Shown: positions 1-64,000 of the stretch, in pieces
Layout of the letters: each line of letters starts with the position of its first letter
Numbering within the stretch: position 1 is the first letter of the stretch
Assembly (NCBI GenBank): GCA_965261975.1
Contig: CBDHEC010000056.1
Location: forward strand, 96,001-160,000
DNA: 64,000 bases
Direction of reading: 5' to 3'
From: Alphaproteobacteria bacterium
GTDB lineage: Bacteria > Pseudomonadota > Alphaproteobacteria > UBA6615
Position numbers and translations under genes: made by a program
The notes under the pieces: generated by a model
Seen by the model: the letters and a program-made list of their open reading frames with translations, nothing else
Told to the model about the DNA's origin: nothing
The model's database searches: none

Positions 1-44
1 ATTGGGGACAGGAGGCGGTTGCGTAGCTTATGCCGCGCTGCCAT
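1..44 (-). CDS. possible 5' end of a divergent gene running off the window (MAARHKLRNRLLSP...)
   Basis: On the minus strand, GGAGGA lies just upstream of an ATG at 44, and the frame is open to the window edge. It could instead be part of a structured RNA. Confidence 0.3.
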   Translation of the reverse strand, partial: MAARHKLRNRLLSP

Positions 45-84
45 CTAGTTCCTCCGTTCCCCCGACCCCGTCATGGGGTTATTT

Positions 85-113
85 AGTGCAGGGCTCCGCC
101 CTGCACTTTTTTT
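85..113 (+). terminator. intrinsic terminator-like hairpin
   Basis: AGTGCAGGGC-TCC-GCCCTGCACT is a perfect 10-bp stem followed by a T run. Confidence 0.65.
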
Positions 114-193
114 GTCCGGATCGTCGCCCGGGCTCCACATTCGACCTTTTGTGGTAGGTTCCCCGCCCGGGCCGGTCGTGGTGACCGGCGGGT

Positions 194-3100
194 ATGCGCG
201 GGTACGGCGAGCCAATGCTGACCAACTGGACCATTCTTGTTGCGTCGCTGATCTATATCGGCGTCTTGTTTGCGATCGCGTCGTGGGGCGATCGCAAGGC
301 GGAGCGCCATGGCTCTCGCATCCGCGCCAAGCCGGTGATCTATGCCCTGTCGCTGGCGGTCTACTGCACGTCGTGGACCTTCTATGGCAGCGTCGGGCTG
401 GCCTCGAGCTCGGGCTATGACTTTGTCCCGGTCTATCTCGGCCCGATCCTCTTGTTCACGGCGGGCTACTTTGTGCTGCGCAAGATCGTGCGGATCGGCA
501 AGGCCGAGAACATCACCACCATCGCCGACTTCATCGCCGCGCGCTTCGGCAAGAGCCAGGTACTGGCCGCGGTCGTGACCCTGGTCGTCGTGATCGGCAT
601 CCTTCCCTATATCGCGCTGCAGCTGAAGGCGGTCTCGACCAGCTTCAACGTGCTGGTCAGCTATCCCGAGATCATCATGCCGGCCGGCGTGGCGGGCACG
701 GCCTGGTGGACCGATACAGCACTGGTTGTGGCGCTGTTGATGGCCGTGTTCTCGATCATGTTCGGCACCCGCAACATCGATGCGACCGAGCATCATCAAG
801 GGATGATGCTGGCCATTGCGTTTGAATCGATCGTGAAGCTGGTGGCATTTCTGGCGGCGGGAATCTTCGTCACCTTCTACATGTTCGACGGGTTCGGCGA
901 TCTGGCGGCGCGCGCCGGCGCGGTGGATCGTATCGCGGAGCGGTTTGCCGTCGATATTCACATATCCAGCTGGGTCACGATCACGCTGCTGTCGCTGATG
1001 GCGATCATCTGCCTGCCCCGCCAGTTCCATGTGGCTGTGGTGGAGAATGCGGATGAAGGCGAACTGAAGACGGCCGCCTGGATGTTTCCGGCTTATCTCG
1101 TACTGATCAACATCTTCGTCATTCCCATCGCGCTGGCCGGGATGCTGCTGTTCGGCAATGGCGGGGTCGATGCCGACACCTTTGTGCTCACCCTGCCGAT
1201 GCTGGCCCAGCAGGAGACTCTCACCCTGTTCGTTTTCATCGGCGGCCTGTCGGCGGCCACGGGTATGGTGATCGTCGCCACCGTGGCCCTGGCGACGATG
1301 ATCTCGAACGATGTGTTCATGCCGCTCTACCTGCGCTATCGCCATGGCGGCGCGCGCGGTGATGCCGATGTGGGCGCTACGCTTTTGAATGTCCGACGGA
1401 TCGCGATGACCGCGATCCTGCTCCTGGCCTTCGCCTATTACAGGGTGGCGGGCGAGGGGCAGGCGTTGGCGTCGATCGGGCTGATTTCCTTTGCCGGTGT
1501 CGCCCAGTTCGCCCCGGCGATCTTCGGGGGTATTTTCTGGTCCCGCGCGACCCGCGTGGGCGCGCTTGCCGGCATCCTCGCGGGCAGTGCGGTCTGGCTC
1601 TACACGCTGCTGCTGCCGACCTTCGCCGCCAGCTCATGGTTCCCGGAGACGCTGCTCACGGCGGGACCCGCTGGCATCGCCATGCTGCGGCCGCAGGCAT
1701 TGTTCGGCGTGGAATTTGGTGACCCGCTGTCCCATGGCGTGTTCTGGAGCCTGGCGGCCAACATCACGTTGCTGGTGGTCCTCTCGCTGCTCAACAAGCC
1801 GAGCGTGGTCGAGCGCGGGCAGGCGCGGGCTTTCGTCGAGGTGATGGGCGCAGAACGCACGGCACGGCCAAGGACATATAAGGGCGTTCTCACGATCCGG
1901 GATCTGGCGGATCTGACGAGGCGTTATCTGGGGGCGGCCGTTTCGGACCGGGCCTTCGCGGAGTATCTGGCCGAACGGGAGCCGACATTATCGGCGGACG
2001 ACCCGGTCGATGCCGGCGTGCTGCGCTTTGCCGAGCGCCTGCTCGCCAGCGCGATCGGTGCTTCGTCGGCGCGGCTCGTGATCTCCCTGTCGCTCGAGCG
2101 CGAGGATATCGACATCGAGAGCGCCATGTCGCTGCTCGACGATGCGTCGGCGGCCATCCAGTACAACCGTGAATTGTTGCAGATGACAATGGAGAATATG
2201 CGCCAGGGTATCGCGGTGTTCGACGAGGATTTGCGGCTGGCATGGCACAATGAGCGCTTCCGGGACTATCTCGGCCTGCCGGAAAAATACGGTCGCGTGG
2301 GCGTACCGGTCGAAGACATTATCCGCTACTCCGCCGAGCAGGGCGAATACGGGCCGGGCGAGGTCGAGACGATCGTCAACGACCTGTTGGCGCAGTATCG
2401 CACGCGCGAACCCGCAACCTATGAACGCCGTCTCGACGACGGCACGGTGCTCGAGGTCCTCACCAGCCCGATGCCCGCGGGCGGGGTCGCGGTGAGCCTG
2501 ATGGACCTGACCGATCGCGTGTTGGCGGCGGCGGAGCTTGAGGAGGCCAAGCGCGACCTGGAGCAACGCGTGGATGAGCGCACCCGCGACCTGATGGATC
2601 TGAACGAACAGCTGCGCCGTGCCTCGGACGCCGCACAGCAGGCCAATCTGGGCAAGACGCGGTTCCTCGCGGCAGCCAGCCATGACCTGCTGCAGCCTCT
2701 GAATGCTGCGCGGCTGTTCCTGTCGTCGCTGGCCGAAAAACCGATCGAGAATGAGAATGCCGAACTGGTGGGCCGGGTCGACACATCCCTGCGCTCGGTC
2801 GAGGAACTCCTGTCGGGCTTGCTGGATATCTCGAAGCTCGATGCGGGCGGTGTCGCGCCGCAGATCGAGGATTTCAATGTCGGTGAATTGCTGCGCGCTC
2901 TGGGGACGGAGTTTGCCCCCTTTGCCGAGGAACGCGACATCGACCTGCGGGTGATCGACTCGAACCGAATCTTGCGCAGTGACCGGCAGCAGTTGCGGCG
3001 CATCCTGCAGAACCTTCTCTCCAATGCGATCCGTTATACGCCCACCGGCGGGCGCGTGTTGATCGGCTGCCGGAGCGCGGGTGAGCGGGTGAAACTGGAG

Positions 3101-3763
3101 GTCTGGGATACCGGCCCCGGAATTCCGGCGGACATGCGCGATGCTGTGTTCCAGGAGTTTCAGCGCCTCCCCCATGGCGAGACCGACGACAAGGGGCTGG
3201 GCCTGGGGCTCGCCATTGTCGACCGGATCGCGCGCATCCTCGGCCATACGATCGAGCTGCGCAGTAATCGCGACAAGGGTTCCGTGTTTGCGGTGACGGT
3301 ACCGCGCGGGCTGGTTTCGACCGAGACCGACCCGGCGGTATCACGTCCGGTGATTCGCGCGGGCGAGCTGGCCGGTGCCGTGGTGCTTTGCATCGACGAC
3401 AATCGGGATGTTCGCGAGGGTATGGCGTCGCTGCTGGGCGGCTGGGACTGCGATGTGCGTACCGCGGCGGCCGGCAGCGAGTGGCGGCGCGAGCTGGGCG
3501 GAGACGCACCGGACATCATCGTCGCCGATTATCATCTCGCCGGTGGTGAAAAGGGCCCCGACGTGATCACCGAAGTCTGCGGGGTCTACGAGCGGGTGAT
3601 CCCGGCGATCATTGTGACGGCCGATCCGGGCGAGGAGCTTCGCGAGGAGGCCGGACGGCGCGGGCATGTGGTGCTGTCCAAGCCCGTCAAACCCGCGGCG
3701 CTGCGCGCGCTGATGACGCGCATGCTGGCGCAACGCGCAACGGTGCGCCGCGAAGCGTCCTGA
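194..3763 (+). CDS. sodium:solute symporter (SLC5)-fused hybrid sensor histidine kinase (CrbS/PrlS-like: SSS-STAC-PAS-HisKA-HATPase-REC)
   Basis: N-terminal multi-TM region with YCTSWTFYGSVG and PYIALQLKA; PAS-like region; H-box AASHDLLQPL; NLLSNAIRYT, DTGPGI and GLGLGL; C-terminal receiver (CIDD, IVADYHL, KPVKP). The start may be the ATG at 215. Confidence 0.93.
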   Translation: MRGYGEPMLTNWTILVASLIYIGVLFAIASWGDRKAERHGSRIRAKPVIYALSLAVYCTSWTFYGSVGLASSSGYDFVPVYLGPILLFTAGYFVLRKIVRIGKAENITTIADFIAARFGKSQVLAAVVTLVVVIGILPYIALQLKAVSTSFNVLVSYPEIIMPAGVAGTAWWTDTALVVALLMAVFSIMFGTRNIDATEHHQGMMLAIAFESIVKLVAFLAAGIFVTFYMFDGFGDLAARAGAVDRIAERFAVDIHISSWVTITLLSLMAIICLPRQFHVAVVENADEGELKTAAWMFPAYLVLINIFVIPIALAGMLLFGNGGVDADTFVLTLPMLAQQETLTLFVFIGGLSAATGMVIVATVALATMISNDVFMPLYLRYRHGGARGDADVGATLLNVRRIAMTAILLLAFAYYRVAGEGQALASIGLISFAGVAQFAPAIFGGIFWSRATRVGALAGILAGSAVWLYTLLLPTFAASSWFPETLLTAGPAGIAMLRPQALFGVEFGDPLSHGVFWSLAANITLLVVLSLLNKPSVVERGQARAFVEVMGAERTARPRTYKGVLTIRDLADLTRRYLGAAVSDRAFAEYLAEREPTLSADDPVDAGVLRFAERLLASAIGASSARLVISLSLEREDIDIESAMSLLDDASAAIQYNRELLQMTMENMRQGIAVFDEDLRLAWHNERFRDYLGLPEKYGRVGVPVEDIIRYSAEQGEYGPGEVETIVNDLLAQYRTREPATYERRLDDGTVLEVLTSPMPAGGVAVSLMDLTDRVLAAAELEEAKRDLEQRVDERTRDLMDLNEQLRRASDAAQQANLGKTRFLAAASHDLLQPLNAARLFLSSLAEKPIENENAELVGRVDTSLRSVEELLSGLLDISKLDAGGVAPQIEDFNVGELLRALGTEFAPFAEERDIDLRVIDSNRILRSDRQQLRRILQNLLSNAIRYTPTGGRVLIGCRSAGERVKLEVWDTGPGIPADMRDAVFQEFQRLPHGETDDKGLGLGLAIVDRIARILGHTIELRSNRDKGSVFAVTVPRGLVSTETDPAVSRPVIRAGELAGAVVLCIDDNRDVREGMASLLGGWDCDVRTAAAGSEWRRELGGDAPDIIVADYHLAGGEKGPDVITEVCGVYERVIPAIIVTADPGEELREEAGRRGHVVLSKPVKPAALRALMTRMLAQRATVRREAS

Positions 3764-3781
3764 ATTCAAGATTTCGTCGGA

Positions 3782-4447
3782 TCAGCCCGCCGGGATTTCG
3801 CGCGCGGGGTCGTCGACATTGAGGCGGCCGGCGAGGATAACGGCTTGGGTGCGGCTGTTGACGCCCAGTTTCTGCAGGATCGCCGAGACGTGGGATTTGA
3901 CCGTCGCTTCGGATATTTCGAGATCATAGGCGATCTGCTTGTTCAGCTTGCCGTCCGACAGCATGCCCAGCACGCGAAGCTGCTGGGGGGTGAGTGTCGT
4001 CAGGCGCGCGGCGAGCCGCGCGTCTTCTTCTGACGTATCGGGCAGGTCGTTTACCCCGGTCGGCAACCAGTTGTTGCCGGCGATGATGTCGCGGACCGCG
4101 CCGCGGATGTCATCCATCGGCGCTGATTTGGGAATGAATCCGGCCGCGCCGTAGTCGACCGCCTGGCGCATGATGCGCGCGTCCGTGCTGGCGGAGATCA
4201 TCGCGATCGGGACCTCGGGGAATTCGGATCGCAGATAGACCAGGCCGGTGAAGCCACGCATCCCGGGCATATGCAGGTCGAGCAACAGGAGATCCGGTAC
4301 ACCCTCGCGGCGGATCGTCGCTTCCGCTTCCGCCAGGCTCGCGGCCTCGTGGAAAACGGCACCGGACATATCCTGCGCGATGGTTTGCTTGAGGGCGTCG
4401 CGCACCAGCGGATGGTCGTCCGCTATGACGATGACGCAATCAGACAT
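3782..4447 (-). CDS. NarL/LuxR-family response regulator, probable partner of the adjacent kinase (CrbR/PrlR-like)
   Basis: IADDHPLVR and LLLDLHMPG receiver; LTPQQLRVL...NKQIAYDLEISEATVKSHVS LuxR HTH. Confidence 0.93.
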   Translation of the reverse strand: MSDCVIVIADDHPLVRDALKQTIAQDMSGAVFHEAASLAEAEATIRREGVPDLLLLDLHMPGMRGFTGLVYLRSEFPEVPIAMISASTDARIMRQAVDYGAAGFIPKSAPMDDIRGAVRDIIAGNNWLPTGVNDLPDTSEEDARLAARLTTLTPQQLRVLGMLSDGKLNKQIAYDLEISEATVKSHVSAILQKLGVNSRTQAVILAGRLNVDDPAREIPAG

Positions 4448-4543
4448 TGGGCCTCCCCCCGGTTCCGGATCGTTGTCCGGGCACTGTTGCCGTTACCTTA
4501 GGCTGGCCGGACCGACGGCGTCCAGCGTGCGTTGGCCTGCCGG

Positions 4544-5965
4544 TCAGGCGGCGGGGTCGAGAGCATCGGTTTTTCCGTCGGGCGCATCTATACCGGCGTA
4601 GAGCCGGTCGCGCAGGCCCGCGCCGTTGACCTCGCACATCGATCGCAACTCACCGTTGATCGGAACCTGGAAGGCGCACTGGGCGACGCGTTCACGCCCG
4701 GCGGGCGTGTCGAGTTCATCGGCGCTCATGAAATGATGGGCGACGACGGAGAAACGGTGCAGCTGGGTTCGGCCGGTCAGGGCCCGCAGGGCAAATCGCA
4801 TCGGCCGGTCGGGATCGAACCGCCGGGCCCAGCCCCAGCCCGTCGCGGGAACATCCCAGAAGAAGAAACGCGGCGCGCGAAACAGCATGCCGATGAGCCG
4901 CGCGGCGGCCTCCGACGGCCGGTCGGCGCGAAAGGTAGCACCGGCAAAACTGGCGAACAGCCGGTCGAGGAAGCGCCGGTCGCGCACGCTGCTCTCGGGG
5001 CTGAGGGGGACGAAGCGGGGGCCGGTGTCCACCTCGGCGGTCGTGCCGATCACGAAGCGGCTGCAGTCGGGGTGGGCCATGAACCACTGGTTGGCGGTGA
5101 GCCGGTCGCGGTTGGTTTCCTCGATCGACAGGCCGCGTTCGATTTCGGCCCACAGGGCCTCGGCGGTGATCCGGCCGATGCCGTCTTCTGTGCGGCCGAC
5201 ATGGGCCACGGGCAGCAGGCCGACCATGCGGAACACGTCGGCGTTGGCCTGGGCGAAGGCCACGATGTCGCCCACCTCGGGCAGATTGTCTTGTGTCACG
5301 GTGACCGTGCTGGCCACCCGCAGTGTGCGGCCGGTCTCGCGGCGGACCCGGCGGATCATGGCGACGAACCGCGCGCGCAAATCCATCAGCTCGGCCTCGC
5401 GGGTTGCGTACTTGAACTCCCGGTCGCGGCGCCCGCGTTGGGTGGTGTCGATGTGGAGGCTGAGTTCTTCCAGCCCGCCCTCGACCATCAGGCGCTTAAG
5501 CAGGTCCGGGTCGCGCAGGAAACCGTCGCCATGGCTCATCAGCATCGGGATCAGCTCGATGTCGCGCGCGTGGCGCAGAATCTCGATCACGTCTTCGGCG
5601 GGTCGCAGCGCGACCTCGCCGTCGGTCAGCTGCACGTTGCCCCAGGGGCCGAGCGCGGCGCGCAGCAGGTCGAGCTGCGCCTTGACGTCGGCCAGCGGCA
5701 GTTCCGGGGTGCGGTTGGCGTCGGCCCCCAGATAGCAGCCGCGGCAGGCGAAGTCGCATTTCGGCATCACGCCGATGGTCGCCCCGCAGCCTTCCTCGTG
5801 GCGGCCATACATCTGGTTGGCGGTCCGGAAACGCGGGTCGAGCCGCGCCCATGCCGCGTCCAGGCTGTCGCGTGTCTCGCGCGAGACCGGCCTGCGCAAC
5901 AGCCGCCAAAGGCGCGCCGCGCTGACAGGACGGTTGTGAGAGGAAGTGGTCCCGAGGAAACTCAT
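4544..5965 (-). CDS. radical SAM domain protein of unknown function
   Basis: CxxxCxxC motif (CDFACRGC); LTDGE at the GGE-motif position; additional C-terminal Cys residues. Confidence 0.85.
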   Translation of the reverse strand: MSFLGTTSSHNRPVSAARLWRLLRRPVSRETRDSLDAAWARLDPRFRTANQMYGRHEEGCGATIGVMPKCDFACRGCYLGADANRTPELPLADVKAQLDLLRAALGPWGNVQLTDGEVALRPAEDVIEILRHARDIELIPMLMSHGDGFLRDPDLLKRLMVEGGLEELSLHIDTTQRGRRDREFKYATREAELMDLRARFVAMIRRVRRETGRTLRVASTVTVTQDNLPEVGDIVAFAQANADVFRMVGLLPVAHVGRTEDGIGRITAEALWAEIERGLSIEETNRDRLTANQWFMAHPDCSRFVIGTTAEVDTGPRFVPLSPESSVRDRRFLDRLFASFAGATFRADRPSEAAARLIGMLFRAPRFFFWDVPATGWGWARRFDPDRPMRFALRALTGRTQLHRFSVVAHHFMSADELDTPAGRERVAQCAFQVPINGELRSMCEVNGAGLRDRLYAGIDAPDGKTDALDPAA

Positions 5966-6079
5966 CGCGTCGCCCGTTTTTCTGAAGCCCTGATGGGGGT
6001 CTTCGAACGAGGCTTATGTAGCGACCGCCCTGGCGGGCGGGGACTCAACTTATCGTGTTGTGGCTGCGACCAGTCGCCG

Positions 6080-6787
6080 TTACGACGCGGGCCCCGGCAG
6101 GGTGATGCCGTAGCGCCAGCGTTCGATGGTCACGTCTGAGAACACGCCGCCATAGTTGAGCGGTTCGCCTTCCCAGAATTCGTCACAGGCCGCGCGGTCG
6201 GGATATTCCATGATCATCATCGAGCCGATCATCTGGCTGCCATCGTCGTTGAACATGGGCCCGCGGGCCACGTAACGATCCATCACCGAGGCCTGATACT
6301 TGTGATGGGCCTCGGCAACCGCGGCGCGCTTCGCCTCGGAATCCTCGCCGTCCATCGCGGTGACCACGAACTGCTCCCAGCCTTCGGTGCGCGGATAGTC
6401 GGACCAGCGCAGATCCATCGACGACGACCAGCGGGTGATCGATATCTCGCCGAAGGCGCCGGCCTGGGTGTAGCCCTCGTTGTCCATCCAGGCCTGGGCG
6501 GCCGCCTTGTCGGGTGCGTCGATGAGCGCCATCGCCCCGGCCGGGGCGGAACCGTCATCGGTCAGCAGGGGCCCGGAGAAGCGGATCTGGTTCTGATGGG
6601 CGCGCAGATAGGCCTGGTGGGCGTCCATCGCCGATTCACGCAGTTCGAGCCCGCCATCGGCCTTGAAATAGCCCTTGCAGATCCAGCTCGGGCTCTTGGT
6701 CCGGTAATATTCGTCGAGTTCGGCCTCGGAAAGGCCGTAGCGCGGATCGCCGGGCAGGGCGCCGGACGGATTGTTGGGATCGGACAT
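6080..6787 (-). CDS. protein with tandem YciI-like domains
   Basis: Two R-x6-H...GP repeats (RESAMDAHQAYL...SGPL; RAAVAEAHHKYQ...RGPM). Start re-called at ATG 6787, downstream of a GGGGAA SD-like sequence. Confidence 0.78.
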   Translation of the reverse strand: MSDPNNPSGALPGDPRYGLSEAELDEYYRTKSPSWICKGYFKADGGLELRESAMDAHQAYLRAHQNQIRFSGPLLTDDGSAPAGAMALIDAPDKAAAQAWMDNEGYTQAGAFGEISITRWSSSMDLRWSDYPRTEGWEQFVVTAMDGEDSEAKRAAVAEAHHKYQASVMDRYVARGPMFNDDGSQMIGSMMIMEYPDRAACDEFWEGEPLNYGGVFSDVTIERWRYGITLPGPAS

Positions 6788-6952
6788 CGTGCTGGTTCCC
6801 CCTGATTGAGTGATGTTGGCCGCATGGTCGCCGCTGACGTGGCCAAACACAAGGCGTCCGGCCGCAACCCACATATGTGGAATCTGGAGATTCGCCCGTC
6901 GGGTCCTTTCCCGTCTAAGCTGGGGTGCAGCACAACAAGGGGAGGACACATC

Positions 6953-7477
6953 ATGGCACGCACATTCCGTCGTGTGGTCACGGGCCACAACGCCGCCGGC
7001 AAGTCGATCATCTGGAAGGACGGTGATGCCCCCCAGACCATCGAGCCATTGCCGGGCCTGTTCCTGCACGAATATTGGGAGACGACGGCACCCGCCGACA
7101 ACACCGGCGAGACGGACACGGCAATTCGTGAGAATTCCATCGAGCCCCATGATCCCAACGGGACGATTTTCCGGGTCGTCGATTTCCCGCCTGACGAGGC
7201 CTGGAAGGGGGCCGACGTCGGCGCGGCCTTCGACGAGATGGGCTCGGGCGCGGCCCATGACGGTGATTCCGAGACGGATGGCATGCACGAGACCCAGACG
7301 ACCGATTTCGCCATCGTGCTCGAGGGCGAAATGTGGGCGGTCATGGAGGAGGGCGAGACTCTCCTGAAGGCGGGCGACGTGCTGGTCCAGCGCGGCACCA
7401 ACCACGCCTGGTCGAACCGGTCGGGCAAGAATGCCGCGATTGCCTTCGTGCTGATCGGCGCGAAACCGCGGAGCTAG
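6953..7477 (+). CDS. cupin domain protein
   Basis: RRVVTGHNAAGKS N-terminus; MHETQTTDFAIVLEGE...GDVLVQRGTNHAWSN cupin motifs; GGAGG SD before ATG 6953. Confidence 0.88.
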   Translation: MARTFRRVVTGHNAAGKSIIWKDGDAPQTIEPLPGLFLHEYWETTAPADNTGETDTAIRENSIEPHDPNGTIFRVVDFPPDEAWKGADVGAAFDEMGSGAAHDGDSETDGMHETQTTDFAIVLEGEMWAVMEEGETLLKAGDVLVQRGTNHAWSNRSGKNAAIAFVLIGAKPRS

Positions 7478-7481
7478 CCGA

Positions 7482-7874
7482 ATGACCGCAAAACTCCGAC
7501 ACTTTGCCCTGTCCGTTCCTGACCCCCAGAAGGCTGCGGCGTTCTATGAGAATGCGCTGGGCATGACCCGGGTGGGCGAGAACGACCATCCCGGCGCCAC
7601 GGCGGTGTATCTCACCGACGGCACGGTCAATCTGGCATTGCTGCGCTACAAGACCGAGGAGGCCGCGGGCGGCGACCCGGAAAAGTTCGGCGTGCATCAC
7701 TTCGGTTTCATCGTCGATGACGTCGAGGCCGCCCAGGGCGAGATCGAGGCGGCGGGCGGCAACTGGCTGATGGGCGAGGCGAAGGACGCGGGCGCGTTCT
7801 ACGAGATCAAGTACCGCGACCCGGACGGGGTGATCTTCGACATCAACGAGGGCGGCTGGAAGACGGAGGGGTAG
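7482..7874 (+). CDS. VOC/glyoxalase family protein
   Basis: LRHFALSV...FYENALG, GVHHFGFIVDD and YRDPDG motifs. Confidence 0.88.
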   Translation: MTAKLRHFALSVPDPQKAAAFYENALGMTRVGENDHPGATAVYLTDGTVNLALLRYKTEEAAGGDPEKFGVHHFGFIVDDVEAAQGEIEAAGGNWLMGEAKDAGAFYEIKYRDPDGVIFDINEGGWKTEG

Positions 7875-7888
7875 GGCGTTTGGATGCT

Positions 7889-9487
7889 CTAGTTGATGAA
7901 CTTTAGCCCAAACAAGATCTTCAATATCTTTTGAACATTTTTTCTACAGGCATCTACATCTGCGTCTGAGACAGTAGTACTTGCTCGTTCATGTATAATT
8001 TTGTTTCTCATTTCATAATAGTGTTTGGCTTTTTCTAGTAATTCATCCGGAATATCTATTTTTGACGATACTTCTTTTATTACTTTGTGACGGCTTTTAA
8101 ACAAATCCCTGATTCGACCATCGGAGTATTGCTGCTGTGGAAAGAGGTCAGATCGGTGGACTATGAACTCTTTGAGAGAGATTTCGAAATTGCTGTCGAG
8201 CAAAATTAACGACATCCGGTTTCTGGTATCAAATTTCTACCTTGAAACGACATCCACAGCGCCAATTGCTTCAATGAGACCCAGTGTCCAAGGCATCTTG
8301 TCGAGCTGCTTTTTATTCTTTTCCCTCAGGTGTTCGATCTGTTGTTTTCTTACCTTCGGTAGAGGTGGAAGGCTGATTTTCTGACTATTTGTTATTTGAG
8401 CTTTTGGGATTTTTGTAATCTTACCTTGCGTGTGTCTAAACACCTTGGCGTCCCACTCATGCTTAAGTCGCCGTGAGAGTTTTGAAAAATGAGCTACGAG
8501 TTGGATAAGGGTTGGTCGTATTTTTTGGAATGCAAGGTGATCGTAGTTGATCCCATTCTTGCTGCTGTTCCAGGGCATCAAAATGGCTGGCCCTTCTAAC
8601 CTCACGATAACGCGGCACAGAGAAGCATCGGGATGAGGTACTCCTGCCTCGGAAGTAACAAAATATCCCACTTCTCGTGTTCTCAGTTCCTTAACTATCA
8701 TCCTATTGTTACAATAAAAGTAAACGCCATAATTGTCTGCATCTGGTTCACGGTCTTTTATTAGGCCAGCAGTAATATCGGCTGTAATATGCTGACTATC
8801 ATTTAGAGGTATTTTGATTTTGCAGTTTTGAGGTGCGTATGACGGTGGGTAAGACCAGTTGTCGTATTTTGTTTTTTTTATCTTTGTCCCATTTACGACT
8901 AGGGAGCATTTTGAGCCGAGGAAGTGAGAGTATGTTTCACCCAAATGTCTAATAATCTCTGGTTCGTCGGACTCATCGAAAGTCTTTCTTAGGTTCGAAA
9001 TATGAACTTGTGTTGTGCCTGCAGAGAGATTTGGAATCTCGAATGCTGCGATTTCCCAGTCATTCGTTTCTAGCCAATCATCTTCGATATCTACTTGAAA
9101 ACTTGAGCCTGATTTAGGGCGCGTCTTAATCTGGATGGTGCGACCTAACGCAACTCCTGCTCGCTTACTCCCAACACCAAAAATTCCAATCGATTGAGCG
9201 TTCGGATCGTTGCCGCTGCCACCTGGCGCGACTAGGAGCCTCAGATCACTTTGTTTAACGCCCCCCGCATTGTCGGTTACGGTGATCGTCTGGTGATCGG
9301 AATCTAGTACTACATTGATCTCCAGTTTCTTCTTCTGGTTTCCAAGCAGCCAAATATCGAACGCGTTGTCGACTAATTCACACAGTCCAGTTTTTAGGTC
9401 GTAGTCAGCGATTATCGACCAAAACATTCTTTTTTCGGGAGTCGCATCGATCGGTGCAATTTCCGTTTTTCGAGTTACAGCATTCAT
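7889..9487 (-). pseudogene. MORC/GHKL-type ATPase fused to a C-terminal HEPN-like domain, interrupted by one in-frame TAG (8237-8239); AT-rich foreign gene
   Basis: GHKL motifs ELVDNAFD, DNAGG, GIFGVGSK and GTT; S5-like GVYFYCNNRMI. ORFs 8237-9487 and 7889-8215 share a frame, separated by TAG plus 7 sense codons. The C-terminal part has LILLDSNFEISLKE and RNKIIH (Rx4H). Confidence 0.75.
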
Positions 9488-9861
9488 GGGGGACCCCGAA
9501 CTTCAGTGCTGTGAAAGCGTTGCGATAGTAAGAACGTGAACACAACTTTATCGAGAGTTTCGATTCCTGAATATCCAGAGTAGGTCGTATTCGAGCTCCC
9601 ACCAACCCAAATTCCTCTAGCGAAAAGTGCTGCATCGGGCGTCGGCTGCGAGCGTCTCAGCCAATTCGATACCGGACACGAGGGCGCCGAAGGGGCCGTC
9701 TGGCGGATCGACGGAGAGCTTGCTCATACACCGATACTAACACCGACAGACACCGCCGGTTCGCCCCCCGAACTTCAACCTGTCGCCGGGCGTTTCCCTG
9801 TGTGGGGTGGTCGCGGTAGTCTGGTGCCAACAAACAAGATTACCTCCCGGGAGTAAAGTTG

Positions 9862-11232
9862 ATGGCGCGCACATTGATCAAGGGCGGCTGGGTCGTGTCG
9901 ATGGACGATGCGATCGGCGATATTCGCGGCGGCGACGTGCTGATCGAGGACGACCGGATCGTCGAGGTCGGCCGCAACATCGACGCCGGCGATGCGGAAG
10001 TGATCGACGCGTCCAACATGATCGTCAGCCCCGGCATCGTGAATGCGCACGAGCACACCTGGCAGACCGGGGTGCGCGGGGTCGTCGCCGACTGGACGAT
10101 GTTCGAATACTCCACCCTGATGCACGCGACGTCGGTGCCTCACTTCACGCCCGACGACATCCGCCTGGCGAACCTCTGCGGCGCGCTGAACCAGATCAAC
10201 TGCGGCAGCACCACGCTGTTCGACTGGCATCACTGCAACGCCACGACGGATCACACGGACGCCGCGATCGACGCGCTGGAGGAATCGGGCATCCGCGCCG
10301 TCTATGGTCATGGCCAGACCAAGACCGCGTCCAAGCCCGGTGAGCCGCCGTTCAACGAGACCCCGCACTCGCGCGAACGGGTCGAGCGGCTCCGCAAGGG
10401 GCGGCTCGCTTCGGACGACGGGCTGATCACCATGGCCATATGCATCCAGGGGATGGGTTTCTCGGTCTGGGAATGCTTCGAGCACGACGTTCGTCTGGCC
10501 CGGGACATGGGCCTCTACTGGTCGAACCACACGGGTGCACAGGGAATTCCGCTGTTCTCCGAGGGTTCGGTGCACAAGCTGAATGATCTCGGCCTGCTCG
10601 GTCCGGATGCCGACTTCGTCCATGCGACCAACCTGACCGACGACGAGATGAAGATGATCATCGATGCCGGCGGCTCGATCACCGTCGCGGCCGAGTGCGA
10701 GAGCAACTTCGGCCATGGCAACCCGGTGACCGGCCGGGTGCTCGGTTTCGGCGGTACGCCGGCCTTCGGGGTGGATCTGCAGTCGAACGTCTCCGGCGAC
10801 ATGTTCTCGGTCGTGCGTTATGCGCTGCAGTTCGAGCGAGCCATGTACACGGACGATCGGCCGCGCCCGACCAAGGCGATGCCCGAGCATCTGAAAACGC
10901 GTGTCGCGCTTGAATGGGCGACGATCGACAACGCCCGGGCGCTCGGGCTTGACGACCGGATCGGCTCGCTGACGCCCGGCAAGCAGGCGGACGTGATCCT
11001 CGTGCGTGGCGACGACCTCAACACCTGCCCGGTGCATGACCCGGTCCAGACGCTGATCTTCATGGCCACGCCGTCGAACGTGGACACGGTCTTCGTCAAC
11101 GGCGAGGTGAAGAAACGCGACGGCAAGCTGGTCTACCCGGAAGCCGCGCTGCGTGAGACCCTGGGCAAGCTCGCCGAGTCCGGCCGCCGTATCCTCGATG
11201 CCGCCGGTGTGATGCAAGCGGCGGCGGAATAG
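9862..11232 (+). CDS. metal-dependent amidohydrolase (MTA/SAH deaminase / AtzA-like superfamily)
   Basis: PGIVNAHEHTW HxH motif, FVHAT, GVD and GSLTPGKQAD. Confidence 0.88.
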   Translation: MARTLIKGGWVVSMDDAIGDIRGGDVLIEDDRIVEVGRNIDAGDAEVIDASNMIVSPGIVNAHEHTWQTGVRGVVADWTMFEYSTLMHATSVPHFTPDDIRLANLCGALNQINCGSTTLFDWHHCNATTDHTDAAIDALEESGIRAVYGHGQTKTASKPGEPPFNETPHSRERVERLRKGRLASDDGLITMAICIQGMGFSVWECFEHDVRLARDMGLYWSNHTGAQGIPLFSEGSVHKLNDLGLLGPDADFVHATNLTDDEMKMIIDAGGSITVAAECESNFGHGNPVTGRVLGFGGTPAFGVDLQSNVSGDMFSVVRYALQFERAMYTDDRPRPTKAMPEHLKTRVALEWATIDNARALGLDDRIGSLTPGKQADVILVRGDDLNTCPVHDPVQTLIFMATPSNVDTVFVNGEVKKRDGKLVYPEAALRETLGKLAESGRRILDAAGVMQAAAE

Positions 11233-11255
11233 GTGCGGGGCAGGGTCGAAACATC

Positions 11256-12422
11256 GTGACCGCCAACCGATGGATGGTGCTTGGTGCGCTTTTCCTGGCG
11301 CGCTCGGCGCTGGGCTATCACTTCCAGTCCGTCGCGTCGGTCTCGCCGCTGCTGGTCGAGGACCTTGGTATCGACTTCACCGCAGTTGGTACCCTGATCG
11401 GTCTTTTCAGCCTGCTCGGGGTTCTGACGGCCCTGCCGTCGGGCTTCCTCGCCCAGCGCTTTGGCGAGCGCCGGGTATGCCTGTCCGGCCTCGCGATGAT
11501 GACGGCGGGCGGCTTCGTGATGTGGCTGGGCGACGACTTCGCCACGATCAGTGTCGGCCGGATGATCGCCGGCACCGGTGGGGTGGTGATCACGGTCGTC
11601 ATGGTGAAGATCGTCGGCGACTTGTTCGAAGGTAAGGAAGTGGTCACCGCCATGGCCATCCTGATGAACAGCTGGCCGGTGGGTATCGCCATCGGCCTCT
11701 ACACCCAGGGCGCCATGGCCGAAGCCTGGGGCTGGCAGGCGGTTTTCCTGACGGCGGGTATCGGCTCTCTCGTCGGCATGTTGCTGGTCGCCATCCTGTA
11801 CCGGCCGGCGGCACGTAACGTCTCGCGGCCTCTGCAGCGCCTGGCGATCACCCGGGCCGAGGCCACCAGGGTCTCGCTCGCGGGGATCGTCTGGGTGCTC
11901 TACAACGCCGGTTACCTGATGGTGCTGTCCTTCGGGCCCGCCATGCTGGTGTTGCGCGGCATGGATGTCGTGGCGGCGGGCCTGCTGCTTGCCAACGCCA
12001 CCTTTGTCTACATGTTCGCGATTCCGCTGGGGGGCTGGGTATCCGAGAAGCTGGCACGGCCGAACCTGGTCATGGTGGCCTGCTTTGCGCTCGGGGCGTT
12101 GATGGTCGCCCTCGTGCCCCTCGTCGACGCACCTCTGCTGCTGTTCATCATGGCGGCGATCTTCATCGGCATACCCACCGGCAACGTGATGGCGCTGACC
12201 GTCGAGACGGTACGGGCCGAGCACCGCAACACGGGCACCGGCCTGTATCACACCTGGAACCATGCGGGCCTGTTCGTCGGGCCGGCGCTCGCGGGTTGGA
12301 TCGTCACCCGGACCGGTGACCCGGCGACGGCCATGTTCTTTGGTGGCGTGACAATGGTCCTCGCCATCGTCGCGCTGGGGGCGCTGCGGTTCTTGCAATG
12401 GCGCGAAGCCCGTGCCGTCTGA
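11256..12422 (+). CDS. MFS transporter
   Basis: About 12 hydrophobic segments; GFLAQRFGERR and GWVSEKLARP loop motifs. Confidence 0.88.
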   Translation: MTANRWMVLGALFLARSALGYHFQSVASVSPLLVEDLGIDFTAVGTLIGLFSLLGVLTALPSGFLAQRFGERRVCLSGLAMMTAGGFVMWLGDDFATISVGRMIAGTGGVVITVVMVKIVGDLFEGKEVVTAMAILMNSWPVGIAIGLYTQGAMAEAWGWQAVFLTAGIGSLVGMLLVAILYRPAARNVSRPLQRLAITRAEATRVSLAGIVWVLYNAGYLMVLSFGPAMLVLRGMDVVAAGLLLANATFVYMFAIPLGGWVSEKLARPNLVMVACFALGALMVALVPLVDAPLLLFIMAAIFIGIPTGNVMALTVETVRAEHRNTGTGLYHTWNHAGLFVGPALAGWIVTRTGDPATAMFFGGVTMVLAIVALGALRFLQWREARAV

Positions 12423-13098
12423 ACCGAGCCTCGGTGTCGTCATTCCCGCGTTGAATGTGGGGGCGGGCCTCGCGCGTACGCTCGAAGGCCTGGCGGCGGC
12501 GCGGGACATCTTCGATCTGGACATCCTGGTGGTGGATGGCGGCTCCGATGACGACACGGTCGCGGTGGCCAAATCTCTGGGCGCGCGGGTGATCGAGGCG
12601 CCGAGAGGCCGCGGCACCCAGCTGGCCGCCGGGGCCGACCAGGTGCGTGGCGACTGGCTGTTGTTCCTGCATGCCGACACGGTTCTCGGGGCGGGCTGGG
12701 CGGTCGAGCTGGCGGCGTTCATGATCGCCGAGCGCCACCGCGCCGCCTATTTCCGCTTCCGGCTCGACGATGATGCGCCCGGCGCGCGACGGATCGAGCG
12801 GCTGGTGGCGTGGCGTTGCCGGGTGCTGGGCCTGCCCTATGGCGATCAGGGCCTGGCGATCCCGCGCGATCTCTACACGGCGTTCGGCGGCTATCCCGAC
12901 CAACCGCTGATGGAGGATGTCTATCTTGCGCGTAGGATGGGCCGCAGCCGGCTGGCGGGGCTGGAAACGGCGGCGTTGACGTCCGCCGTGCGTTATCGCG
13001 AAGGTGGCTACTGGCGCCGCCCATCGCGGAACCTGTTCTGCCTGTTTCTGTATCTCATGGGCATGCCGGCGCGGATGATTGACCAGATCTACAGATGA
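12412..13098 (+). CDS. GT2 glycosyltransferase, TIGR04283-like (rSAM/selenodomain- or arsenosugar-associated transferase 2)
   Basis: VVIPALN, VVDGGSDD, LFLHADT, LPYGDQGL and PLMED motifs. Confidence 0.85.
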   Translation: MPSEPSLGVVIPALNVGAGLARTLEGLAAARDIFDLDILVVDGGSDDDTVAVAKSLGARVIEAPRGRGTQLAAGADQVRGDWLLFLHADTVLGAGWAVELAAFMIAERHRAAYFRFRLDDDAPGARRIERLVAWRCRVLGLPYGDQGLAIPRDLYTAFGGYPDQPLMEDVYLARRMGRSRLAGLETAALTSAVRYREGGYWRRPSRNLFCLFLYLMGMPARMIDQIYR

Positions 13099-13703
13099 AG
13101 CCCCATCTCGTCATCTTTGCCCGCGCGCCCCGGCGCGGCGCGGTCAAGCGGCGGCTGGCCGCGGATATCGGGGATGGTCCCGCGCTCGCCTTCTATCGCC
13201 GGACCCTGCATGACGTGACGCGGCGGCTGGGCAGCGATCCGCGCTGGCGTACCTGGCTGGCGGTCACGCCGGATGGAGATGCCCTGCGGCCAGGCCTTTG
13301 GCCAGCCGTGCCCGGGGTCGGATTGATCCCGCAGGGCCAGGGTGATCTGGGTGCACGCATGGCCCGGCCGATGACGATGCTCCCCCCGGGCCCGGTGATC
13401 GTCGTCGGCACGGACATCCCCGACATTTCGGCAGACCATATCGCCGACGGGTTTGCGGCACTCGGCAACCATGAGTTTGTCTTCGGTCCGGCAGCCGATG
13501 GCGGTTACTGGTTGGTCGGCGCACGCCGGCGCCCGGCGATGTCCGGAAGGATATTCCGCGACGTCCGCTGGAGCACCGAGCATGCCCTGGCCGATACCCT
13601 CGCGGGTCTGCCGGGGAAGGCCCGCGTGGCGATGCTGGATGAGCTCGATGATGTGGACGATGGCGCGGCCTGGGCCGCGTGGCGTGCACGCCGCCGCCCG
13701 TGA
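13095..13703 (+). CDS. TIGR04282/DUF2064-like transferase (CofC-like fold)
   Basis: FARAPRRGAVKRRL, VGTDIP, FGPAADGGYWLVG and LDDVDD; ATGA overlap with the upstream GT2. Confidence 0.85.
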   Translation: MKPHLVIFARAPRRGAVKRRLAADIGDGPALAFYRRTLHDVTRRLGSDPRWRTWLAVTPDGDALRPGLWPAVPGVGLIPQGQGDLGARMARPMTMLPPGPVIVVGTDIPDISADHIADGFAALGNHEFVFGPAADGGYWLVGARRRPAMSGRIFRDVRWSTEHALADTLAGLPGKARVAMLDELDDVDDGAAWAAWRARRRP

Positions 13704-13793
13704 CGAAATAGTTGTCAACAAACCGTGACGTGACTTCCGGTCTGTTCCGTACGACATGGTGACCGCTACAATCGCGGTCCCAGCGGGGAAAGC

Positions 13794-14834
13794 ATGGAAT
13801 CGATCTACTACGTCATCTCGTGGCTCTGCCACCGGCGCTGTGCGCATTGCTACGACACGCGCTTTCGCCCCTATGTGCGCGATGAACGCGACGCCGTGGT
13901 GGGCGAGGCGGTGACGAACCATGCGAAGATCGTGGCCAATCTGCCCGACCGCATGACCTATCGCGAAAGCGATGACGGCCCGGAGAAACCGGGGCGTGTC
14001 ATCCTGTCAGGGGGCGAGGTGCTGCTCGACGAGATTCGCGAGCCGGTGCTCTATCCGGTGATGGACATGCTGCGCGAGAAGTACGCCGACGCGGGCGGGG
14101 TGCGGGTGGTGGTGCAGACGACCGGCGATCTGGTCACCGCGGAAATTCTCGACGAGCTGCTGGCCCACGGCCTGTGGCAACTCTCGATCACGGGTATGGA
14201 CGATTTCCATGTTGGCCATGAAGGCGACAAGCGCGTGCCCCTGATGGAACATCTGACGGGTCTGGTCGAGGCGGCGGGCTTGTTGCCGACGGGTCGGCGC
14301 CATGACGGCACCGACGGGCGGGGTAGCGAGACGCCTGTCTATTCCTTCATGGGGGCGAACCCGGAAGAGTGGATCGGGCCGATCTGGCCGCGCGGGCGGG
14401 CCTGGGAGAACGAACTCTCAAGCGCGACCCTCGACGATAATTTCTGCAACCGCTGGTCGGGCGGGCTCAACTTCATGAACCATGGAAAGATCGGTTCCGA
14501 GGTGTCGATCGAGCCCAACGGCAATGTCTATCCCTGCTGCCTCAAGACCAAGGCGCCGCTCGGCAACCTCACCGAGGAACCGCTCACGGAGATTCTGGAC
14601 AGCCTCGTCGGCCACCCGGCGTTCGAGGCGCTCAATGACGGCGCGCCGGAACGCATGGGCCTGGCCTTTGGCTGGGACGAGGACACCTTCCGCAAGAACA
14701 GCGAAACCAAGACGCCTTCGGGCGAGACCTACCGCAACCTTTGTATCGGCTGCGATCGGTTCCACGATCAGGTACTTGGCCCGCTCATCGAAGGCCTGCG
14801 CCAGGCGCGTCTGAGCCGGCGGACGGCCGCATGA
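13794..14834 (+). CDS. radical SAM protein with a SPASM/twitch-like C-terminus
   Basis: CHRRCAHC, ILSGGE, FCNRW...GNVYPCC...LGNL and LCIGC. Confidence 0.87.
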   Translation: MESIYYVISWLCHRRCAHCYDTRFRPYVRDERDAVVGEAVTNHAKIVANLPDRMTYRESDDGPEKPGRVILSGGEVLLDEIREPVLYPVMDMLREKYADAGGVRVVVQTTGDLVTAEILDELLAHGLWQLSITGMDDFHVGHEGDKRVPLMEHLTGLVEAAGLLPTGRRHDGTDGRGSETPVYSFMGANPEEWIGPIWPRGRAWENELSSATLDDNFCNRWSGGLNFMNHGKIGSEVSIEPNGNVYPCCLKTKAPLGNLTEEPLTEILDSLVGHPAFEALNDGAPERMGLAFGWDEDTFRKNSETKTPSGETYRNLCIGCDRFHDQVLGPLIEGLRQARLSRRTAA

Positions 14835-15907
14835 GCCGCCGGATAGAAGGCGTGTGTGGGGCCCTGGCCCAGCGTCTCGGCGTGCCGGTCACGGATCTAC
14901 ACCCTTTGCCGGATACGGGCCTCGCCCATGATCATGTCCGGATCGGCGATACGGGCACCCTGGCGCGGGTGCCCAAGCAGAGCCAGCTCGGCCTCGCAGC
15001 GGCGGAGAATCTAGATTATCAGGCCGCCTGTTTCGCACGTGCCTCGGCGAGCGGGCATGTGCCCCATCTGCATGAAAAGTTATCGCCCGACGGCGCACTG
15101 CCCATGGGCGCATTGATCGTCGATCTGATCGACGGACGGCCGCTGTCTCTGCCGGGCGATTTGGCGGCGATGGCCGAATGCCTGGCGGCGATCCATGGGA
15201 TGCCCCTACCGGAAGTGGATGGCCGCGCGCCGTTGAAGGATCCGGTCGATCCGATGGCCGATACGTTCACGGAAATCATGACCCAGGCGGCTTATGTCGC
15301 GGCGGCGGAACTGCACCCGGATGCCGAATCCCAGATTCGCGAGGAGTTGCAGGTGGCCGGCGCGACCCTGGCCCGCGACGCCCGCCCGCCCCGGACGCTC
15401 ATCGCGTTCGACGCCCATCCGGGAAACTACCTGATGACGTCGGGGGAGCTGGGGGATGACCGCGCGGTTCTGGTCGATCTGGAGAAGGCGCGGTATGGCG
15501 CGGCGGGTTTCGATCTGGCCCACGCCACCCTCTACACCTCGACCACCTGGGACGTGGACAGCCATGCGGTGCTGGACCGCGGCCAGGTGGATGATTTTCA
15601 TGGGGCGTGGCTCGACGCTGTGCCCGGAGAACTCGCCACGGCGACCGAACCGTGGCTGCAGCCGCTGCGCCGCATGATGTGGCTCTGGTCCGTGACCTGG
15701 TGTGCCAAATGGCGTGTCGAGTCCCGCGAGACCGTGGCGACCGAACCGAAAGAAAATGAGTCTACCGAGAACTGGTCGGCCGAACTCAGCGAAGACGCGC
15801 TCGTCGCCCATGTGGCCGGCCGCGTCGCCGATTATCTCGACCCCGACACCATCACCCGCGTTCGCGCCGACTGGGCGCCAACGGCACCGGCCGCCGTTGC
15901 GGTCTAA
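14831..15907 (+). CDS. APH/choline-kinase-like phosphotransferase
   Basis: Catalytic-loop-like FDAHPGNY and LVDLEKA; start re-called at the ATGA overlap at 14831. Confidence 0.8.
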   Translation: MSRRIEGVCGALAQRLGVPVTDLHPLPDTGLAHDHVRIGDTGTLARVPKQSQLGLAAAENLDYQAACFARASASGHVPHLHEKLSPDGALPMGALIVDLIDGRPLSLPGDLAAMAECLAAIHGMPLPEVDGRAPLKDPVDPMADTFTEIMTQAAYVAAAELHPDAESQIREELQVAGATLARDARPPRTLIAFDAHPGNYLMTSGELGDDRAVLVDLEKARYGAAGFDLAHATLYTSTTWDVDSHAVLDRGQVDDFHGAWLDAVPGELATATEPWLQPLRRMMWLWSVTWCAKWRVESRETVATEPKENESTENWSAELSEDALVAHVAGRVADYLDPDTITRVRADWAPTAPAAVAV

Positions 15908-15929
15908 CCAACATGAAAGAGGACCACAG

Positions 15930-17132
15930 ATGCGTATCCTGACAGCGGCATTGGCCGGTTTCCTGGCGCTCGCGCCGCTCACCGCAAGCTCGGCGATGGC
16001 CCAGAGCTGGAACGAGGTGGTCGACAAGGCGCGCGGGCAGCTCGTGTTCTGGAACGCCTGGGGCGGCGATGAACGTATCAACGCCTACATTGCCTGGGCG
16101 GGTGACCAGGTGCAGGCCCGCTACGGCGTGACGGTGCAGCATGTGAAGCTCGCCGATACGGCCGAGGCGGTAGCCCGGGTCGTGGCGGAGAAGGCCGCTG
16201 GCCGCAATGACGGCGGTTCGGTCGATCTCATCTGGATCAATGGCGAGAATTTCGCGGCGATGAAGCGAAACAACCTGCTGTTCGGCCCGTGGACGCAGAA
16301 TGCGCCGAACTATCGTTTCGTCGATACGGAGAACAAGAAGACCACGACCGTGGACTTCACGGTGCCGGTAGACAATTTGGAGGCGCCCTGGGGCATGGCG
16401 CAGTTCGTGTTCATGCACGACACGGCGAATGTCGAAACGCCGCCGGACTCCATCCTGGGCCTGCTGGAGTGGGCGAAAAACAACCCTGGTCGTTTCACCT
16501 ATCCCCAGCCGCCGAATTTCCTCGGCACCACTTTCCTCAAGCAGGCGCTGATCGAGCTCGTCGTCAGTCCGTCTGCACTCCAGGCGCCGGCGGCGAATGT
16601 GGCCGAGAACACGGCGCCGCTGTGGGCCTATCTCGATGCGCTGCATCCGCTGATGTGGCGGCGCGGCGAGGTCTATCCGCAGAACGGCCCGGCCCTGCTG
16701 CGGCTCCTCGACGATGGCGAAATCTCGATCGCGCTGTCGTTCGAGCCGGCCGAGGCGTCGGGCCTGATCGCCCAGGGTAAGCTACCCGACACGGTACGTA
16801 CCTTCGTGCTCAACAACGGGACCATCGGCAACACGAATTTCGTTGCCATTCCCTTCAACGCCAACGCCAAGGAAGGGGCGATGGTGATGGCCAACTTCCT
16901 GATGTCACCCGAGGCCCAGGCCCACAAACAGAATCCTGAAGTGTGGGGCAGCTTCACGGTGCTCGATGTAAACCGGCTGCCGGAGGACTCGAAGGCGGCG
17001 TTCCAGGATCTCGAGCTCGGGGTCGCGACCCTGTCGCCGGGAGAGCTCGGCATCACCCAGCTGGAGCCGCATCCGTCCTGGGTTGCCGCGCTCGAGGCCG
17101 AGTGGGCCAAGCGCTACGCCAGCGGGAAATAG
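15930..17132 (+). CDS. ynjB: YnjB-like ABC transporter substrate-binding protein
   Basis: Signal peptide; WNAWGGDERINAYI, DLIWINGENF, GRFTYPQPPNFLGTTFLKQ and GTIGNTNFVAIPFNA; GAGGA SD. Confidence 0.82.
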   Translation: MRILTAALAGFLALAPLTASSAMAQSWNEVVDKARGQLVFWNAWGGDERINAYIAWAGDQVQARYGVTVQHVKLADTAEAVARVVAEKAAGRNDGGSVDLIWINGENFAAMKRNNLLFGPWTQNAPNYRFVDTENKKTTTVDFTVPVDNLEAPWGMAQFVFMHDTANVETPPDSILGLLEWAKNNPGRFTYPQPPNFLGTTFLKQALIELVVSPSALQAPAANVAENTAPLWAYLDALHPLMWRRGEVYPQNGPALLRLLDDGEISIALSFEPAEASGLIAQGKLPDTVRTFVLNNGTIGNTNFVAIPFNANAKEGAMVMANFLMSPEAQAHKQNPEVWGSFTVLDVNRLPEDSKAAFQDLELGVATLSPGELGITQLEPHPSWVAALEAEWAKRYASGK

Positions 17133-17137
17133 CCGCG

Positions 17138-18835
17138 ATGGGGGCGTCCTCGCCTTTGCGTTGGGTGCCCGTGGTGACCCTGCTGTTGCTGCTGGGGCCG
17201 GTGGTAGCCGGCCTGCTCGGCACGCTGTTTCCCGCCTTCGGCTATCTGCCCGCGTTGGGCCGCACGACGTTCAGCCTGGAGCCGTGGCGGGCGCTGTTTG
17301 CGGCACCCGGCGTGGCGGAATCGATCCGGCTGTCCTTCGTGACCGGGCTGGCCGTCACGGTCGTATCGTTTGCCGTGGTCATCCTGTTCGTCGCCGGCTG
17401 GCACGGCACGCGTTCCTTCGCGCGGGTCCAGAAGCTGCTCTCGCCGCTGCTTTCGGTACCCCATGTGACCGTCGCGTTCGGGCTGGCGTTTCTGTTGGCC
17501 CCGTCGGGCTGGATCTTCCGCCTGACCTCGCCCTGGCTGACCGGTTATGACCGGCCGCCGGATTTGATTATCGTCCAGGACCCGGACGGTCTGGCGCTGA
17601 TCGCCGGGCTGGTCGTGAAGGAAATCCCGTTTCTTTTTTTGATGACCCTGGCCGCGATCGGGCAGGTGGATGCCGCCCGGGTTCGGACCATGGCCCGCAC
17701 CCTGGGTTACGGCACTATCGCGGCCTGGCTGAAGGCGGTGTTTCCGCTGGTCTATCGCCAGATACGCCTGCCGGTCTTCGCCGTCCTGGCGTTTGCCGCC
17801 TCGGTGGTGGATGTCTCGGTGGTGCTCGCCCCCTCGACCCCGCCGCCGTTCGCCGTTCAGCTGGTGCGCTGGTTCAATGATCCAGACCTGGCGCTGCGAT
17901 TCGTGGCGTCGGCGGGGGCGCTGGTTCAGCTCGGCCTCGTGGTCGCGGCGATCTTCGTCTGGTGGCTGGGTGAACGCGTGGTGGCCTGTCTCGGCCGTGT
18001 CTGGATCCGCGCGGGCAGCCGCGGGCGGCGCGATTTCCCACTGCGCGTTGCCGCCGCCACAGCATTGACGGCGAGTTTCCTGGCGGCGTTCCTCGGTCTG
18101 GCAAGCATGGCGCTGTGGTCGATCGCCGGGCGCTGGCGGTTCCCCGATCCGCTGCCGTCGACCCTTTCGCTCGACGCCTGGACGACCAACGCCGACCGGC
18201 TGACAAATGCCACATTGAACACCGCGACCATCGGGATCGCCGCCGCACTGGTGGGGCTGGCGCTTACGGTGGGTTGTCTGGAGAACGAGGCACGGTTCGG
18301 CAAACGCGCCACGAACCGGGCGTTGTGGCTGCTCTATGTGCCATTGCTGGTGCCCCAGATCGCCTTCCTGTTCGGCACCCAGATCCTGCTGGTGATGAGC
18401 GATCTGGACGGCGCCTGGATCGCGGTCGCCTGGGCCCATCTGGTGTTCGTGCTGCCCTATGTCTTTCTGTCGCTCGCCGATCCCTACCGGGCCTGGGATG
18501 CACGTTACGCCCGGGCGGCGTTGTGTCTGGGCGCGTCACCGCTGCGGGTGTTCTGCCGGGTCAAGCTGCCGATGCTGTTGCGGCCAATCCTGATCGCCGC
18601 CGCCGTCGGGTTCACGGTCTCGATGGGTCAGTATCTGCCGACATTGTTCGCCGGCGCGGGGCGCGTCGACACGTTGACCACGGAAGCGGTATCCCTGGCG
18701 TCGGGAGCCGACAGGCGCGCCATCGGCGCCTACGCGCTGCTGCAGATGATCCTGCCGTTTATCGCCTTCGGGCTGGCGGCGGCCGCGCCGGCATGGCTGT
18801 TCCGCAACCGGCGCGGCCTGACGGTTACGGCCTGA
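17138..18835 (+). CDS. ynjC: YnjC-like ABC transporter permease (two fused TM domains)
   Basis: LLSVPHVTVAFG, KEIPFLF, two EAA-like loops (ARTLGYG, ALCLGAS) and QYLPTLFAGAGR. Confidence 0.82.
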   Translation: MGASSPLRWVPVVTLLLLLGPVVAGLLGTLFPAFGYLPALGRTTFSLEPWRALFAAPGVAESIRLSFVTGLAVTVVSFAVVILFVAGWHGTRSFARVQKLLSPLLSVPHVTVAFGLAFLLAPSGWIFRLTSPWLTGYDRPPDLIIVQDPDGLALIAGLVVKEIPFLFLMTLAAIGQVDAARVRTMARTLGYGTIAAWLKAVFPLVYRQIRLPVFAVLAFAASVVDVSVVLAPSTPPPFAVQLVRWFNDPDLALRFVASAGALVQLGLVVAAIFVWWLGERVVACLGRVWIRAGSRGRRDFPLRVAAATALTASFLAAFLGLASMALWSIAGRWRFPDPLPSTLSLDAWTTNADRLTNATLNTATIGIAAALVGLALTVGCLENEARFGKRATNRALWLLYVPLLVPQIAFLFGTQILLVMSDLDGAWIAVAWAHLVFVLPYVFLSLADPYRAWDARYARAALCLGASPLRVFCRVKLPMLLRPILIAAAVGFTVSMGQYLPTLFAGAGRVDTLTTEAVSLASGADRRAIGAYALLQMILPFIAFGLAAAAPAWLFRNRRGLTVTA

Positions 18836-18912
18836 TGCTCGTGGCTTGACAGGCTGGCCTCCGAACGGGCCCACTGCGGCCAACAACAGACGATCATCCC
18901 CGGGGAGAAATC

Positions 18913-19566
18913 ATGAAGTTATTCGGCTACTGGCGCTCACTCGCCGCGTTTCGAGTACGTATCGCGCTCAACCTCAAGGGCCAGCCCTTCGAGGTCGTCT
19001 CGACCGACCTGATCAAGGGCGAGCAGTTCGACCCGGAATATCTCAAGATCAACCCCCAGGGCGTTGTGCCGGCGCTGGTGACCGATGACGGGAACGCGCT
19101 GACCCAGTCGATGGCGATCCTCGAATATCTCGACGAGACCTATCCCGAGCCGGCCCTGCTGCCGACCGATGCCATGGCCCGTGCGCGGGTCCGGTCGCTG
19201 TGCATGATCCTGGTGGCGGACATGCACCCGCTGGTGGTGCCGCGGATCCGCAAATACATCACCCAGGATTGGGGCCATAGCGAGGAAGAACTCGCCGCGT
19301 GGATCGGCAACTGGACCAAGCTCGGGCTTGCCGCGATCGAGAAGCACCTGGTCGAAGACGGTACGTCGGGCAAATATTGTGAAGGCGATCAGGTGACCCT
19401 GGCCGACCTCTGCCTGGTGCCCCAGGTGGGTGCGGCGACCCTGTTCAAGATCCCGCTGGACGACTATCCGAACTGCGTGCGCATCTTCAAGACATGCATG
19501 GAGAACCCGGCCTTCTTCGACGCGCGGCCGCAGGCCCAGCCGGACTTCCCCGAGGACATGAAGTAG
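18913..19566 (+). CDS. maiA: maleylacetoacetate/maleylpyruvate isomerase (GST zeta class)
   Basis: YWRSLAAFRVRIALNLKG, NPQGVVP, QSMAILEYLDE, ADLCLVPQ and PQAQPD. Confidence 0.85.
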   Translation: MKLFGYWRSLAAFRVRIALNLKGQPFEVVSTDLIKGEQFDPEYLKINPQGVVPALVTDDGNALTQSMAILEYLDETYPEPALLPTDAMARARVRSLCMILVADMHPLVVPRIRKYITQDWGHSEEELAAWIGNWTKLGLAAIEKHLVEDGTSGKYCEGDQVTLADLCLVPQVGAATLFKIPLDDYPNCVRIFKTCMENPAFFDARPQAQPDFPEDMK

Positions 19567-19578
19567 AAAACGGAAACC

Positions 19579-19600
19579 GGGCGGCTCAGCCGCCCTTTTT
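19579..19600 (+). terminator. intrinsic terminator after maiA, overlapping the stop codon of the convergent gene
   Basis: GGGCGGC-TCA-GCCGCCC followed by TTTTT. Confidence 0.6.
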
Positions 19601-20209
19601 CTGAGCCCCCGCCGCGTCCATCAGCTGTTCCAGCACCTCGTAGGGCTGGGCGCCGACGACGCCCTTGGCGTCGGCTACATAGGTCGGAACGCCGGTCACA
19701 CCATACTGGCGGGATTTTTCCCAGTCCGCGTCGATCGCGGCCTCGAAGGTGCGTTTCTCCAGCACCTCGCGCGCGGCGGCACCATCGAGCCCGACCCCTT
19801 CGGCGATCTCCACCAGGAGATCGGCATCGCCGATGTTCTTGGCGTCGACGAAATAGGCCTCGTAGAGCTTCATGTGGATGGCATCGCCGCCCGGCTGGGT
19901 GTCGGCCCACTTGCCGAGCTCCTGGGCCAGCCGGCTGTTGTAGGTGTGGGTGCGCTTGCCGTAGGGCAGGCCTTCCTCGTCCATCCGCGCCTTCATGTTC
20001 TGGTACATGGCGTCGAGATCGACATCGCGGCCGGCGAAAAGCTGTTCCAGCGACTGGCCGTCGGCCGGCGTGTCGGGATGCAGCGGGAAGTGAACGGTCT
20101 GGATGTCGACGTCGTAGGCCTGGCGGAGTTTTTCAACACGCACGGTGCTGAGGTAACACCAGGGTCAAACGTAGTCGGCGAAGACCTCAAGGGTCACGGG
20201 ATCGGACAT
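19586..20209 (-). CDS. DsbA/FrnE-family thioredoxin-fold selenoprotein (UxxC: UPWC)
   Basis: From ATG 20209 the frame reads MSDPVTLEVFADYV-TGA-PWCYLSTVRVEKL..., in frame with ORF 19586-20143. The TGA sits at the first Cys of the family CPWC motif. cis-Pro motif GVTGVPT and GAQPY are present, with an AAGGA SD upstream. Confidence 0.88.
20119..20163 (-). promoter_or_regulatory. bacterial SECIS-like hairpin immediately 3' of the UGA
   Basis: Lower stem CCUGGUG/CGCCAGG; upper stem UCAGCAC/GUGUUGA; apical loop CGUGC beginning 20 nt after the UGA. Confidence 0.7.
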
Positions 20210-20304
20210 GGTTGGATTCCTTCGTGTGAGACGGCCTGCACCATAGCAGAGACAGGGCCGGGCGCGATAACATTGCCGGGACCTCTCACACCCCGGAGCC
20301 CGAT

Positions 20305-20748
20305 ATGACCGACCACACGATCCCGTCCCGCAAGCTCACCCATGATGGCATCCGTGCCCTAATTGATGCTGCCGTGGCCAAGGCCGACGAGATGGGGGTG
20401 CCCATGGGCATCGCCGTGGCCAATGACGGCGCGCGGATCGTCGGCTATCTCCTGATGGACGGCGCGCGCGTGCTGGCCCAGGACTCCGCCAGCGCCAAGG
20501 CGATGACGGCGGCGAGCCACCGCATGCCGACCCACGCCATCGATTACAATATCGGCATGGGCCTGTCGGTCTCGACGCAAGGCAAGGTGCTGCCGCTGCG
20601 CGGCGGCGTGCCGATCATCATCGACGGCTATTGCGTCGGCGGCATCGGCTGCGGCTCGGGCACGGGCGAAGAGGACCTCGTGGTGGCCAAGGCCGCGCTG
20701 GCGGCGATCGGCGCGGAGATTCCCGACGACGACGCCAGCGAGGGCTAG
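20305..20748 (+). CDS. GlcG/HbpS-family heme-binding protein
   Basis: IAVANDG...MDGA...ASAKAMTA; GGVPIIIDGYCVGGIGCGSGTGEED. Confidence 0.85.
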   Translation: MTDHTIPSRKLTHDGIRALIDAAVAKADEMGVPMGIAVANDGARIVGYLLMDGARVLAQDSASAKAMTAASHRMPTHAIDYNIGMGLSVSTQGKVLPLRGGVPIIIDGYCVGGIGCGSGTGEEDLVVAKAALAAIGAEIPDDDASEG

Positions 20749-21930
20749 GCGGCGTCGCGCCGGACCATCACCACGAAGAAAAGCCAGGACAGGGTGGTGC
20801 AGCCGAGCATCAGCAGGCCGAGCTGCAGGAAAGAGGTCTGGACGAGGCTGGCCACCGCCAGGGTGCTCGCGAAACCGGCGCTCATCTGAATGAAGCCGCC
20901 CAGCGCCGCGGCGGAACCGGCGGTTGGAGGTGCGACCGCCGTGAGGGCGCCCGCCAGGCTGTTCGGCACCAGGAAGCCCGAGCCCCAGGAGTAGATGAAC
21001 ATCGGCACGATCAACGTGTAGGGCGTGTCGAGACCCATGAGCGCCAGCACCACCGTCGCGCCCGTTCCGGCAATCGCCAGGAGGCCGCCGATCGAGATCA
21101 TCCGGGCCCGCGAGACCCGCTGCGCCAGCCGGCTGGAGATATAGTTGCCGATGATGTAGCCGGCCGGCGTCGACAGGATGAAGAAACCGAACGCCTCGGG
21201 GGGTGACGCCCATGACCACGATGAAGGCGATGGGAGTCCCGGCGATGAAGGCCTGGAAGGTGGCGCCCATCGCGCCGGTGCTCAGGCTGTAGCCCATGAA
21301 ACGGGTCATGCGCGCGAGGCGCAGATAGGTCAGCGCGAGAGCGCCGGGACGGGTGTATTTGCGGGCCTCGGGCGGCAATGTTTCGCGCAGCGTCATCAGT
21401 GTCGCGAGCAGCACGCCGGCGCCGAGCAGCGCGGTGGCCAGGAAATTCGACTGCCAGCCGAAACGCACCTCGAGCTGCCCGCCGATCAGCGGCGCGACCA
21501 TGGGGGCAACCGCGAGGGACATGCCCAGATAGGCCATGGCCCGCGTGGCGGCGGGCCCGTCGGTGGTGTCGCGCACGATGGCACGCGAAATGACGATGCA
21601 GGTGCAGCCACCGATTGCCTGAACCACCCGGGCGGCAATGAGGAAGGTGATGTTCGGCGCCAGCGCGCAGGCCAGGCCGCCGAGGGTGAAAAGGACCAGA
21701 CCCGTGATCAGCGGCCGGCGCCGTCCGATCGCATCGGACAGCGGGCCGACCACCAGCTGCGCCAGCGCGAAGGCGCCGAGATAGACAGACACGGTCATCT
21801 GGGCGAGCGCCTGGCTGGTGTCGAGATGTTCCGCGATGGACGGCAGGGACGGCAAGAAGATCGTGATGGCCACCTGGCTGGCCACCATCAGCGACACCAG
21901 CAGGGCGATCGGGGCAGGCTGATCCGTCAT
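20745..21930 (-). pseudogene. Bcr/CflA-family MFS efflux transporter with a +1 frameshift (possibly a sequencing error)
   Basis: IFLPSLP, GPLSDAIGRRR and LRETLP. Removing one base from the G6 run at 21198-21203 restores GVTPEAFGFFILS... into the frame of ORF 20745-21101. Confidence 0.8.
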
Positions 21931-22044
21931 GGATATTGATGTCCCGGCTGGGATGTCGCGAGGGGCGGTTGATGGCCCGAGTTGACCATTGCACTCGGCT
22001 GTCTTACCCCGCAGGGTAATGCCAAACGGGGGAGAAGAGGAACC

Positions 22045-23235
22045 ATGTCCAACGCAACCGACCAATGCGATACACGCACACGCTCCGGGCCCTTGGTGGG
22101 CCTCAAGGTGGTGGAACTGGCGGGGATCGGCCCCGGGCCCTTCGCGGCGATGCTGCTGGCCGACCTGGGCGCCGACGTCATCAAGATCGACCGCCCGGCC
22201 GATGCGGGCCTCGGGGTACCACGGGGTGCGGAGTTCGATCTGGCGACCCGCTCGCGACCTTCTGTTGCCGTCGATCTGAAGAACCCCGACGGCGTCGAGA
22301 CCGTGCTGCGGCTGGTCGAGAGCGCCGACGTGCTGATCGAGCCCTATCGCCCGGGCGTGACCGAGAAACTCGGCCTCGGCCCGGACGAGTGCATGGCCCG
22401 CAACCCGAAGCTGGTCTATGCGCGCATGACCGGGTTCGGCGGGACGGGCACCCTGGCCAAGGCGGCGGGCCATGACATCAACTACATCTCGCTATCGGGC
22501 GCGCTGCACGCGATCGGCGGCAAGGACAAGCCGACCCCGCCGCTCAACCTGATCGGCGATTATGGCGGGGGCGCGCTGTATCTCGCCTTCGGCGTCATGG
22601 CGGCGGTCTATGAGGCGCGCAGCAGCGGCGAGGGCCAGGTTGTGGATGTGGGCATGGTCGACGGCGCGGCGAGCCTGATGATCCCGGTGATCGGGTTGCA
22701 CGCGTCGGGTTACTTCACCGACGAGCGCGCCTCGAACATCCTCGATGGCGGGGCACCCTTCTATGACGCATTCGAATGCGCCGACGGGAAGTTCGTCTCC
22801 ATCGGTTCCATCGAGAAAAAATTCTACGCCATCCTGCTCGACAAGCTCGGCCTTGCCGACGCGGACCTGCCGGACCAGATGGACCGGGAACGCTGGCCCG
22901 AACTCAAGGCACGCTTTGCCAAGGTGATCGCGACCAAGACCCGCGACGAATGGGTCGAGATCATGGAGGGGACCGATGTTTGTTTCGCGCCGGTGATGTC
23001 CATGACCGAGGCGCATACACATCCCCACAACGTGGCCCGCGGCAACTTCGTCGAGGTGGCGGGAATCACCCAGCCGGGGGCGGCGCCGAAGTTTTCGCGC
23101 ACACCCGGCAAGATCCACTCGCCGCCGTCGGTGCCCGGCGAGCATACCGAGGAGGCGCTCGCCGCCTGGGGGCTGCCGGCGGACGACATCGCGACGCTGA
23201 AGGCCGCGGGCGCGATTGGGCGAAAAGAGAGCTAG
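22045..23235 (+). CDS. CaiB/BaiF family III CoA-transferase / alpha-methylacyl-CoA racemase
   Basis: ELAGIGPGPFAAMLLADLGADV, AGHDINY, NLIGDYGGG and LDGGAPFY. Confidence 0.9.
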   Translation: MSNATDQCDTRTRSGPLVGLKVVELAGIGPGPFAAMLLADLGADVIKIDRPADAGLGVPRGAEFDLATRSRPSVAVDLKNPDGVETVLRLVESADVLIEPYRPGVTEKLGLGPDECMARNPKLVYARMTGFGGTGTLAKAAGHDINYISLSGALHAIGGKDKPTPPLNLIGDYGGGALYLAFGVMAAVYEARSSGEGQVVDVGMVDGAASLMIPVIGLHASGYFTDERASNILDGGAPFYDAFECADGKFVSIGSIEKKFYAILLDKLGLADADLPDQMDRERWPELKARFAKVIATKTRDEWVEIMEGTDVCFAPVMSMTEAHTHPHNVARGNFVEVAGITQPGAAPKFSRTPGKIHSPPSVPGEHTEEALAAWGLPADDIATLKAAGAIGRKES

Positions 23236-23239
23236 CCTC

Positions 23240-24129
23240 GTGGCCACGAAGATTCCCTACAACCGCGAACTCGACTTCGAATATGGCCGGGTGGACGAAC
23301 TCACCCCGCTGATCCGCCGGGTGATCGCCAACAACCCCAGCGCCTTCACGTTCCACGGCACCGGCACCTATATCGTCGGGCATGGCCAGGTGGCGATCGT
23401 CGACCCGGGCCCGGACCTGGCCGAGCATGTGGACGCGCTGCTGGCTGCGATCCGCGGCGAGACGGTGAGCCATATCCTCGTGACCCACACCCACAACGAC
23501 CACTCGCCCGCCGTGAAGGCTGTGCAGGCCGCGACGGGCGCGCCGAGCTACGCCTATGGCCCCCATGGCACCCGGCCCGAGGACGGGGCGAGCGAGGGGG
23601 GCGCCGACTATGACTTCGCACCTGATCACGTGATCAGCGATGGCGATACGGTCACGGGCAACGGCTGGTCGGTCGAGGCGGTGCACACGCCCGGCCACTG
23701 CTCGAACCATCTGTGCTTTGCCCTGCAGGAGGAATCGACGCTCCTGTGCGGCGACCATGTGATGGGCTGGTCCACCTCCATCGTCTCGCCGCCCGACGGC
23801 GACATGGCAGCCTATATGGCCTCACTGGAGAAGGTGGGCCGGCACGAATCGCGGCCCGCTACTTCCCGACCCATGGCGCGCCGATCGATGACCCCAAGCC
23901 CTATGTGAAGGCCCTGCTGGCCCACCGCCACGAGCGCGAAGACCAGATCATGGCCGAGCTGGCGTCAGGCCCCGCGACCATCGAAGAGATGGTGCCGCGC
24001 ATGTATGCCGACGTCGACCCGAAGCTCTACCCGGCGGCCGCGCGCTCGGTGCTGGCCCACCTGATCCACATGGTGGAGACGGGGCGGGTGAAGGCGGACG
24101 GGGACGTGTACCGGTTGTTCGGTAACTAG
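23240..24129 (+). pseudogene. MBL-fold metallo-hydrolase (LACTB2-like) with a frameshift near 23835-23860
   Basis: THTHNDH, HTPGH and GDHVMGWST in one frame; YFPTHG...ARSVLAHL continues in ORF 23713-24129. Confidence 0.8.
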
Positions 24130-24138
24130 GCTTCGCCT

Positions 24139-24780
24139 CTACTCCGGCGTGATGAAGTACTGGCCGCGCAGGAAGCGTGAGAGCGGCACCGGTCGCTCCG
24201 GGTCGGGCTTTGGCGGGTTGTGGATGTGCCGCTCGGCCTCGGCCATCGCGATGCGGGTGATGCCGGCCACGTCGAGCAGGCGGGACTCATCGAAACTCCG
24301 GAACGCCAGGTCGACCAGCTCGCCGTCGCCCGCCAGTTTGCCGTTTGCCTTGTCCGCCTCCACCAGGAAGAAGCGCGCATCGAACCGGCGCGTGCGGCCG
24401 GGCGGGGTGATGGCCCGGAAGAAATAGTCGAGGCCGTCCAGGTGCGGGTGCAGCACGCCGTCCTCGGCGTCTCCGATCAGCAGGCCTGTTTCCTCCCAGG
24501 TCTCGCGCACGGCTGCCGATGCGATGGCGCGCGCACGGGTCGGGTTGGCGGCAGCACGCTCCAGCCGGGCCTGCACGTCGGCGGGCAGCGGCGTCTCCGG
24601 CTTCAGCCGCCCGTCGTTCGTCTCCACCCGGCCGCCGGGAAACACATAGGCGTGGGGCATGAAGACATGGTTGTGGTGGCGACGCCCCATCAGCACCTCG
24701 ACGGTGCCCCGGCGGCGGCGCCAGACAACCATGGTCGCGGCGTCGACGGGGCGGCGTGAACGTTGAGGTTTCTCGGCCAT
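24139..24780 (-). CDS. NUDIX hydrolase
   Basis: VFPGG...AAVRETWEETGL Nudix box; ITPPGRTRRFDARFF. Confidence 0.88.
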   Translation of the reverse strand: MAEKPQRSRRPVDAATMVVWRRRRGTVEVLMGRRHHNHVFMPHAYVFPGGRVETNDGRLKPETPLPADVQARLERAAANPTRARAIASAAVRETWEETGLLIGDAEDGVLHPHLDGLDYFFRAITPPGRTRRFDARFFLVEADKANGKLAGDGELVDLAFRSFDESRLLDVAGITRIAMAEAERHIHNPPKPDPERPVPLSRFLRGQYFITPE

Positions 24781-24800
24781 GCCTGGCGAATCCCGGGACG

Positions 24801-25454
24801 CTATTTGACCGTCGAGAAGGAGGTCGGCACCAGGTAGCGGTTCTGCTGGTCGATCACCCGGTGGCCGTTGGCGGCCTGGTAGAGCGGCCAGCGCGGGTCG
24901 GCGACGGCCTTGGCCTGGCGTTCCTCGCGGTCACCCTGGCTGTCCCAGTACCAGAGATGCACCACCTGGTTGATCTTGCCCGTGATCGACGAGAAATAGC
25001 CGATCAGCTGCCAGCCCGCGTCATCGATGACAGGTTTGGCCAGCGCCTTGGTGACTTCCACATAGTTGGGCACTTGCGTATAGGCGATGGTGTAGGTGCG
25101 CTCGTCCACGAAGCCCTTGGGGCTGCCGTTGCCCATGAAGGCGAACGGCTCGACCACGTCGGTCGCCTGCAGAAGCCGGTTGAACTGGGAGACCAGCTTG
25201 TCGGAGCTTCCCTGGCGGTACTCGGTCCATTCCGGGTCGTTGTAGAGCGACGCCCGGCAGTCCTGGCGGACTTGCGCGTTCTCCCACTTCCAGTAGTGGA
25301 CGACCGAATTGATCTCGCCGGTCTCGACCGTGTAGTAGCCGGCCGGTTCGAACCCGTGCTTGCGCTGAAGTGGTTGTCCGACCTCCTCGACATTCTTCAG
25401 GAATGCCGGCATCTGGCCCGGCTTGATGGCGTAGCGGCGCGCGTCGACGATCAT
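24801..25454 (-). CDS. protein with tandem NIPSNAP domains
   Basis: Two repeats (RRY...GEINSVVHYW; ERTY...GKINQVVHLW) ending in LVPTSFS; start re-called at ATG 25454. Confidence 0.82.
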   Translation of the reverse strand: MIVDARRYAIKPGQMPAFLKNVEEVGQPLQRKHGFEPAGYYTVETGEINSVVHYWKWENAQVRQDCRASLYNDPEWTEYRQGSSDKLVSQFNRLLQATDVVEPFAFMGNGSPKGFVDERTYTIAYTQVPNYVEVTKALAKPVIDDAGWQLIGYFSSITGKINQVVHLWYWDSQGDREERQAKAVADPRWPLYQAANGHRVIDQQNRYLVPTSFSTVK

Positions 25455-25564
25455 GCGCTTGTCTCCCCCGATCTTGTCTGGCCGCGTGCGATTGCCGCCG
25501 GGCCTTATCGGTGTATCGTGACATTCTTTGCGGGCGGTTGAAAGCCACGGCCCATGGGGAGCAG

Positions 25565-26488
25565 ATGATGGAAGAGGCAAAGATTTTGCAGGTCATAGAG
25601 ATCGGGGCGACCCTCGGGGAGAGCCCTGTCTGGTCGCCGGACGAGGGGGTGCTCTGGTGGCTCGATATCAAGGCGCCGGCGCTGCATCGCCACGACCCCC
25701 GGACGGGCGTCGACGACAGCTGGCCGCTGCCCCAGGAGACGGGCTCGATTGTTCTGCGCGAAGGCGGCGGATTGGTGGGCGCGTTGCGGGGCGGGTTCGC
25801 GTTTCTCGACCTGGGGGCGCCGGGCGAGATGATTCGGCCGGACTGGATCGGCGACCCGGAGCCCGACCGGCCGGTCAACCGGCTGAACGATGGCCGCGCC
25901 GATCGTCAGGGCCGCTTCTGGGCCGGGTCGATGCACGACCCCGATGGTCCCCCCCAGACATATTTCGAGCGCGAGCCGGTCGGTGCGTTTCATCGACTGG
26001 ATGCGGACGGGTCCATGCACCGGATGATCGACGGGATACTGGTGTCCAACGGGCTGTGCTGGTCACCCGATGGGACAACCATGTACACGGCGAATTCCCC
26101 GACCCGCGAAATGCATGCCTGGGACTATGACCCGGCGACCGGCGATATCGCGAACGAGCGCGTTTTCGCGACATTCCCCGAGGAAGACGGACGCGGCACC
26201 CCGGACGGGGCGATCGTCGATGCCGAGGGTGGAGTCTGGGTGGCGGAGTTTCGCGCGGGCCGTGTCACGAGGCTGACCCCCGATGGTGATGTCGATCGAA
26301 TGATCGCGCTGCCGGTGAGCCGGGTGACCTGTCCGATGTTCGGCGGGCCCGATCTCGAGACGCTCTATGTCACCACCGCGCGGATCATGCTGACCCCCGA
26401 CGAACTGGCGCGCGAACCCCTCGCCGGCGCTCTCTTCGCTCTCGATGCCGGGGTCAGCGGGCTACCCGAGGCGGCATTCCCCGGATAA
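25565..26488 (+). CDS. SMP-30/gluconolactonase/LRE family protein
   Basis: LGESPVW, RLNDGRADRQGRFWAGSM, SNGLCWSPDG, PDG and FGGPDL. Confidence 0.9.
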   Translation: MMEEAKILQVIEIGATLGESPVWSPDEGVLWWLDIKAPALHRHDPRTGVDDSWPLPQETGSIVLREGGGLVGALRGGFAFLDLGAPGEMIRPDWIGDPEPDRPVNRLNDGRADRQGRFWAGSMHDPDGPPQTYFEREPVGAFHRLDADGSMHRMIDGILVSNGLCWSPDGTTMYTANSPTREMHAWDYDPATGDIANERVFATFPEEDGRGTPDGAIVDAEGGVWVAEFRAGRVTRLTPDGDVDRMIALPVSRVTCPMFGGPDLETLYVTTARIMLTPDELAREPLAGALFALDAGVSGLPEAAFPG

Positions 26489-26596
26489 CCCTCCGAAACC
26501 CGTGCCGCGATCGGCATGGAATTGCCTCAATCCCGACACCCGACAGCCCAGTTGCGCCGTCAGCCTTCAATCAGCCCTGTCAGGGAGGAGCGACGG

Positions 26597-26995
26597 ATGC
26601 GCGGGTTAACGGTGGTTGCATGGGTCATTGGCGGTTTGCCAGTTGTGGCGTTTGCCGCGACGCTCGCCTTGACCGACGGCGCACCGATACGCGCACCGTC
26701 CGCAGGGTCAGGGATGCCGGCCGCGGCACGCGCGGCGCCGGACTGGCTAGGGCAACCGGCCCTCGCGACGCCCGCCGGCATCCCTACTCGTGCCTGGGAC
26801 CAAGCGCCCCGGACGGTCGTGAGCTGGAAACCGCCGCCCGCGGCCGAGTTTCGACATGACCGTACCCGGGCGGGGTGGGACCAGCTGCGGCGGCTCGCCG
26901 AGTCCGGCGACCGGGACGCGATGGTGTTTCTCACATTGATGCGGGCCGGTGCGATCCCCGGCGCGGGACACGGGACCAGCCTGCCGGCACCTTGA
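26597..26995 (+). CDS. hypothetical protein with an N-terminal membrane anchor
   Basis: GGAGGAG SD before ATG 26597; hydrophobic N-terminus; Sel1-like LRRLAESGDRDA tail. Confidence 0.45.
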   Translation: MRGLTVVAWVIGGLPVVAFAATLALTDGAPIRAPSAGSGMPAAARAAPDWLGQPALATPAGIPTRAWDQAPRTVVSWKPPPAAEFRHDRTRAGWDQLRRLAESGDRDAMVFLTLMRAGAIPGAGHGTSLPAP

Positions 26996-27018
26996 AATTT
27001 GCCGTTTCGAAACCATTT
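26991..27018 (+). promoter_or_regulatory. RpoH (sigma32)-type heat-shock promoter
   Basis: CTTGAA-N16-CCATTT upstream of an sHsp gene. Confidence 0.6.
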
Positions 27019-27140
27019 AATGTCTACGCTGTGAGGCTCATGCGAGCGCATGGCGATCGAAATCAGGGGTGCCGTAATCGGGCCCCAAGGACCGTGATGC
27101 CGGCGGAGACTATGAAACCGGCTGGTGTCGCGGCCCGGAA

Positions 27141-27158
27141 CTCGCTCGAAAGGAGGAG
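27141..27158 (+). promoter_or_regulatory. ROSE-like RNA thermometer hairpin sequestering the SD
   Basis: CUC-G-CUC pairs with GAGGAG around a GAAAG loop, with the bulged G of the U(U/C)GCU motif. Confidence 0.65.
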
Positions 27159-27166
27159 TGACGGCA

Positions 27167-27619
27167 ATGCCACGTTTGTCCCCGCTCAACAGCCCGTTGA
27201 TGCTTGGATTCGATGAGTTCGAACGCACGCTCGAACGTATCTCCAAGGCCTCTTCGGACGGCTATCCCCCTTACAATATCGAACGCATCGGCGAGAATTT
27301 GCTGCGGATCACCCTCGCGGTGGCCGGATTTGCGCGCGACGATCTCGATATTGAACTCGAAGACAGCCAGCTCACGGTGCGCGGCCGCCAGGCCGAGCAG
27401 GAGGCGCGGGAGTATCTGCATCGCGGGATCGCCACGCGCATGTTTCAGCGCAGTTTCGTGCTGGCAGACGGTGTCGAGGTGACGGCGGCGTCGCTCGACA
27501 ATGGCCTGCTGCATATCGATGTGTCGCTGCCGCGGCCCGAACGCAATGTGCGCAAGATCGAGATCGAAGGCGAGGGTTCGCCAGCCCTCGATATGGAGAC
27601 GAAAGGACAGGCATCATGA
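27167..27619 (+). CDS. Hsp20 small heat-shock protein (IbpA-like)
   Basis: YPPYNIE, ITLAVAGF, YLHRGIA.R.FQRSF.LA and NGLL. Confidence 0.92.
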   Translation: MPRLSPLNSPLMLGFDEFERTLERISKASSDGYPPYNIERIGENLLRITLAVAGFARDDLDIELEDSQLTVRGRQAEQEAREYLHRGIATRMFQRSFVLADGVEVTAASLDNGLLHIDVSLPRPERNVRKIEIEGEGSPALDMETKGQAS

Positions 27620-27825
27620 TCATGAATGATGAAAAATTCAGCCCCGATCAATTTGCGGCGCTGGGCGTCGATCGTGTTGCCTATGTGCGCCCGGCAGTGG
27701 TCGATGGCCGCACCGTCTATGCGATCCACAATGCCGACGGGAATGAAATGGGCATGATGGCCGAGCGCGACATCGCGTTCGCGGCGGTCAAGCAGCATGA
27801 CATGGAGCCTGTCAGCGTTCACTAA
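27616..27825 (+). CDS. DUF1150-family small protein
   Basis: VAYVRP...YAIHNADG...AFAAVKQHDMEPVSVH; typical position after alphaproteobacterial sHsp genes. Confidence 0.8.
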   Translation: MIMNDEKFSPDQFAALGVDRVAYVRPAVVDGRTVYAIHNADGNEMGMMAERDIAFAAVKQHDMEPVSVH

Positions 27826-27850
27826 GTGGGCGCGCTGACGGCGCGCGGAC

Positions 27851-28333
27851 TTAGCTGGCGGCGCGAAGCGTCTCGGTGGCGGTAAAGCCGGTCTCGATCA
27901 ACAAGGCGTAGATGGCATCCGGGCTGTCGGAACCACGCAGCTTGTCGCAAAAGGCCCGGTCGCGCATGATTCGCGAGACCCGCGCGAGCGCCTTCAGGTG
28001 GTCGGCGCCGGCACCCTCTGGGGCAAGCAGCAGAAACACCAGATCCACCGGCTCATCGTCGATCGCATCGAAATCCACGGGCTTCTCGAGACGTGCGAAC
28101 ACGCCCTGCAAATGGCCGAGCCCGGGCAGTTTGCCATGGGGTATCGCAAGGCCGGCGCCCACACCGGTCGAGCCCAGGCGTTCGCGTTCGACCAGGATAT
28201 CGAACACCCGGCGCGCATCGGTTTTGAGGATTTCGCCCGCGGCTTTCGACAGTTCCTGCAGGACCTGTTTCTTGCTGGTCGCATGCAGGTCGGCGATGAC
28301 GCTGCCCGGTTCGAGAATGTCTTCGATATTCAT
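27851..28333 (-). CDS. ptsN: PTS IIA-like nitrogen regulatory protein
   Basis: ERERLGSTGVGAGLAIPHGK and HLKALA. Confidence 0.93.
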   Translation of the reverse strand: MNIEDILEPGSVIADLHATSKKQVLQELSKAAGEILKTDARRVFDILVERERLGSTGVGAGLAIPHGKLPGLGHLQGVFARLEKPVDFDAIDDEPVDLVFLLLAPEGAGADHLKALARVSRIMRDRAFCDKLRGSDSPDAIYALLIETGFTATETLRAAS

Positions 28334-28343
28334 GAGCTGTCCG

Positions 28344-28937
28344 TTAGGCCTCATTGTCCGGGCTGTCCGGCGCATCGATCCAGCCGACATTGCCGTCTGC
28401 GCGGCGGAAAACCACGCTCATGCCGCCATGTTTGGCATTGCGGAAAACCAGCGCGTGTCCGTCCGCCAGGTCCATGCGCATCACGGCCTCCGAGACCGTC
28501 AGGCTTTCGACCGAGGTCTGGTTCTCGGCGATGATCACCGGATTGTCGTCGGTCGGGACGTCATCGGACATATCCTCGTCGCCGGCATAGGGCGCGATGA
28601 CATATTCGGGCATCGTCGGGGTGCTGATCGTTTCGCGATCCTGGTGATGATCGCGCAGGCGTCGCTTGTGGCGCCGCAGCCGTTTGGCCAGATGCGCCAG
28701 GGCCACGTCGAAGGCCGCGTAGGGATCATCGGCTTCCTCATGGGCGCGCACGTGAATGCCGCGGCCTACATGCATGTTGATGTTGGCGCGGATTCGATAG
28801 GCTTCGCGCGACAACACCACGCTCGCGTCGACGGCGTCGGCGAAATACTTGTCCGTCGTATCGGTGATCGCGTCCTCGATATGGGAACGCAACGCGTCGC
28901 CCACATCGATCTGCTGTCCTGTCACATTGATTTGCAC
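28344..28937 (-). CDS. hpf: ribosome hibernation promoting factor (long HPF/RaiA)
   Basis: MQINVTGQQIDVGDALR, KRLRRHKRRL and C-terminal VFRRADGNVGWI; lies between rpoN and ptsN. Confidence 0.92.
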   Translation of the reverse strand: MQINVTGQQIDVGDALRSHIEDAITDTTDKYFADAVDASVVLSREAYRIRANINMHVGRGIHVRAHEEADDPYAAFDVALAHLAKRLRRHKRRLRDHHQDRETISTPTMPEYVIAPYAGDEDMSDDVPTDDNPVIIAENQTSVESLTVSEAVMRMDLADGHALVFRNAKHGGMSVVFRRADGNVGWIDAPDSPDNEA

Positions 28938-29218
28938 GGTTTGGAACGCCGTCTGTCGTTAGAAAAACTAGTCTCGGGGCCGCCATTGGGTGGCCTCGTT
29001 ATTCAACGCTTCGTTTCTTGTTGTACGTGTGACCTGCATCAATGCTGGTCGCGACGCTGCTTGTCTTTTGTTCGTACCGACCGTCTATCGCGCGGTCTCG
29101 CTTTGCGGCGCGGAACTTAGTCAGGCGCCGGGTGAGTGTCAATACGGGCGGTAGCCTGTATCAGCGAGATGGGAAGATGGGTCGATTTTTCAAGTAACAG
29201 TCTGGGACTAAACGAGAA

Positions 29219-30694
29219 TCACCCGGCGGCCCGTTTCATGCGCCGGCGTTCGACAGAAGACGGAATCTTTAGCGAATCCCGATACTTGGCGACAGTTCGC
29301 CGGGCTATTTCCACACCCTCGCCGCGCAACATATCCACAATCTTGTCGTCGGACAGAATGGACTTGGCGGATTCGTTGTCGATCAGCAGTTTGATCTTGT
29401 GACGTACCGATTCGGCCGAATGGGCCTCGCCGTCGGTCGTGCTGCCGATTGCCGTCGTGAAGAAATATTTGAGTTCGAACAATCCGCGCGGGGTCGCCAT
29501 GTACTTGTTCGTCGTGACACGGCTGATGGTGCTTTCATGCAGGCTGACGGATTCAGCGATGTCGGCCAGGATCAGCGGTTTCAGATGCGCCACGCCGAGA
29601 CGGAAGAATGCGTCCTGCTGGCGAATGATCTCGGTCGCGACTTTCAGGATGGTGCGCGCGCGCTGGTCCAGCGCCCGTACCAGCCAGTTGGCCGCCTGGT
29701 AACGTTCCTGCACGAACTCCTTGTCGTCCCTCTCGCGCGTGACGGCGTTGATCTCGGCGTAATAGGCCCGATTCACGAGCACCCGCGGCAGGGTGTCGTT
29801 GTTGAGCTCGATCTCCCAGCCGCCGCCTTGCTTGGGGCGCATCATCACGTCTGCCGTGATGTATTCGGTGCTCGCGTAATCGAATTCCGCTGCTGGGTTC
29901 GGGTCCAGCGTCTTCAGCTCCGCCAGCATGTCGACCAGATCTTCCTCATCCACGCCGCAGGCGCGGCGCAGGCCGGGCAGGTCGTGCTTGGTCAGGAGGT
30001 CGAGATTGTCGAGCATGGCGCGCATCGCGGGGTCGAGGCGGTCACGTTCGGCCAGCTGCAGGGCGAAACATTCGATCAGATCACGCGCGAAGACGCCGGT
30101 CGGCTCGAAGGCCTTCAGGGTTTCGAGGACCTCGTCCACGAGCGTGATTTCACAACCGAGCTGTTCGGCCATCTCCTCGGTCGAGGCCGTCAGGAAGCCG
30201 CGATCGTCGAGTGAATCGATCAGTGCGCGTCCGATCAGTCTGCGGGTCGGATCGGCGATCGACAGATCAAGCTGGTCGGTCAGATGCTCGCGCAGCGTCA
30301 CCTCGCTGGCCATCGTCTGGTCTATCCCGGGCAATGAATCGCTGTCGCCGCGCGGTGCGGGTGCGCCGGCGCCCGCCGCGCGGAAAGGGTCGTCCTGCAG
30401 GACATTCGTGTAATCGGTATCGAGGGGGGCTTCGTCCGACCCCAGGCTGTCGCTGCTGGTCAGGGTCGCGGCGTCACCGTCGTCGCCGGAATTGGTGGCC
30501 GCTTCGGCCGGAACGCTCTCGTCTTCAATAACCGCATCTTCGCGCTCGAGGAGTGGATTCTCCTCAAGTTCGGTTTCAACGAAGGCCGCCAGTTCAAGAT
30601 TTGACAGTTGCAACAGCTTGATCGCCTGCTGCAACTGCGGCGTCATGACCGGCGCCTGCGTCTGTCGGACGTCGAGACGCGTTGTCAGAGCCAT
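29219..30694 (-). CDS. rpoN: RNA polymerase sigma-54 factor
   Basis: TPQLQQAIKLLQL, HESTISR and the RpoN box ARRTVAKYR. Confidence 0.97.
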   Translation of the reverse strand: MALTTRLDVRQTQAPVMTPQLQQAIKLLQLSNLELAAFVETELEENPLLEREDAVIEDESVPAEAATNSGDDGDAATLTSSDSLGSDEAPLDTDYTNVLQDDPFRAAGAGAPAPRGDSDSLPGIDQTMASEVTLREHLTDQLDLSIADPTRRLIGRALIDSLDDRGFLTASTEEMAEQLGCEITLVDEVLETLKAFEPTGVFARDLIECFALQLAERDRLDPAMRAMLDNLDLLTKHDLPGLRRACGVDEEDLVDMLAELKTLDPNPAAEFDYASTEYITADVMMRPKQGGGWEIELNNDTLPRVLVNRAYYAEINAVTRERDDKEFVQERYQAANWLVRALDQRARTILKVATEIIRQQDAFFRLGVAHLKPLILADIAESVSLHESTISRVTTNKYMATPRGLFELKYFFTTAIGSTTDGEAHSAESVRHKIKLLIDNESAKSILSDDKIVDMLRGEGVEIARRTVAKYRDSLKIPSSVERRRMKRAAG

Positions 30695-30706
30695 GGTTAA
30701 CGTCTT

Positions 30707-31492
30707 CTACAGACTGAATCTTTCGCCAAGGTAAACACGTCTTACATCGGCATGGGATACGATTTCGGACGGTGCGCCGCTCATCAGAACGGTGCCCTCA
30801 TGCAAGATATATGCCCGATCGACGATATCCAAGGTCTCACGTACATTATGATCGGTAATTAATACACCGATACCGCGGTCCTTGAGGTGGCTGACGAGGT
30901 CGCGGATGTCGGCCACCGCGATGGGATCGATGCCGGCGAGGGGCTCATCAAGCAGGATGAAATGCGGCTGGCTGGCCAGCGCGCGGGCGATCTCGACGCG
31001 TCGGCGTTCACCGCCCGACAGGGCCAGCGCCGGCGTGCGGCGCAGGTGGCTGATCGAGAATTCGGCCAGCAGGTCGTCGAGCATGGCCTCGCGCCGGTCG
31101 CGCTCGGGTTCGATCACTTCGAGGACCGAGCGGATATTCTGCTCGACCGACAGACCCCGGAAAATGGACGCTTCCTGCGGCAGATAGCCCACGCCAAGGC
31201 GTGCGCGCCGGTACATCGGGAGTTCGGTGATGTTGTGCCCGTCGAGGGAGATCGAGCCCGCGTCGGCGGTGAGGAGGCCGGTGATAATGTAGAAGCAGGT
31301 CGTCTTGCCCGCGCCGTTCGGCCCCAGCAGACCCACCGCTTCGCCCTGTTTGACGACCAGCGACACATCCCTGATGACCGGGCGCTTGCGGAAACGCTTG
31401 CCGATATTGCGGACGACCAGCCCCTCATTGCTGGAGACCAGCCGCGGCTTTCCGTCGGCGCCGATGTCACGTGGGGATGTTTGGTCCGTCAT
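30707..31492 (-). CDS. lptB: LPS export ABC transporter ATPase
   Basis: GPNGAGKT, YLPQEASIF, LSGGERRR and ITDHNVRETL. Confidence 0.96.
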   Translation of the reverse strand: MTDQTSPRDIGADGKPRLVSSNEGLVVRNIGKRFRKRPVIRDVSLVVKQGEAVGLLGPNGAGKTTCFYIITGLLTADAGSISLDGHNITELPMYRRARLGVGYLPQEASIFRGLSVEQNIRSVLEVIEPERDRREAMLDDLLAEFSISHLRRTPALALSGGERRRVEIARALASQPHFILLDEPLAGIDPIAVADIRDLVSHLKDRGIGVLITDHNVRETLDIVDRAYILHEGTVLMSGAPSEIVSHADVRRVYLGERFSL

Positions 31493-32319
31493 TGGTTTCC
31501 ACTTGATCCCGGGTTGAACGGGCTTTTGGCCTTGGGAAGAAAAAGTCCGCGCACCCTTTCGCCCGACGGCGAAGAGAGCAGACGACTCTCACCCGTCTCC
31601 AAATTAACCTCTGCGCGCTCACCGTTCAATTGGGTGTCTCCGCGGGTGATCTTGACATTGCCCGTCACCGTGGCGATGCCCCGTGCGGGATCATAGTCGC
31701 CTTTCTCGGCGCGCACGATATCGGTCGGGGTCGAAACCAGGACATTGCCCACAGCATCAATGCGGTTCATCTCGGCCTGCTGGTTGCCCTCGCCGAAATG
31801 CGCGGTCAGCACGTCGGCGCGCACCCGACGATCGCCTCGAACGGCCAGCGCATCACCCCGCGCGACGGCCAGTTGCTGCGTCTCGTGATACTCCAGGCTG
31901 TCTCGCGCGGTGATGGTGTCTTCCGCGGTATCCAGTCGGATGTTGTCTCCGGTCATTACCAAAACGCCGCTGTCGATGTCGTAGACCGCCTTGTCGGATC
32001 GCGCGACCTCGTTCGTCGAGAAGATGCGCACGTTTCCATTGGCATCGATGCGGTAAATCTCGTTCTCGCCCGCAGCGTTGGGTCGATAGAAGGCGATCAG
32101 TTCGTCACCCTCGACCGTCACGTCCCCCTGGCGCGCACGTGCGTTCCCGCGTGCGACATAGAGTCGGTTGGCCCGCTGCCATTCGATCCCGTCATCCGCC
32201 TCGATCTGGATCGGTCCGTCACCGCCCCGGCTGAAGCCGAGGGACTGGGCGTCAGCGGTTGCGGGTGCCATGAACCACAACAAGGCCGCGAGGGTCAGAA
32301 TGTGATGTGTCCGGATCAT
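31489..32319 (-). CDS. lptA: LptA/OstA-family LPS transport protein (two OstA repeats)
   Basis: Signal peptide; PIQIEAD...ARGNA repeats; lies between lptC and lptB. Confidence 0.85.
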   Translation of the reverse strand: MIRTHHILTLAALLWFMAPATADAQSLGFSRGGDGPIQIEADDGIEWQRANRLYVARGNARARQGDVTVEGDELIAFYRPNAAGENEIYRIDANGNVRIFSTNEVARSDKAVYDIDSGVLVMTGDNIRLDTAEDTITARDSLEYHETQQLAVARGDALAVRGDRRVRADVLTAHFGEGNQQAEMNRIDAVGNVLVSTPTDIVRAEKGDYDPARGIATVTGNVKITRGDTQLNGERAEVNLETGESRLLSSPSGERVRGLFLPKAKSPFNPGSSGNQ

Positions 32320-33020
32320 TTCGGTGGTGTCGCTCCCTCGAAGACGGTCAGGCGTGCCGGGCCGAGAAACAGGACCCGCGCCCCCGAATCGAGCACCCGG
32401 AAACCCTCCGCATCGAGGATCCCGAATGGGCCCTGGCCCTGGACCGGATCATCGCCCGCTGCGGTGCTCGTTACCAGATCGACCCGGGCGGTGGTGGTTT
32501 GAAACTCGTAACCCTGGTCGTGGAACAGGTTCACGTCACCAGAGAGGTGGAGAGTGTTGGTGTTGGCCTCGAAACGGCCGTCGATGGCCGTAAGCGCTAC
32601 CCAGGACCCGTCGGCCAGTACGATGTCGGCCTTGGGGTTGGTCAGGTCATAAATTTCGCCGCCATCCTTGCCATCTCCGCGGGCGCCGAAATCGGCGGTG
32701 ACCTGAAACGGCCGGGCGGCCGAGTAAATTCCCTGCAGGCGCGGATTGAGCACCTGGGGTTTGGCCCCGCCGGCCGGGCCAACGGCTTCCAGGTCGATCC
32801 GAAAGCTGTCCTCGTCGGGTGAAAGGCGCGGCCAGACGGCGACCAGAACCAGCAGCGCAAAGGCGATGCCGGGCAGCAGGTACTTCATTGTCGAGACAAT
32901 GCGCGAACGACCGAACCCGCTGCGCCGTCGTCGCGGTGCGGCACCCATACGGGTCTGGCGTTGCCGGCGTGTTTCGCCGGGTGTTCCGGTCCGTGGGGCC
33001 GTGTTTCCCGCGTCGCTCAT
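32316..33020 (-). CDS. lptC: LPS export protein LptC
   Basis: Single TM (KYLLP...VWP); LSGDVNLFHDQGYEF; operon position. Confidence 0.82.
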   Translation of the reverse strand: MSDAGNTAPRTGTPGETRRQRQTRMGAAPRRRRSGFGRSRIVSTMKYLLPGIAFALLVLVAVWPRLSPDEDSFRIDLEAVGPAGGAKPQVLNPRLQGIYSAARPFQVTADFGARGDGKDGGEIYDLTNPKADIVLADGSWVALTAIDGRFEANTNTLHLSGDVNLFHDQGYEFQTTTARVDLVTSTAAGDDPVQGQGPFGILDAEGFRVLDSGARVLFLGPARLTVFEGATPPK

Positions 33021-33027
33021 GCCGTGT

Positions 33028-34020
33028 TCAGGCGATTCCTGCGCGCAGGCAGTCATGAATATGCAGGATTCCCACCGGCTGCCGGTCCTCGGCCACGAAC
33101 AGACTGGTGATCTGTGTCGCGTTCATCAGGCCGAGTGCCTCGGAGGCCAGCGCCTGGGCGCGGATGGTTTTGGGGTCAGGTGTCATGACGTGACCGCAAG
33201 TTAGCTGCAGCAATGTGTCTGACATATGGCGCCGCAGATCGCCGTCCGTGATGATCCCCGTGAGCTGGCCCTGATCGTCAATTACCCCCGCGCAGCCAAA
33301 ACCCTTGTTGGTCATCTCCAGAATGGCATCGCCGACGGAGGCATTTGCGTCGAGCAGCGGCAATGCTTCTTCGCTATGCATAAGGTCGCCGACGCGCAAC
33401 AGGTTCTGCCCCAGTTGACCGCCCGGATGCAGGACCTGGAAGTCTTCGGCCGTGAATCCGCGCCGGTCGAGAAGAGCAATGGCCAGCGCGTCACCCACCG
33501 CAAGCATGGCGGTGGTCGACGTCGTGGGGGCCAAACCCATCGGGCAGGCTTCGGCGACGGCCGGCAGGAGCAATGTGCAATCCGCGTTCTCGGCCAGGGA
33601 CGAGCCGTCGCGACCGGTGATGGCGATCAGCGGCACATTGAAACGGCGGCAATAGTTGATCACATCGCTCAGCTCCGGCGTCTCGCCGGAATTGGAAAGT
33701 GCGACCACCACATCGTCATGCGCGATCATGCCGAGATCGCCATGGCTGGCTTCACCTGGATGAACGTAGAAAGACGGTGTGCCGGTACTCGATAGGGTGG
33801 ACGAAATCTTGCGGGCGATATGACCGCTTTTCCCCATACCGGTGACGACGGTACGGCCGGTGGCACGATGGACAAGATCGACCGCCATGACGAAGCGCTC
33901 ATCCAGAGATTCGCCCATCACCCGCAACGCATCCGCTTCAAGCCGAAAAACGCGCTGCGCCGCGTCGATGTCTCGCGACGCTTCGGTTGAATTCGAATCT
34001 GTTTTGGCGGTCCCGGTCAC
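33028..34020 (-). CDS. kdsD: KpsF/GutQ arabinose-5-phosphate isomerase (SIS + CBS)
   Basis: TGMGKSGHI, EASHGDLG, APTTSTT, HPGG and TDGDLRR. Confidence 0.93.
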   Translation of the reverse strand: MTGTAKTDSNSTEASRDIDAAQRVFRLEADALRVMGESLDERFVMAVDLVHRATGRTVVTGMGKSGHIARKISSTLSSTGTPSFYVHPGEASHGDLGMIAHDDVVVALSNSGETPELSDVINYCRRFNVPLIAITGRDGSSLAENADCTLLLPAVAEACPMGLAPTTSTTAMLAVGDALAIALLDRRGFTAEDFQVLHPGGQLGQNLLRVGDLMHSEEALPLLDANASVGDAILEMTNKGFGCAGVIDDQGQLTGIITDGDLRRHMSDTLLQLTCGHVMTPDPKTIRAQALASEALGLMNATQITSLFVAEDRQPVGILHIHDCLRAGIA

Positions 34021-34168
34021 GGTTGGGTCAATCGGATCTTTTCAAACGGTGGATCGATCCGGGTAACAAGCAAGAAATCCCCGTGAATCAATCGGTTGCA
34101 GTATGAGTTGTACGTTATGAATCGTCAAATCCGCCACCGGAATCCGACCGTTGGGACGACGCGACCCG

Positions 34169-34792
34169 TTAATTATGGGCGAGCAGGTCGATTTCCGGCC
34201 AGCCGGCCAGATCCAGGGCGGCACGCGCGGGGAGGAAATCGAAGCAGGACTGGGCCAGGCCTGCGCGGTCGTGGCGTTCGAGCATCGCATCCAGCCGCAG
34301 CTTGAGCTCGTGCAGGAAAAACACATCGTTTGCGGCATATTCGAGCTGCTCCCGGCTGAGCTCGTCGGCGCCCCAGTCCGAGGATTGCTGTTGTTTCGAG
34401 ATATCGACGCCGAGCAATTCGCGGCACAGATCCTTGAGGCCATGCCGGTCGGTGTAGGTGCGCACCAGCCGTGATGCGGTGCGTGTGCAATAAACCGGGC
34501 TGGCATCGACGCCGAGATACTGGCTGATGGCGGCGAGATCGAAGCGGGCGAAGTGATAAAGCTTCAAACGATTGCGGTCGGCCAGGAGGGCCTTGAGGTT
34601 TGGCGCGTCGTAAGCGTCACCCGCATTGGCCGGAAACTGGACCAGATGCGCCACCCCGTCGCCCGCCGACAATTGCACCAGGCACAGCCGGTCGCGCAGC
34701 GAATTGAGCCCCATCGTCTCGGTATCGACGGCGATCACATCGCCCAGGGCGATGCCATCCGGCAGGTCGTTTTGGTGCAGCTCAATATCCAT
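34169..34792 (-). CDS. rnd: ribonuclease D-like 3'-5' exonuclease
   Basis: AVDTETMGL, HFARFD, SKQQQSSDW and YAANDV (DEDDy). Confidence 0.88.
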   Translation of the reverse strand: MDIELHQNDLPDGIALGDVIAVDTETMGLNSLRDRLCLVQLSAGDGVAHLVQFPANAGDAYDAPNLKALLADRNRLKLYHFARFDLAAISQYLGVDASPVYCTRTASRLVRTYTDRHGLKDLCRELLGVDISKQQQSSDWGADELSREQLEYAANDVFFLHELKLRLDAMLERHDRAGLAQSCFDFLPARAALDLAGWPEIDLLAHN

Positions 34793-34947
34793 GGTGAAGT
34801 CCCGATGTTGATGGGGCGCCATGTCGCGCCAAGCGGGCGGTTGCTAAACCTCGATGTCACAGCTGTCAACTGAGCTTGGCAGAATGCGCGGCCCGGCGCT
34901 ATACAGCGGTTGAGTCCGCAATCGCGGAACATCAGCGGAGCGAAGAG

Positions 34948-35901
34948 ATGGCGTTACGTCGGGTGACGGTATTTGGCGGGTCGGGGTTTCTCGGCCGATA
35001 TGTGGTCGAGCGGCTGGCAGATCGCGATCTGATCGTGCAGGTCGCCGTTCGTGATCCGGAGGCCGCCAAGCATCTGCGCACGCTGGGTCAAGTGGGGCAG
35101 GTCACGCCCTTTGCGTGCGATGTGACCGATGCCGCCGCCGTGGCCCGCGCGGTCGACGGCGCGGATGGGGTGATCAGTCTTGTCGGGATCCTGGCCGAAC
35201 GCGGCCGTCAGACATTCAAATCCGTGCATGTGGATGCGCCGGCCGCGATCGCGATCGCGGCGGCGAGTGCCAAGGTGGAATCCGTCGTGCATGTATCGGC
35301 AATTGGCGCGGCGCCCAACGCGCTGTCGGAATACTCCCGGTCGAAGGCGGCCGGTGAGGATGCAGTGCGCGGCGCATTTCCCGACGCGGTGATCATGCGT
35401 CCGTCCGTGATCTTTGGACCGGAGGACGGCTTCTTCAACCTGTTTGCCGGGCTCGCCCGCATGTCACCGGCCTTGCCGTTGTTCGGCGGGGGCAATACAC
35501 GCTTCCAGCCGGTTTACGTGGCCGATGTCGCCGATGCGGTGGTGGCGGGCCTGACCGACACCGCGGCCCGGGGCAAAACATACGAGCTGGGGGGCCCGAG
35601 AGTCGCCAGCTTCGCCGAGTTGATGACATTGATGCTCGACCAGATCCGCCGTAAGCGTCTCTTGTTGTCGATCCCGTTCTTTGTCGGCGATATTCAGGCG
35701 ACCTTTGCCGGCCTCCTGCCGAACCCGCCGGTGACGCGTGACCAGATGAAGTCCCTGCGTGCAGACAACGTCGTGAGTTCGGACGCGGCAACGCTGGAAG
35801 ATTTGGGAATATCGGCCACCGCGATGGAAGCAATTCTGCCGACATATTTGCACCGATACCGGCGCGGCGGACGGTTTGGTCGAACGTCGATGGCGCAGTA
35901 G
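34948..35901 (+). CDS. complex I NDUFA9-like NAD(P)-binding protein
   Basis: VFGGSGFLGRY, YSRSK, RPSVIFGPED and FQPVYVADVA. Confidence 0.88.
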   Translation: MALRRVTVFGGSGFLGRYVVERLADRDLIVQVAVRDPEAAKHLRTLGQVGQVTPFACDVTDAAAVARAVDGADGVISLVGILAERGRQTFKSVHVDAPAAIAIAAASAKVESVVHVSAIGAAPNALSEYSRSKAAGEDAVRGAFPDAVIMRPSVIFGPEDGFFNLFAGLARMSPALPLFGGGNTRFQPVYVADVADAVVAGLTDTAARGKTYELGGPRVASFAELMTLMLDQIRRKRLLLSIPFFVGDIQATFAGLLPNPPVTRDQMKSLRADNVVSSDAATLEDLGISATAMEAILPTYLHRYRRGGRFGRTSMAQ

Positions 35902-35917
35902 AAGCGCGCGGCGGTTG

Positions 35918-36721
35918 CTAGAAGGCGCCGTACACCCAGCCCAGGATCAGCGCGCCCAGCGCCAGGCGGTAGATCGCGAACGGCCCGAATCCACCAAACC
36001 GCAGCCACCGCAGGAACAGCGTGATCGCAAGCAGTGCGGCGACGAACGACAAGCCTGCGGCGATCAGCGCGTCTCGGGTTAGTACGGCGTTGCCCGTTTC
36101 GATCAGCTGGAGACCGATGAGCAGGCCCGCACCACCGATTGCCGGCATCGACATCAGCATCGAGAAACGTGCGGCCTCGCCACGGTCGTAACCCAGAAAA
36201 CGGGCGGCGGTAATGGTGACACCCGAACGGCTGGTGCCGGGGACCAGCGCCAGCACCTGGGCGATGCCGATCACCAGGGCGTGCGGAATGGTCAGATGAT
36301 CGAGCTTCAGGATCGTCATGCCCATCCGGTCGGCCAGAAACAGAAGCACGCCGAAGCCGATCGTGGTCCAGCCGACGACTTCCAGGGTGCGCAGATGGTT
36401 CGCGATCAGGTCCTGGGCGAAGTAGCCGGCAATGATGACCGGGATGGTCGCGATCACCAGATAGCCCGCCAGCCGCGCGCCGTCATGCTTGCGTCCGCGC
36501 ACGCCATCGAAGAGGCCAACGATCATGAATGCGAGGTCGCGCCAGAAATAGACCGCCACGGCAAACAATGTGCCGACGTGCACGGCCACGTCGAGGATCA
36601 GAGTGTTTTGTGACAACCCCAATGCTTCGGACGCCATGCGCAGATGGCCTGACGAACTGACCGGCAAGAATTCCGTGATGCCCTGAATTATGGCGAGAAC
36701 GGCGATTTCGAATATTGGCAT
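35918..36721 (-). CDS. uppP: undecaprenyl-diphosphate phosphatase
   Basis: QGITEFLPVSSSGH and PGTSRSGVT. Confidence 0.95.
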   Translation of the reverse strand: MPIFEIAVLAIIQGITEFLPVSSSGHLRMASEALGLSQNTLILDVAVHVGTLFAVAVYFWRDLAFMIVGLFDGVRGRKHDGARLAGYLVIATIPVIIAGYFAQDLIANHLRTLEVVGWTTIGFGVLLFLADRMGMTILKLDHLTIPHALVIGIAQVLALVPGTSRSGVTITAARFLGYDRGEAARFSMLMSMPAIGGAGLLIGLQLIETGNAVLTRDALIAAGLSFVAALLAITLFLRWLRFGGFGPFAIYRLALGALILGWVYGAF

Positions 36722-36926
36722 GGCGCTCGGTCCCGACACTGGAAGGAGATCGCCTTATAGCACCCGGTTTCGCGCCGGGGTATGGGATTGCACATGCATG
36801 CATACCGTAATCTGCACCCTGTTTTTGGCATTCGAAACATCCGGTCCGGGCATGTTGTCCTGGCGGCCGGAGATGCTAGTGTCCGGCGATAATCTGACTC
36901 GGTAGGTATCTGAAAACGAGGGCAGC

Positions 36927-37937
36927 ATGCCGAATGACAACACGGTCAGGCCGACCGACCGCATCCATCCGCAACAAGCCGATGCGCTCAAGCGCAATGC
37001 CGAAATCGTTGCCGAAATTGGCGGCCCTGGCGAGGGCATTGAAGAAGTGCGCGCGCGCGCCGAGGCAGCGCGCGCAGTCTGGAACGAGGGTGGTCCGGAG
37101 ATGGTCTTGGACGAGGCACGTGTGATCCCGGGCCCGTTTCGCGATGTGCCGGTACAGCTCTACAAGCCTTCAGACGACGGGTCGCTGCCGGTCTTCGTCT
37201 ATCTTCACGGTGGTGGATTCCGGATCGGCGGACCGCTTTCAAATGACCGCCAGTTGCGCGAGATCGCCGCGACGTGGGGTGGTGCGATCATCAGCGCCGA
37301 CTATGTACATGTGCCCGAGCACACGTTTCCCGACCCGGTCGACGAGATCGTTGCCGTGCTGGAGTGGCTTGCGGACAATGGCGGCGACTGGGGCCTGGAT
37401 ACGGACCGAATCGCCATCGGCGGGGCATCGGCCGGCGCGAGCGTCGCGCTCGGTGCGGCGATCACCCTGCGCGACAAGGGTCGACCCGAGTTGTTGAAGG
37501 CCATCGCCTCGCTCTATGGCGTCCTTGATTACAATCTGGAATCGGATTCCATGAAGGAACTCGGTGGTGGGGATTTCATGCTGACAACCGAGTACACGCA
37601 GATGGTCTATGACGGTTATGTGCCCGACGTGGCTGACCGGTCCGATCCGCGCGCGTTCGCCGCCAAGGCGGATCCGACAGGCCTGCCGCCGATTTTCATC
37701 GCGGCGGCCGAACTCGATCCGATCCGCGATGATTCCCTGACCTTCGCCGCAACCCTCAAGGCCGCGAAGCATTTCTTCGTGCTCGAGGTCTATCCAGGTG
37801 TGTTGCACGCCTTCTTTGGCTATTCGGGGGTCGTCGATGAGGCCAAGCGCCTGGTCAACGACGCGTCGACGTTCCTGGGGCGCGCGCTCGGCCAGGGACA
37901 GGGCGGTCATGGCGGCACCGGCAACGGGCGGGCCTAG
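36927..37937 (+). CDS. HSL-family alpha/beta hydrolase (esterase)
   Basis: HGGG oxyanion motif, GASAG nucleophile elbow, DPIRDD and HAF. Confidence 0.9.
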   Translation: MPNDNTVRPTDRIHPQQADALKRNAEIVAEIGGPGEGIEEVRARAEAARAVWNEGGPEMVLDEARVIPGPFRDVPVQLYKPSDDGSLPVFVYLHGGGFRIGGPLSNDRQLREIAATWGGAIISADYVHVPEHTFPDPVDEIVAVLEWLADNGGDWGLDTDRIAIGGASAGASVALGAAITLRDKGRPELLKAIASLYGVLDYNLESDSMKELGGGDFMLTTEYTQMVYDGYVPDVADRSDPRAFAAKADPTGLPPIFIAAAELDPIRDDSLTFAATLKAAKHFFVLEVYPGVLHAFFGYSGVVDEAKRLVNDASTFLGRALGQGQGGHGGTGNGRA

Positions 37938-37940
37938 ATC

Positions 37941-38096
37941 ATGGGTGTTGCAATCGTCGCCCTGCTTATCTCGATCGTCCTGATCTTCGTCGTGCCGCCG
38001 GTTGGCATCGTCGCAACCCCGCTATGTGCAATCTGGGTTGTCCTGGCCTTCGTCTTCAAGGTGTTGGGCTGGGGGTTCGGCGGCGGGCGTAGCTGA
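37941..38096 (+). CDS. putative 51-aa two-TM small membrane protein (below the ORF-track cutoff)
   Basis: MGVAIVALLISIVLIFVVPPVGIVATPLCAIWVVLAFVFKVLGWGFGGGRS fills the gap between the esterase and the convergent gene. Confidence 0.5.
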   Translation: MGVAIVALLISIVLIFVVPPVGIVATPLCAIWVVLAFVFKVLGWGFGGGRS

Positions 38097-38109
38097 TCGC
38101 GTTCTGCCA

Positions 38110-38949
38110 CTATTTCGTCTTCACGGCCTTGAAGCCGCGGGTGACGGCGGGCACCGAATCCTCGATCGGGAAACGCTCTGCCGAGGACCCGCCGACATAG
38201 CCGTGCAGCTGCGGGGCGAGCTTGATGAACTCTGCAAAATGCTCTGGTGTCTCGATCGACCCGCCGTGGCAGGTGATGATCCGGTCGGCATATTTGGCGC
38301 CGAGCGCGTCGGTGCAGATGGCCACCCGCTGCGCCATGTCGTCATAGTTCATGACCGTCTCGGAGCCGATGGTGCCGCCGGAGGAGTTGCCGAAATGGAC
38401 GATGATGTTGTCCACCCCGGCCTCGGCCATCGACAGGCATTCGTCGGGTGTGGTGCAGAAGGCCTTGGTGAACAGGCCCTGGCTGCTTGCATAGCCGAGC
38501 ACCTCGATCTCGCGGGCGTAGCCGGTGCCGGTCTCTTCCAGGTCCGAGCGGAATTTCCCGTCGATCAATGCGACCGTCGGGCAGTTCATCACACCGTGAT
38601 AGCCCGCCGCGGCAAGCTGGTCGACGAAGCGGTTCATGTCGCGGGTCGGATCGACGCACAGGATTCCGGCGACGACCGGGCAATCGTCTATCACGTTGAG
38701 CAGCGAGCGTTCGCCGAGCTCCAGGGTGATCGCGTTGGCGTCTCCGATGGGCAGATAGCCGGCCATCGAACTGTGCCCCTGCATGCGGAAATAGGCGAGG
38801 ATGTGGGTCGTGATCATGTCGGCGCCGCCGCGCGCGGCCATCTTCGCGGTGATCCCGGTGCCGCACAATGCGTCATAGATGGTGCGACCGGCGTCGCGTT
38901 CGGCGTTCAGGCGCTGCATGATTGTTTCGTGGGTCAGTCGGGACGCCAT
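38110..38949 (-). CDS. PEP-hydrolase / TIM-barrel signal transduction family protein
   Basis: GTGITAK...GGADM, SSMAGYLPIGDAN, PTVALIDGKFR, CHGG and GGSSAER; GGAGG SD. Confidence 0.82.
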   Translation of the reverse strand: MASRLTHETIMQRLNAERDAGRTIYDALCGTGITAKMAARGGADMITTHILAYFRMQGHSSMAGYLPIGDANAITLELGERSLLNVIDDCPVVAGILCVDPTRDMNRFVDQLAAAGYHGVMNCPTVALIDGKFRSDLEETGTGYAREIEVLGYASSQGLFTKAFCTTPDECLSMAEAGVDNIIVHFGNSSGGTIGSETVMNYDDMAQRVAICTDALGAKYADRIITCHGGSIETPEHFAEFIKLAPQLHGYVGGSSAERFPIEDSVPAVTRGFKAVKTK

Positions 38950-39072
38950 TTCCATATTCCTCCAAGCAAAGACTGGGGAGGCAGCATAACGGCATTCGTT
39001 TCGCTTTTCTCTGCCAGAATCGCCCGTCTCCGCTTCCCTTGAATCGCGCGCCTCGTCTAGGCTGATCGCGCG

Positions 39073-39756
39073 ATGCGGACCCTCTATCACCTCTGGCTTT
39101 GCCCCTTTGCGCGCAAGGTTCGAATTGTTCTGGCAGAGAAGAAACTCCCCTTCGAACTCGAGATCGAAAAGGTCTGGGAGCGGCGCGATGAATTTCTCGC
39201 CCTGAACCCGGCCGGGGAAGTTCCGGTGTTGCTGGAAGCAAACGGCGAAGACGGGCCGCCGCTGGTGCTCTCGGACTCCACCGCCATCTGCGAATATGTC
39301 GAGGAGATATGTGCCGAGCCCGGTTTGCTTGGTCGCGAACCAGAAGCGCGCGCCGAGGCGCGCCGCCTGGTGGCCTGGTTCGATCAGAAGTTCCAGCGCG
39401 AGGTGACGGTCAATCTGGTCGACGAAAAGATCAACAAGCGTTTCCTGGGCCTTGGCGCACCTTCGTCGGCGGCGATACGCGCCGGACATGTGAACATCAC
39501 CACGCATCTGTCCTATGTCGAGTATCTCATCGAGCGACGGGACTGGCTCGCAGGCCCGGATTTCTCGCTGGGCGATGTTGCCGCGGCCGCGCAGATTTCC
39601 TGTGTCGACTATGTGGGCGATGTGCCGTGGGAAGATTTCCCAGAGGCGAAGGGCTGGTATGCGCGGGTGAAGTCACGGCCCAGCATGCGTCCGATACTCG
39701 CCGATCATATCCCCGGGATTCCGCCGCCCAAGCATTACGCCAACCCGGATTTCTAG
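39073..39756 (+). CDS. fzlA: GST-family FtsZ-binding protein FzlA
   Basis: LYHLWLCPFARKVR, LNPAGEVPVL, KSRPS and C-terminal HYANPDF. Confidence 0.75.
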   Translation: MRTLYHLWLCPFARKVRIVLAEKKLPFELEIEKVWERRDEFLALNPAGEVPVLLEANGEDGPPLVLSDSTAICEYVEEICAEPGLLGREPEARAEARRLVAWFDQKFQREVTVNLVDEKINKRFLGLGAPSSAAIRAGHVNITTHLSYVEYLIERRDWLAGPDFSLGDVAAAAQISCVDYVGDVPWEDFPEAKGWYARVKSRPSMRPILADHIPGIPPPKHYANPDF

Positions 39757-39788
39757 CCGCAGGCACAGGCCCGGGATTGGAACTCCGC

Positions 39789-40604
39789 CTACTCGACCTT
39801 CACGTCCATCTGCTGCAGCGCCTCGCGGGCGGCAGTGCCCGCGCGTGAACCCGGTGCGAGAGACAACACCCGCAACCATGTTTTCCGCGCCGCGTCGAAC
39901 TCCCCGACTCCTACCTGAACCGCGCCGAGCTCCATCAATGCGTCCGGGTTGTCTGGGTCGACCACGAGCGCACGGGCGATGTCGTCGCGCGCCAAGTCTG
40001 GCACTTCGAGCAGACGGTAGGCTGCCGCGCGAAAGATCAGCGCGTCGAGACGTTCGGGGTCACGATCAAGCGCTGCCGAGAAATCATCGACCGCTTCCCA
40101 ATATTCCCCGCCCCGCGCCAGCGCATCGCCGCGATCGATCCAGATCTCGGGGTCGGATGAATCGAGCTCGAGGGCCTGGCTGAGCACCGTATGCGCGCGG
40201 CTCAGATCGCCGACATGAAGCCAGACGCTGCCCGCCTGCGCCATGACGGCGGATTGCTCGCGGGTGGTCGCCGTCGGCATATCTGCGGCGAGTGCTTCCA
40301 GTCTTGTCGCGGCCTCGTTGAATTGTCCCAACCCGAAGAGCGCCAACGCGACGCAGTGGAGTGATGGCGCACCGCCGCCCTCATCGCGCCAGGCGATCGC
40401 GGCTTCGAAACCTGCCTCGGGGTCACTACGTGCGCGTGCAAGGCAGTTTTGGTAGGCTTGCCCGATCGGCATATCGGCGTAGCGCTCCTGGGCATGCGCG
40501 CCGGGTGTTGCGACGAACGACGTCGCCGTGACGAGCAGGGCGGCCAACAAAAGAGCGACAATCTTGCCATGCCTGGCGGCGGGTGGTGATGGACGGCGCA
40601 ACAC
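39789..40604 (-). CDS. exported TPR-repeat protein
   Basis: Signal-peptide-like N-terminus; repeated A...ALELD/ALDRD/ALVVDPDN TPR motifs. Confidence 0.8.
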   Translation of the reverse strand: MLRRPSPPAARHGKIVALLLAALLVTATSFVATPGAHAQERYADMPIGQAYQNCLARARSDPEAGFEAAIAWRDEGGGAPSLHCVALALFGLGQFNEAATRLEALAADMPTATTREQSAVMAQAGSVWLHVGDLSRAHTVLSQALELDSSDPEIWIDRGDALARGGEYWEAVDDFSAALDRDPERLDALIFRAAAYRLLEVPDLARDDIARALVVDPDNPDALMELGAVQVGVGEFDAARKTWLRVLSLAPGSRAGTAAREALQQMDVKVE

Positions 40605-40702
40605 GCGGGCTCCTATTCTGTCATTCTGATCTAGCAGTGCTCCGCGATCCGCGCAAAATTCTCATGCCGTGAAACGAACGAGAGCAACCGGACAAGGTGA
40701 GT

Positions 40703-41578
40703 ATGACGACACGGACTTTACTGGTGTTCGGCCTGGGGTTTAGCGCCCGGGTCCTGGTGGATCGGCTCCAGCCCGCCGGCTGGACCGTGCGTGCAACCGC
40801 ACGAAGCGCAGAGAAGGTTGCGGCGCTGCGGGCTGAAGGCATCGATGCGTTCCTCTTCGACGGAACGGCGCCGATCGCCGATAAAGCCAATGCGTTCGAT
40901 GGGGTCAGCCACCTCCTCCTGTCGGTGCCGCCCGATGCGGACGGTGACCCCGTTCTGGCGCAGCATGGTGGCGATATTGCGGCGCTGGCGGGAGGCATCG
41001 CCTGGGCCGGCTATCTCTCGACCACCGGCGTTTATGGCGATCGCGCTGGCGGCTGGGTTGACGAGACATCCGAGCTTACGCCGGCCACCGAACGCGGACA
41101 GCGCCGGGTCGAGGCCGAGGCCGGCTGGTGCCGCCTGTGGCGCGAGTCGGGCCTACCGATTCATCTTTTCCGTCTCGCAGGTATCTACGGCCCCGGGCGC
41201 AACGCGCTGGAGACGGTGCGGTCCGGCAAGGCGCGTCGCGTGATCAAGCAGGGACAGGTGTTCAGCCGCACCCATGTGGCCGACATCGCGACGGTCCTGG
41301 AGGCGTCGATTGCGCGCCCCAACCCGGGTGCGGCCTATAATGTCTGTGACGACGACCCCGCGCCGCCCCAGGAGGTGGTGACCTATGCCTGTGAGCTTCT
41401 GGGAGTCGATCCTCCGCCGGAAATTCGCTTCGAGGATGCCGAGATGTCGGAGATGGGCCGCAGCTTTTACGCGGAATCGAAACGCGTCTCTAACCGGCGC
41501 ATCAAGGAAGAGCTCGGTGTGGCGCTGGCCTATCCCGACTATCGGGCGGGGCTGGCGGCGCTGTTGTCGGACAGCTGA
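40703..41578 (+). CDS. atypical SDR / NAD-dependent epimerase family protein
   Basis: VFGLGFS, YLSTTGVYGD, FRLAGIYGPGR and FSRTHVADI. Confidence 0.87.
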   Translation: MTTRTLLVFGLGFSARVLVDRLQPAGWTVRATARSAEKVAALRAEGIDAFLFDGTAPIADKANAFDGVSHLLLSVPPDADGDPVLAQHGGDIAALAGGIAWAGYLSTTGVYGDRAGGWVDETSELTPATERGQRRVEAEAGWCRLWRESGLPIHLFRLAGIYGPGRNALETVRSGKARRVIKQGQVFSRTHVADIATVLEASIARPNPGAAYNVCDDDPAPPQEVVTYACELLGVDPPPEIRFEDAEMSEMGRSFYAESKRVSNRRIKEELGVALAYPDYRAGLAALLSDS

Positions 41579-42392
41579 TCGCACAGACGCTCGACCACGC
41601 CGACCATCCGTGCCAGGTCGCGCGGTTCCGAAAGGCGGTGGTCGCCGTCCTTGATCAGGATGAGTTCAACATCGTCCGACGTCAGCGCATTCATCAGTTT
41701 CTGCGATTGTGTCCAGGGCACGTCCGGGTCTGAACTGCCGTGGATCAGCCGCACGGGAATGTCCAGCGCCAGCGGCGTTTTCAGAACGAGATGGTTGTGA
41801 CCTTCTGCGAGCAAGTCGCCGGTGATCACATAGGGCTCGTCGGCATATTCCGACGGTGCCTCGTAGAACCCTGTCTCGGCGATCTGCGCCAGCGCCTGGG
41901 GGCCGAGCCTCACGGGCAGCAGGTCTTCGGTGAAATCGGCAGCGGCCGCGATGGTCACGAGCCCGGCGATGTTCTGGGTGCCGGCATCTGCGTTCAGGGC
42001 TTTTGCGACGAGGGTGGCGATCCAGCCGCCCATGGAGGAGCCGACCAGCACGAGGTTTCCACCCAGTCCCGGCACCGTGCGCCCCGCGTGGCGGATCACG
42101 GTCAGCGCGTCGTCGCGCCAGCGACCGATGGTGCCATCGCGAAACGCGCCAGCCGATGCGCCCATGGCCCGAATAGTCCAGTCGCAGAAATGCGCGGCCC
42201 GTCTCGCGTGCCCACGCCTCCAAAACGGTTGCCTTCCTGGCCGGTCATATCGGACATAAAGCCACCGAGGAACACGACGCCGGGTGCCTGAGTAGAGGAC
42301 GTTCCGCTGTCGGACGCTTGCACCGGCGTCGCGCAATATGCGAGGGCGGTACCGTCTACGGCGTCGACGAAGTGGATGTCGGCGGAAACCAT
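41539..42392 (-). pseudogene. alpha/beta hydrolase (ABHD10-like) with two +1 frameshifts (about 42238 and 42162)
   Basis: VFLGGFMSDMTG, then LEAWARETGRAFLRLDYSGHG, then GTIGRW...VGSSMGGW...HG..D..VP...GDHRLS occur in three successive frames. Confidence 0.8.
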
Positions 42393-42412
42393 CAGGACAA
42401 GAACTTAGCTGA

Positions 42413-43670
42413 ATGAACGACGGTCCCGATTCTAACACCAAGGTTGACGACACGGCGAGTGCGGCCAGCGAAGCGGCGGCGCGCGAGACGGCGGCGCGGC
42501 TGCCGGTGGTGCTTCAGGTGTTGCCGTCGCTCGATGTCGGCGGCGGCGGGGTGGAGCGAAGCGCCATCGACGTGGCCGAGGCGCTGGTCCTGGCGGGCAA
42601 GACCGCGATCGTCGCCTCGTCGGGCGGTCGCCAGGTCGCGGAGCTCGAGCGCCGGGGGGTGCAACATGTTGAGTTGCCGCTTGCATCGAAGAACCCCCTG
42701 ATCATCCGGCGCAACATTGCGCGCCTCGCAGAGCTCATCGCGGCGTGAGCATGTGGAGCTGGTGCATGCCCGTTCCCGTGCGCCGGCCTGGAGCGCGCGT
42801 GCGGCCGCGCGTGCCGCAGGTCTGCCCTTCGTCACCACGTTCCACGGCACCTACAATTTCGGCAGCGGCACCTTCGGCGCCCTGAAGAAGCGCTACAACG
42901 CGGTGATGGCCGACGGCGACATGGTGATCGCCAATTCGCAGTTCATCGCCGCGCATATGAAAGAGAATTACGGGGTGCCCGATGGGCGCATCCGGACGAT
43001 CCCCCGCGGCATCGACACGGCGCGTTTCGATGCCGAGGGTTTCAATCCCAACCGGATGGTCGATGTCTCAACCCGCTGGCGCCTCGATGACGGGAATGCG
43101 GTCGTCACGCTGCCGGGACGTTTGACCCGCTGGAAGGGCCAGCTCCTGTTCGTCGAGGCCCTGGCGCGGCTCAAGGCTCGCCGCGGGTCGGAGGACTTCC
43201 GCGTGACCGGCCTGTTGGTCGGCTCCGACCAGGGGCGCGAGGCCTATCGCCAGGAACTGGAAGACCATATTTCCGAGAAGGGTCTCGGCGGCAATGTGCA
43301 GATCGTCGGCCATTGTGAAGACATGCCGGCCGCATACATGCTGTCGGACGTGGTGGTTTCGGCCTCGACCGACCCGGAGGCGTTCGGCCGGGTGATCGCC
43401 GAAGCTCAGGCCATGGGGCGGCCCGTGGTGGTGGCAGACCATGGCGGGGCGACCGAGCAGGTCCTCGCCGGCGAGACCGGATGGCTGTTTGCCCCGGGTG
43501 ACCCCGAGAGTTTTGCTGATGCGCTCGAGACCGCACTCACATTGGACACGGCGAAACGCGAGGCACTCGCCGTGAGGGCCGCCGTGCATGTGCGCGAGAA
43601 TTTCTCCAAGGCCGGCATGTGCGCCGACACGTTGCGGGTCTATGCCGCCCTCCATGAGGCACGCGCCTGA
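42413..43670 (+). pseudogene. GT4 glycosyltransferase with a +1 frameshift near 42742
   Basis: LQVLPSLDVGGGGVER in ORF 42413-42748 continues as HARSRAPAWS...TTFHGTY...EAFGRVIAEAQAMG in ORF 42717-43670. Confidence 0.82.
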
Positions 43671-44596
43671 TGAGTGCGCAACGTATTCTGGTGATCAAGC
43701 TGGGGGCCCTGGGTGACGTCGTCCAGGCGACGGGTCCGTTCGCTGCGATCCGCGCCCATCACCCCGATGCGCATATCACCTTGCTGACGTCTTCCGCCTA
43801 CAGCGAATTCCTGGGGGCCTCCGAATGGTTCGACGAGGTCTGGGTCGACGACCGGCCGAGTTGGAAGAACTTCTGGGGCTGGTATCGCCTGCGGTTCCGG
43901 TTGCGGTACGGCCGCTTCGACCGGGCCTATGATCTGCAGACCTCGGACCGCTCGAGCCTCTACTATCACCTCATGGCACCGGGTCGTCGCCCGGCCTGGT
44001 CGGGCATCGCGCGCGGCGCAGCCTTGCGTCACAAGAATCCCGACCGTGACAACATGCACACGATCGACCGCCAGAGCGATCAGCTCGCCGTCGCGGGAAT
44101 CGAGAAGGTGCCCGCACCCTCCCTCGACTGGGTGCAGGCCGACACGGCGCGTTTCGGTATCGCCGGTCCGTATGTGTTGCTGGTGCCCGGCGGGTCCGCC
44201 CATCGTCCCGACAAGCGCTGGCCGGTGGGGTCGTACACCGAACTGGCGCGCCGGCTCGTGGCGCGCGGCGTGACGCCTGTGCTCATCGGCGCGGGCGCAG
44301 ATGCCCACGCGACCGGCACCATCGCGTCTTTTTGCACCGACGCGATGGACCTGACGTCGGATACGAGCTTCGCCGAGATCACCGCGCTGGCCCGGGATGC
44401 GAAGGGCGCTGTGGGCAACGATACGGGCCCCATGCACGTCATTGCGACGGCGGGTTGCCCGTCGGTCGCGCTCTATTCGTTTGCCTCCGACCCCGCGCTG
44501 TGCGCCCAAAAGGGGGAGGATGTGACCATCCTGCGCCGCGACCAGCTGGCGGAACTTTCCGTCGACGAGGTTGAAGCGGCGCTCCGACTGGACTAA
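43670..44596 (+). CDS. GT9 ADP-heptose:LPS heptosyltransferase family protein
   Basis: ILVIKLGALGDV, DLQ, KRWP and GNDTGPMH. Confidence 0.9.
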   Translation: MSAQRILVIKLGALGDVVQATGPFAAIRAHHPDAHITLLTSSAYSEFLGASEWFDEVWVDDRPSWKNFWGWYRLRFRLRYGRFDRAYDLQTSDRSSLYYHLMAPGRRPAWSGIARGAALRHKNPDRDNMHTIDRQSDQLAVAGIEKVPAPSLDWVQADTARFGIAGPYVLLVPGGSAHRPDKRWPVGSYTELARRLVARGVTPVLIGAGADAHATGTIASFCTDAMDLTSDTSFAEITALARDAKGAVGNDTGPMHVIATAGCPSVALYSFASDPALCAQKGEDVTILRRDQLAELSVDEVEAALRLD

Positions 44597-44662
44597 ATCC
44601 CGCACACGCGCTCGGTTTTGGTTAACCGGGCGTTTGGAAATTTGAGAGACAACGGAACCGAT

Positions 44663-46675
44663 ATGGCAGACCCAGCATCCGCAAACCAGGTCACGATCAC
44701 ACTGCCCGATGGCAGCACGCGCGTTTTCGACGGCGCGGTGACCGGTACTGCGCTGGCCGCCGATATCGGCCCCGGTCTGGCCAAGGCGGCGCTCGCCGTC
44801 CGGGTGGGTGGCGAGATCCGCGACCTGGCGCGGCCCATCGAGGCTGATGCTGAAGTATCGATCATCACGATCAAGGACGAGGACGCGCTCGAGCTGATCC
44901 GCCACGATGCGGCCCATGTGCTGGCAGAGGCGGTCCAGGAACTATTCCCGGGCACGCAGATCACGTTTGGTCCGGCAACGGATGACGGCTTCTATTACGA
45001 CTTCCACCGGGCGGAAGCCTTTTCGTCGGACGACTTCGAGGCCATCGAGAAGAAGATGGAAGAGATCGTGTCGCGCGATGAAGAGATTATCCGCGAGGTC
45101 TGGTCGCGCGACGAGGTTCGCGCCTATTTCGAAAAGCAGGGCGAGACGTTCAAGGCCGAGTGGGTCGGTGAGCTCCCCGAGGGCGAAGACATCACGATGT
45201 ACCGCCAGGGGGACTGGATCGACCTGTGCCGCGGCCCGCATCTTTCGTCGACGGGGAAACTGCCCAAGGCGTTCAAGCTGATGAAACTCGCCGGCGCCTA
45301 CTGGCGTGGCGATGCGGCGAATGACCAGCTCCAGCGAATCTACGGCACGGCCTGGCGCAACGAGAAGGAACTCAAGGCCCATCTGACGATGATCGAGGAG
45401 GCCGAGAAGCGCGACCATCGTCGCATCGGCCGCGAGATGGACCTGTTCCACATGCAGGAGGCCGCCGTCGGTTCGGTCTTCTGGCACCCCAAGGGTTGGA
45501 CGCTCTACCGGGCGTGCGAGGACTATATGCGCACGCGCCTCGATGGGGCCGGCTACACGGAAGTGAAGACGCCCCAACTCGTCGATCGGGCCCTGTGGGA
45601 GCGCTCCGGGCATTGGGAGAAATTCCGCGAGCATATGTTCGTGGCCGAGGTGGACGAGAGCGATCCGGCCGCCCATGGCCACGACCATGATCACGATGCG
45701 CCCTCGACGGCAGCCAACCGGATGCTGGCGCTGAAGCCGATGAACTGCCCGTGTCACGTGCAGATTTTCAGCAACTCCGGCATGAAGAGCTATCGTGATC
45801 TGCCGATGCGCATGGCCGAGTTCGGCTCCTGCCATCGTTACGAGCCATCGGGCGCGCTGCACGGGATCATGCGGGTGCGCGCCTTCACGCAGGACGACGC
45901 CCATATCTTCTGCACCGAAGACCAGATCGTCGAAGAGACGAAATCCTTCTGCGAGCTGCTGCTGTCGGTCTACCGGGATTTCGGTTTCGAAGAGGTGGCG
46001 GTGAAGTTCTCCGACCGCCCCGAGGTGCGCGCCGGCGAAGACGCGACCTGGGACCGTGCCGAGGCGGCGCTGATGGATGCGACCAAGGCCGCGGGGCTCG
46101 ACTTCACGCTCAACCCGGGCGAGGGCGCCTTCTACGGGCCGAAGCTCGAATTCGTGCTGCGTGATGCCATCGGCCGCGACTGGCAGTGCGGTACGTTGCA
46201 GGTGGATTTCGTCCTGCCCGAGCGCCTCGATGCCAGCTACATCGACGAGAGTGGCGAGAAGGCGCGGCCGGTCATGCTGCACCGGGCGATCCTCGGCTCC
46301 TTCGAGCGGTTCCTCGGCATCCTGATCGAGAACTATGCGGGCCGTTTCCCGCTCTGGCTGGCGCCGACCCAGGTGGTGGTGGCCACGATCACCAGCGACG
46401 CCAACGATTATGCCGAGGAGGTCGCGGCGGCGTGCCGCGCCGCCGGCCTGCGTGTCGAGGCGGATCTGCGCAACGAAAAGATCAACTACAAGGTGCGCGA
46501 GCACAGCCACGCCCATGTGCCGGCGATCCTGGTTGTTGGTCGCCGCGAGGCCGAGGAGGGCACGGTCGCCGTCCGCCGCCTCGGATCGAAGGAACAGGAA
46601 GTACTTGCGTTGGGCGACGCGGTCGGCAAACTAAGCGCCGAAGCCGAAAGCCCGGCGGCGAAGCATGCCGTCTAG
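44663..46675 (+). CDS. thrS: threonine--tRNA ligase
   Basis: TGS domain, [35 protein letters not shown] and HRAILGS. Confidence 0.98.
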
Positions 46676-46717
46676 TGCGGCCGGCGACACGGAAACAACA
46701 TTGAATGGAGAATTGTA

Positions 46718-47257
46718 ATCGCTAGACGACCAGTAGATCAGAGCCCCCCGAAGAAGGATGGGCCGCGCACCAATGAGGACATTACCGTGACCCAGGTCCG
46801 CCTCGTTGACGAGAACGGCGAACAGGTAGGCGTCGTCGATACGCCCGCCGCACTGCAGCGCGCCATGGATGTAGGGCTCGACCTGGTAGAGGTGTCACCG
46901 AACGCCGATCCGCCGGTTTGCAAGATTATCGATCACGGGAAGCTCAAATATCAGGAGCAGAAGAAGCGCAACGAGGCGCGCAAGAAGCAGAAGACGATCG
47001 ACGTCAAGGAGATCAAGCTTCGCCCCAACATCGACACCCATGACTACGACGTGAAGATGCGCAACGCCCGCCGGTTCATCGACGACGGTGACAAGGTGAA
47101 GGTGACCCTGCGCTTCCGCGGCCGCGAGATGGCCCATCAGGATCTGGGCGCCCAGGTGCTCGAGCGGGTTCGCACCGAACTCGACGAGATCGCCAAGGTC
47201 GAACAGATGCCGAAGATGGAAGGCCGCCAGATGGTGATGGTGATCTCACCGCGCTAG
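46718..47257 (+). CDS. infC: translation initiation factor IF-3 with a probable non-canonical AUC start
   Basis: [28 protein letters not shown] and FRGRE. The frame extends upstream to ATC 46718 (IARRP...[10 protein letters not shown]), 7 nt after GGAG. Confidence 0.93.
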
Positions 47258-47286
47258 GCGACCCCAATTCGCGAAATAGAATGCCG

Positions 47287-47318
47287 AAAGCCCCGCGCGG
47301 TTCCCGCACGGGGCTTTT
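47287..47318. terminator. bidirectional intrinsic terminator between infC and the alternative oxidase gene
   Basis: AAAGCCCCG...CGGGGCTTTT inverted repeat. Confidence 0.7.
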
Positions 47319-47330
47319 GATTTGGGTTGT

Positions 47331-48008
47331 TCAGCTTGTCGGCGCCGACTGGCTGGAGCCCGTCGGCTGCTCGCCGGCGTCCATCTGGTCGGCGAACTTA
47401 TGGTTTCGGTCGCGGTGGCCTGCCTCATCCTCGCGCACCACGAGCACCACGTCACGCAGGGTCGCGTCGGCCGGAAGGTTCCAATAGTCGATCGCGATCT
47501 GGGGGGCGGCCACGTTTTCCTGCCGCCCGGCGTCGATCTCGCCCAGATAATGGGTGTAGCTGATGACGGCCTCCTCCTCGAAATAGCCGACCACACGATG
47601 GGCGGTCCGGGGCGCGAAGAGATAGAGGAGGAAGTAGAAATTGTAGAAGATCGCCTGCGTGATCATCACCACGAAACGCTCGAACGTCGTGGGCTGTGCG
47701 ACCTGGACGAAGGTCATCAGGTGCATGCGCTCATTGTCGGCTTCCTCCAGCAATTCGCGGATCCAGCCCTGGTCGTCACGGATATGACGTAACGCTTTCA
47801 GATGCTGCAGCAGTCCACCGACCATGCCCGGGACGGCGGCGACGGTCTCCAGCACGATGGCGCGGTGGCCGTAGCGCCTGGCGAAGAACCAGTCTGCGAA
47901 GAAACGCAGGAACTTCACCAGAGCGAAGGCGAAGTGGTCGCTGAAGCCGTGGGGTAAGCGGTGCGGTGACGCGTACTCGGCGACCGTAACCTGGGTGTCT
48001 GCGGTCAT
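47331..48008 (-). CDS. aox: alternative (ubiquinol) oxidase
   Basis: Di-iron motifs [27 protein letters not shown] and REDEAGH. Confidence 0.93.
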
Positions 48009-48121
48009 CTCACGTTGCTCCTGTCGGTGCCACTGGGACGAACGCAAATCTTCAATCATCAAGTGGGGTGCACTCGACCTCTTGGCAAGGCGGGTGGTGC
48101 GGCGTGAGGTCGCGCGCGAAA

Positions 48122-48859
48122 TCATTCAATCGACGTCGCGACCTCCAGCAAAATCGCCGTCAGTTCATCGGGTGCCGACAATTGCGGCGCGTGGTCCGTG
48201 TCCAGCGTGTGGAGCGTTTCGCAGGGGGTTTCGGTGTACATGCGCTTTTGCAACTCGTTGAAGACGGACCGGTCCTGCAGTGTCTCGATGTAGATTCGCG
48301 GCACGCGCGCGAAATTTTCGTCGCCGAGGTGCAGCCTGGAGCGCCGCCCGCCTTCGGGTTGCGGTGTGAGTTGGCTGGCGGCGATCTTCGCGTCGGCCGG
48401 GTCGGCGGTGTTGTAGAACACGTTGACGGCGGATGCCGGGTCGATCATCGACAGGTGGCCGTCATCGGAATAGCTCACCCGGGCGTGGGCGCCGGTCATC
48501 CAGTCCTCCCAGGCCCGGTCGTAGAAGTCGACGATGGATTCCCCGTCCGGCAGCAGGAAGGCGCAGAGATAGACCGCGACCGAGATGGCGTCGGGCCGCA
48601 GTTCCGAGGTTTGTGCGGCCACCGTACCTCCCATCGAATGGCCGACCAGAATCACGGGAGCGGCCGCCCCGTCGATCAACGATGCCACATGCTCGGCATA
48701 CAGCATCGTGGTGACGTCGCCCGGAGCGGTGTCGTCGTGGCCGTTGCCGGGCAGGTCCACGGCAATGGCCGTATGCCCGTTGGCTTCGAGCAGCGGCACG
48801 ACACGCGACCAGGCCCATGCGCCCTGCCAGGCCCCGTGCACCAGAACGAAGGTCGCCAT
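48122..48859 (-). CDS. alpha/beta hydrolase (methylesterase/SABP2-like)
   Basis: [24 protein letters not shown] and DHAP. Confidence 0.88.
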
Positions 48860-48861
48860 AC

Positions 48862-49860
48862 CTACTCGTCCGTCTCGAGACGGGTGGCCGTGTACATCGA
48901 CACCCGGTAGGGGCCCGAGAAGACCGGCTCATACTTCGGCGGGTTGTCGGCGTCGGTGCAGGTCGGGATGCAGGTAATCTCGGCGTCGTAATTGGGGTGA
49001 TGGAAGAACACCACCGACAGCCGGTCGCTGTTGTCGCCCGCATCCTCGGGCGGGATCGCCACGCGGTGGGGGTTGGAGACGAACCGGTCGTTGGTCCAGC
49101 GCATCATCAGGTCGCCGATATTGATCACGAAGGAATCCGCCGGCGTGGGCACGGCGATCCAGTCTCCCTCGCGCGTCTGCACCTCAAGCCCGCCGGGCCG
49201 GTCCTCGCTCAGCAGCAGGGTGAAGGTGCCGTAGTCGGTGTGGGTGCCCGCGCGCAGCTGGCCGGGCAGGGCCGCGCCGGCCAGCGGTGGGTAGCGGATG
49301 ATGCGCAGCGCCCCGATCTGGCGGTCGGTGTATTTGCGGAAGAACTCATCGGGCAGATCGAGGGCGCGGGCGAAGATTTCCTCGATCGTCTGGCCGAGAA
49401 TTTCCAGCCGCCGGTAATAGGCGCTGGCCGCCGCGCGGAAGTCCGCAGGTTGGTCGGGATAGACATTCTCGATGAAATGCGCGGCCGCGGCCTCGCGCTT
49501 GAAGTAGTCCTCGTCGGGGAAATCCGGCGGCCCCATGTGGAAGACTTCCTTCAGGTCCGGCGGGGTTTCCTCCCCCGACCCGTAGGCCAGTCCCTCGTCG
49601 CCGATGGCGCGGTAACCGCGAGGAAGGGACGGGTCGGCATGATGGACCGTCGCCTTCTCGCCGGCCGGGCGCGCGAAGAAGGCCTTCGCGTTGTTTCGCA
49701 GGCTGTCGATGATCTCGGGCTCGACCCCGTGCCCGGTGATCGCGAAGAAGCCGATGCCTTCGCAGGCCTCGCGCACCGCATCGACCACGCGCGCCTGCGC
49801 CGCCGTGTCGCCTGAAATGTAGGGCGCGATATCGATGACGGGGACGCGCGTTTGAGCCAT
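48862..49860 (-). CDS. 2-oxoglutarate/Fe(II) dioxygenase (isopenicillin N synthase family)
   Basis: PVIDI, GFF...HG, HTDYG, NIGD, HRV and RLS motifs. Confidence 0.92.
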   Translation of the reverse strand: MAQTRVPVIDIAPYISGDTAAQARVVDAVREACEGIGFFAITGHGVEPEIIDSLRNNAKAFFARPAGEKATVHHADPSLPRGYRAIGDEGLAYGSGEETPPDLKEVFHMGPPDFPDEDYFKREAAAAHFIENVYPDQPADFRAAASAYYRRLEILGQTIEEIFARALDLPDEFFRKYTDRQIGALRIIRYPPLAGAALPGQLRAGTHTDYGTFTLLLSEDRPGGLEVQTREGDWIAVPTPADSFVINIGDLMMRWTNDRFVSNPHRVAIPPEDAGDNSDRLSVVFFHHPNYDAEITCIPTCTDADNPPKYEPVFSGPYRVSMYTATRLETDE

Positions 49861-49863
49861 GCC

Positions 49864-50646
49864 CTATCCCCGCGCCGATCTCGAATGCTGGCCGCCGTCG
49901 GCCATGATCACGGTGCCGGAGACCCAGGATGCGCGCGCGCTGGCGAGGTAGGCGGCGAGCCAACCCATTTCCTCGGGCAATCCGGGGCGCCCGCCGGGCA
50001 GCGATTTGTGGGTCTCGCGCCAGCGGGACTCGTCGCCGAATTCCATGTCGGCGTTGATCTTGGCCTGGCTGACCAGCCGCTCAGTCTCGATCGGGCCGGG
50101 GTTGATGCCGACGACGCGTACGCCGTGATCGAGGCTTTCGGCCCCCAGTGCACGGGTGAGCTGCATCAGGGCGGCATTGCCCATGGAGCCCGCGATATAG
50201 CCCGCGCGCGGGCGCTCGCCGGCCATGCCGATGACGTTGACGATGGCGCCTGCGCCGCGCTCGCACATGCGCGGATAAATCTCGCGGATCAGGCCGACGA
50301 AGCCGAAGACCTTGAGGTCCCAGGCGTCCTTGATGGTGTTGTCGTCGAGCCGGGCGAGGTCGCCGGCGGGGATCGCGCCGGCATTGTTGACCAGGATGTC
50401 GCTGTCACCGGCGGCTTCGGCAATTGCCTTGACCGCTTCGGGCTTCGACAGATCGAGCGCGTGGACGGTCACCTGGGCGCCGAAACGCTCGTTCAGGTCG
50501 TCACGCAGGGTGTTGAGGTCTGCCTCGGTGCGCGAGACAAGGTGCAGCGAGCAGCCTTCCTCGGCCAGCACCTCGGCGACGGCCTTGCCGATGCCCTTGC
50601 TGGCACCGGTCACGATTGCGGTTTTGCCGTTGAGTTCCAGGTCCAT
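49864..50646 (-). CDS. short-chain dehydrogenase/reductase
   Basis: TGASKGIG, NNAG, YIAGSMGNAAL (atypical YxxxK region) and DGG. Confidence 0.87.
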   Translation of the reverse strand: MDLELNGKTAIVTGASKGIGKAVAEVLAEEGCSLHLVSRTEADLNTLRDDLNERFGAQVTVHALDLSKPEAVKAIAEAAGDSDILVNNAGAIPAGDLARLDDNTIKDAWDLKVFGFVGLIREIYPRMCERGAGAIVNVIGMAGERPRAGYIAGSMGNAALMQLTRALGAESLDHGVRVVGINPGPIETERLVSQAKINADMEFGDESRWRETHKSLPGGRPGLPEEMGWLAAYLASARASWVSGTVIMADGGQHSRSARG

Positions 50647-50757
50647 GGTTTTCCCCGAATTGCTTTGCTGTTGTTTTCGTTCTTCGTTGCCAACGAGGCT
50701 AGTGGGGATGCGATATCGAGGCAACGCTGTTGGGGTCGCGTTTGGGCGCCGAACCCC

Positions 50758-50786
50758 TTGCCAGCGGTGCCTTGCGCGGCTATAAC
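50758..50786 (+). promoter_or_regulatory. sigma70-type promoter of rpmI-rplT
   Basis: TTGCCA-N17-TATAAC. Confidence 0.6.
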
Positions 50787-50885
50787 CCCGCGCATTCCGA
50801 ATAGCGACGGTGCGGCAGGGCGAAATCTAACGCCCGGGGCAGCCCAGCCGTCGAGCGAAACACGCGAAATTAAAGCGAGGACAAA

Positions 50886-51092
50886 ATGCCCAAGATGAAG
50901 ACCAAAGCGTCGGTCAAGAAGCGATTCCGCGTCTCGGCCTCCGGCAAAATCCGAATGAAGCCTTCGGGCATGCGTCACGGCATGCGCAAGCGCTCCCAGT
51001 CCATGAAGCGCAAAGCGCGCAAGATCGGCAACATCGCCAAGTCGGACGAGAAGATTCTCCGGCCGATGATGCCCTATGCGAAGAGGGGCTAA
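50886..51092 (+). CDS. rpmI: 50S ribosomal protein L35
   Basis: MPKMKTKASVKKRF...RH. Confidence 0.96.
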   Translation: MPKMKTKASVKKRFRVSASGKIRMKPSGMRHGMRKRSQSMKRKARKIGNIAKSDEKILRPMMPYAKRG

Positions 51093-51095
51093 CCG

Positions 51096-51461
51096 ATGTC
51101 ACGCGCAAAAAGCACCGTGCAGCGCAACGCACGCCGCAAGAAGGTTCTCAAGGCCGCCAAGGGCTACCGGGGCCGCAATTCCAAGGTCTACCGCGTCGCG
51201 AAAGAGCGGGTCGAGAAGGGCCTGCAATACGCCTATCGCGATCGCAAGGTCCGCAAGCGCAACTTCCGTTCGCTCTGGATTCAGCGCATTAACGCGGGTG
51301 CCCGCGAGCACGGCATGACCTATTCCCAGTTTATGTCCGGGATGAAGCAGGCCGGCATCGAGCTCGATCGCAAGGTCCTGTCGGACCTGGCCATCCGCGA
51401 GCCGGAAGCCTTCAAGAACCTGGTCGACCAGGCGCAGGCCGCCCTCAACGCATCCGCCTGA
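51096..51461 (+). CDS. rplT: 50S ribosomal protein L20
   Basis: [23 protein letters not shown] and DRKVL. Confidence 0.97.
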
Positions 51462-51507
51462 ACCGGTCCCTCAAGGGGGCACTCAGCCGGATCGAACGGG
51501 AAACGCC

Positions 51508-52596
51508 ATGACCGCGCTTGACGTCACTGAGTTGCAAGCATCCCTGCTGGCCGAAGTGGCCGCGGCGGACAGCCTCGACGCGCTCGAGGCCGTCCGGGTG
51601 TCGGCGCTTGGCAAGAAGGGCCGCATTACCGACCAGATGAAAGGCCTGGGCCAGCTCGACGGCGAGGCCCGCAAGGAGGCCGGTCAGGCCCTCAACCGGG
51701 TCAAGGACGCGGTCCAGGACGCGATCACCGCGCGCCAGGCCGACCTCGATGCCGCCGCACTCGAGGCGCGCCTCGCCCATGAGACGATCGATGTCACATT
51801 GCCGCCGCGCCCACGTTCGGGGGGGCATTTGCATCCGGTCAGCCAGGTGACGGAAGAATGCATCGCGATCTTCGGCGAGATGGGCTTCACCGTCGCCGAG
51901 GGGCCGGACATCGAGGATGATTTCCATAACTTCACGGCCCTGAACATCCCGCCCGAGCATCCGGCGCGCCAGATGCACGACACCTTCTATCTGGAAGGTG
52001 CGGACGGGGCCGCGCCACCGGTACTGCGGACCCACACCTCGCCGGTGCAGATCCGCACGATGGAAACCTCGAAACCGCCGATCCGGGTGATCGCGCCGGG
52101 GCGTACCTATCGCAGCGATTCCGATGCCACCCACACGCCCATGTTCCACCAGATCGAGGCGCTGGTCATCGACGAGACGACCCATCTGGGCCATCTCAAG
52201 GGTTGCATCATCGATTTCTGCCGGGCCTTCTTCGATATTCCCGACCTGCCGGTGCGTTTCCGGCCGAGCCATTTCCCCTTCACCGAACCATCCATGGAAG
52301 TCGATATCGGCTGCTCGCGCGAGGGCGGCGAGTTGCGGATCGGCAATTTCGGCGAGGGCGCGGACAATTGGCTCGAGATCATGGGGTCGGGCATGGTCCA
52401 CCCCAAGGTGCTCGAATATGGCGGCATCGATTCCGCCAAGTATCAGGGTTTCGCCTTCGGCATGGGGATCGACCGGATCGCGATGCTGAAATACGGCATC
52501 CCCGATCTGCGCACCTTCTTCGACGCCGACATCCGCTGGCTAAAGCATTACGGCTTTGTACCGCTCGCCGTGCCGTCGATGGTTCGCGGGCTGTAG
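51508..52596 (+). CDS. pheS: phenylalanine--tRNA ligase alpha subunit
   Basis: [25 protein letters not shown] and GFAFGMG. Confidence 0.98.
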
Positions 52597-52605
52597 GGGG
52601 CGGCG

Positions 52606-55011
52606 ATGAAGTTCACCCTGTCATGGCTGAAAGACCATCTGGAGACCGACGCGTCGGTCGACGAGATCGTCGAGACGCTGATCCGCATCGGCCTCGAGGT
52701 CGACACGGTCGATGACCCGGGCGCCAAGCTGGCCGCCTTCACTGTCGCCCATGTCGTCGCCGCCGAACGCCACCCGGACGCCGATCGCCTCCAGGTCTGC
52801 ACCGTCGACACCGGCGAAGAGCAGGTCCAGGTCGTGTGCGGCGCGCCCAACGCGCGCGCCGGCATGAAGGGCGTGTTCGCACCGGCGGGCACCTATGTGC
52901 CGGGTATCGATGTCGAGCTGAAGAAGACCAAGATCCGCGGCGTCGAATCCAACGGCATGCTGGTGTCCGAGCGCGAGATGGGCCTGTCCGACGAACATGA
53001 CGGGATTATCGAGCTGCCCGAAGATGCGCCCCTGGGCGAACCGTTCGCCGGCGTTCTCGGCCTCGACGATCCGGTGATCGACATCGAGCTGACCCCCAAC
53101 CGCCCCGACTGCACCGGCGTACGCGGCATCGCCCGCGACCTGGCCGCCGCGGGGCTCGGTACCCTCAAGCCGTTTGATGCGGCCGCACCCGTCGCGGGCA
53201 GTTATGACAGCCCGGTCTCCTGGGCGATCGCCGACGACGGCAACGCATGTTCCTACGTGGTCGGGCGGCATTTCCGTGGCGTCACCAACCGGCCGTCGCC
53301 CCAATGGGTGCAGGACCGGCTGCGCGCCATCGGCCTGCGGCCGATCTCGGCGCTGGTCGATGTCACCAACTATGTGTCGATCGATCTGGGCCGGCCGCTG
53401 CATGTATTCGATGCGGGCAAGCTGAGCGGCAACACGCTCACCATGCGCCGGGCGCGCGACGGCGAGACCTTCATGTCGCTGGTCGAGCGGGAATACACGC
53501 TGGACAGCGAGATGACCGTGATCGGCGACGGCGACAAGGCCGAGGCGGCCGCCGGTGTCATGGGCGGGCTCGATTCAAGCTGCACCGAGGAGACCACCGA
53601 CGTGTTCCTCGAGGTGGCGCTGTTTGACCCGATTTCAGTCGCGACCACCGGCCGCAAGCTGCAGATCGATTCCGATGCGCGCTACCGGTTCGAGCGCGGC
53701 GTGGATCCGGAATCCGCGAACTGGGGGGCGGATGTCGCCACCCGCTTGATCCTCGAATTCTGCGGCGGCGAGACCAGCGGGCATGTCACCGCCGGGGCGA
53801 TGCCGGACTGGAAACAGGATATCGAACTACGCACCGACCGGGTCGCGACCCTGGGGGGCGTGGACATTCCGCCCGCGCGCCAGGCCGAGATTCTCGATGG
53901 GCTGGGTTTTGAAACGGAGACCAGCGGCGATGTCATTACCGCCGGCGTGCCGCCCTGGCGGCCGGACGTGCATGGCGAGCCGGACCTGGTCGAGGAAATC
54001 ACCCGCATTCACGGTTTCGATGAGATCGCACCGGTCTCGCTCGATCGCGACACGGCGCTGCCATCCGCCGCGATCACGCCGGCACAGCTGCGCACCAGCC
54101 GGGTGCGCCGGGCGCTCGCCGCCCAGGGCCTCGACGAGGCGGTGACCTGGTCCTTCATGGGCCGCGCCCATGCCGAGCTTTTCGCAGACGACGCCGACAT
54201 GATGGACGGCCTGATGCTGGCCAACCCGATCTCCAGCGAGCTCGATGCGATGCGGCCCTCGATCCTCGGCAATCTGTTGCTCGCCGCCGGCCGCAACGCC
54301 GACCGTGGCTTCGCCGATCTCGGCCTGTTCGAGCTCGGGCCTGCCTATCGCGACGCCAGCCCCGACGGCCAGCTTCTGGTCGCCGCCGGCGTGCGCCATG
54401 GCAATGCCCACCCGGCCCACTGGTCGGGACAGGCGCGCGGCGCCGATGCGCTGGACGCCAAGGCCGATGCGCTGGCCGGGCTCGATGCCGCCGGCGCGCC
54501 GACCGCCAATCTTCAGGTCAGCCGCGACGCGCCTTCCTGGTATCACCCGGGCCGTTCGGGCGGGTTGCGCCTGGGCAAGAATGTGCTGGCATGGTTCGGC
54601 GAGATTCACCCCGGCGTGCTCCGCAAGCTCGACGTGCGCGGCCCCGCGATCGGATTCGAGCTGTTCCTCGACGCGCTGCCCGAGCGCAAGGACAAGAGCG
54701 CGGCCCGTCCGCCGCTGCATCTTTCGGCGCTGCAACCGGTCCGCCGCGACTTCGCCTTCATGGTCTATACGGACGTCGAGGCCGGCAATGTTATCCGCGC
54801 CGCGCGCGGTGCCGAACGCGACCTGATTTCCGGCGTTGAACTGTTCGACATCTATGACGGCAAGAATATCGAAGACGGCAAGAAGTCGCTCGCCATTCAG
54901 GTCACCCTGCAGCCCGTCGACGCGACCCTGACCGATGACGAGATCGACAAGATCGCGGCGAAGATCGTCGCGGCTGTCGAGAAGGCGACCGGCGGAAGTT
55001 TGCGGGGGTAA
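52606..55011 (+). CDS. pheT: phenylalanine--tRNA ligase beta subunit
   Basis: HPDAD, CGAPN, TPNRPD, RFERG and RRDFAF. Confidence 0.98.
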   Translation: MKFTLSWLKDHLETDASVDEIVETLIRIGLEVDTVDDPGAKLAAFTVAHVVAAERHPDADRLQVCTVDTGEEQVQVVCGAPNARAGMKGVFAPAGTYVPGIDVELKKTKIRGVESNGMLVSEREMGLSDEHDGIIELPEDAPLGEPFAGVLGLDDPVIDIELTPNRPDCTGVRGIARDLAAAGLGTLKPFDAAAPVAGSYDSPVSWAIADDGNACSYVVGRHFRGVTNRPSPQWVQDRLRAIGLRPISALVDVTNYVSIDLGRPLHVFDAGKLSGNTLTMRRARDGETFMSLVEREYTLDSEMTVIGDGDKAEAAAGVMGGLDSSCTEETTDVFLEVALFDPISVATTGRKLQIDSDARYRFERGVDPESANWGADVATRLILEFCGGETSGHVTAGAMPDWKQDIELRTDRVATLGGVDIPPARQAEILDGLGFETETSGDVITAGVPPWRPDVHGEPDLVEEITRIHGFDEIAPVSLDRDTALPSAAITPAQLRTSRVRRALAAQGLDEAVTWSFMGRAHAELFADDADMMDGLMLANPISSELDAMRPSILGNLLLAAGRNADRGFADLGLFELGPAYRDASPDGQLLVAAGVRHGNAHPAHWSGQARGADALDAKADALAGLDAAGAPTANLQVSRDAPSWYHPGRSGGLRLGKNVLAWFGEIHPGVLRKLDVRGPAIGFELFLDALPERKDKSAARPPLHLSALQPVRRDFAFMVYTDVEAGNVIRAARGAERDLISGVELFDIYDGKNIEDGKKSLAIQVTLQPVDATLTDDEIDKIAAKIVAAVEKATGGSLRG

Positions 55012-55060
55012 ATCGGTTGTTTTGGCGGTCTCCGTCGGGTCGTTTCATGAGGCGGACGAG

Positions 55061-55750
55061 ATGATTTCAGATTCCGACGCGCGCCTTCCCACCAGATTGC
55101 TGGCCCTGACCTTTGCCGCGCTGCTGCTGAGCGCCTGTGCGGAACTGTCGTTCGAGGTTCTTTCGGACAAGCCCGCCGCGAAAAACGGCACCGAGGCTGC
55201 GACGCCCCGGCCTTCGCCGCGGGCAGATTTTGGTGTCTCGATCGAGGAACTTAACGAATATGCGGCCGGGCGCGATGTTTCATGGGAAGTCAGCTGGGCC
55301 GGCGGCGCGCGCGCGGAGTATGTTGCTGTCAGCCCGATCGGCGGGAGCGCGCGGAACGCGTTGACCGTCGCCGTGTCGGCCCGCGACGGGCAGGTGGCCA
55401 AGATCACCGGGCGGATCGGGCGGCGCTGGATCGACGAGCGCCAGTACAACCGGTTCTATGGCGAGCTCTCGAGCTTCTTCGATCATGCGCTTGCCGGCCG
55501 TACCCGCGACTTCGCGCTGGACAGATGGGTCGAGAACATCCATCTATCCAATCGGTTGGCACCGCGCGGCGCTTGGTCGTTCGTGACCGAGCGCGAAGAG
55601 GACGTCGTTGTGTCTTACGTGTTGACCGACGGCGACCTGGCGTTCGTGGCGACGGCCGATCCGAACTGCGCCGCAGAGGTAGAGAAAGGACCCGAGGTGT
55701 GGCGCTTTGGGCCGCCCGAGGGGATTTGTGGCGGTGTGTTTCCGCGTTAG
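55061..55750 (+). CDS. hypothetical lipoprotein
   Basis: Hydrophobic stretch ending in a lipobox LSAC; start re-called at ATG 55061. Confidence 0.6.
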   Translation: MISDSDARLPTRLLALTFAALLLSACAELSFEVLSDKPAAKNGTEAATPRPSPRADFGVSIEELNEYAAGRDVSWEVSWAGGARAEYVAVSPIGGSARNALTVAVSARDGQVAKITGRIGRRWIDERQYNRFYGELSSFFDHALAGRTRDFALDRWVENIHLSNRLAPRGAWSFVTEREEDVVVSYVLTDGDLAFVATADPNCAAEVEKGPEVWRFGPPEGICGGVFPR

Positions 55751-55774
55751 TTATCCACAAAGAGTTGTGGACAA
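55751..55774. promoter_or_regulatory. inverted pair of DnaA boxes upstream of lepA
   Basis: TTATCCACA (perfect) at 55751-55759; TTGTCCACA on the minus strand at 55766-55774. Confidence 0.65.
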
Positions 55775-55897
55775 AATAGTGTGTGTAATCCCGCAAAACA
55801 GGGGTATTTGGGACTTATCCCCGTTTTTGATGGTATGTGAGTAACCGACCGTAGCAACCTGATTTCATGTTTCGTTCTCTTAATAGCCTGAGCCGTA

Positions 55898-57700
<1,803 letters not shown>

Positions 57701-57715
57701 GCGGCGGGCCCGCTT

Positions 57716-58036
57716 CTAGGTAAACATCCCGGTCTTGCGCCGCCGTGCGCGGAACAGCCAGCTCAGCAACACCCCCGGCACACCGAACACGAACAGGGCG
57801 GGCCAGGTCAGCAATGTCGAGATGACCGGGTGCCAGAGCCAGGGGCCGATCACGGGAACGTGCCGCGCGATTGCGGGCTCGGCGACCTGCAGGCTGGTCT
57901 GGTGCAGGGAGAACCACAGTTCGCCCGCGGCGATCAGGCTCAGCGATCCGGCATCGATGGACGCGAGCACGTCCCGCGCCAGCACCGCCAGTGCCGCGAT
58001 CAGAAATATCCAGCCTATTAATCGGCCTACTATCAT
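57716..58036 (-). CDS. small hypothetical membrane protein
   Basis: Two hydrophobic segments flanking GELW...WLWHP. Confidence 0.6.
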   Translation of the reverse strand: MIVGRLIGWIFLIAALAVLARDVLASIDAGSLSLIAAGELWFSLHQTSLQVAEPAIARHVPVIGPWLWHPVISTLLTWPALFVFGVPGVLLSWLFRARRRKTGMFT

Positions 58037-58195
58037 GGCCCGTCGGGCCCCGCGTTTCCGTTTTTCTTGTTTAGGCTCTTGAACAATACTAACCGCAGTC
58101 GGTGCGTCGTACACAAGCCTTAGTCCCGATCAATTTTATGAAACCGCTCCGTGGTTGCCAGCGTGGGTCCGGTCGGCTATCCAGTGTCCCAGCGC

Positions 58196-58285
58196 GGAGG
58201 GGTGGCCGAGTGGCTGAAGGCGCACGCTTGGAAAGCGTGTAAACGGGCGACCGTTTCGAGGGTTCGAATCCCTCTCCCTCCGCCA
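58196..58285 (+). tRNA. tRNA-Ser (anticodon GGA)
   Basis: GGAGGGG acceptor, anticodon arm CACGC-TTGGAAA-GCGTG, long variable arm, GGTTCGAATCC T-arm and encoded CCA. Confidence 0.97.
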
Positions 58286-58648
58286 CTTAACCTCCCGCAA
58301 ACACCCAACGACTTACTGTTCTTCAGAGGCACCGTAATTCGTCCGTCACTTCCGTGGGTTAGCGCGATAGCGCGTGATGCAACCACCGACAGAGACGAAC
58401 TTGGTGCGCCAATTGGCATCGCAATGGCGCGAAAGTCTCTTAGCGTTGTATTGGTGGTACGACAAACGCTCGCGGCAGAGATGGTGAACCCTACGAGTCA
58501 AAGTCTTGGGTGTGCGGCAGTAAGCCGTTCGATACCCACGCTATTGTGACTGGTGATGTTCAGGCGGTACTTTGTCCGCGCGTGAAATTGCACCGGTGGA
58601 AGCAAGAACGAGTGCTGACTCTGAATCAGTTGGTTCTGTAATCGGTGA

Positions 58649-59165
58649 CTACGTAATTCCGAGCAACCTACGCTGTTCTTCCCAATCCACCGGAAGCTGC
58701 GTTCCGTTGGCGAGCTGCTTTGCGGTCAATTCTAGTGGGTAACGGTCGTTTAGGAGCGTGGTGACGATATCAGGACTGAGAAAGCTGAGCCGTAAGATTC
58801 TGGTGAAGTAGGAGCTTCCGACGCCCACTTCGGCAGCAAGTTCAGACATGGACTTTCCGCCTCCCTGCAACAGTAACTCACGATAATTGTGGGCCTGAGC
58901 GAGAACCCGATGGAGGCTATGATCGGGCTTGCGCCGAGCGCCGCTGTCTTCTTTCTGAATCAACAGCCGGGCTTCCATGCCAGCGCGTTTGAAGCAGGTT
59001 GGCACAGACAGCACGATGCAGTCCCCATCGTCGGCGTCTGATGATGAGCGTTCCTCGGGATTGCTACCAACCAGATCGATAGCGTTTATCCGATCGGGAT
59101 GAATATGGATATTGATAGCCTCGCTTAGAACTTCTATGCGCTCGACAATTGTCAGGAGGATCCCG
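58649..59165 (-). pseudogene. C-terminal fragment of a large serine recombinase-like gene, truncated by the IS
   Basis: KRAG.E.RL, VLAQAH...SMSELA...SYFTRILRLSFLSPDIV...LPVDWEEQR resembles the tail of alphaproteobacterial island recombinases; lower GC than the flanks; abuts the IS left end. Confidence 0.65.
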
Positions 59166-59240
59166 TGACCTGCTCCCCTGAATTCGGTCCAGGGAAATTG
59201 AGAGAGTCCGGCTAACCTGAACCTCGAGGAGGAGGAGACG

Positions 59241-59519
59241 ATGAGCCGGAAGCGATACACCCCAGAACAGATTATCGGGATGCTGCGGGAGGCCGAGGTG
59301 CGCCTGTCGCAGGGCGAGACGGTCGGCGTGATCTGCCGAGGTCTGAGTATCTCGGAGCAGAGTTATTACCGCTGGCGTCGCGAGTATGGCGGATTGCGAG
59401 TGGACCAGGCGAAGCGTCTGAAGGAACTGGAGAAGGAGAACGCGCGGCTTCGGCGGGCGGTCTCTGATCTGACGCTGGACAAGCTGATCCTGAAAGAGGT
59501 TGCGGAGGGAAACTTCTAA
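59241..59519 (+). CDS. IS3 transposase OrfA (HTH)
   Basis: [10 protein letters not shown]...[15 protein letters not shown]...[10 protein letters not shown]; GGAGG SD. Confidence 0.92.
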
Positions 59520-60391
59520 GCCCCGCACGCCGTCGTGCCGCGGTCGATCACGTGCAGAGCCGGTTCGATGTATCGGAACGCCGTGCCTGTCGTGTGATTG
59601 GCCAACACCGCTCGACGCAGCGCCGCACAGCGGTCCGTCGTGACGATGAAGACGCCCTGACGGCTGCGATTGTTGATCTGGCATCCAAATATGGCCGTTA
59701 CGGCTATCGCCGGGTCGCGGCGCTGCTGCGTGCCCAGGGGTGGCACGTCAACGTCAAACGGGTGTGGCGTATCTGGCGGCGTGAGGGGCTGAAGGTGCCC
59801 TCAAAACAGCCCAAACGCGGGCGGTTGTGGCTCAATGACGGGTCGTGTGTTCGGCTCAGGCCGAGCTGGCCGAACCATGTCTGGGCCTACGACTTCGTCC
59901 AGGATCGCACGCATGACGGCCGTGCTATCCGGATGCTGACGGTGATCGACGAGTACACCCGCCAGTGCCTGGCCATCGAGGTTGCCCGCCGCCTGCGTCA
60001 CGACGATGTGCTGCAGGTGCTGGCCGAGCTGTTCACGCGGCATGGGCCGCCGGATCACATCCGCTCGGACAACGGCAGTGAGTTCACTGCCATCGCCGTG
60101 CGCGATTGGCTGCCGAGGCTTGGCGTGAAGACGCTGTTCATCGAACCCGGGTCGCCCTGGGAGAACGGCTACAACGAGAGCTTCAATGGCAAGCTGCGCG
60201 ACGAGCTGCTCAACGGCGAGATCTTCTACACGCTACAGGAGGCGACGGTGCTCATCGAACGCTGGCGCCAGCACTACAACACCGTCAGGCCGCACAGTTC
60301 GCTCGGCTACAGGCCACCCGCGCCAGTCACGGTCTTGCCGCCAATGGCCAGATCGAACTACCCTCAAACCGTCCGGACCCTCTCACAGTGA
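59510..60391 (+). CDS. IS3 transposase OrfB (DDE integrase core), expressed via -1 frameshift
   Basis: [33 protein letters not shown] and RPHSSLGY; G_GGA_AAC heptamer at 59507-59513. Confidence 0.9.
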
Positions 60392-60533
60392 CTGGACCCA
60401 TGATCAGGGGCAGGCCAGCATGATTTCCGCATCAGCGCTGAAGCTTATTTCGCCGCACAGGCATTTCCCGGAAAGCTTGGGCATATTCGGCTCCTGGATC
60501 GTTTCTGTTGTCGTGCGGTGATTCCCCGATGCC

Positions 60534-61367
60534 TCAGTCGTAGAACGCGATGGTCCGGGTCTCGATCGACTGGCGCGGTGCTGCGTCGGCCGGGCTCGTC
60601 GGGTCGTCGAAGGCAGTGTGTGCCGTCCAGCGGGCCCGGTCGGTCATCGTGTCGTAGCATTTGAGCAGGATCAGCTCGTCGGGCTCCATGCGCGGGAAAT
60701 ACACCCAGCGGTGGTCCGGGTTGTATTTTGTGCGGTGGATCTCGCCGACCCGGTCGTCATATTTCAGGTCCATCAGGATCATGTCGCCCTCGGCGATCGA
60801 CTGGGCGTCGCAGATACCGAGCGGGGCTTCCTCGACCGCGCCGCTGATCGAACGCCAGACATTCACATAGACATAGCGCTTCTTGAGCGCGGCCTCGGCC
60901 TCGTCGGGCGGCAACAGGTCGCGTACCCGCTGGGGCCCGGACTTGTCGGTGTAGTCGTTATGGACGACCCGCACGGGCTCGCGCAGTTTTTTGGTGGTCC
61001 GCGTCTCTTCATCGGCGACCCGCAGGGTGTGGTCGAACACGATGACCCGTGATGCGCCTGTCGCCTCGGCGACGATCCGCTCGACCTCGGGGTTGTAGAC
61101 CGTCTCGACCTGGCTCTTGTCCAGGAAATCGGTGACCGCTGTCGGCCGGTTGTGAAATTCAAACCCGTTTGTGTCGAGGGTCAGCTCTTCGGCCACGGCG
61201 CGCGCGTCATAGACCGGCACCGTGCGATGGTCCGGGGTCTCGTCGCGCTTGTTGGATTCGCCATAGGGCGAGATATAGGTGACCGGCTTGATGCCATTGT
61301 CGACCACATAGTTCATTGAGGCTTCGACGAAGGGGAGGTTTTGCGTGTCGTAGGCGGGTTGCGTCAT
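60534..61367 (-). CDS. CmcJ/NvfI-family oxidoreductase (Fe/2OG-type, often misnamed methyltransferase)
   Basis: TLDTNGF, FDHTLR, VHNDYT, NVWR, PLGICDA, HTAF and RQSIETR. Confidence 0.85.
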   Translation of the reverse strand: MTQPAYDTQNLPFVEASMNYVVDNGIKPVTYISPYGESNKRDETPDHRTVPVYDARAVAEELTLDTNGFEFHNRPTAVTDFLDKSQVETVYNPEVERIVAEATGASRVIVFDHTLRVADEETRTTKKLREPVRVVHNDYTDKSGPQRVRDLLPPDEAEAALKKRYVYVNVWRSISGAVEEAPLGICDAQSIAEGDMILMDLKYDDRVGEIHRTKYNPDHRWVYFPRMEPDELILLKCYDTMTDRARWTAHTAFDDPTSPADAAPRQSIETRTIAFYD

Positions 61368-61455
61368 GAGACGGGCCCTTTTCGCGGATGTTGTCTGGTT
61401 GCCGATATCAAATAGGTTCCGTTGGCTGCGTGTCGAGAAGAATTTGAGCGTGGCG

Positions 61456-62091
61456 CTACACTGCGGCGCTGGGGCGTGCCTTGACCGCGTCGAACCAGCG
61501 CTGGGCGTTGGCAGCGTCTTCCGGCAAGGTCAGTTTCAGCCAGCCCGCGAACTCGACGGCGACGAAAGCCATGATGTCGGCCGCCGTGAAGGCGTCTCCG
61601 GCCAAATAATCGCGGTCGGCGAGGGTCGCGTCGAGCAGTTCGAAGAAATGCGTTGCCCGGCGCTTGCCGCGCTCGGCCAGTTCGGGGATCTGCGCGTAAT
61701 TGTGCGGCCCGGTAAGCGCCCGGTCGGCCAGGCGCTTGGCCGCGTTGCGCAAGCCTTCGCCGACGGCCAGGAAGCCCTCCTGTTCCGCCCGCCAGGCCCA
61801 ATCGGCGATGGCCGCTTTCTCGGCGGCGTCACGACCCAGGAGCACGGGCGTCGGATGGGTTTCTTCCAGATAGCGCCAGCTTCCCTGGGTGGTGGTGAAT
61901 CGCTGTCCGTCGTCCGTCTCCAGCACGGGGACCGTGCAGAACGGGTTGATGGCGCGGAACGCCTCGCCCATCTGTTCCTGCTCTCCCAGATTCACCTCGA
62001 CCGTCTCGATCGCATCGGTCAGGCCTTTCTCGGCGATGAACATGCGCACCAGCCGCGGACTCGGCGCGGTCGAACAGTCATAGAATTTCAT
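61456..62091 (-). CDS. glutathione S-transferase family protein
   Basis: APSPRLVRMFIAEKG, INPFCTVPVL and FTAADI. Confidence 0.88.
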   Translation of the reverse strand: MKFYDCSTAPSPRLVRMFIAEKGLTDAIETVEVNLGEQEQMGEAFRAINPFCTVPVLETDDGQRFTTTQGSWRYLEETHPTPVLLGRDAAEKAAIADWAWRAEQEGFLAVGEGLRNAAKRLADRALTGPHNYAQIPELAERGKRRATHFFELLDATLADRDYLAGDAFTAADIMAFVAVEFAGWLKLTLPEDAANAQRWFDAVKARPSAAV

Positions 62092-62161
62092 CTGTCGTTC
62101 CTCGTTTGAAGTGTCTCGCACGCCAGCTTAGGCGCAACCCGGCGAGGGGTTCAATTGCCGC

Positions 62162-62551
62162 TCAAGCCTCGGTCGGCCAGTGGTCATCCACCCGCACCGC
62201 CTCGGCCTCACCCGGCCAGGGGGGCATGGTCGTCAGCACGAAGCGCAGGGGCTCGTCACCCATGGTGCGGAACTGGAAATGCGTGCCCAGCGGGATGGTC
62301 AGCGCGGTGCCGGCCATGACGGGGGTTACCTCTTCATGGCCGTCCCGGGCCCGCCAGACTTCCCCGGACCCCGACAGGACATACCAGATCTCCTCGACCG
62401 TGCGATGGCGCACCGCCAGCGAGGTTGCGCCGACCGGCAGGGTGCAGTGGGCGAAGGTGCCGCCCGGCCGCGCGCCCAACAGGCGAATCTCCGACCCGTC
62501 CGGCGCGATCGCGTCAACGTCGTTTCCGAGCTGTGTGGTCTCGAATGCCAT
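62162..62551 (-). CDS. cupin domain protein
   Basis: APDGSEIR, HRTVEEIWYVLSG, HFQFR and TMPPWPG. Confidence 0.85.
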   Translation of the reverse strand: MAFETTQLGNDVDAIAPDGSEIRLLGARPGGTFAHCTLPVGATSLAVRHRTVEEIWYVLSGSGEVWRARDGHEEVTPVMAGTALTIPLGTHFQFRTMGDEPLRFVLTTMPPWPGEAEAVRVDDHWPTEA

Positions 62552-62632
62552 GGCGTATCCCCCGTGAATGGCTGGCACCGAGATGTGCAGCAGCCGGGCC
62601 GGGGGGCGTCAAGTCACGCTGCACTTCGGCGG

Positions 62633-62815
62633 TTATTCGCCGCCGATCGTGTCTTGAAGCCCGCGATCGAAGTGCCGCAGATCAAGCTGGGTTTCGCCGC
62701 CGTCTTTGGTGCCGGCACCCGCGCAAGCACCCAGTGCCAGGAGGGAGATGACGGCCACGCCAAGAACCAGTGACCGGCGGGGTTTCAGATTTTGCGTCGT
62801 CGGATTTTTCCTCAT
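62633..62815 (-). CDS. putative small lipoprotein
   Basis: Basic N-terminus, hydrophobic core and lipobox LGAC. Confidence 0.45.
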   Translation of the reverse strand: MRKNPTTQNLKPRRSLVLGVAVISLLALGACAGAGTKDGGETQLDLRHFDRGLQDTIGGE

Positions 62816-63029
62816 GGAGGACAGGTGGGATGGGTTGGCCGGGATAACCAACCACAGATTTGTGAGTTGGCCGGGTCACCCGCGGTATCCATGCATCAAC
62901 TTGTGACAAGGCGGAACGCCTTTGTTTCCGCCGACAATCGCCATTTTTACGATAATAAACTGGACTCAGAGAATTAATGACGTAGTTATATGTTTAATAT
63001 TTTAATACACAAAAACCAAGTGTGTAATT

Positions 63030-64000
63030 ATGGAAAATCTGCCGCTCTTCTTTCGTCTCCACGCTCGTCCGGTTTTGTTGGTCGGTGCCGGCGAGGCTGC
63101 TGTTGCGAAGGCGCGCCTGCTTCTCGCGGCGGGTGCAGATATCCGCATCGTCGCACCCTCCGGGCTGAAGGCGATTGCGGATTGGGCCGAAGCGGGGCGT
63201 GTTCGATGGGACCACCGCAAGTTCGATCCCGCCGATGTGACGGGTATGACACTCGCGATCGGAGCGACGGGTGATTGCGATACAGACGAAGAGGTCGCTG
63301 CCGCCGCACGCGAGGCGGCAATCCCGGTCAACATCGTCGACCGTCCCGCCTTGTCATCTTTCATTGTTCCCTCGATCGTCGATCGTTCGCCGGTCACCAT
63401 CGGTATCTCGACGAATGGCACGTCGCCGGTCCTGGCCCGGCGACTGCGCGAGCAGATTGAAACGTTGTTACCCGCCAATCTCGGGCGGCTGGCGCGTTTC
63501 CTCGATAGCTTCCGTGGGGCTGTAAAGGCGAAGTTCGATAGTTTTGATTCCCGCCGGCGGCTTTGGGAGACCATCATCGACGGTCCCATCGCGCGTGATG
63601 TGCTGGCGGGCCGCGAGCCGGCCGCACGTGAGGCGATGCTCTCACGTATCAACCGCCGCCAGGCCGACGCGCCCGCGGCGGGTCATGTCGATATCGTCGG
63701 TGCGGGTCCCGGTGATCCGGAACTGCTTACGGTCAAAGCCCTGCGGGCGATGCAGGACGCCGACCTCGTTGTCTATGACCGTCTCATCGGCGACGGGATT
63801 CTCGATCTGGTGCGTCGCGACGCCGACCGCATCTATGTCGGCAAGGCGCGCTCCAATCACTCTGTACCCCAGGATCAGATCAACGATCTTCTGGTCGCGC
63901 ACGCCCGTGCCGGGCGCCGCGTCGTACGCCTGAAGGGCGGCGACCCGTTCGTGTTCGGACGCGGCGGGGAGGAGCTCGAGCGTCTGCGCGCGGCAGGCAT
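63030..64000 (+). CDS. cysG: siroheme synthase (CysG), truncated at the window end
   Basis: Manual translation gives MENLPLFF..LLVGAGEAAVAK, VNIVD.P...F..PSIVDRSP, ISTNGTSPVLAR, VGAGPGDPELLT and RLKGGDPFVFGRGGEE. Confidence 0.93.
   Translation, partial: MENLPLFFRLHARPVLLVGAGEAAVAKARLLLAAGADIRIVAPSGLKAIADWAEAGRVRWDHRKFDPADVTGMTLAIGATGDCDTDEEVAAAAREAAIPVNIVDRPALSSFIVPSIVDRSPVTIGISTNGTSPVLARRLREQIETLLPANLGRLARFLDSFRGAVKAKFDSFDSRRRLWETIIDGPIARDVLAGREPAAREAMLSRINRRQADAPAAGHVDIVGAGPGDPELLTVKALRAMQDADLVVYDRLIGDGILDLVRRDADRIYVGKARSNHSVPQDQINDLLVAHARAGRRVVRLKGGDPFVFGRGGEELERLRAAG

Follow-up and report, generated by a model that had tools for sequence, protein, structure and literature searches.

A MORC-like GHKL ATPase fused to a HEPN domain: a candidate stand-alone conflict module found as a probable pseudogene in an alphaproteobacterial genome

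Introduction

The window analyzed here, a stretch of 64,000 nucleotides from an alphaproteobacterial contig, contains a gene whose minus-strand reading frame is cut by a stop codon. A preliminary description made from the letters alone saw in it a lone AT-rich gene amid GC-rich metabolic genes, coding for a GHKL ATPase joined to a HEPN domain, and proposed a single-gene anti-phage system. This raises several questions: are the two halves what they seem to be, where does the gene come from, is the copy in the window still functional, and could the family to which it belongs take part in the conflict between bacteria and phages?

Results

One frame, two conserved halves

Two ORFs are called on the minus strand, 8237..9487 (416 aa) and 7889..8215 (108 aa). 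Both belong to a single frame of 533 codons, that is 532 codons and the terminal stop, with one internal TAG at codon 417. The following features could be assigned to this frame.

7889..9487, minus strand: interrupted GHKL-S5-HEPN reading frame (ORFs, translation, homologue alignment)
8918..9400, minus strand: GHKL (Bergerat-fold) ATP-binding domain, residues ~30-190, motifs I-IV (Pfam HATPase_c_3, invariant residues)
8453..8905, minus strand: S5-like transducer, residues ~195-345, with K310 at 8558-8560 and the loop EAGVPHPDASLCR at residues 280-292 (VIA-align, conservation)
8297..8452, minus strand: basic Pro-rich linker, residues 346-397 (alignment, model secondary structure, pLDDT)
7892..8296, minus strand: HEPN domain, residues 398-532, broken after its first helix (AF2 model, VIA-align, Pfam)
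8237..8239, minus strand: in-frame TAG, codon 417, separating HEPN helix 1 from helix 2 (sequence, translation)
7991..8008, minus strand: RNKIIH, Rx4H catalytic motif of the HEPN domain (conservation)

Every motif quoted in the preliminary description is present in the translation: ELVDNAFD (residues 37-44), DNAGG (72-76), GIFGVGSK (101-108), GTT (157-159), GVYFYCNNRMI (254-264), PWNSSKNG (305-312), LILLDSNFEISLKE (427-440) and RNKIIH (494-499). Uninterrupted homologues of about 530 aa had been anticipated and do exist; we found 119 proteins of 511-596 aa, 54-62% identical over 96-100% of the length, in which the expected fusion of GHKL and HEPN parts occurs in full-length, unbroken form. E37, N41, D72, G101, G104, G106, K108, T159 and K310 of the ATPase half, as well as D431, E435, K439, E440, H489, R494, N495, K496, H499, E500 and R501 of the C-terminal half, are invariant in all 119, so that the motifs of the frame are not due to chance. 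No longer fused form (932-2660 aa) came up at E<=1e-10, a negative result of little weight.

The N-terminal half is a GHKL ATPase, as had been called. Pfam HATPase_c_3 matches residues 30-149 with E 1.3e-8 and 35.4 bits (cut-off 25), HATPase_c scores 30.1 bits (cut-off 26.4), and motifs I (ExxxN), II (DxGxG), III (G-rich lid) and IV (T) of the superfamily are all found. When the whole model was compared with known structures using VIA-align, the top 10 rows were all MORC2/3/4, with Z 19.7-20.9 over model residues 16-372 (~280-311 residues, rmsd 3.4-3.9, sequence identity 14-20%). MORC2 9cdh_B gave Z 20.9 and rmsd 3.5, its 309 aligned residues spanning 23-372 of the model, while SMCHD1 (19.6), topo VI-B (18.6) and Hsp90 (up to 18.5) came behind. 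Foldseek gave E ~1e-13, and the best PDB profile match was MORC3 (E 6e-4). These MORC matches also support the S5-type transducer of the preliminary description; as in MORC and paraMORC proteins, the GHKL domain is followed by an S5 fold with a conserved basic residue, K310, which would be the phosphate-sensing residue. The MORC S5 Pfam model is absent from the matches at E<=1. The loop EAGVPHPDASLCR is invariant, with a model pLDDT below 50 at residues 278-286. According to the available part of an earlier survey, MORCs are told apart from paraMORC1-5 by a MORC-specific sequence motif (PMC2292703).

The AF2 model of the C-terminal half has a pLDDT of 93.7. Its VIA-align search of 48,161 chains returned 2hsb (Z 11.9, rmsd 2.5, 114 aligned), 5yep (11.4), 1jog (11.0), Csm6 6tug (11.0), 1wwp (10.6) and the sacsin HEPN 3o10 (9.9), scores to be read knowing that helical bundles can reach Z ~13 from their arrangement alone. 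HEPN or Csm6 stands in the title of 7 of the 13 top rows. Foldseek found no match for this model in the PDB at E<=0.001 (best E 0.3), and a sequence search of the PDB with the HEPN profile gave no meaningful match. On the other side, R494-x4-H499 is invariant in 119/119 homologues, and its R and H also in 43/43 C-terminal rows, which take in members at just 33-37% identity. The HEPN fold with a conserved Rx4H that had been put forward thus holds, with structure matches at Z 9-12 and an invariant motif. Pfam HEPN_RiboL-PSP (PF18735) matches 10 of the 43 C-terminal members (best E 2.7e-6), the window's own domain being unmatched; the Ymh HEPN family PF09509 matches 0/43 at E<=1, a limit above what HMMER reports in practice since it drops most matches above ~0.1.

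A single-gene insert in place of a native gene

The drop in base composition is clear: GC is 0.37-0.50 across 7750-9699 (300-nt windows) and 0.61-0.73 in the flanks. The neighbors in the window are metabolic genes (radical SAM, YCII, cupin, glyoxalase, amidohydrolase, MFS, GT2), among which there is neither a methylase nor a partner gene. Both observations agree with the preliminary description. Genomes of the same genus align with the window up to 7874 and resume at ~9756-9849, with no match between, and 7875-9755 is absent from 10/10 such genomes whose sequence matches the flanks. Eight of these ten have just 33-121 bp at this site. In G002 and G004, a 283-aa gene occupies the site, the start of which parallels a remnant lying beside the insert; this remnant fixes the right edge.

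7875..9628: low-GC insert, ~1.75 kb, carrying only the GHKL-HEPN gene (same-genus alignments, GC)
9629..9727, minus strand: remnant of a native, putatively TauD/TfdA-like gene, first 33 codons (its translation, MSKLSVDPPDGPFGALVSGIELAE..., runs parallel to the beginning of the 283-aa gene)

The body of the native gene has been replaced by the insert. The name TauD/TfdA-like comes from our own reading of the sequence and is a putative one; the 33-aa remnant has no Pfam match. A search for mobile-element signatures gave no convincing terminal repeats around the insert. A 12-nt direct repeat is seen at 9494/9766 and the 8-nt GGGCGTTT at both insert edges, which may be chance, and the non-coding flanks have nothing in common with other loci of the family.

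The family is patchily distributed across many bacterial phyla plus one archaeon, and phyla are mixed in its tree. Of 400 other genomes of this class just one has the gene, and the GC of the gene is below that of the flanks in 74 of 78 loci. A single full-length match was obtained in 72,556 plasmid records and none in phages, which weighs against the overall explanation given in the Discussion. The absence of the insert from all ten same-genus genomes, its low GC, the mixing of phyla and the rarity in the class therefore argue for a foreign origin. We regard the gene as probably a horizontally acquired single-gene cassette, a proposal that shares the degree of confidence of the overall explanation given in the Discussion.

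State of the copy in the window

The preliminary description proposed that the TAG be read as sense. The genome (94.6% complete) argues against it, as none of the 44 tRNAs detected by ARAGORN has the CTA anticodon of an amber suppressor, and this possibility was rejected. The column aligned with the TAG is occupied by Q in 111/119 homologues, the others having S (3), H (2), L (2) or K (1). The gene is a single intact ORF in 60 of 77 assessable loci and broken in the other 17, among them isolate genomes such as L031, L065 and L070, although some frameshifts scored as decay may be MAG assembly errors. Since the TAG falls on a near-invariant Gln, no amber-suppressor tRNA is present and relatives are often broken, the window's copy is, judging from sequence, most likely a recent pseudogene, which would have been knocked out when a CAG codon in the HEPN part mutated to TAG.

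One could object that the gene is intact in the organism and that, in a metagenome bin of low coverage, the TAG comes from faulty assembly or consensus calling or represents a minority allele. Indeed, the sole public DNA holder listed is a contig set with a mean depth of 5.65, identical to the window and probably its source, and the TAG is the only lesion in a frame whose catalytic residues are all intact. A second assembly of the run nevertheless shows the same base, with no variant listed; the call depends on a metagenome assembly at ~5.7x and on one re-assembly, for which the same reads were probably used. Considering also how common decay is in the family, isolates included, we find this explanation rather unlikely.

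Another possibility is a functional split, in which two separate products, the 416-aa ATPase and that of the 108-aa C-terminal ORF, would act together. An ATG at 8215 does open the 108-aa ORF, which contains the Rx4H motif. However, the HEPN domain begins at residue ~398 and a sister architecture of ~240 aa, where HEPN is N-terminal, still conserves the first helix of the domain (PWTLGL...), so that the 108-aa product would be devoid of a core helix. Moreover, no Shine-Dalgarno-like sequence precedes 8215 (by eye), and the intact members examined are single ORFs. A functional split is thus very improbable, and a pseudogene remains our preferred reading. A promoter and terminator scan found no sigma-70-like site upstream of the ATG, the counts being the same as in shuffled sequence, and no RNA dataset carrying the sequence is among the public holders listed.

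Neighborhoods of the family

The gene was described as standing alone in the window, and this extends to the whole family: there is no conserved partner, the best non-overlapping neighbor cluster being found in just 4 of 80 loci. The preliminary description had also asked for defence-island enrichment, and an association with defence genes was indeed observed. Counting matches to PADLOC models at E<=1e-10, with far ORFs of the same loci as control, 60 of the 288 nearest ORFs (36/80 loci) matched against 14 of 144 ORFs at least 6.5 kb away (12/69 loci), i.e. a Fisher odds ratio of 2.4 (p 0.004); the ORFs come from home-made calls and some raw matches are open to doubt, such as sigma-70 taken for MzaA and ABC transporters taken for mad3. 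The neighbors include Gabija, SIR2-HerA, Septu PtuA, pAgo, Dsr1 and type I/II/IV restriction-modification (R-M) systems. In locus L003, hsdR-hsdS-gene-hsdM follow one another on the same strand and the arrangement of L002 resembles it, i.e. the gene lies inside a type I R-M operon; together with L015, L026, L029 and L059, these loci have it in or beside type I/II R-M or Z1/DUF4420 genes.

The gene had not been recognized as a named system, and no PADLOC 2.0.0 model matches the family. When 20 full-length members were searched against PADLOC-DB 2.0.0, two TmtA models hit one member each (E 0.0022 and 0.0045) and no other model gave anything at E 0.01; for the two parts of the window's gene, E was 0.0016 with TmtA and 0.0015 with CARF_HEPN.

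Discussion

Relation to known systems

The GHKL-HEPN family is uncharacterized and has no functional name. We found no published study of it in the literature, although the GHL sequence lists of Tiamat might include it, and the accessible portion of the DefensePredictor supplement holds HATPase and HEPN matches, none of them joining both in one protein. The idea of a GHKL-HEPN fusion is however not entirely without precedent. In 2013, proteins joining paraMORC GHKL ATPases to HEPN domains of the Ymh family were predicted and likened to PrrC/RloC, as stated in the part of that work available (PMC3710099). They resemble the family described here by an N-terminal GHKL+S5 and a C-terminal HEPN with Rx4-6H and, from the same excerpts, occur in R-M neighborhoods and were proposed as functional analogues of PrrC/RloC (PMC3710099). 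The 2013 prediction concerned a different HEPN family: judged from the Pfam models, the domain studied here is not Ymh, its nearest family being HEPN_RiboL-PSP. Unlike what the accessible text reports for those fusions, our gene is usually alone and has no fixed R-M partner.

PrrC and RloC also combine, in one polypeptide, an NTPase module and a C-terminal HEPN RNase, which in our family is a predicted one. They differ by their ATPase, which is ABC whereas that of the family is GHKL/MORC-like, and there is no sequence relation. A further likeness comes from L003 and, in a similar way, from L002: prrC too has hsdS on one side and hsdM on the other in a type I R-M operon. The coupling of PrrC to R-M is mentioned in the 2013 work, as far as its available text goes (PMC3710099).

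Tiamat (TmtA), for which defence has been demonstrated according to the portion of the report available, is a single-protein GHL-ATPase system (10.64898/2026.09.30.754977). Like our family it is stand-alone and begins with a GHKL-type ATPase, while a nuclease effector, which in our family is predicted, forms the C-terminus. The Tiamat effector described there is however a PD-(D/E)xK (NOV_C) DNase behind a long DUF3684 middle region. Membership of Tiamat was considered and rejected: Pfam finds neither DUF3684 nor NOV_C in a protein of 532 residues with a HEPN C-terminus, and the TmtA models of PADLOC reach just ~70 residues around the ATP site (E 0.002-0.005, 1 of 20 members each).

The eukaryotic MORC2/3/4 are the best structural matches to the ATPase module, but the family lacks CW, coiled-coil and chromatin-reader domains and ends with HEPN. 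For the C-terminal domain, RiboL-PSP-HEPN (PF18735) is the nearest sequence family and shares the RN..H type motif; in its proteins HEPN is either fused to L-PSP or comes with a ParB/DUF262 partner and, unlike in ours, there is no GHKL ATPase. In the available part of the DefensePredictor supplement, PD-T4-2_B is annotated as RiboL-PSP-HEPN.

A possible mechanism and its alternatives

Our favored explanation, which we hold to be reasonably probable as a whole, is that the family combines a MORC-like GHKL ATPase and its S5 transducer, a basic linker and a HEPN domain of a RiboL-PSP-like branch into a stand-alone conflict or anti-phage module of abortive-infection type, the window's copy being a pseudogene. 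The protein would work as a dimer, whose ATPase clamp would respond to a sign of infection or of restriction that fails. Binding and hydrolysis of ATP would control how the two HEPN domains are placed relative to each other, and the paired Rx4H motifs could then become an active RNase cutting cellular or phage RNA, following the logic of the ABC-ATPase-HEPN anticodon nucleases PrrC and RloC. A bolder version, which we put forward tentatively and would not bet on, is a new single-protein abortive-infection system in which a MORC-type ATP-driven clamp directly licenses the fused HEPN RNase and which, in some hosts, would serve as a PrrC-like back-up within type I R-M operons, firing when restriction is disabled.

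One would also wonder whether the family has anything to do with phages. It could be a toxin-like element of selfish nature, or else an RNase for stress or quality control coupled to a chaperone-like ATPase, as proposed for sacsin. To our knowledge, sacsin is the only well-known protein joining GHKL-type ATPase modules and HEPN. This animal protein, with Hsp90-like ATPase repeats, a J domain and HEPN, is giant and multi-domain, unlike the family. The likeness comes from a weak match to the sacsin ATP-binding model of NCBIfam (E 9.7e-6, 26 bits for a cut-off of 50) and from the presence of the sacsin HEPN among the fold matches; no direct relation is shown by these. In addition, the nearest ORFs have no defence-model match in 44 of 80 loci, including that of the window. 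Against this, MORC proteins and not Hsp90 are the best fold matches of the ATPase, and the rare and patchy distribution, low GC, turnover and decay of the gene together with its enrichment beside defence genes suit a conflict gene more than a housekeeping gene. A role outside anti-phage conflict hence appears unlikely to us. In the part of the 2013 work available, the sacsin HEPN belongs to the HEPN-T family and that of human sacsin has no catalytic motif (PMC3710099).

A second alternative, which we also judge improbable, is that the protein is an accessory of DNA-directed restriction, its clamp acting on DNA with R-M enzymes, whether neighboring or unlinked, while HEPN binds nucleic acid or regulates, and cuts no RNA. 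The MORCs and paraMORCs of prokaryotes were inferred to act within R-M systems, according to the accessible text of the corresponding survey (PMC2292703), and the six loci with R-M or Z1/DUF4420 genes point in the same direction. However, an R-M gene is never a conserved neighbor, and the fact that R, N, H and E never vary in the HEPN motif argues for catalysis.

What the family could teach

GHKL/MORC ATPases act in plant and animal immunity and, with Tiamat, in that of bacteria as well. The coupling of their ATP-driven clamping to an effector is poorly understood, and the family is suited to ask how a MORC-type clamp controls a nuclease; being compact (~530 aa), free of any partner gene and highly conserved, invariant in all catalytic residues of both halves, it offers a clean model. 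It is also a way to test whether GHKL-HEPN fusions behave like PrrC/RloC, as predicted in 2013, and, being missing from PADLOC 2.0.0, it would add to the catalogues of defence systems. If the bolder version of our explanation is true, the family would be a bacterial counterpart of the GHKL and HEPN pairing otherwise known from animal sacsin and, besides Tiamat, a second route for GHKL ATPases to take part in immunity by themselves. As for the copy in the window, it is mainly an example of fast gain and loss, where a one-gene insert replaced a metabolic gene and would then have been knocked out by the change of a single base.

Domain organization of the gene

Read through on the minus strand, the two ORFs of this gene make 532 codons with a sole internal stop, at codon 417:

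8237..9487, minus strand: upstream part, ORF of 416 aa
8237-8239, minus strand: in-frame TAG, codon 417, read from the sequence
7889..8215, minus strand: downstream part, ORF of 108 aa in the same frame as the 416-aa ORF

All the motifs quoted in the preliminary description were found in the read-through translation where it had placed them. It had also recognized a GHKL ATPase followed by an S5-like transducer, and this assignment holds. The Pfam model HATPase_c_3 matches residues 30-149 with 35.4 bits (cut-off 25). An AlphaFold2 model of the full-length protein, built from 120 sequences, has a mean pLDDT of 84.8, and Foldseek paired it with MORC2, MORC3, MORC4 and Hsp90/TRAP1 (E about 1e-13 to 1e-11). 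With VIA-align, the top ten rows were MORC2/3/4 (Z 19.7-20.9, rmsd 3.4-3.9, 280-311 residues, model residues 16-372), followed by SMCHD1 (19.6), topoisomerase VI-B (18.6) and Hsp90 (at most 18.5). The family profile searched against PDB sequences gave MORC3 (E 6e-4) and HtpG (8e-4) as best matches. By these Pfam, fold and profile matches, the N-terminal ~345 residues are a GHKL module of the MORC-like kind, followed by an S5-type transducer. In this part, E37, N41, D72, G101, G104, G106, K108, T159 and K310 are invariant in 119 homologues. The same homologues also show little or no variation in the loop EAGVPHPDASLCR of the transducer domain (residues 280-292; 8612-8650, minus strand), which is modelled with a pLDDT of less than 50. 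It could be a flexible loop that serves in sensing, in catalysis or as an interface, and to our knowledge MORC and Hsp90 proteins have nothing equivalent.

The C-terminal 135 residues, modelled alone, form six helices with a pLDDT of 93.7. Among 48,161 PDB representatives, the best rows of VIA-align, with which helical bundles reach Z ~13 through arrangement alone, included AF_0298 (2hsb; Z 11.9, rmsd 2.5, 114 residues aligned), SO_3166 (5yep; Z 11.4), HI0074 (1jog; Z 11.0), Csm6 (6tug; Z 11.0), 1wwp (Z 10.6), the sacsin HEPN domain (3o10; Z 9.9) and the HEPN toxins 8xdj and 7ae2. HEPN or Csm6 stands in the title of 7 of the 13 top fold rows and, 1wwp and 2hsb apart, we take the remaining best-row structures to be HEPN/DUF86 proteins. 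Table 1 of Anantharaman et al. 2013 (PMC3710099) assigns these two to HEPN-T. Despite the helical-bundle caveat and a best Foldseek E of 0.3, the fold call agrees with Pfam: HEPN_RiboL-PSP is matched by 10 of 43 C-terminal domains of family members (best E 2.7e-6), and a few match HEPN_MAE_28990, HEPN_LA2681 or HepT-like. D431, E435, K439, E440, H489, R494, N495, K496, H499, E500 and R501 are invariant in the 119 homologues. The Rx4H motif, claimed from the outset together with the HEPN domain, is thus conserved, its R and H being present too in each of the 43 C-terminal rows, even in members of 33-37% identity that read RCxLxH. We are nearly certain of the three domain calls (GHKL, S5 and HEPN).

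An uninterrupted family across phyla

A word-indexed protein search with the read-through, in which 8000 candidates were scored, returned 1543 proteins at E<=0.001. A search for uninterrupted homologues of about 530 aa had been advised, and such proteins do exist: the best 119 of the 1543, the window's ORF aside, have 511-596 aa and 54-62% identity and cover 96-100% of the read-through, so that the normal form of the family is the uninterrupted fusion. The databases name the homologues only "ATP-binding protein", "histidine kinase", "anti-sigma regulatory factor" or "hypothetical".

A profile of the HEPN alone, run against 1.84 billion representatives, matched 532 clusters (185 at E<=1e-10). 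They comprise numerous fragments, full-length proteins of ~515-536 aa in which the HEPN spans ~390-530, and a second architecture, ~230-263 aa long, with an N-terminal HEPN (P0195, P0202, P0204, P0215, P0236, P0252), which is the same domain with an hhalign probability of 99.7%. The ~110-aa C-terminal half of the latter has no Pfam match; by eye, it looks winged-helix-like. One 452-aa protein, P0198, carries this same HEPN minus its first ~30 residues and then RelA_SpoT (alarmone synthetase-like; Pfam E 6.7e-13); this could be either a genuine fusion or a gene-calling error. No longer fused form of the family was found, which is weak evidence.

Two peptide patterns were used to scan one genome per species (185,579 species); of the 83 loci found, we retained 80, which belong to Pseudomonadota, Acidobacteriota, Verrucomicrobiota, Bacteroidota, Chloroflexota, Armatimonadota, Elusimicrobiota, Actinomycetota and KSB1, with one archaeal locus (Thermoplasmatales); in the window's class, the gene occurs in 1 of 400 other sampled genomes. 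Its GC content is below that of the flanks in 74 of 78 loci (mean difference -0.096). In a maximum-likelihood tree computed quickly from the window and 59 intact loci, with 20 broken or contig-end-cut loci left out, the phyla are intermixed, and well-supported clades unite Bordetella, Pseudoxanthomonas and Trinickia on the one hand, a gammaproteobacterium and an acidobacterium on the other. The window's copy is placed without resolution, its nearest row being 59% identical.

A single-gene insert at a variable site

The picture of an AT-rich gene amid GC-rich metabolic genes proved accurate, since GC is 0.37-0.50 over roughly 7750-9700 versus 0.61-0.73 in both flanks. The surroundings are as follows:

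low-coordinate side: glyoxalase-family gene, ending at 7874; also radical SAM, YCII and cupin genes
9727 down to 9629, minus strand: remnant, first 33 codons of a gene read as TauD/TfdA-like
high-coordinate side: amidohydrolase gene, starting at 9859; then MFS transporter and GT2 glycosyltransferase genes

We searched the window's own genome and 30 relatives. All 10 other same-genus genomes having the flanks match 7000-7874 and then ~9756-9849 to 10400; the stretch in between has no counterpart in any of the 10, and the flank-to-flank distance is 33-121 bp in 8 of them. A 283-aa gene, read as TauD/TfdA-like (dioxygenase) from its sequence, occupies the site in genomes G002 (locus L089) and G004 (L090:883-1734, with an additional 240-aa membrane ORF). 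Eight others lack it entirely; the 33-codon remnant parallels it. Flanks matched without the middle, together with this remnant, mean that ~1.75 kb of foreign DNA (7875-9628), carrying this gene alone, took the place of the native gene's body. We found no convincing terminal repeats at the insert, no non-coding sequence common to it and other family loci, and no second copy of the gene in the window's genome. Within the genus, the region separating the glyoxalase and amidohydrolase genes therefore varies: the 283-aa gene is full in two genomes, absent in eight and a remnant in the window.

Interruption and decay

The column of the TAG is a Gln in 111 of the 119 homologues, making a change from CAG to TAG what would be the simplest history of the stop. 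Since the PWxxG first helix is also present in the second architecture, the HEPN begins at about residue 398 and the TAG lies inside it. The 416-aa product would then retain, of the HEPN, the first helix alone, and the 108-aa ORF would lack that helix. It had been suggested that the TAG be read as sense. This reading is without support, since none of the 44 tRNAs found by ARAGORN (genome 94.6% complete) has a CTA anticodon. The sole public run with the stretch is a contig set of depth ~5.7, identical to the window and probably its own source, and the TAG may therefore be an assembly error.

As to the other copies, 60 of the 80 loci appear intact, 3 run into a contig end, and the other 17 show a frameshift, an internal stop or a truncation. 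Some broken loci may be assembly errors of MAGs; broken copies are also found in isolate genomes (L031, Afipia broomeae; L065, Brevundimonas naejangsanensis; L070, Paraflavitalea). At L038:116-1066, an IS30-type transposase (HTH_38 + rve) abuts a copy without its first ~75 residues, which looks like inactivation through insertion. Decay is common in the family; the window's copy is most likely dead.

Genomic neighbourhood and defence

The gene had been described as lacking a methylase or partner. Indeed, no methylase lies beside the window's copy, and an all-against-all comparison of ORFs within 5 kb, excluding the gene itself and antisense ORFs inside it, revealed no conserved neighbour, the largest cluster (HsdM) reaching 4 of 80 loci.

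The enrichment in defence islands that the preliminary description had proposed to look for was observed. Using a home-made simple ORF script, we took the nearest ORFs, up to two per side (288 ORFs, 80 loci). PADLOC models at E<=1e-10 match 60 of them in 36 loci; four loci are doubtful (a sigma-70 factor as MzaA, an ABC transporter as mad3, a weak DndH, a weak DpdB/ThsC), and 32 of 80 remain. The matches include Gabija GajA+GajB, SIR2+HerA, Septu PtuA, pAgo, Dsr1, DrmD, SoFic, PbeC/Dnd, several PDC candidates and type I, II and IV restriction-modification genes. A control of 144 ORFs, drawn from 234 lying at least 6.5 kb from the gene in the same loci and not matched genome-wide, gave 14 matches in 12 of 69 loci (Fisher, odds ratio 2.4, p 0.004 per ORF; 3.9, p 4e-4 per locus), a conservative comparison since defence islands extend that far. 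Pfam gave the same picture for the first 144 neighbour ORFs (38 loci). No defence model was matched among the nearest ORFs of 44 of the 80 loci, the window included.

Locus L003 (5717-13853) carries on one strand hsdR, hsdS, the gene, hsdM and a NERD-domain gene, each a few bases from the next. Locus L002 (5095-16062) has hsdR, an unknown gene, hsdS, the gene, a PD-T4-2_A/NsnA-like gene and, further on, hsdM. The gene thus stands in these type I loci between hsdS and hsdM and on their strand, the position of prrC in its own type I restriction-modification locus. A coupling of PrrC to type I restriction-modification is noted in PMC3710099. A role in defence seems to us rather probable for the family.

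Possible mechanism and known systems

GHKL+S5 ATPases dimerize via their N-terminal domains upon ATP binding, and HEPN RNases require a dimer for their composite Rx4-6H site. In PrrC/RloC, a fused ATPase holds the HEPN anticodon nuclease silent until infection is sensed. By analogy, the family protein could be a dimer whose MORC-like clamp would answer a cue of infection or failing restriction; its ATP cycle would set the two HEPN domains into an active RNase, leading to a stop of translation. We put forward this ATP-gated RNase action tentatively, as a possibility.

The architecture class is already predicted. Iyer et al. 2008 (PMC2292703) introduced the prokaryotic MORCs and paraMORC1-5, with C-terminal nuclease/TIR extensions, inside restriction-modification systems, and PMC3710099 reports fusions of Ymh-family HEPN to paraMORCs and proposes the analogy with PrrC/RloC. 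Unlike in paraMORC-Ymh, the HEPN of our family is not Ymh, PF09509 matching none of the 43 C-terminal domains. The Tiamat preprint (10.64898/2026.09.30.754977) presents a stand-alone GHL ATPase-DNase that defends against phage, and its passages on HEPN concern sacsin only. The family had been put forward as not being a named system, in agreement with the lack of a model in PADLOC 2.0.0; our literature search found no study of the ~530-aa GHKL-S5-HEPN family. This branch of HEPN, the fact that the gene stands alone and how widely the family is spread had not been described before.

Plasmid and phage relatives

Among 72,556 plasmid records, we found one full-length match, locus L081 (CP050515.1, R. 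leguminosarum plasmid, 7998-9564 of the locus), which is 36% identical, is annotated as two hypothetical CDS and appears to be also split. Its neighbours are an AAA ATPase + endonuclease pair, a DUF4365 protein, a SEC-C protein, a DNA methyltransferase and a 1400-aa AAA ATPase. No full-length match was found in 50,697 phage records. The GHKL+S5 half alone matches phrog_20521, a phage family of unassigned function (E 3e-20), and an "ATP-binding protein" of Pseudomonas phage PfAC20 (match H8; PP058144.1:301-1530) is 24% identical to residues 15-403. By these two matches, which stop short of the HEPN, relatives of the ATPase half travel on phages.

What the first reader, a model, noticed from the sequence alone, without database searches (positions are those of the whole stretch)
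19586..20209. Hidden selenoprotein: DsbA/FrnE-like oxidoreductase with UPWC and a SECIS-like hairpin
Seen: the ORF-track protein lacks its active site. Extending the frame gives MSDPVTLEVFADYV*PWCY, with TGA at 20165-20167 replacing the first Cys of CPWC. A two-stem hairpin follows (CCUGGUG/CGCCAGG; UCAGCAC/GUGUUGA; loop CGUGC). Established: bacterial Sec insertion uses UGA plus an immediately downstream SECIS, and UxxC DsbA-like selenoproteins are known from environmental bacteria. Inference: this organism uses Sec, and standard pipelines will truncate the gene.
Basis: partly seen in the sequence, partly recalled or inferred. Interest (0 to 1): 0.78.

Follow-up and report, generated by a model that had tools for sequence, protein, structure and literature searches.

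The report
FrnE-type DsbA-like selenoprotein gene
A small cytoplasmic disulfide oxidoreductase gene carries an in-frame UGA that almost certainly encodes selenocysteine, so gene callers cut off its active site; this selenoprotein family has been known since 2005, so the case is genuine but ordinary.

Summary
On the minus strand, ATG 20209-20207 opens a 207-codon frame with one in-frame TGA (20167-20165). Reading it through gives a complete DSBA domain (PF01323, E 6e-36). Full-length homologues have DYVCPWCY where the window has DYV-TGA-PWCY. Among 80 related genomic loci, 19 carry TGA and 61 carry TGC/TGT at this codon. A 7-bp hairpin with loop CGUGC (20151-20133) meets all four published bacterial SECIS criteria. 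It pairs 7/7 in 19 of 20 TGA genes and in 0 of 61 Cys genes, has one compensatory C-G to U-A change, and freezes two synonymous sites (Leu CTC, Arg CGT). In two betaproteobacterial relatives the TGA gene lies beside selA, selB and a tRNA-Sec gene. The window holds no selA/B/C/D, and the rest of this genome could not be searched. All 30 database relatives of at least 71% identity are N-terminally truncated, so pipelines do miss the gene. The nearest solved structure is Deinococcus FrnE. The 'DsbA-like (COG2761, UxxC)' selenoprotein family was described in 2005 and is listed in a 2026 review. Verdict: a real, correctly interpreted new member of a known kind.

The parts
19586..20209 (-). Complete coding sequence of the FrnE-type DsbA-like selenoprotein: 207 codons including Sec15, plus the terminal TGA at 19588-19586.
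   Evidence: Translation with TGA=U. PF01323 DSBA covers residues 6-197 over profile positions 1-190 of 191, E 6.3e-36. Aligns end to end with full-length Cys homologues.
20207..20209 (-). True start codon ATG.
   Evidence: An ATG lies exactly 14 codons upstream of the TGA in 16 of 20 TGA-bearing genes. In-frame stops lie just upstream of it in L001, L012 and L014. Amino-acid conservation begins here.
20217..20222 (-). Shine-Dalgarno-like AAGGAA, 8 nt before the ATG.
   Evidence: Read directly from the sequence. Similar AGGAA/GGAA strings lie upstream of the ATG in L001, L002, L004-L008. Not tested statistically.
20165..20167 (-). In-frame TGA, read as selenocysteine 15 (first position of U-P-W-C).
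   Evidence: The aligned codon is TGA in 19 of 80 related loci and TGC/TGT in 61 of 80.
20156..20158 (-). Cys18 codon (TGT), the resolving cysteine of the UxxC motif and the only Cys in the protein.
   Evidence: C18 is invariant in alignment A3.
20133..20151 (-). Conserved SECIS core: 7-bp stem UCAGCAC/GUGUUGA with 5-nt apical loop CGUGC (loop at 20144-20140). The loop starts 20 nt after the UGA.
   Evidence: Folding. 99.2% of cells paired, with one compensatory CG to UA pair. 7/7 pairs in 19 of 20 TGA genes against 0 of 61 Cys genes. Leu20 CTC and Arg24 CGT are the only 2 of 43 amino-acid-invariant, at least 4-fold degenerate codon columns that use a single codon. Meets the bSECIS constraints quoted in PMC13188914.
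20119..20163 (-). Extended two-stem structure. The outer stem CCUGGUG (20163-20157) pairs with CGCCAGG (20125-20119). It is lineage-specific, not a conserved part of the element.
   Evidence: Present in the window's minimum-free-energy fold. 7/7 pairs only in the window, L001, L003, L004, L005 and L008. 62.7% of cells paired overall and no covariation.
20141..20143 (-). GTG that gene callers take as the start of the truncated 185-aa ORF. It is the GUG inside the SECIS apical loop.
   Evidence: ORF list (19586..20143, GTG start). The five truncated database proteins that were aligned all start at this position, with MR(V/I/D)EK.
18913..19566 (+). Convergent neighbour: a glutathione S-transferase gene. 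This is conserved context, not shown to be functionally linked.
   Evidence: Pfam GST_N and related families. An orthologue lies next to the Sec gene in 11 of 13 alphaproteobacterial TGA loci L001-L013.
20305..20748 (+). Divergent neighbour: an HbpS-like (PF03928) gene. Context only.
   Evidence: Pfam, E 3.8e-28. Found in 7 of 13 alphaproteobacterial TGA loci.

Best explanation
The gene at 19586-20209 (minus strand) encodes a 207-residue cytoplasmic FrnE-type DsbA-fold thiol-disulfide oxidoreductase. Its attacking active-site residue is selenocysteine (U15-P-W-C18).

Shown:
- The frame is one continuous coding frame across the UGA.
- The UGA sits where homologues have the first Cys of CPWC.
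- A 7-bp stem with loop CGUGC starts 13 nt after the UGA, so the loop starts 20 nt after it. It is conserved and covaries only in UGA-bearing genes.
- The modelled fold places U15 at the N-terminus of helix 1.

Inferred:
- SelB-GTP carrying Sec-tRNA(Sec) binds the apical loop (the G-U or G-G at loop positions 2-3).
- SelB delivers Sec when the UGA reaches the A site. Elsewhere the same codon terminates translation, including at this gene's own end.
- The enzyme cycles between selenolate/thiol and a U15-C18 selenenylsulfide while reducing or isomerising substrate disulfides.
- It lacks the C-terminal CxxxxC tail of Deinococcus FrnE, so it must be recycled by an external reductant, such as thioredoxin or glutathione. 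The conserved adjacent GST gene is only a hint.
For: 1. Coding continuity. PF01323 is matched end to end only in the read-through protein. The 14 codons upstream of the TGA show synonymous variation with conserved amino acids in 20 genes: Leu-8 uses 5 codons, and Glu, Phe and Val vary at third positions.
2. Sec/Cys pairing. DYV-TGA-PWCY aligns with DYVCPWCY. 19 of 80 loci carry TGA and 61 of 80 carry TGC/TGT. The TGA loci come from independent assemblies labelled Alpha-, Beta- and Gammaproteobacteria.
3. SECIS.
   - Inner helix: 99.2% of cells paired, with a CG (11 sequences) to UA (7 sequences) compensatory pair.
   - 7/7 pairs in 19 of 20 TGA genes and 0 of 61 Cys genes (mean 3.7 of 7).
   - Cys genes L017 and L037 encode nearly the same peptide but use CGC/ATC, which breaks the stem.
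   - Only Leu20 CTC and Arg24 CGT are single-codon among 43 amino-acid-invariant, at least 4-fold degenerate columns.
   - All four published bSECIS constraints (PMC13188914 Fig. 2 legend) are met: loop 5 nt and stem 7 bp; G at loop position 2 followed by U or G; 20 nt from UGA to loop; -7.8 kcal/mol for the core and -20.2 for the full structure.
4. Sec machinery beside the gene in relatives. In L029, selA, selB and tRNA-Sec (RF01852, 72.7 bits) end 46 nt before the TGA-gene's ATG. In L022, selA, selB and tRNA-Sec lie about 2.1 kb away.
5. TGA is otherwise a stop here. 17 of 45 Pfam-supported ORFs in the window end in TGA, and so does this gene.
6. Fold and family. Deinococcus FrnE is the best solved-structure hit by sequence (5cnw, E 2e-23, CPWC aligned). 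By structure the best hits are 5cp1 (TM 0.81) and 3gl5 (TM 0.83) (model pLDDT 85.8).
7. The family is in print as a selenoprotein family.
Against: - No selA, selB, selC or selD is in the 64-kb window. This rests on ARAGORN and Rfam over the whole window, Pfam on 54 + 49 ORF segments, and tblastn with L029 SelA/SelB over all six frames.
- The rest of this genome could not be searched. None of the 13 close alphaproteobacterial loci has sel genes within about 10 kb.
- No other selenoprotein candidate was seen in the window (a crude scan).
- The hairpin alone is not statistically striking (z -1.78).
- A mutually exclusive alternative hairpin (alignment columns 8-13/19-24) is equally well kept: 99.1% of cells paired.
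- No Rfam family matches the element.
- Selenium incorporation itself is not demonstrated.
Confidence: 0.9

Rival explanations
1. The TGA is a genuine stop. The locus is either a decaying pseudogene or makes only the 185-aa product from GTG 20143, which lacks strand 1 and the redox motif.
For: Table-11 ORF calling gives exactly this product, and public databases hold it in that form. No Sec machinery was found in the window. A neighbouring transporter gene in the window is frameshifted, so broken genes or assembly errors do occur here.
Against: - The 14 upstream codons are conserved as protein, with synonymous changes and a conserved ATG, in 20 genes from three proteobacterial classes.
- The TGA itself is conserved in 19 independent species-level assemblies.
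- The GTG lies in the hairpin loop and has no obvious ribosome-binding site before it.
- In the model, a DsbA fold without strand 1 and the N-terminus of helix 1 would be incomplete.
Confidence: 0.03
2. The UGA is read through, but not as selenocysteine. Near-cognate Trp or Cys would be inserted, or the codon would be reassigned. The hairpin would act only as a read-through stimulator.
For: Selenium insertion was not measured. The UGA is followed by C in all 20 genes. From recall, not from a call, UGA-C is a weak termination context. The genome's sel genes were not seen.
Against: - TGA ends 17 of 45 supported ORFs in the window and this gene itself, so there is no reassignment.
- The position is the catalytic Cys of CxxC, where Trp would inactivate the enzyme.
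- The hairpin satisfies the SelB-type bSECIS model, including the loop G.
- Two relatives place the gene next to selA-selB-tRNA-Sec.
Confidence: 0.05
3. A sequencing or assembly error turned TGT/TGC into TGA in this window.
For: A one-base homopolymer length difference breaks the neighbouring transporter gene in the window relative to L002.
Against: The same TGA, with the same downstream hairpin, is present in 19 other independently assembled genomes.
Confidence: 0.01

Closest known systems
DsbA-like selenoprotein family, 'form 1' (COG2761 / PF01323, UxxC). First reported from Sargasso Sea metagenomes in 2005 and listed in the 2026 review of prokaryotic selenoproteomes.
   Same: Same Pfam domain (PF01323), the same UxxC redox motif with Sec at the first position, a bSECIS hairpin directly downstream with a G in a small apical loop, and widespread Cys homologues.
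   Different: I could not compare with the published example sequences (AACY01178397, NIP15863.1), because they were not available to the tools. Identity with that exact subfamily is therefore inferred from the domain, the motif and the COG name, not from an alignment. The published tables I read name Deltaproteobacteria and Clostridia as hosts in cultured genomes. The members found here are marine Rhodospirillaceae-type plus Beta- and Gammaproteobacteria MAGs.
FrnE of Deinococcus radiodurans (DR_0659; PDB 5cnw, 5cp1), a cytoplasmic DsbA-family disulfide reductase/isomerase.
   Same: Best solved-structure match by sequence (E 2e-23, residues 2-196 against 9-214) and by fold (TM 0.78-0.81). It has the same CP(W/F)C-type motif at the N-terminus of helix 1 and no signal peptide (PMC8945050 passages).
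   Different: The window protein has Sec in place of the first Cys. At 207 aa it also lacks the C-terminal tail with the CxxxxC motif (residues 239-244 of drFrnE) that is proposed to regenerate the active site. Cys18 is its only cysteine. About 30% identity.
SCO1869, a putative DsbA oxidoreductase of Streptomyces coelicolor (PDB 3gl5).
   Same: Highest structural similarity (TM 0.83, 33% identity).
   Different: It is a Cys protein, and its function is uncharacterised as far as the PDB title says.
E. coli fdhF-type bacterial SECIS and the bSECISearch consensus model.
   Same: A stem-loop inside the coding region just 3' of the UGA, with a small apical loop carrying G followed by U or G, and spacing within 16-37 nt.
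   Different: There is no sequence resemblance and no Rfam family match. The bulged U of the E. coli element (recalled, not from a call) is absent. The lower stem is not conserved.

Membership tests
DsbA-like selenoprotein (form 1, PF01323/COG2761, UxxC) | DSBA-like thioredoxin domain (PF01323) | tested here: met
   E 6.3e-36, 124 bits against a cutoff of 25.6, profile positions 1-190 of 191.
DsbA-like selenoprotein (form 1, PF01323/COG2761, UxxC) | In-frame TGA aligned with the redox Cys of Cys-containing homologues (Sec/Cys pair), giving UxxC | tested here: met
   TGA at the first Cys of CPWC. 61 of 80 loci have TGC/TGT there.
DsbA-like selenoprotein (form 1, PF01323/COG2761, UxxC) | TGA-containing orthologues in other organisms | tested here: met
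   19 of 80 loci. In the quick tree, all 20 TGA genes fall in one 33-row subfamily, SH-aLRT 98.
DsbA-like selenoprotein (form 1, PF01323/COG2761, UxxC) | Sec-decoding machinery (selA, selB, selC, selD) in the same genome | not testable with these tools
Two relatives (L022, L029) have selA, selB and tRNA-Sec beside the gene. selD was seen nowhere.
DsbA-like selenoprotein (form 1, PF01323/COG2761, UxxC) | Selenium actually incorporated at the UGA | not testable with these tools
   Needs 75Se labelling or mass spectrometry.
Bacterial SECIS (bSECISearch consensus as quoted in PMC13188914, Fig. 2 legend) | Apical loop of 3-9 nt on an upper stem of 4-16 bp | tested here: met
   Loop CGUGC (5 nt) on a 7-bp stem.
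Bacterial SECIS (bSECISearch consensus as quoted in PMC13188914, Fig. 2 legend) | At least one G in the first two loop positions, mostly followed by G or U | tested here: met
   The loop is C-G-U-G-C in the window and C-G-G-G-C in L009, L011, L014, L018 and L062. The G at position 2 is invariant in all 20.
Bacterial SECIS (bSECISearch consensus as quoted in PMC13188914, Fig. 2 legend) | [quoted passage not shown] | tested here: met
   20 nt (alignment columns 4-23). The alternative hairpin at columns 8-13/19-24 fails this test (10 nt) and has no G early in its loop.
Bacterial SECIS (bSECISearch consensus as quoted in PMC13188914, Fig. 2 legend) | Minimum free energy of -7.5 kcal/mol or lower | tested here: met
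   Window: -7.8 for the core (columns 12-42) and -20.2 for the 66-nt stretch. Some relatives fall short for the core alone: -5.6 to -5.9 in L013, L014, L018 and L062, and -3.8 in L012.
Bacterial SECIS (bSECISearch consensus as quoted in PMC13188914, Fig. 2 legend) | Binding by SelB | not testable with these tools
   Needs a binding or reporter assay.
FrnE subfamily of the DsbA family (cd03024, as described in PMC8945050) | [quoted passage not shown] | tested here: met
   U-P-W-C, with U in place of the first C.
FrnE subfamily of the DsbA family (cd03024, as described in PMC8945050) | Cytoplasmic, with no signal peptide | tested here: inconclusive
   Strand 1 of the fold starts at residue 5 of the model, which leaves no room for a signal peptide. 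No signal-peptide predictor was run.
FrnE subfamily of the DsbA family (cd03024, as described in PMC8945050) | Closest similarity to characterised FrnE | tested here: met
   E 2e-23. TM 0.78-0.81, the top hits.
FrnE subfamily of the DsbA family (cd03024, as described in PMC8945050) | C-terminal CxxxxC motif (present in many members, not all) | tested here: not met
   The protein ends at residue 207, and Cys18 is its only Cys. PMC8945050 states that S. roseofulvus and D. maricopensis FrnE also lack the motif, so it is not strictly defining.
FrnE subfamily of the DsbA family (cd03024, as described in PMC8945050) | Assignment to CDD model cd03024 | not tested
   No CDD library was available.
Periplasmic DsbA (E. 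coli type) | Signal peptide, and partnership with DsbB | tested here: not met
   There is no N-terminal extension. Classical DsbA structures match far less well: TM 0.46-0.64 at 12-19% identity. No DsbB-type family was hit among the window ORF segments scanned.

The most novel reading that the evidence does not exclude
In some Betaproteobacteria the FrnE-type selenoprotein gene forms a compact selA-selB-selC-frnE(U) module. In L029 the tRNA-Sec gene overlaps the 3' end of selB and ends 46 nt before the selenoprotein gene.

The boldest reading not excluded has three parts:
1. This oxidoreductase, rather than formate dehydrogenase, is the cargo that keeps and spreads the Sec trait in these lineages.
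2. That spread explains why one nearly identical SECIS is shared by Alpha-, Beta- and Gammaproteobacteria.
3. That spread also explains why Sec and Cys forms are interleaved within one subfamily.

For the marine Rhodospirillaceae-type clade of the window, the gene would then be one of very few reasons to keep the whole Sec machinery.
Probability: 0.2. Interest if true: 0.45.

Novelty: new member of a known kind. Interest (0 to 1): 0.3.

Why it matters
**Annotation.** This gene is systematically mis-annotated. All 30 of the closest database proteins are N-terminally truncated, and the five that were aligned start after the TGA and so lack the active site. No NCBIfam model covers the family: the best hit scores 40.5 bits against a cutoff of 190. 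Selenoproteome and redox-enzyme counts for these marine Alphaproteobacteria are therefore too low.

**Biology.** The gene marks its host lineage as a probable selenocysteine user. It is also a clean natural example of an RNA element constraining codons, and even one amino acid (Val/Ile25), inside a coding region.

**Novelty.** It does not open a new question, because the family and the mechanism are established.

Tried and rejected
- **Rfam.** The gathering-threshold search of the whole window found only tRNA-Ser. The permissive search of 19900-20300 gave four chance-level hits, none a SECIS family.
- **Other selenoprotein genes in the window.** A crude scan looked for TGA flanked on both sides by high-GC3 frames. 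It gave 31 sites, none with a Cys-containing redox motif in a credible frame. It did not even recover the target TGA, whose upstream piece is short, so it is weak evidence.
- **sel genes near the close relatives.** tRNA scans of the 19 TGA loci found tRNA-Sec only in L022 and L029. tblastn with L029 SelA/SelB against the window and all 80 loci hit only L022 and L029. Pfam on selected ORFs of L013, L014, L018, L035 and L062 found no sel genes.
- **L022, 7.9-10.0 kb.** The stretch between selA and the TGA gene gave no Pfam hit for 5 ORF segments, so its content is unknown.
Rejected as a conserved feature.
- **The alternative hairpin (columns 8-13/19-24) as the SECIS.** Rejected. It lies too close to the UGA (10 nt), has no G early in its loop and shows no double substitutions. 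Its conservation can follow from the conserved W-C-Y-L-S-T peptide: Cys genes average 4.75 of 6 pairs.
- **Phylogeny.** The careful maximum-likelihood search did not finish in 300 s, so only the quick tree is reported. It cannot decide the number or direction of Sec/Cys switches: 4 changes on the tree, but only 1 forced by well-supported branches.
- **Query artefact.** The first query, P0001, carried an extra C-terminal residue because the terminal TGA was also translated. This affects trivially. The corrected 207-aa protein P0122 was used from then on.

Full report
**Observation**

The minus strand of 19586-20209 reads ATG (20209-20207), then 13 codons, then TGA (20167-20165). It continues in frame to a terminal TGA at 19588-19586. 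Table-11 ORF calling gives only a 185-aa ORF that starts at GTG 20143.

The read-through product (207 aa, P0122) begins MSDPVTLEVFADYV-U-PWCYLSTVRVEK. It matches Pfam DSBA (PF01323) from end to end: residues 6-197 on profile positions 1-190 of 191, E 6.3e-36. NCBIfam has no model for it. The best hit is a 'thioredoxin-like (seleno)lipoprotein' family at 40.5 bits, against a cutoff of 190.

The z-score is only -1.78, and 7 of 200 shuffles fold as well.

**Homologues**

A search of the 5.8-billion-protein collection listed 120 best hits.
- The 30 hits with 71-92% identity are all 168-188 aa and cover 81-89% of the query.
- The 90 hits with 60-70% identity cover 93-100% of the query.

In an alignment of 15 of these hits, the five truncated ones start at MR(V/I/D)EK, just after the TGA. 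The ten full-length ones read MSxPxxLEVFxDYVCPWCYL over the window's upstream extension. The TGA aligns with the first Cys of CPWC.

**Genomic relatives**

- The aligned codon is TGA in 19 of them: L001-L014, L018, L022, L029, L035 and L062. Their records are labelled Rhodospirillaceae/Alphaproteobacteria, Gammaproteobacteria, Burkholderiales, Nitrosovibrio and Pseudomonadales.
- It is TGC or TGT in the other 61.

Upstream of the TGA, the 20 TGA genes (window included) keep the peptide while varying synonymous sites. An ATG lies exactly 14 codons upstream in 16 of 20, and in-frame stops sit just before it in three. Translation therefore runs through the TGA, and a sequencing error is excluded.

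TGA is otherwise an ordinary stop here. 17 of 45 Pfam-supported ORFs in the window end in TGA.

**The RNA element**

I aligned the 63 nt starting at the TGA in the 20 TGA genes.
- **Inner helix** (columns 17-23 with 29-35; window 20151-20145 with 20139-20133). It is paired in 99.2% of cells. Five pairs are invariant. One is compensatory: C-G in 11 and U-A in 7 of 18 distinct sequences. That swap couples a synonymous Ser change (AGC to AGU) to a Val-to-Ile change (GUU to AUU).
- **Outer helix.** It is paired in only 62.7% of cells and shows no covariation. It is 7/7 only in the window, L001, L003, L004, L005 and L008.
- **Control with Cys genes.** The inner helix has 7/7 pairs in 19 of 20 TGA genes (6/7 in L012). 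It has 7/7 in 0 of 61 Cys genes, where the mean is 3.7 and a single locus, L074, reaches 6/7. Cys genes L017 (YLSTPRIERLK) and L037 (YLNTGRIEKLK) encode almost the same peptide but use CGC and ATC, which breaks the stem.
- **Codon-level test.** I used 19 TGA genes, dropping L029 because an indel breaks the fixed register. 43 codon columns have an invariant amino acid of at least 4-fold degeneracy. Only two of them use a single codon in all sequences: Leu20 CTC and Arg24 CGT. Both lie in the inner stem. The other invariant Arg columns use mainly CGC or CGG.

The element meets the four constraints of the published bacterial SECIS model (PMC13188914, Fig. 2 legend, read as a passage):
- The loop is 5 nt on a 7-bp stem.
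- G is at loop position 2, followed by U or G.
- 20 nt separate the UGA from the loop.
- The free energy is -7.8 kcal/mol for the core and -20.2 for the extended structure.

A mutually exclusive hairpin (columns 8-13/19-24) is also 99.1% paired. It lies only 10 nt from the UGA, lacks an early loop G and shows no double changes. It largely follows from the conserved W-C-Y-L-S-T peptide. No Rfam family matches the region.

**Sec machinery**

The window contains only a tRNA-Ser(GGA) gene. Pfam on 54 of the 67 GC3-filtered ORF segments, plus 49 further segments that cover the gaps, found no SelA, SelB or SelD domains. tblastn with SelA and SelB from L029 found nothing in the window.

The window looks like ordinary alphaproteobacterial chromosome: rpoN, lptA/C, thrS-infC-rplT-pheST and lepA. 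The rest of the genome could not be searched, so 'this organism uses Sec' remains an inference.

Two relatives give direct support.
- **L029 (Nitrosovibrio MAG).** selA lies at 6374-7987. selB runs to 9903. A tRNA-Sec gene lies at 9859-9954 (ARAGORN; Rfam RF01852, 72.7 bits). The TGA-containing gene starts at 10001.
- **L022 (Burkholderiales MAG).** tRNA-Sec (4575-4668, 71.5 bits), selB and selA lie on the opposite strand, about 2.1 kb from the gene.

The hairpin in these two loci differs from the window's only by the compensatory pair and by one extra C-G pair at the stem base.

**Protein**

An AlphaFold2 model built from a 30-sequence alignment has mean pLDDT 85.8. It shows strand 1 at residues 5-11, the UxxC motif at the N-terminus of helix 16-31, a helical insertion, and the conserved Val174-Pro175 just before strand 176-179. 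This is the DsbA arrangement.

The best structural matches are Deinococcus radiodurans FrnE (5cp1, TM 0.81) and Streptomyces SCO1869 (3gl5, TM 0.83). Classical periplasmic DsbAs match much less well. By sequence, FrnE is also the best solved relative (E 2e-23), with CPWCY aligned.

[quoted passage not shown] Many, but not all, carry a C-terminal CxxxxC motif that regenerates the active site. The window protein has no such tail, and Cys18 is its only cysteine.

**Evolution and context**

A quick maximum-likelihood tree of 81 proteins, with the Sec/Cys column masked, was obtained. The careful search did not finish. The quick tree puts all 20 TGA genes in one 33-row subfamily with 13 Cys genes (SH-aLRT 98). 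The 14 closest Alphaproteobacteria form one TGA-only clade (SH-aLRT 99). The label changes 4 times on the tree, but well-supported branches force only 1 change.

Synteny is conserved among the alphaproteobacterial TGA loci L001-L013. The adjacent GST gene is present in 11 of 13 and the HbpS-like gene in 7 of 13. It is not conserved in L014 or in the Beta- and Gammaproteobacteria.

**Literature**

I read passages, not whole texts.
- PMC1088965 (2005) reports nine 'DsbA-like protein' selenoprotein sequences (COG2761, motif UxxC) from the Sargasso Sea, with predicted SECIS elements.
- PMC1794560 (2006) lists DsbA-like selenoproteins in four genomes.
- PMC5029168 (2016) counts 45 such genes in 41 organisms.
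- PMC13188914 (2026) lists 'DsbA-like protein form 1, PF01323, UxxC'.
- PMC8124441 describes selB-selC overlaps, including Gammaproteobacteria in which the selB stop lies at tRNA nucleotides 46-48. L029 shows the same arrangement.

Two full-text searches returned no paper whose listing or read passages mention a selABC-DsbA-like gene cluster. I did not read those papers in full, and supplements were not examined.

**Verdict**

The finding is real and correctly interpreted. This is an unannotated FrnE-type DsbA-like selenoprotein gene with a comparatively well-supported SECIS. It is a new member of a known kind. Only the presence of Sec machinery in this particular genome, and selenium incorporation itself, remain unshown.

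Noticed in passing
window 20748-21900 (minus strand), break near 21200: A major-facilitator transporter gene (PF07690 matches only profile positions 4-235 of 347) is frameshifted in the window. The orthologue in L002 is one open frame. The two differ by a single-base length difference in a C-run. This could be an assembly error or a real pseudogene.
   Followed up: partly
L029 6374-10609: A compact selA-selB-tRNA-Sec-frnE(U) arrangement in a Nitrosovibrio MAG. The tRNA-Sec gene (9859-9954) overlaps the last 45 nt of selB, and the selB stop TGA sits at tRNA nucleotides 46-48. PMC8124441 describes the same position for Dyella and Luteibacter. The selenoprotein ATG follows 46 nt after the tRNA.
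   Followed up: partly
L022 4575-10603: In a Burkholderiales MAG, tRNA-Sec (4575-4668) overlaps the selB 3' end. selB and selA lie on the minus strand, and the TGA-bearing DsbA-like gene lies on the plus strand about 2.1 kb from selA. The stretch between them (about 7.9-10.0 kb) gave no Pfam hit.
   Followed up: partly
window 20171-20176 (codons Asp12 and Tyr13, just upstream of the UGA): Asp12 (GAC) and Tyr13 (TAC) are the only 2 of 24 amino-acid-invariant two- or three-fold degenerate codon columns that use a single codon in all 19 TGA genes. This may reflect a context requirement just 5' of the Sec codon.
   Followed up: no
window 20141-20143: The GTG that gene callers use as the start of the truncated ORF is the G-U-G of the SECIS apical loop. 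This explains why the aligned truncated database entries begin at the same residue.
   Followed up: yes
window 59202-60388, beside tRNA-Ser(GGA) at 58196-58285: Two overlapping ORFs carry a transposase HTH domain (PF01527) and integrase core domains (rve, rve_3). From recall this resembles an IS3-family insertion sequence. It lies about 0.9 kb from the only tRNA gene in the window.
   Followed up: no
window 18913-19566, and L001-L013: A glutathione S-transferase gene lies next to, and convergent with, the selenoprotein gene. It is kept there in 11 of 13 alphaproteobacterial TGA loci. This may hint at a glutathione-linked redox partner.
   Followed up: partly
window 47334-48125 (minus strand): A bacterial alternative oxidase gene (PF01786, E 2e-83).
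   Followed up: no
L029 13023-13362 (minus strand) and 12125-12583: An Rfam cspA thermoregulator match (84.1 bits against a gathering score of 78), and a rhodanese-domain gene about 1.5 kb downstream of the selenoprotein gene.
   Followed up: no
window 6083-7543 (minus strand): A 487-codon stop-free segment in which the YCII domain is matched twice. Its real gene boundaries were not worked out.
   Followed up: no
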